Shown piece by piece: positions 1 to 24,208 of a stretch of DNA of 24,208 nucleotides. Within the stretch, counting starts at the first letter, position 1. Every line of letters starts with the position of its first letter. The position numbers and the translations under genes were made by a program. The stretch comes from an uncultured bacterium (lineage in GTDB: Bacteria; Verrucomicrobiota; Lentisphaeria; Victivallales; UBA1829), in contig CASERY010000015.1 in NCBI GenBank assembly GCA_949290385.1, positions 1 to 24,208 on the forward strand, written 5' to 3'. The notes beneath the pieces were generated by a model. It was given only the letters and a program-made list of their open reading frames with translations. It did not search any database and was not told the origin of the DNA.

Positions 1-1
1 A

Positions 2-280
2 GTGATTCGCGCAAGGGAGATTCAGAACCAGCGGTTTCATGGAAAACACTGTTTCTGCAATGCTTTTATGGAGCCTGCACAGATGATTCAGCACTGTGCA
101 CTGGATGGAAAACTGCAAAACCTGATTCGCCATGCTATTACAGAATTCGGCTTAAGTGCAAGAGCTTATGACAGAATTCTCCGAGTCGCTCGTACGATAG
201 CGGATCTGGATGAAAGTGAAAATATCAGTCAGTCTCATTTGTTTGAAGCAATAAGTTTCCGCGCTCTGGACCGGCGTTAA
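2..280 (+). CDS. comM: YifB/ComM-family Mg-chelatase-like AAA+ ATPase, C-terminal fragment (5' end lies outside the window)
   Basis: The ORF runs to the left edge. The tail LSARAYDRILRVARTIADLDESENISQSHLFEAISFRALDRR matches the conserved Mg-chelatase C-terminal domain of YifB/ComM proteins. Terminal stop is TAA. Confidence 0.75.
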   Translation: MIRAREIQNQRFHGKHCFCNAFMEPAQMIQHCALDGKLQNLIRHAITEFGLSARAYDRILRVARTIADLDESENISQSHLFEAISFRALDRR

Positions 281-478
281 TATGGAATTTTCTGAAAAAA
301 AATTTAAAAAAATGGAATTTTATCGAAAAGATCTTGCATTTACTGCAGCAAACTATATTTTTTCTGAGAGAGGGATGTTTTTCACTGTAAAAACATGCAG
401 TCCTGTAAAAAAATTCCAGACCAGCTGGATATGAAAGCCAAAATCAGCCTGGGTAAAAAGGAAAGGATGGATCAATAA

Positions 479-1150
479 ATGACAATGCCGCTGATTGCTG
501 TAAACTTTGTTCAGGCATCTTTTCTGAATTTGGATCTGTTGGATATTTACTGGGTTTTTGCCATCGTGGGGACTGTATGGCTTACCATTTCCACCATTTT
601 GGCATTCTACGGTGCCGGCGACCATTCGGGGCTTGATGTAGATGTTGACATGGATGGAGATATTGATATTCCTCATGTGGATACAGGATTCCTGGACCTG
701 AAAATTTTTTCTGTACGTGCCATTCTGGCATTTTTCACCATGTTCGGATGGGGAGGAGTTGTTTTCGGGGACAGAGGATGGTCCGGATTCTTTCTGGCAT
801 TTTTCTGCGGTCTTGTGATGATGTTTCTTACAGCGCTGTGCATGGCTCTGGTGTTGAAGCTGCAGCAGAATGGAACGGTGAAAAACAGTTCTCTCAAAGG
901 AAAAACAGGCGTTGTGTATCTTTCTGTGCCGGCAGGACGGGTGGGACGGGGACTTGTAACGGTGGCTGTGAATGGTGCTTCCAAAGAGGTTTCCGTAATC
1001 AGTGATAATGCTCTGGATACAGGCACTTCTGTGGTGCTGAAAGAATATTTGGGACAGGATCTTTTTCTGGCCTGTGCAGCACCGGAACAGAAGTCTGTTG
1101 CGAAAGAATCAGGCACGGTTCAGGAAAAAGCGGAAAAGGAAGGGAATTAA
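479..1150 (+). CDS. YqiJ/NfeD-like inner membrane protein with a C-terminal OB-fold domain
   Basis: ATG follows AAGGAAAGGA. It has an N-terminal TM segment, an acidic loop (DVDVDMDGDIDIPHVD), further TM helices, and a C-terminal soluble segment (KGKTGVVYLSVPAGRVGRGLVTVAVNGASKEVSVIS) typical of the NfeD OB-fold. It sits directly upstream of a flotillin gene, as in the yqiJ-yqiK pairing. Confidence 0.7.
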   Translation: MTMPLIAVNFVQASFLNLDLLDIYWVFAIVGTVWLTISTILAFYGAGDHSGLDVDVDMDGDIDIPHVDTGFLDLKIFSVRAILAFFTMFGWGGVVFGDRGWSGFFLAFFCGLVMMFLTALCMALVLKLQQNGTVKNSSLKGKTGVVYLSVPAGRVGRGLVTVAVNGASKEVSVISDNALDTGTSVVLKEYLGQDLFLACAAPEQKSVAKESGTVQEKAEKEGN

Positions 1151-1425
1151 ACTGGAGATTCTGAGAGATAAGTCATCGAGTTCCGGAAGTGGGTCCATAT
1201 ACATTGGATAAGCAATGTAGGAGTAGAAACGGAAATCTGCGGGAAGGCGACAATCCGGGAACAGAGAAAAAAAAGTTATGCAGACAAAATAAAAAATGTC
1301 TCCAGATTTTTTCTGAGAATAGCCAAGAGTATGAGAGTAAAATAGAAAATTCAATCGTTTCTGCAGGAAAATGACTGAATAAAAATAACAGAGATATAAA
1401 ATTTTTTTAAAAAGGAGTTTGCCGA

Positions 1426-3123
1426 ATGGTAATTACAGGCTCAATCAACAGCATCACGGGAACAGCCCTTCTTTTTCTGGTGGGGATTTGCATTCTGGGA
1501 CTGATTCTGCTGGCATTTCTTGCACGGTATAAAAAATGCCCGTCCGATCAGGTTATGGTCGTGTTTGGTAAAACCGGCGGTCATAAGGCAAGCACCTGTA
1601 TCCACGGAGGCGCGAAGTTTATCTGGCCGATTATTCAGGATTACGGATTCCTTTCGCTGAGACCTGTTCAGCTGGAAGTGAATCTTCAGAATGCATTGTG
1701 CCTGCAGAATATCCGTATTAATGTCCCGTCTGTTTTCACGGTGGGTATCAGCATTGATGAAACCCTGATGGGCAATGCGGCCAACCGCCTCCTCGGCCTG
1801 CGTCAGGAAGCTATTGCAGAACTGGCAAAGGACATTATTCTGGGTCAGCTGCGTCTGGTAATTGCATCCATGACCATTGAACAGATCAATTCCGACCGCG
1901 AAACATTCCTGCACAATATTGAAGATAATGTGGCTGGTGAGCTTCAGAAGATCGGTCTCCAGCTTTTGAACGTGAATATTACCGATATTTCCGACGAAAG
2001 CGGATATATTGATGCCATCGGAAAACGTGCCGCCGCCGAAGCCATTAACAAAGCCCGTGTGGATGTGGCTGAAGAAGAGCGGAAGGGTGGAATTGGTGAA
2101 GCGGAAGCCCGGAAAGTGCAGCGTATTGCGGTTTCAAAAGCCGAAGCTGCCGCCCAGTCGGGTGAAGCGGAAGCGGAACGTGAGCGTCGTATTGCGGTGA
2201 AACAGGCCGAAGCCGCCGCCCTTTCCGGAGAGGCCGAGGCGGACAAGCAGCGTCGTATTGCGGTGAAACAGGCTGAAGCCGCTGCCCTTTCCGGAGAGGC
2301 CGAGGCGGACAAACAGCGTCGTATTGCGGTGAAACAGGCTGAAGCCGCTGCCCTTTCCGGAGAAGCTGAGGCGGACAAGCAGCGTCGTATTGCGGTGAAG
2401 CAGGCTGAAGCCGCCGCTATTGAAGGTGAAAATATTTCATCTATTGATATTGCAAAATCCAATGCGAACAGAGCGGAACAGGAAGCAGATGCCTTCCGTA
2501 TTGCTGAAATTGCTAAACGCGTGGCTGAAGCCGCTATCAAACAGGCTGACTATCAGGCGGAAATGGAAGCGCAGAAGGCTCGTGCGGGCATGGAAGAAGA
2601 ACGTCAGCGTGCAGAAACCATCGTCAAGGCAAAGATTGAAAAAGAACAGATTGTTATTTCTGCAGAAGCGGAAGCAGAACGACTTTCTGCAGAAGCTAAA
2701 GGACAGGCTGATGCCATCTATCAGAAACTGGAAGCCGAGGCAAAAGGTAATTTCGAAATTTTAAAAGCCAAGGGCGAAGGTTTTCGCGCCATTATAGAGG
2801 CATGTAATTCCGATGCTGATGCGGCAAGCAAAATGCTCCTGATTGAAAAGATGGAAGAGATTGTTAAACTGCAGACGGAAGCTATCCGCAATATCAAGAT
2901 TGACAAAGTTACCGTATGGGATTCTGCGGGTGCTGCTGATGGAAAAAGCTCCACAGCGAATTTTCTCAGCAGTATGATGCAGAGTCTGCCTCCTATCCAT
3001 GATGTGGCACAAATGGCCGGAATTGACTTGCCGGATTATTTAGGGAAGGTGGCTTCAGGAAAAAGCGGAAAGGATGCGGAAAAAACAGTGAAAGATGTTT
3101 CTGCATCTGAAAAAAATATTTAG
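1426..3123 (+). CDS. Flotillin-family SPFH/Band-7 protein (YqiK/FloT-like)
   Basis: AAGGAG lies 8 nt before the ATG. It has an N-terminal TM anchor, an SPFH core (VMVVFGK...FIWPIIQDYGFLSLRPVQLEVNLQNALCLQNIRINVPSVFTVGI), and a long Glu/Ala-rich coiled-coil flotillin tail. This is the only gene in the window ending on TAG (3121-3123). An in-frame TGA follows at 3151-3153. Confidence 0.9.
   Translation: MVITGSINSITGTALLFLVGICILGLILLAFLARYKKCPSDQVMVVFGKTGGHKASTCIHGGAKFIWPIIQDYGFLSLRPVQLEVNLQNALCLQNIRINVPSVFTVGISIDETLMGNAANRLLGLRQEAIAELAKDIILGQLRLVIASMTIEQINSDRETFLHNIEDNVAGELQKIGLQLLNVNITDISDESGYIDAIGKRAAAEAINKARVDVAEEERKGGIGEAEARKVQRIAVSKAEAAAQSGEAEAERERRIAVKQAEAAALSGEAEADKQRRIAVKQAEAAALSGEAEADKQRRIAVKQAEAAALSGEAEADKQRRIAVKQAEAAAIEGENISSIDIAKSNANRAEQEADAFRIAEIAKRVAEAAIKQADYQAEMEAQKARAGMEEERQRAETIVKAKIEKEQIVISAEAEAERLSAEAKGQADAIYQKLEAEAKGNFEILKAKGEGFRAIIEACNSDADAASKMLLIEKMEEIVKLQTEAIRNIKIDKVTVWDSAGAADGKSSTANFLSSMMQSLPPIHDVAQMAGIDLPDYLGKVASGKSGKDAEKTVKDVSASEKNI
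2119..2430 (+). repeat. In-frame 66-bp (22-aa) tandem repeat, about 4.7 copies, inside the flotillin coiled-coil region
   Basis: Unit starts fall at 2119 (degenerate), 2185, 2251, 2317 and 2383 (partial), giving an exact 66-nt period. Three copies encode identical RRIAVKQAEAAALSGEAEADKQ and differ only by synonymous changes (gcc/gct, gag/gaa, aag/aaa). Confidence 0.95.
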
Positions 3124-3208
3124 ACGGAGAAAACTGTTTCTGCAAATGCCTGAAGTCTTCTGAAAGGTTGAGCTGAGGGTATTTTTAACAGCTGGCAAAA
3201 GTTGAAGA

Positions 3209-3258
3209 AAAAGGAAGTCCGTGAGTGCTGAGAAGAGCGTACCCATGGACTTCCTTTT
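3209..3258 (+). terminator. 12-bp perfect inverted repeat downstream of flotillin; possible terminator or RNA hairpin
   Basis: AAAAGGAAGTCC (3209-3220) pairs with GGACTTCCTTTT (3247-3258). The loop is 26 nt, the stem ends in TTTT, and GTGTTTG follows. The long loop makes this a weak terminator call. Confidence 0.3.
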
Positions 3259-3555
3259 GTGTTTGCAGTGTTCCGGGAAAAAGTCTGTTTCAGAAGACGG
3301 CAATGCGTTCAGCTGTATGAATGAAAATGAAAAAGCTGTTTCCAAAGGTTGATTATTTGCTTTTTCTGCTTAATTTAATAGTACCGGCAATTTTCAGTCA
3401 TCTTCATCAGTCACGGAACAGACGTTTTTTGTGGACCGAAGAAAAAGGCATCTGTTTTTGGCAGACAGAAAAGAGACAGGAGAGATGAAGAACCGGATTG
3501 GCTGGGAAAAAAAGGATATGCTGAAGAAAAAATGAACTAAAGGAGATTTCTGAAG

Positions 3556-4263
3556 ATGAGATTCTGCAGTTCCACTGTACTTTTACTGTTGTTCGGGCTG
3601 ATGAGCGGATGTGTTTCCGAAAAACCTGTGAATATGAACTATATCATGGACTTCCAGACAGGCAACAGGACTGTGGTCAATAAAATTGAGAAAAAAAGCA
3701 GTAAAATTCCTTCTGCTTCAGGACAGTCCAGTTTCTACCGGCTGCTTGCTGAAAATGGACTCAAAGAAAAAGCCGATGGATTTTTTAAAGATGCTCCTGT
3801 GTATTCCTGTCTTTTCTGTTTTGTGGATGAGGATGGCAATACGGGATGGGGCTTCAGTCGTGAAGATACGCTGGAATGTGCAGCAGCCGCGGCTCTTTCT
3901 CTGCCGGATGAAGAGGTGAGAAAAAATCTGGCTCAACGGGCTGCAGATCTGTGGCAGACTGGAAGTGATCGTGAAATCCTGTTGTTTTATGATGAAGTTT
4001 TACGGATGAAATCTCCTTCATGCTGTCTGCTGTTTGAGCAGGAAGGCGAGAACCCTCTTTGCCCGAAAGCGGTACGGGAAGGATATAAAAGAGTGTCTCC
4101 TGAAACCGGGGATACCGAGTTTGTGCGTCATGGACTGCAAAGAGAATTTGCAGAAAACGGCATTCTTGTCAAAGAATACTATTGTGTTAATGGGGAATGT
4201 GTGGGAAATGTGCTGGTTTTTGATCCTGTTACAGGCCTTTTCCCAGCACAGGAAGAAGAATAA
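3556..4263 (+). CDS. Hypothetical lipoprotein
   Basis: AAGGAG lies upstream of the ATG. The signal peptide MRFCSSTVLLLLFGLMSGC ends in a lipobox-like MSG|C. I recognise no family for the mature part. Terminal stop is TAA. Confidence 0.6.
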   Translation: MRFCSSTVLLLLFGLMSGCVSEKPVNMNYIMDFQTGNRTVVNKIEKKSSKIPSASGQSSFYRLLAENGLKEKADGFFKDAPVYSCLFCFVDEDGNTGWGFSREDTLECAAAAALSLPDEEVRKNLAQRAADLWQTGSDREILLFYDEVLRMKSPSCCLLFEQEGENPLCPKAVREGYKRVSPETGDTEFVRHGLQREFAENGILVKEYYCVNGECVGNVLVFDPVTGLFPAQEEE

Positions 4264-4721
4264 TCCAGGAGAGAGAAACCTCTGAAGTTTTTACCATGCT
4301 GCCGGATTGACAGGTGGACAAGCTGCTTGTGGAATGGAAGAAGATTGTTACATGGTTTTTTGATGCACTTTGAAAGAATTTTCAGATTCTGTCAAATAAG
4401 CCTTGTGTGAGGACAGATATCCGATGAAAAGATTCCGGAAACGGCAGCAGAAAAAACGGTTTGGGATACATTGAATGGTCCGTGAGCCGTTTTTTTATTT
4501 TGGCCTTGATCGGGAAAATGCTGAACGGATTTCGCGTGTGTGTCTGTTTTGTCCGATTTCGTTTATCTACTGGATATGGAAAAAACTGAATGGATTTTAA
4601 ATTCATCTGATTTTCCACTCCTGGAAAAAACAGCGGAAAGGAAAACACGCTTGCAGAAAATTCTGAAAAAGAAAATCAATGAAAATATTGCTTTTTTGTC
4701 AGAAAGGAAAATCGGAAAACC

Positions 4722-6224
4722 ATGAATATGCAGAAGTCTTTAGACCGGATTAGAGAATTGACCGGTGAAATTTATGATCTCAAAGCTGCTGTAGCACTGT
4801 TGGAGTGGGATCAGGAAGTCTATATGCCGTGCAATGCCGCAGAAGGGCGTGCCAGGCAGATGGCAACTTTGGCATCTTTACTGCATGAGAAGGAAATTTC
4901 AGCGGAATATGCCGGACTGATTGAGAGTTTGAATCCCGAGTCTTTTCCTGAAGATTCTGCAGAAAGGCATCTTGTTTTAAAGCTTCAAAAAAATCTGGCC
5001 AGAAACAGGCGGATTTCGGCATCCTTAGCTGGACGGCTTGCAGGACAAGCTGCTAAAACGCAGAGTGCATGGATGGAAGCGAAGGCTTCTGCCGATTTCA
5101 GCAGGGTGGAGAAGGATCTGAAAGAACTTATTGACCTGAAAAAAGAATATGCGTCGCTGTTTCCAGAAGCAGCCTGTCCCTATGATGCTCTTCTGGATGA
5201 TTACGAAGAGGGTATGACCAGTGCATCGCTGGATCGCATATTTGAGCCGGTACGCAGGGAGCTGCCGGATATTTTAAAGGAGATTCTTGCCCGTCCGCAG
5301 CCGGATGATTCATTTGTGAAAGAGAATATTTACAGCGGTGAAGATCAGATGAAGTTCTGCCGGGATGTTGTCTCTGCCATGGGATATGACTGGTCATGCG
5401 GACGCATTGATTTTACAGAGCACCCTTTTACCACAAATTTTGGTCTTTACGATGTACGTATTACGACTAAAATTCTGGAAAAAGTCCCCTTGAGCTGCAT
5501 TTTCACCTGCATTCATGAGTGCGGACACGCACTGTATGAGCAGAATATCTGCAAAGATTTCGACCGTACACCACTGGCAGACGGGGCTTCCCTGGGTTTT
5601 CATGAATCTCAGTCAAGACTTTGGGAAAATCTGGTTGGCAGGTCTGCTGAGTTCTGGCATGCTTTTTATCCTGTGTTAAAGAAATATTTCCCAAAGCAGC
5701 TGGAAGGTATTTCGGAGAAAGCTTTTCTGAGGGCAGTTAATAATGTGAATCCGGGTGGGATGATTCGGACAGAATCGGATGAAGTCTCTTATAATCTGCA
5801 TATTTTGCTCCGTTATGATCTGGAGCGGGCTCTTTTCAATGAAGGTTTATCGGTGCGGGATCTGCCCGGATGCTGGAATGAGAAAATGAAGGAATATCTG
5901 GGAGTGAGGCCGGCAAATGATTCGGAAGGCATTCTGCAGGATGTTCACTGGTTCTGCGGACTTTTCGGTTATTTCCCAACCTATGCGCTTGGAAATTTTA
6001 TTGGCGCTGCCATGATGGAGAAAATAGACAGAGATCATCCGGAGTTCCGTCAGGAAATTTCCCGGGGGAATCTTGCCCCGTTGAAAAATTATCTTTCCGA
6101 AAAGCTGTATTGTCTGGGAGCGATGTATTCTCCGGCAGAAACCTGGAGACGCATCTGTGGAGATGAGGCTCTTTCCAGCAGGAGTTTTCTGTGTTATCTG
6201 AAACAGAAATATCTGGCGGATTGA
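4722..6224 (+). CDS. M32-family metallocarboxypeptidase (Taq-type carboxypeptidase)
   Basis: It carries the HEXXH zinc motif (IHECGHALYE), HESQSRLWEN, and IRTESDEVSYNLHILLRYDLE. All three are M32 signatures. Length is 500 aa. Confidence 0.9.
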   Translation: MNMQKSLDRIRELTGEIYDLKAAVALLEWDQEVYMPCNAAEGRARQMATLASLLHEKEISAEYAGLIESLNPESFPEDSAERHLVLKLQKNLARNRRISASLAGRLAGQAAKTQSAWMEAKASADFSRVEKDLKELIDLKKEYASLFPEAACPYDALLDDYEEGMTSASLDRIFEPVRRELPDILKEILARPQPDDSFVKENIYSGEDQMKFCRDVVSAMGYDWSCGRIDFTEHPFTTNFGLYDVRITTKILEKVPLSCIFTCIHECGHALYEQNICKDFDRTPLADGASLGFHESQSRLWENLVGRSAEFWHAFYPVLKKYFPKQLEGISEKAFLRAVNNVNPGGMIRTESDEVSYNLHILLRYDLERALFNEGLSVRDLPGCWNEKMKEYLGVRPANDSEGILQDVHWFCGLFGYFPTYALGNFIGAAMMEKIDRDHPEFRQEISRGNLAPLKNYLSEKLYCLGAMYSPAETWRRICGDEALSSRSFLCYLKQKYLAD

Positions 6225-6393
6225 AGAACGGAGAAAAGGATTTTGTCTTTTCCCGTATTGTTCCCTGAAATAAAATTTTTGGGAATGCCGGATAAGAAAA
6301 ACTTCACTTTTTAAAAAAAGAATGTATAATAGAAAGAGTTCGGCAAAATGCCGGATATTATTTCCCGCAGGTTTGAAAGAGGCTTTGAAAAAA

Positions 6394-7749
6394 ATGAATA
6401 TGCAGAAAATCAATTACGGACTGGGCCGCAGAGATATTACTCCTTCGGTGCCGGTTTCTCTGGCCGGATATTTCAATACCCGTATGTACACAAATATTCT
6501 GGACCGCATTGAATGCAGGGCTGTTGTGCTGAGGAGCGAAGGAAAACAGTTCCTCCTTCTTCAGTTCGATCTGCTTTGTGTAGATTCAGAACTTTATGAA
6601 AAGGTGCGTGAACGAATCCAGGATTTGAAAGTCTTTAAAGCAGACAATATTCTGATGACTGCCACGCATACCCATACGGCTCCGGATTATCGGAAAAGCT
6701 GTCTGGCGCGCAACCCGGATTATATGAAATTTCTTTTGGATCAGGCGGAAGCGGCTGTGCGAGAGGCAGTGAATGATTCCAGAGAAGGGACTTTCTCCAG
6801 CACAGTTACAAGCGACGGGCGTTTTCTTTTCAACCGCAGATACTGGATGAAAAATGGAAAAGTATTGACCAATCCAGGAAAGCTGAATCCGGAAATTGAT
6901 CGTCCGGAAGGGGTGACAGATCCGGAAATTCCCATGTTGGCAATCTGTAATTCCTATGGTGCAATTCAGGTGCTGTTTGCCAACATTGTCAATCACGCTG
7001 ATACGATTGGAGGAACAGAGGTTTCCGCAGACTGGCCCGGATTTTTCCGCAGATCTCTGGAAAAAGATTTCGGTCCGGAGTCCATGGTGTTTCCGCTGAT
7101 TGGAGCGAGCGGGAATATCAATCATTTTGATGTCTCCACCGAACGGAATCAGACATGTTATGAGGAAGCCAGACGTATTGGTCTTGGCTATGCGGAAACC
7201 GTTCGTTTTTCTCTGGAAACGCTTCAGAAAATGCCGTCCTTTGAGTTTAAGATCTGTGCAAAGGAATTTGATGTTGCCCCTGCTGAAGTCAGCGCGGAGG
7301 AACTTCAGGTCGCCAGAGAGACCTTGGAAAAATACAAGGATGAGCCTGATATCCGGACATTGAAAACAGATTTGACCAGTGAGGATCTGGTATCTGGAAA
7401 ACCTGCAGTTCTGAAGTATTTTGCCCAGAATCTGCTGGATATTGCAAGTCATACTGATCCTTTCAGATGCCGTCTTTGCGGATTGGATCTGGGGTCGGTG
7501 ATGATTGCTTCATTGCCTGGAGAACCTTTTACAGAAATCGGACTTGCTTTGCGCAAGAAGATTTTTAAAGATAAAATCTGCTTTGTGGTAACGCATTCCA
7601 ATGGATTAAGCGGTTATATTCCGAATGTGTGCTGTTATGGACGAGGCGGCTATGAAACGGAAGTCCGTTCAAATCCGTATGAGCATTCTTTTGCGGAAAA
7701 ACTTGAACAGGCTTGGACAGAAATGTCCAAAGAGCTGGAATTCAAATGA
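6394..7749 (+). CDS. Neutral/alkaline ceramidase-like N-terminal-domain hydrolase
   Basis: The N-terminus GLGRRDITPSVPVSLAGYF...RIECRAVVL and TATHTHTAP resemble the non-lysosomal ceramidase-like family. I chose the ATG at 6394, which is preceded by GAAAGAGG. The tracked ORF starts at 6322. Confidence 0.65.
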   Translation: MNMQKINYGLGRRDITPSVPVSLAGYFNTRMYTNILDRIECRAVVLRSEGKQFLLLQFDLLCVDSELYEKVRERIQDLKVFKADNILMTATHTHTAPDYRKSCLARNPDYMKFLLDQAEAAVREAVNDSREGTFSSTVTSDGRFLFNRRYWMKNGKVLTNPGKLNPEIDRPEGVTDPEIPMLAICNSYGAIQVLFANIVNHADTIGGTEVSADWPGFFRRSLEKDFGPESMVFPLIGASGNINHFDVSTERNQTCYEEARRIGLGYAETVRFSLETLQKMPSFEFKICAKEFDVAPAEVSAEELQVARETLEKYKDEPDIRTLKTDLTSEDLVSGKPAVLKYFAQNLLDIASHTDPFRCRLCGLDLGSVMIASLPGEPFTEIGLALRKKIFKDKICFVVTHSNGLSGYIPNVCCYGRGGYETEVRSNPYEHSFAEKLEQAWTEMSKELEFK

Positions 7750-7809
7750 GATTTTTCAGAGAAAGAAGTAATTTCCGGAAAAAGTTCATAAATTTGTAAG
7801 ATTTTTTCA

Positions 7810-7845
7810 GGCCTGCATGATTTTTTCATGCAGGCCGTTTTTTTC
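7810..7845 (+). terminator. Rho-independent terminator after the ceramidase-like gene
   Basis: GGCCTGCATGA (7810-7820) pairs perfectly with TCATGCAGGCC (7826-7836) around a 5-nt loop. GTTTTTTT follows. Confidence 0.8.
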
Positions 7846-7947
7846 AAATGAAAAGGGAAGAGACACCACAAGTTTTTAAAAATATCGTTTTATTGATTTA
7901 AAGGACTGTCTGGAGCGTATAAAAGAGAATTTTTTTATTTTTCACTC

Positions 7948-7975
7948 TTGCATTTGACTCCGCAGACAGTATATT
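7948..7975 (+). promoter_or_regulatory. Candidate sigma-70 promoter for tRNA-Pro
   Basis: TTGCAT (7948-7953), a 16-nt spacer, then TATATT (7970-7975). An A/T-rich tract lies upstream, and the site is about 30 nt before the tRNA 5' end. Confidence 0.4.
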
Positions 7976-8005
7976 AAACACATATCTTGAAAAGATTGTT
8001 TTTTA

Positions 8006-8084
8006 CGGGGCATCGCTCAGTCTGGTTTAGAGCGCTTGGTTCGGGACTAAGAGGTCGCTGGTTCGAGTCCAGTTGCCCCGACCA
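8006..8084 (+). tRNA. tRNA-Pro (anticodon CGG), CCA encoded
   Basis: I folded the cloverleaf by hand. The acceptor is CGGGGCA/TGCCCCG, and the D arm is GCTC-AGTCTGGTTTA-GAGC. The anticodon arm is CTTGG-TT[CGG]GA-CTAAG, with U33 and G37. The T arm is GCTGG-TTCGAGT-CCAGT, followed by discriminator A and CCA. Confidence 0.9.
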
Positions 8085-8100
8085 TTTATTTAGAGTGTAT

Positions 8101-8148
8101 ACGGAATTTAAACACGGCCTTTGAGTCTTGTTAAAATTCCGTTTTTTT
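8101..8148 (+). terminator. Terminator-like hairpin after tRNA-Pro
   Basis: ACGGAATTT (8101-8109) pairs with AAATTCCGT (8134-8142). A run of T follows to 8148. The loop is long (24 nt). Confidence 0.5.
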
Positions 8149-8543
8149 ATTTTCCCGCTGAAACAGGCTGAAAACTCCATTGCAGGACAGAATTGATTGG
8201 AGTCTTTTTTCAAGGCAGACAGAGAATTAGTTTTTCTGCTCACGTCCAAGGATTACAGAATTATCAAACAGTTGTACCTGGCTTTTGTAATCGCATTTAG
8301 CCAAAATTTGCGTTCAAAACTATCCAAGGATGATAGATTATGCTGTTTACGGTGTGAATGGATGCCTGGGGTTGTAAAATTCAATGAATTTATACGACCG
8401 ATTTTTCCCAACCCCAGCTGTGTCTTGTAATCTCTAATTTAATGGGTATTTTATACCAAGTTAAGTTGTCCAGTTTTCAGTCCGGGACAACCTGCAATCA
8501 AAAATCTGCCTCCCTTTTTTGGAAAAATCACGCACAATTTAGA

Positions 8544-16445: not shown

Positions 16446-17237
16446 ATGAAATTGTCTTTTTTGAATAAACCCTATCCAGTTATCAGTGGTATTATGGCTG
16501 GACAGACCCCCGGTGAACTGATTGCGGAGGCCAGGGGCGCAGAAGCAGATGGTGCGCACGGCATTACTGTGGAATTGTTTGACTTCAAGCCGGAATTCCG
16601 GAATACAGATTCTCTGAAAGGAGTCATTGATTCGGTTGCGCTTCCGTTCATGTTTTGTTTTTATCGCAATGACCGCTGGGGAACCAAAAACGACGAGGAA
16701 CGTCAGACATTGCTGCTTGCAGCGGCAGATGCAGGGGCTTCGATGATTGATGTCATGGGGGATTTATATGACCCTTCGCCCATGGAAATCACCCATGACC
16801 GGAAGGCCATTGCAAAACAGAAGCGTCTGATTGAGCGTATTCACAAAAAGGGTGCGGATGTGGTTATGTCTTCACATACGCACTGTGTCCGGACGGCGGA
16901 CGAGACCGTGGAACAGCTGTTGAGTCTGGAATCACGCGGCGCGGATGTAGTAAAACTTGTCTCGACGGTTGATAACGAGGAGGAACTTGCCGAGGCGCTT
17001 CGCACAACGATGCTGCTCCGGCATGAGCTTAAAGTTCCGTTTATTCATCTTTGCAGCGGGAAATTTTCCCGTCCGCACCGTTTTCTATGTCCGGTTTTAG
17101 GTACAAGTATTTTATTTGCAGTGCATCATTATGATCCGCGTTACGGTTATATGCAGCCTACAATCCGCGCAATGAAACAGGTTCTGGACGGTATCCACTG
17201 GGACATAAGCATCGTCTCTCCGCGGAAGACCGACTGA
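16446..17237 (+). CDS. Type I 3-dehydroquinate dehydratase-like protein (AroD fold)
   Basis: AAGGAG lies 6 nt before the ATG at 16446. VVMSSHTH and GADVVKLVS align with the AroD active-site His and the Schiff-base Lys (GADIPKIA in E. coli AroD). No other aro genes are nearby. Confidence 0.65.
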   Translation: MKLSFLNKPYPVISGIMAGQTPGELIAEARGAEADGAHGITVELFDFKPEFRNTDSLKGVIDSVALPFMFCFYRNDRWGTKNDEERQTLLLAAADAGASMIDVMGDLYDPSPMEITHDRKAIAKQKRLIERIHKKGADVVMSSHTHCVRTADETVEQLLSLESRGADVVKLVSTVDNEEELAEALRTTMLLRHELKVPFIHLCSGKFSRPHRFLCPVLGTSILFAVHHYDPRYGYMQPTIRAMKQVLDGIHWDISIVSPRKTD

Positions 17238-17541
17238 CATTTCCTTGGTGAGATTGGAATCCGGCTGAGGTCAGATTCCTTCTGAAGTCCCGATTCCCTT
17301 TAGTTCCGTATTCTTTGTATATTTTCTTTGGTGAGTTTTGCAGGCATTAAAGCTGTGGCCGGCTAATTCCCAAAGATATGCGGAACTTAAGAAAAGAACT
17401 GATAAGATTGAATATTTTAGAGGTTTCTCCCTTAAGATTAAGATACTATCCATATAATATCTGAAACATACAATATATTCATAGTGAATCATTTTATAGA
17501 GAAATAAATCCTTGGATTTAAGTCTAAAATAAAATTTTTAA

Positions 17542-17629
17542 GAAAAATCATGATTTCTTATTGATTTTTTGCTAAATCATATTTATATTTATTTAAAGGT
17601 AAGATTTAATAAGAAGGAAAAATCATGAT
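17542..17629 (+). promoter_or_regulatory. Candidate promoter plus Fur-family box-like repeats upstream of, and overlapping, the Fur-family gene start
   Basis: A perfect palindrome AAATCATGATTT sits at 17545-17556. The 13-mer GAAAAATCATGAT occurs twice, at 17542-17554 and at 17617-17629, and the second copy covers the start codon. A further AAATCAT lies at 17574-17580. The candidate promoter is TTGATT (17561-17566), a 17-nt spacer, then TATATT (17584-17589). Confidence 0.5.
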
Positions 17630-18071
17630 CAAAGATCCAATCTATTCAGAGTTTTCAGAGATTTGCCGAAAGGAAGGCTGGAAATGTACATCTCAGCGTT
17701 TGGCTGTCTATCGCTTTCTTCGAGGAAACCTTACTCATCCGGCAGTGGATGCGGTCTGGACAGCTGTACGCAGTACAATGCCGGCAATTACACGTGAAAG
17801 CGTCTACCGGATTCTGAATGAATTTTCCGACAGGGGAATCATTGCCCGTCTGGATCAGATCGACAATGCCCGGTATGATTCACGTACAGATCCTCATGGA
17901 CATTTCATCTGTACAAAATGCGGGAAAATTTCAGATTTCAACTGGCCCGAAGGAATAACTGTTCCGGTGAACATACAGCCCGGAAAAGTTGTCCATATGG
18001 AAATACGCGCTGTCGGTATTTGTGAAGACTGCGCGGCAGAGATAGACTCATTCCCGGAAAAAAGCGTATGA
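17625..18071 (+). CDS. Fur-family metalloregulator (Fur/Zur/PerR; subtype not resolved)
   Basis: It has a winged-helix N-domain (CTSQRLAVYRFL...HPAVDAVWTAV), the HGHFIC motif, and two CxxC pairs (CTKCG, CEDC). Length is 148 aa. Confidence 0.85.
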   Translation: MIKDPIYSEFSEICRKEGWKCTSQRLAVYRFLRGNLTHPAVDAVWTAVRSTMPAITRESVYRILNEFSDRGIIARLDQIDNARYDSRTDPHGHFICTKCGKISDFNWPEGITVPVNIQPGKVVHMEIRAVGICEDCAAEIDSFPEKSV

Positions 18072-18178
18072 CAATCCTGTAAAAAGGTTCCGTTGAACAC
18101 CCTTCATGCGGAAATATCAAAAAAAATAGTTTTAAAAAAAGCCCCGAACCACAAATCAAAAAAAGAAGGAACAGAAAC

Positions 18179-18742
18179 ATGAGAAGCATTACAAAATTTG
18201 AATTGCAGTATGCCCACAGGTTTTACAAATTCCAGGGAGAGGCTCAATATCTGCATGGACACACCGGAATTCTAACAATTGAAGTGGAAGATTCCATTGA
18301 GCCCGGAGTTAATATGGTCTATCCCTGTAATGAGATCCAGAAGGTTGCCTGGAGTCTGCTGAAAAATTTTGACCATGCGCTGATTTTGCGTGAAGATGAC
18401 CCTCTGCTGCCGGCAATTCTTGATGTCTACGAAAAACAGGGCATTAAGAACGGTGCACCATCCAATAAAATGAAGGGTGAAGCTTTCCGCACGGAGCTTG
18501 CCACGGCCTATCCCGATGCCAGACTGGTTGTCACGAAAGAAAGCATGACCGTAGAAGGGATGATCAAAATTGTCTATGAACTGCTGAAGGACAAACTCAA
18601 TATTGCCAGAATTACTTTTACCAGCGGAGTCAATGCCGCTACTCAGGAATATACGCCTGTTAAAACAATCGATCGCTGTCCGCTTTGCGGCGTGGCTCTG
18701 GTCGATGGTGTATGCCCGAAGTGCGGCTATAAAAAACACTGA
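18179..18742 (+). CDS. 6-pyruvoyl-tetrahydropterin synthase / QueD-like protein lacking the catalytic Cys, with a C-terminal zinc-ribbon tail
   Basis: FELQYAHRF...EAQYLHGHTG...FDHALIL aligns with QueD FEAAHRL...KCGRLHGHSF...LDHHYLN. The three zinc-binding His residues are kept, and the Cys four residues before HGH is Ala here. The C-terminus CPLCGVALVDGVCPKCGY is a CxxC...CxxC ribbon. Confidence 0.7.
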   Translation: MRSITKFELQYAHRFYKFQGEAQYLHGHTGILTIEVEDSIEPGVNMVYPCNEIQKVAWSLLKNFDHALILREDDPLLPAILDVYEKQGIKNGAPSNKMKGEAFRTELATAYPDARLVVTKESMTVEGMIKIVYELLKDKLNIARITFTSGVNAATQEYTPVKTIDRCPLCGVALVDGVCPKCGYKKH

Positions 18743-18763
18743 TACTGAAAGATTCTGCAACAG

Positions 18764-18799
18764 CCCCTGGCCGGTATTTTTTCCCGGGCAGGGGTTTTT
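18764..18799. terminator. Hairpin terminator between the convergent PTPS-like and symporter genes
   Basis: CCCCTGGCCGG (18764-18774) pairs with CCGGGCAGGGG (18784-18794) over 10 bp with one mismatch. TTTTT follows on the + strand. Confidence 0.65.
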
Positions 18800-18805
18800 G
18801 ATTTA

Positions 18806-20434
18806 TTATTTCCCGGAGGCAGTTTTCTTTTGAAAGCATTCATCCAGGAACGGTGCCGGAGGAGGAGAAGTCCAGATGCTGACTGCAATGAGTGCCAGTA
18901 CAGACAGCGGCAGAGAATAGATCATGGTGTCTACATACGGCCACGGAAATGTGCTGATGAGTTCTGTTTTCCCGGTAAGCATTTCACAAAGTCCCATTGC
19001 CGCTGATTCCTTCCGGTGCAAGAAGAACAGTCCGAACAGGCTTACCCCGACCCCGGTTCCCATGCTGGCCCAGACTCCCGCAGCGGTAGCCCTTCGCCAG
19101 TAAAGGGCTGCGGCATAAGCAGGTAGAAAAGCTGCGGCACAGACTCCGAAGAAAATGGCAGTTCCCCGGGCAATAATGCCGGGAGGAAGTGTGAACCCGA
19201 GAATCAGGCTGATAATAATGCCGAAGACAACCCCCATGCGTGTAATGGAAATGCTGTCCGATTCACTGCGGACCAGATTGCGGAAAAGATCGTGCCCGAT
19301 GGAACTTCCGGTGACATGAAACAGTGAGCTGAGTGTAGACATGGCAGCTGACAGCAATGTCAGAGAGAAAATATACAATACAACTTCGGGCAGAGCCTGT
19401 GAAATAAAAAGAGGAATAATGATATCCGGATTGCCACCGGCCGCTTCAATGGCAAGTTTCCCTGAAACACCTTCTGCAATCCCTTTGTCGGAATGATAGA
19501 AAAATACATTCGACAACGCTCCGACTACATATGCGGATCCCACTGTAAATAAGATAAACAGAGAACCGATCAATGTTGCACGGCTGAGTTCACGGCTGCT
19601 CCGGACTGTCATGAACCGTACAGCCAGCTGAGGCTGAGCCAGAGCGCCAATGCCTACTCCCAGCATCAGGCTTGATACCAGTGTCCACCACCATACAGAA
19701 TTGAAACGCGGCATGGCGGTCCATCCCAGATGGCCCAACGCAGCTTCAGTCGGCAGTCTTTCCTGGACCAGGGGAGCCATGGCGGTTAACTCCCGATGTG
19801 CTTCTGTTACTCCGCCCAGGAGCCAGTAGCTCATAACCAGTAGAGCTAACAGCCCCACTACCATGACTGTCCCCATCAGGGCATCTACATACATAACTCC
19901 TTTGAGTCCGCCGAAGATGACATAGACTGCCACAACTGCAGCGAACAGCAGCAGTGCCGCATGATAATTCATATGCAGAACACTCTGCAGAAAACGTGCG
20001 GCACCAATCAGAACAACGCTGGAATAGAGAGGCATGAAAATAAAAATAATCAGCGCAATGAAAATTTTCATTCCCCTGGACTGAAAACGGTTCCCGATAA
20101 ATTCCGGAAATGTGTGTGCATTCAAGGCCTTGCCAATGCGTCGTGTCCTTGTCCCGAAAAAGACGAATGCCACAAAAATTCCCACTGCAATATTCATGAA
20201 GGACAGCCATAGAAGTCCCATGCCGAATTGTCCTGCAATTCCGCCAAAGCCCACAATGGCAGAGGTGCTGATGAATGCCGCTCCGTAACTCATGGCCATG
20301 ACAAAAGGATGAACAGAACGTCCTGCCAGCAGATAATCCTGGTGATCCGTTGTGTGGCGGTAGCCCCGGTAGCCGAGCCAGGCAATACATAGTAAATAGA
20401 TGAGTGCTGTGATGCCGAACAACGTGGTATTCAT
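18806..20434 (-). CDS. Sodium:solute symporter (SSS) family transporter
   Basis: This is a 542-aa polytopic membrane protein with an SSS-type N-terminus (LLAGRSVHPFVMAMSYGAAFISTSAIVGFGG). It is preceded by the small accessory ORF characteristic of this subfamily. Confidence 0.85.
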   Translation of the reverse strand: MNTTLFGITALIYLLCIAWLGYRGYRHTTDHQDYLLAGRSVHPFVMAMSYGAAFISTSAIVGFGGIAGQFGMGLLWLSFMNIAVGIFVAFVFFGTRTRRIGKALNAHTFPEFIGNRFQSRGMKIFIALIIFIFMPLYSSVVLIGAARFLQSVLHMNYHAALLLFAAVVAVYVIFGGLKGVMYVDALMGTVMVVGLLALLVMSYWLLGGVTEAHRELTAMAPLVQERLPTEAALGHLGWTAMPRFNSVWWWTLVSSLMLGVGIGALAQPQLAVRFMTVRSSRELSRATLIGSLFILFTVGSAYVVGALSNVFFYHSDKGIAEGVSGKLAIEAAGGNPDIIIPLFISQALPEVVLYIFSLTLLSAAMSTLSSLFHVTGSSIGHDLFRNLVRSESDSISITRMGVVFGIIISLILGFTLPPGIIARGTAIFFGVCAAAFLPAYAAALYWRRATAAGVWASMGTGVGVSLFGLFFLHRKESAAMGLCEMLTGKTELISTFPWPYVDTMIYSLPLSVLALIAVSIWTSPPPAPFLDECFQKKTASGK

Positions 20435-20571
20435 GATTTGCTGTTCTCCTTTGTCTCTTCTTCCTCATCGGAACGATTCCAGTTTAACACCCCGTAAACA
20501 ACGCAAATCAGCACGATAAGAATATTGGCGATGAATGCTGCGGCAACCCAGCCGTCTCCCAAACCAAGCAT
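20431..20571 (-). CDS. Symporter small accessory protein (46 aa, single TM); not in the ORF track
   Basis: I translated this by hand: MLGLGDGWVAAAFIANILIVLICVVYGVLNWNRSDEEEETKENSKS. AAGGTGGA lies 7 nt before the ATG at 20571. Its TGA overlaps the symporter ATG (ATGA, 20431-20434). The short N-tail, single TM helix, NW motif and acidic tail match small ORFs found upstream of SSS transporters. Confidence 0.65.
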   Translation of the reverse strand: MLGLGDGWVAAAFIANILIVLICVVYGVLNWNRSDEEEETKENSKS

Positions 20572-20663
20572 GACAAATTTCCACCTTTCTAAAATAGCCT
20601 GAAACAGTCTGAATGAGTCTGAAACAAACTGTCTTCTGAAAATTTATAATATAAATATCCGGT

Positions 20664-20692
20664 ACTATAAATGTGCAGTCGGGATACAGCAA
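20664..20692 (-). promoter_or_regulatory. Candidate sigma-70 promoter for the accessory-ORF/symporter operon
   Basis: On the minus strand: TTGCTG (20692-20687), a 17-nt spacer, then TATAGT (20669-20664). It lies about 90 nt upstream of the small ORF. Confidence 0.35.
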
Positions 20693-20976
20693 TAGACTGC
20701 TTTTGAATTTTGTGGAATCTTTCTATGCTTTTTTATGAAAAAAAGGTTATTTTTACCGAAAGTCAGAGGTTTGTATTGGAATGCGCCTCCCCAAAGAAAA
20801 AACTTTCATATCCACTGTTGTCTGAACGGGAACAACCTAAATAGATATAGACAGCGTTAAATAGAAAGCAAAAAAGTTTACAGGAAAACCATTTTATTCC
20901 ATATCCTGAAGACGTGCGTATTCCAACTGTGGATCTGTCGAAAACCCGTTTCGGCAGATAAAAAAAACTGAAATCC

Positions 20977-21909
20977 TCAGAAATGGTACGATTCTTTAGT
21001 GGAATCTGTTTGGTCCTCGTGACTGAATTTTTTGTAGATGCGCTTAAGAAAAAGTTCAGCTGCTCTGGAAAACAGTTGATCCTTTTTCCATACAAAATTC
21101 AAGCCTGATTCGAGACGGGGATTCAGCGGCCGGAAGCAAAGATCTCCAGGTCCTTTTGTATGAATAAGTTTATCAAGAGCAACAGCACAGCCGACACCTT
21201 CCTCAACCATCAGTGCGGCATTGTAAATTAAATTGTACGTTGCTGCAATATTTAAGTCTGCAGTGTCTTTTCCGAACCAGTCGGAATACGGGTTTTTCTC
21301 CGAAAGGTGCTGGACGGCCTGTTGGGAGCAGATCAGCGGAACAGACTGAAGATCCTGCCGGGTTATCGATTTTTTCCGGACAAGGGGACAATCCCGGCGC
21401 ATAATGAGGCCCCAGACATCCTTGGCCGGAAGACTGATGAAATGATATTTGGCAAGGCTGACCGGCTGAATCAGGATTCCGAAATCCAGCAAGCCTCTGT
21501 CAAGGCGTTCCATAACATCTTCTGCGTTGCCGCTGTAGAGGTGAAAACGAATTTCCGGATAGTCCTGCCGGACTTCCTGAATCAACTGGGCAATTTGCCG
21601 CATGGCTTCAGTTTCTCCTCCGCCAATATAAACATCTCCGCCGACTGTTCTGCCCATTGCGCTGAATTCAGATTCCGTCTTGTGGACGATGTCCAGAATT
21701 TCCTCTGCACGTTTCCGCAGAAGCATTCCCTCCGGCGTCAACGAGACTGCATGACTGCCTCGGATAAAAAGTTTTTGATCCAGTTCTTCCTCCAGGTCCT
21801 GCAATTGTCTTGAAAGTGTAGGCTGTGTAACATGCAACAGTCGGGCCGCTTTTGTCATGCTTCCGGTTTTCGCAACTCCGAGGAAGTAGCGCAATACTCT
21901 GATTTCCAT
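20977..21909 (-). CDS. LysR-family transcriptional regulator
   Basis: AAGGAG lies before the ATG at 21909. It has the N-terminal HTH MEIRVLRYFLGVAKTGSMTKAARLLHVTQPTLSRQLQDLEEEL followed by a LysR substrate-binding domain. The tracked ORF extends to 21987. Confidence 0.9.
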   Translation of the reverse strand: MEIRVLRYFLGVAKTGSMTKAARLLHVTQPTLSRQLQDLEEELDQKLFIRGSHAVSLTPEGMLLRKRAEEILDIVHKTESEFSAMGRTVGGDVYIGGGETEAMRQIAQLIQEVRQDYPEIRFHLYSGNAEDVMERLDRGLLDFGILIQPVSLAKYHFISLPAKDVWGLIMRRDCPLVRKKSITRQDLQSVPLICSQQAVQHLSEKNPYSDWFGKDTADLNIAATYNLIYNAALMVEEGVGCAVALDKLIHTKGPGDLCFRPLNPRLESGLNFVWKKDQLFSRAAELFLKRIYKKFSHEDQTDSTKESYHF

Positions 21910-21962
21910 GATGGATACTCCTTTTTTACAGAGAAAATAGCTTTGGGATAAGATATATGAAT

Positions 21963-21987
21963 ATGATATAGATTTCAAGCATATCAT
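21963..21987. promoter_or_regulatory. LysR-type T-N11-A recognition site in the divergent intergenic region
   Basis: ATGATAT (21963-21969), an 11-nt spacer, then ATATCAT (21981-21987). The 7-bp arms form a perfect inverted repeat. The site lies 54-78 nt upstream of the LysR ATG. Confidence 0.6.
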
Positions 21988-22206
21988 GATATAAGAAATA
22001 AGTATTCGCTATTTTAAAAAAAGTATTTACATTGAATTTAGAAAAGGTTTTCCTGTCAGGATATTGTACTGGAAAATGCAGACAAGGCTTTCTTTGTTTT
22101 GAAATGGATGGAAATGCCGTCCCCAGCGGAGTTTGCCAATAGGCCATGAAACGATGAATGCGAGTCAAATTCAGGTTTTTTGATCCTGATACTGCTGGTA
22201 ATCCTT

Positions 22207-22228
22207 CTGGCCATGAACTGGCCATGAA
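22207..22228. repeat. Perfect 11-bp tandem duplication CTGGCCATGAA x2 in the hydrolase leader/intergenic region
   Basis: Copies sit at 22207-22217 and 22218-22228. A third related copy, AGGCCATGAA, lies at 22141-22150. Confidence 0.8.
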
Positions 22229-22466
22229 GCAATGGATGTGAGGCAAAGGGACAGGAGACTTTTTAAAATAGATTCAGAAGATTTGAAGGGAGAAAGAATT
22301 CCTCCGGAAATTAGAATGGAAGCAACGGTTGTTCAGTCTGACAGAGACTCTCATTGATTGCCTTTTGATACTGCATGGTGTCGTTCAATGGGAAGAAGTC
22401 TGACAGAAAAAACCGGAATTAATAAGTAAGAACATTAAAACAAATCTTTTGCAAGGAGAAATGAAA

Positions 22467-23513
22467 ATGAGTGGAAAACTGATTTGCAAAGTAAAAGCCG
22501 CCGTTCTCGGAGTATCTCTGACGGCTGCCGCACTGGCTGCCGAAAAGCCTGCAGATGCGGATAACTTTTACAAAAGTGACAAAGTTACTGTCAAACCTGT
22601 TGTATTCAACAATCAGTATCAAATGAAAATTGCCGGCAACCTGATGATTCCTGAAGATTTGCCGGAAGGGGCCTCTCTGCCTGCCATTATTGTTGGCCAT
22701 CCGATGGGGGCTGTAAAGGAACAGAGTGCCAATCTTTATGCTACCAAAATGGCAGAACGTGGGTTTATTACCCTGGCAATTGATCTTTCTTTCTGGGGCG
22801 GAAGCGAAGGGGAGCCGAGGAATGCTGTGTGTCCGGATCTCTATGCGGAGTCCTTCAGTGCGGCGGCAGATTATCTCCGGAGTCTACCATTTGTTGAAAG
22901 AGACCGTATTGGCGTTATTGGCATTTGCGGGAGTGGAAGTTTTGCAATCAGTGCAGCGAAAATAGATCCGCGCCTTAAGGCCATTGCAACTGTCAGCATG
23001 TATGATATGGGGCAGGCAAGCCGCAACGCTCTGCATCATTCTCTGACTCTTGAGCAGCGCAAGAAAATCATTGAAGAAGCAGCTCTTCAGCGAGATGTGG
23101 AATTTGCCGGGGGAGAAATCAAATATACCGGTGGAACTGTGCATGAAATTACGGAAAAGTCCAGCCCGGTGGAAATCGAATTCTTTGAATTCTATCGTAC
23201 TGCACGGGGAGAAGTTACTCCTGCTGGTGCGTCTCCGCTTACTACAACGCATCCAACTCTTTCAAGCAATACCAAATTCATGAATTTCTATCCGTTTGAG
23301 GATTTGGATATGATCGCTCCGCGGCCGCTGCTCTTTATCACTGGAGAAAATGCCCATTCCCGGGAGTTCAGCGAGGATGCCTATCGAAGAGCTTCAGAAC
23401 CCAAGGAACTTTTTATTGTGCCGAATGCAGGGCATGTGGATCTTTATGATCGTACAGAATTAATTCCATTTGATAAACTTGAAGATTTCTTCAAGCAGGC
23501 TCTGAAAAAATAA
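22467..23513 (+). CDS. Secreted alpha/beta hydrolase (dienelactone-hydrolase/YcjY-like)
   Basis: AAGGAG lies 8 nt before the ATG at 22467, and an alternative ATG lies at 22461. The signal peptide is MSGKLICKVKAAVLGVSLTAAALAAEKPADA. The nucleophile elbow reads GVIGICGSGSF, so the nucleophile may be Cys. A C-terminal GHVDLY motif follows. Confidence 0.8.
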   Translation: MSGKLICKVKAAVLGVSLTAAALAAEKPADADNFYKSDKVTVKPVVFNNQYQMKIAGNLMIPEDLPEGASLPAIIVGHPMGAVKEQSANLYATKMAERGFITLAIDLSFWGGSEGEPRNAVCPDLYAESFSAAADYLRSLPFVERDRIGVIGICGSGSFAISAAKIDPRLKAIATVSMYDMGQASRNALHHSLTLEQRKKIIEEAALQRDVEFAGGEIKYTGGTVHEITEKSSPVEIEFFEFYRTARGEVTPAGASPLTTTHPTLSSNTKFMNFYPFEDLDMIAPRPLLFITGENAHSREFSEDAYRRASEPKELFIVPNAGHVDLYDRTELIPFDKLEDFFKQALKK

Positions 23514-23533
23514 ACTTTACCTTGGTACAATAT

Positions 23534-23564
23534 CCGGAGGGATTTTTTCCCTTCGGATTTTTTT
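23534..23564 (+). terminator. Rho-independent terminator after the alpha/beta hydrolase
   Basis: CCGGAGGG (23534-23541) pairs with CCCTTCGG (23549-23556) over 8 bp including one G-U, with a 7-nt loop. ATTTTTTT follows. Confidence 0.75.
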
Positions 23565-24186
23565 GCTTTTAAATGAATGAAAATGCTGAAGAGAAAATTC
23601 GTTTCGATTGATGCATGTGAAATGCCGGAACAAGAAAAAAGAAGAATGAACATTTTGTACTCTTGAACCGACATGTTTTGAATATCTTATGATAGGTTCT
23701 TCCGCACAAAATGAAAATAAAAAGAAATCTATTTTTCTGCCATTGGTTCTGTGTGGTTTCAGATTCTCTGGCTGGACCGCTACATTCCAGCGTTTGCAAA
23801 GGGTAAAAATTCCTGTATGCTTTTTTCCTGTGCTTTTTTCTGATTTTCTTTTCCAGATGAAGAAAGCTTTTAGGCCGGCGAAAAAAACTGTTCAGGGGTA
23901 GGGTCGGGCTGTTTTCTGTAAGACTTGAAAGATTTGTGTTCCCTGATGTCGAATTTCATTTCCCGAATAATAAATCAGATCATATCAGATCCGAAAAACT
24001 GACCTCACTATTTATTCCTGAATAGCTTATTTCGGCTTAAGAGAAGTTTTAAAAGGGCAGAAAGCGCATGTTTTATAAATATGCTGTTTTCTGTGTGTGT
24101 TATCATGTTTTTCAGGATACATTTTATCTTCCTTGTGTAAAAAACAGAAAACTTCTTTTTGTCTATGGAGAACAGGAAGGAAAAAA

Positions 24187-24208
24187 TGGAGCGAGTTAAC
24201 GGACTCGA
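24187..24208 (-). tRNA. Possible 3' end of a tRNA gene running off the right edge (identity unknown)
   Basis: The minus strand reads ...TCGAGT-CCGTT-AACTCGC-T-CCA followed by TTTTTT. That fits a T-loop remnant, a T-stem beginning with C61, a 7-nt acceptor, discriminator U and an encoded CCA. Only 22 nt are visible. The same bases could instead start a + strand CDS (AGGAAGG, 5 nt, then ATG at 24186). Confidence 0.3.

What the first reader, a model, noticed from the sequence alone, without database searches (positions are those of the whole stretch)
2119..2430. Near-perfect 66-bp tandem repeat expanding the flotillin coiled coil
Three consecutive units encode the identical 22-aa block RRIAVKQAEAAALSGEAEADKQ. 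They are flanked by a degenerate unit and a partial unit, and the units differ only at synonymous sites. Flotillins normally have Glu/Ala-rich heptad regions. Exact unit-length duplications at nucleotide level, however, suggest recent slippage or recombination and a locus whose copy number could vary. That would change coiled-coil length and possibly oligomer geometry.
Basis: seen in the sequence. Interest (0 to 1): 0.5.

Follow-up and report, generated by a model that had tools for sequence, protein, structure and literature searches.

The report
Copy-number-variable repeat lengthening a flotillin wall helix
A gut Lentisphaeria flotillin gene carries a real, in-frame 66-bp tandem repeat whose copy number differs between near-identical strains, always in exact 22-residue steps, which gives a natural series for testing whether wall-helix length sets the size of flotillin membrane cages.

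Summary
Window 1426-3123 (+) encodes a 565-aa flotillin-family protein. Residues 224-333 (nt 2095-2424) are five 22-aa units.

It is not an assembly artefact: six independent metagenome assemblies encode the identical protein. A seventh same-species contig has exactly one unit fewer.

In 120 Lentisphaeria homologues the stretch between two conserved anchors is always 20+22n residues (n=1-4). At least 36 copy-number changes are needed on their tree. Four of nine near-identical (>=99%) clusters are polymorphic. In 76 species representatives from several phyla the stretch is always 21+11k residues.

So the repeat is an old flotillin module built on an 11-residue period, not a heptad. This window sits at the top of the observed range through relatively recent duplications.

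The array lies in the long helix that, in human flotillin, forms the right-handed helical-barrel wall of the cage. I infer, but have not shown, that each unit adds about 33 A of wall helix. A published regression implies roughly four more subunits per unit.

This is a new variant of a known kind, of moderate interest.

The parts
479..1150 (+). Upstream partner gene: 223-aa membrane protein with an NfeD/YuaF-like C-terminal OB domain
   Evidence: No Pfam or NCBIfam hit. In the AF2 model the beta domain at residues 143-200 matches B. subtilis YuaF (2k14, E=1.9e-4, rmsd 1.9 A) and YbbJ of the QmcA-YbbJ complex (8z5g). A homologue is found by tblastn, ending just upstream of the flotillin gene in most cases, in about 75 of 87 loci.
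1426..3123 (+). Flotillin-family gene, 565 aa
   Evidence: ORF. Band_7 E=2.4e-28 and Flot PF15975 E=9.6e-4. Human Flot1/2 are the top PDB matches.
1453..1521 (+). N-terminal membrane-anchor helix (residues 10-32), followed by RYKK
   Evidence: AF2 secondary structure; hydrophobic sequence.
1540..2079 (+). SPFH/Band 7 domain (residues 39-218)
   Evidence: Pfam PF01145 match to residues 39-218.
2083..2097 (+). Conserved N-terminal anchor KGGIG; the monomer model predicts a helix break here
   Evidence: K220, G221 and G224 are invariant in alignment A1. AF2 breaks at 220-222.
2095..2424 (+). Array of five 22-aa (66-bp) units, residues 224-333, predicted as one uninterrupted helix
   Evidence: Unit boundaries in the family frame are 2095, 2161, 2227, 2293, 2359.
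2185..2382 (+).
   Evidence: 3-4 nucleotide differences per pair, all synonymous.
2425..2442 (+). Conserved C-terminal anchor GENISS; the monomer model predicts a helix break here
   Evidence: G334, E335 and N336 are invariant. AF2 breaks at 334-339.
2443..2802 (+). Second, non-repetitive part of the long wall helix (residues 340-459)
   Evidence: AF2 helix 340-459. It aligns to Flot1 residues 240 onward. Hydrophobicity autocorrelation at lag 11 is r=0.29, p=0.0012.
2815..2889 (+). Probable cap helix (CC2), followed by the conserved IKIDKVTVWD strand
   Evidence: AF2 helix 464-488. Assignment is by analogy with the flotillin cap helix and beta-barrel strand (PMC11260169), so it is inferred.

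Best explanation
The feature is an in-frame variable-number tandem repeat inside the long wall helix (CC1) of a bacterial flotillin from a gut Lentisphaeria/Victivallales bacterium.

The 22-residue unit (consensus GEAxADkxRRIAVKQAEAxAxx) is an old module of bacterial flotillins. It sits between two conserved motifs, KGGIG and GEN. Units are gained and lost in register, by slippage or unequal recombination between 66-bp copies, and gene conversion shuffles variants among copies.

Only multiples of 11 residues survive. Eleven residues is three turns of a helix in a right-handed supercoil, so each insertion keeps the same helix face towards the neighbouring subunits.

Inferred consequences: each unit adds about 33 A of helix, or about 16 A of wall height at the tilt seen in human flotillin. 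By the published CC1-length rule, each unit adds about four subunits. This window's allele, with five units, would then build a taller and wider cage than the one-unit to four-unit forms found in relatives.

Shown here: the repeat, its reality, its polymorphism, its quantisation, purifying selection on it, and its position in the predicted helix. Inferred: that a cage forms, and how cage geometry responds to unit number.
For: Identity of the protein. Band_7 E=2.4e-28. Human Flot1/2 are the best PDB matches by sequence (E=2e-23; query 38-249 aligns to Flot1 5-213 and query 340-522 to Flot1 240-405) and by fold. The upstream gene has an NfeD/YuaF-like fold.

Reality of the array. Six independent assemblies encode the identical protein, on contigs 99.3-99.8% identical to the window.

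Polymorphism.
- L007 equals the L001 allele minus unit 2, with 36 junction 87-mers not present in any longer allele.
- A second lineage (L088/L010/L089) has 5, 4 and 3 units with 99.2-100% identical flanks, and one pair of units identical at 66/66 nt.
- Across 120 homologues n is 1 (9 proteins), 2 (37), 3 (67) or 4 (7). At least 36 changes are needed on the flank tree. Four of nine >=99% clusters are polymorphic.

Quantisation. All 120 homologues fit 20+22n. All 76 species representatives in which both anchors were found fit 21+11k, with lengths 21, 43, 65, 76, 87 and 109.

Eleven-residue period outside the repeat. Autocorrelation in residues 340-459 is 0.29 at lag 11 (p=0.0012), 0.18 at lag 22 and 0.31 at lag 33. 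At lags 7, 14 and 21 it is 0.04, -0.10 and -0.10.

Selection. Six variable sites across 23 unit copies are all synonymous (P=2e-4, or 1.4e-3 if only transitions are allowed).

Recombination. Segregating sites are 5.6-fold enriched in the array (Fisher p=0.0019). Six of the eight array SNPs change to a base already present at the same position of another unit.

Structure. The whole array is predicted as one helix, residues 223-333.

Literature.
- The flotillin wall is a right-handed barrel of parallel helices without heptads (PMC11260169).
- Human CC1 is 189 aa and the wall is about 140 A high (PMC13000311).
- Subunit number = 0.1782 x CC1 length + 10.22 (PMC12624060).
Against: - No structure of any bacterial flotillin of this type was found, so cage formation is assumed by homology.
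- The AF2 monomer has modest confidence (mean pLDDT 66). It breaks the helix at both anchors, so the array might be a separate segment rather than part of a straight wall.
- Register-preserving indels could partly reflect the mutational mechanism rather than structural selection. This applies at least where the units are still similar at DNA level.
- The single-sequence hydrophobicity spectrum shows no strong 3.67-residue peak.
- All alleles come from short-read metagenome assemblies, and the one-unit-shorter allele of this species rests on a single contig.
- The subunit regression is extrapolated beyond its calibrated range, which ends at 189 aa.
Confidence: 0.7

Rival explanations
1. Tolerated, near-neutral length polymorphism. 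The 66-bp repeat slips because it is repetitive. The extra helix is accommodated without any meaningful change in assembly or function, and copy number drifts.
For: Copy number changes often and in both directions among close relatives, with no obvious ecological pattern. Slippage in a 66-bp repeat gives 22-aa steps by itself. No functional data exist.
Against: Anchor-to-anchor lengths stay at 21+11k even in phyla whose units are only 40-50/66 nt alike, where DNA homology cannot enforce register. The duplicated units have accumulated only synonymous changes. Physically, a longer helix in a closed barrel must change the geometry. Published data link CC1 length to subunit number.
Confidence: 0.2
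2. The array is a separate rod or hairpin segment, hinged at KGGIG and GEN. It would project from, or fold back onto, the assembly instead of extending a straight wall. Unit number would then set the length of a spacer or arm rather than cage height and subunit number.
For: The AF2 monomer breaks the helix exactly at the two invariant glycine-containing anchors, at 220-222 and 334-339. Human flotillin CC1 also has two small bends (PMC13000311).
Against: Monomer predictions often fold long single helices back artificially. The homologous human region lies within the 189-residue CC1 wall helix, which shows only two small bends. The 11-residue period continues in the helix after the GEN motif.
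Confidence: 0.12
3. Assembly artefact: the array was expanded or collapsed by short-read assemblers.
For: Tandem repeats are a known source of misassembly. All the data are short-read metagenomes. The shorter allele of this species is a single contig.
Against: Seven sequences, counting the window, from different samples and assemblers agree on five units. Every unit carries distinguishing synonymous sites, and the k-mers used are longer than the unit. The shorter allele has 36 junction 87-mers that no longer allele contains. Copy-number series recur in other lineages whose units are clearly diverged.
Confidence: 0.03

Closest known systems
Human flotillin-1/flotillin-2 cage (PDB 9BQ2, 9L3G)
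   Same: SPFH domain followed by a very long Ala/Glu-rich helix, then a cap helix and a conserved strand. These are the best sequence and fold matches. The wall is a right-handed helical barrel without heptads (PMC11260169), which fits the 11-residue period found here.
   Different: The anchor here is a transmembrane helix rather than lipid modification, and there is no sign of a second paralogue for a hetero-oligomer. The long helix is about 64-66 residues longer than the human one at the position of the array. It contains a recent DNA-level tandem repeat that is polymorphic in copy number.
Bacillus subtilis FloT (YuaG) with its NfeD partner YuaF; E. coli QmcA-YbbJ (PDB 8Z5G)
   Same: Two-gene arrangement of an NfeD-type membrane protein followed by an SPFH protein. 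The upstream protein's OB domain matches YuaF and YbbJ. FloT is the top NCBIfam model.
   Different: The score against the FloT equivalog model is 135.5 bits against a cutoff of 700, so this is not a FloT orthologue by NCBI's criterion. The four 'EA repeats' described for FloA/FloT (PMC4409396) are short motifs, not 22-residue units with variable copy number.
CC1 length versus subunit number rule for SPFH cages (PMC12624060, Fig. 7d)
   Same: The variable element here is exactly the parameter in that rule, the CC1 length.
   Different: The rule comes from comparing different SPFH families. Here the length varies within otherwise near-identical proteins, in fixed 22-residue steps. The lengths (about 250-270 aa) lie beyond the calibrated range.
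In-frame coding tandem repeats that vary the length of bacterial helical rod proteins (e.g. streptococcal M proteins, trimeric autotransporter stalks, Lpp length variants); cited from general knowledge
   Same: DNA-level repeats inside a gene for an elongated helical protein. Units are gained or lost in frame, so protein length varies between strains.
   Different: Those are surface or periplasmic fibres, often under immune or spacing selection. This is a probably cytoplasmic cage-forming scaffold with a hendecad-based unit. In a closed barrel, length should feed back on oligomer size.

Membership tests
SPFH / Band 7 superfamily | SPFH (Band 7) domain | tested here: met
   PF01145 E=2.4e-28, 99.8 bits against a cutoff of 23.6, residues 39-218. 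Fold matches to stomatin, prohibitin, HflK/C and QmcA.
Flotillin family | Closest relatives among characterised SPFH proteins are flotillins | tested here: met
   Human Flot1/Flot2 are the top PDB hits by sequence (2e-23 and 6e-21) and by Foldseek (2e-15). Public sources name homologues 'flotillin family protein'.
Flotillin family | Very long Ala/Glu-rich helix (CC1) after the SPFH domain, then a cap helix and a strand | tested here: met
   AF2 helices at 192-219, 223-333, 340-459 and 464-488. The C-terminal part aligns to Flot1 240-405.
Flotillin family | Pfam Flot domain (PF15975) above the gathering score | tested here: inconclusive
   19.7 bits against a cutoff of 27 for the window protein. 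Several close homologues carry a precomputed PF15975 hit.
Flotillin family | Assembly into a closed oligomeric cage on a membrane | not testable with these tools
   Needs multimer modelling or cryo-EM.
FloT equivalog (NCBIfam NF058507) | Score at or above the curated cutoff | tested here: not met
   135.5 bits against a cutoff of 700. It is a flotillin-family protein but not a FloT orthologue.
SPFH-NfeD operon pair | Adjacent gene for a membrane protein with an NfeD OB-fold domain | tested here: met
   The model of ORF 479-1150 matches YuaF (2k14, E=1.9e-4, rmsd 1.9 A), YbbJ (8z5g) and NfeD domains 3cp0 and 3wwv. The neighbourhood is conserved. The Pfam NfeD model did not hit.
Coding variable-number tandem repeat | Near-identical tandem DNA units in frame | tested here: met
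Coding variable-number tandem repeat | Copy number differs between closely related genomes | tested here: met
   L007 against L001-L006 and the window. L088/L010/L089. Four of nine >=99% clusters are polymorphic.
Phase-variable contingency locus | Repeat changes switch expression on and off through frameshift or promoter spacing | tested here: not met
   Every observed length change is a multiple of 33 or 66 nt, and all alleles keep the reading frame.
Hendecad (11-residue) right-handed helical assemblies | 11-residue sequence period, and indels restricted to multiples of 11 | tested here: met
   76 of 76 species representatives fit 21+11k. Lags 11, 22 and 33 are positive in the non-repeat helix while lags 7, 14 and 21 are not.
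Hendecad (11-residue) right-handed helical assemblies | Right-handed supercoil in the assembled structure | not testable with these tools
   Known for human flotillin (PMC11260169, PMC13000311). Not determined for this protein.

The most novel reading that the evidence does not exclude
Bacterial flotillins carry a built-in, evolvable size dial. A hendecad-based 22-residue module in the cage wall is gained and lost by recombination, so closely related strains would build cages that differ by about 16 A in height and about four subunits per unit. Gut Lentisphaeria are actively exploring this dial, from two to five units within one species-level cluster. If so, cage capacity is a trait under ongoing selection. 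The allelic series would be a ready-made experimental test of how CC1 length determines SPFH cage stoichiometry.
Probability: 0.3. Interest if true: 0.75.

Novelty: new variant of a known kind. Interest (0 to 1): 0.55.

Why it matters
Cryo-EM work since 2022 shows that SPFH proteins (flotillin, stomatin, prohibitin, HflK/C, erlin) build closed cages on membranes. A 2025 comparison found that subunit number tracks the length of the CC1 wall helix. That rule rests on comparing different protein families, and its authors noted it remains to be seen whether it holds as more structures are solved.

The Lentisphaeria alleles found here differ only in the number of 22-residue units, from two to five, in otherwise 99-100% identical proteins. 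Expressing them would test cleanly whether helix length alone sets cage height and stoichiometry.

The strict 11-residue quantisation across phyla also gives a sequence-level explanation for the right-handed barrel. It corrects the common description of this region as a heptad coiled coil.

For genome annotation, the result is a warning that flotillin length differences between strains can be real alleles and not assembly errors.

Tried and rejected
- phmmer of the 114-aa array against 1.84 billion representatives, hoping that longer arrays would rank first. Only 19 hits came back, mostly unrelated low-complexity proteins, so it was uninformative.
- Two scans of JGI metagenome contigs, one with the degenerate 66-nt unit and one with a 32-nt junction pattern. 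Both gave 0 hits, so no further alleles of this species were found there.
- Single-sequence hydrophobicity Fourier analysis. It showed no clear 3.5 or 3.67 peak, only 7.33 (=22/3) and about 2.2 (=11/5). I therefore relied on indel quantisation and on family-averaged autocorrelation.
- Pfam and NCBIfam on the upstream ORF gave nothing usable. Its NfeD nature came only from fold comparison.
- The listing of cluster members gave no organism names. Taxonomy came from the GTDB contig titles.
- Literature searches combining SPFH or flotillin with hendecad, undecad, 11-residue or 22-residue found no prior description. A general search on coding tandem repeats in coiled coils found nothing specific.
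- The antisense ORF 1944-2540 was considered and rejected. It simply mirrors the repeat and has no independent support.
- A phase-variation switch was rejected because all the changes keep the reading frame.

Full report
**1. The observation**

Tandem Repeats Finder reports one strong array in the window, at 2122-2417 (period 66, 4.5 copies, 89% matches, score 395). Nothing else in the window scores above 46. The array lies inside ORF 1426-3123 (+), which is 565 aa long.

Read in that frame, 2119-2184 encodes QRIAVSKAEAAAQSGEAEAERE. The next three 66-nt blocks (2185-2250, 2251-2316, 2317-2382) each encode RRIAVKQAEAAALSGEAEADKQ. The block starting at 2383 begins the same way and then diverges (RRIAVKQAEAAAIEGEN...). 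The three identical-peptide units differ from one another at 3-4 nucleotides, all synonymous third-position transitions.

**2. What the gene is**

- The protein has a Band 7/SPFH domain (PF01145, E=2.4e-28) and a sub-threshold Flot domain.
- Its best matches among solved structures are human flotillin-1 and flotillin-2. This holds by sequence (E=2e-23; query 38-249 aligns to Flot1 5-213 and query 340-522 to Flot1 240-405) and by fold.
- It scores far below NCBI's FloT equivalog cutoff (135.5 against 700 bits). It is therefore a flotillin-family protein but not a FloT orthologue.
- Related contigs are named Lentisphaeria or Victivallales MAGs from gut and rumen samples.

The gene immediately upstream (479-1150) has no Pfam or NCBIfam hit. 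Its AlphaFold model nevertheless has a C-terminal OB domain that matches the NfeD protein YuaF, the partner of B. subtilis FloT, at rmsd 1.9 A. It also matches YbbJ from the QmcA-YbbJ complex. A homologue is found by tblastn, ending just upstream of the flotillin gene in most cases, in about 75 of the 87 loci held at that point. The locus is thus a classical NfeD-SPFH pair.

**3. The array is real and polymorphic**

The identical 565-aa protein is encoded on six contigs from six different assemblies (k87, k127, k141 and a scaffolder). These contigs are 99.3-99.8% identical to the window.

A seventh same-species contig, L007, encodes a 543-aa protein that is identical except for exactly one missing unit. 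Its unit haplotypes show that it equals the L001 allele without unit 2. Its junction carries 36 87-mers that occur in none of the longer alleles, so it is not a simple collapse of a known allele. It could still be a collapse of an unseen allele with two identical units. That caveat stands because it is a single short-read contig.

Among the seven full-length alleles, segregating sites are 5.6-fold enriched in the array: 8 in 330 nt against 6 in 1368 nt (Fisher p=0.0019). Six of those eight array sites change to a base already present at the same position of another unit. This is the signature of gene conversion or unequal exchange between units.

All six variable positions across 23 copies of the identical-peptide unit are synonymous (P=2e-4, or 1.4e-3 if only transitions are allowed). 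The expanded peptide has therefore been under purifying selection since it was duplicated.

Unit-to-unit synonymous divergence is 0.18-0.25. Divergence between strains outside the array is 0.008. The duplications are thus older than the sampled strains, although young relative to species splits.

**4. The wider family**

In all 120 closest homologues, the stretch between the conserved motifs AEEERKGGIG and EGEN is 20+22n residues. The counts are n=1 for 9 proteins, n=2 for 37, n=3 for 67 and n=4 for 7. None is off register.

On a neighbour-joining tree built from the flanking sequence alone, at least 36 copy-number changes are required. Of nine clusters with >=99% identical flanks and more than one member, four are polymorphic, and one of these holds n=1, 2, 3 and 4.

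A second lineage was checked at DNA level. L088, L010 and L089 have 5, 4 and 3 units with 99.2-100% identical flanks. L088 contains two units that are 66/66 identical. In most species representatives the units are only 40-58/66 identical. The window is therefore one of a minority of genes with a fresh expansion, and it sits at the top of the observed range.

Units within a species share diagnostic residues, for example AAAL here against AQAQ in P0003. That pattern indicates concerted evolution or independent expansions.

**5. An 11-residue quantum**

I measured the segment between G-x-x-G and GEN in GTDB species representatives from Lentisphaerota, Kiritimatiellota, Bacteroidota, Clostridia and other groups. 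It is 21, 43, 65, 76, 87 or 109 residues long. All 76 loci in which both anchors were found fit 21+11k. The four loci that the pattern missed visibly have 21.

- Clostridia have a single unit.
- The 76-residue class carries one extra 11-residue half unit.

The non-repetitive helix after the array (residues 340-459) also shows this period. Family-averaged hydrophobicity autocorrelates at lags 11, 22 and 33 (0.29 with p=0.0012, 0.18 and 0.31). It does not at lags 7, 14 and 21. The dominant Fourier period is 2.2, which equals 11/5.

So the region is hendecad-based, not heptad-based. This agrees with the cryo-EM descriptions of the human flotillin wall as a right-handed barrel of parallel helices that lacks heptad repeats (PMC11260169) (PMC13000311). 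I found no paper linking SPFH proteins or flotillins with hendecads or with 11- or 22-residue repeats.

**6. Position in the structure and likely consequence**

AlphaFold2, run with a 58-sequence alignment (mean pLDDT 66), predicts the following elements:
- a transmembrane helix at residues 10-32;
- the SPFH domain;
- helices at 192-219, 223-333, 340-459 and 464-488.

The whole array is one uninterrupted 111-residue helix. The model breaks only at the two invariant anchors. Such breaks may be monomer artefacts, or they may correspond to the small bends seen in human CC1.

Relative to human Flot1, the query has about 64 extra residues at exactly this place. That equals three units.

Human CC1 is 189 residues long and forms a wall about 140 A high. 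At that tilt, one 22-residue unit (33 A of helix) would add about 16 A of height. The published regression (subunits = 0.1782 x CC1 length + 10.22; PMC12624060) gives about 3.9 subunits per unit, or about two per hendecad. For this protein it extrapolates to a cage of roughly 55-58 subunits. All of these numbers are inferences from homology and lie beyond the calibrated range of the regression.

**7. Rival explanations**

- **Assembly artefact.** Effectively excluded by section 3.
- **Near-neutral drift of a tolerated insertion.** This remains possible. It is weakened by the strict quantisation in lineages whose units share little DNA identity, and by purifying selection on the duplicated units.
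- **A hinged rod or hairpin rather than a straight wall.** This cannot be excluded from a monomer model.
- **A phase-variation switch.** Excluded, because every change keeps the reading frame.
- **The antisense ORF (1944-2540).** This is a mirror image of the repeat and has no independent support.

**8. Verdict**

The feature is a new variant of a known kind: a flotillin whose wall helix carries an actively varying, hendecad-quantised repeat.

Its main value is practical. It provides natural allelic series, two to five units in near-identical backgrounds, with which to test how CC1 length sets SPFH cage size. Interest is 0.55.

Noticed in passing
window 479-1150 (+): A 223-aa membrane protein that Pfam and NCBIfam both miss. 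Its predicted C-terminal OB domain matches NfeD proteins (YuaF 2k14, YbbJ 8z5g). A homologue lies upstream of the flotillin gene in most related loci across phyla. This looks like a divergent NfeD subfamily that current profile libraries do not cover.
   Followed up: yes
L088 and L089 (upstream of the flotillin gene): In this Lentisphaeria lineage the gene upstream of the flotillin is a Peptidase_M24 gene, not the NfeD-like gene. tblastn also found no NfeD-like hit in L008, L009, L010, L016, L017, L019 or L029. The NfeD partner is therefore not universal in the clade.
   Followed up: partly
L048 (Oscillospiraceae) and L071 (Candidatus Xenobia), flotillin ORF: A larger internal duplication of about 66 aa. 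It includes the G-x-I-G anchor, one 22-aa unit and the GEN hinge region. This is a different route to lengthening the same helix, and the length is again a multiple of 22.
   Followed up: partly
L036, L038, L055 and other Bacteroidota loci: The anchor-to-anchor segment is 76 aa. In L036, L038 and L055 this is because of one extra 11-residue half unit (for example GEAEAQAKANI). It shows that the true structural quantum is 11 residues, not 22.
   Followed up: yes
window 1944-2540 (-): A 198-aa antisense ORF spans the array and itself repeats (ASASPERAAASACFTAIRRCLS). It is a by-product of the Ala/Glu-rich sense codons and not an independent gene.
   Followed up: partly
window 3556-4263 (+): A 235-aa ORF with a lipoprotein-like N-terminus (hydrophobic stretch followed by Cys). 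It has no family hit, and tblastn matches it only in contigs of the same species. It is a lineage-restricted gene between the flotillin gene and the M32 carboxypeptidase gene.
   Followed up: partly
window 6322-7749 (+): A 475-aa protein matching only the N-terminal part of neutral/alkaline ceramidase (PF04734, E=4.7e-11). It lies about 3 kb downstream of the flotillin gene and is a conserved neighbour in the same-species contigs L001-L003. A sphingolipid-related enzyme near a raft-scaffold gene in a gut bacterium may deserve a look.
   Followed up: no
window 1151-1425: A 275-nt AT-rich intergenic region with long A runs separates the NfeD-like gene from the flotillin gene. The simple consensus scan found no convincing sigma-70 promoter or terminator there.
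   Followed up: partly
window 8006-8081 (+): One tRNA gene (Rfam RF00005, 59 bits). It is the only Rfam match in the window.
   Followed up: no
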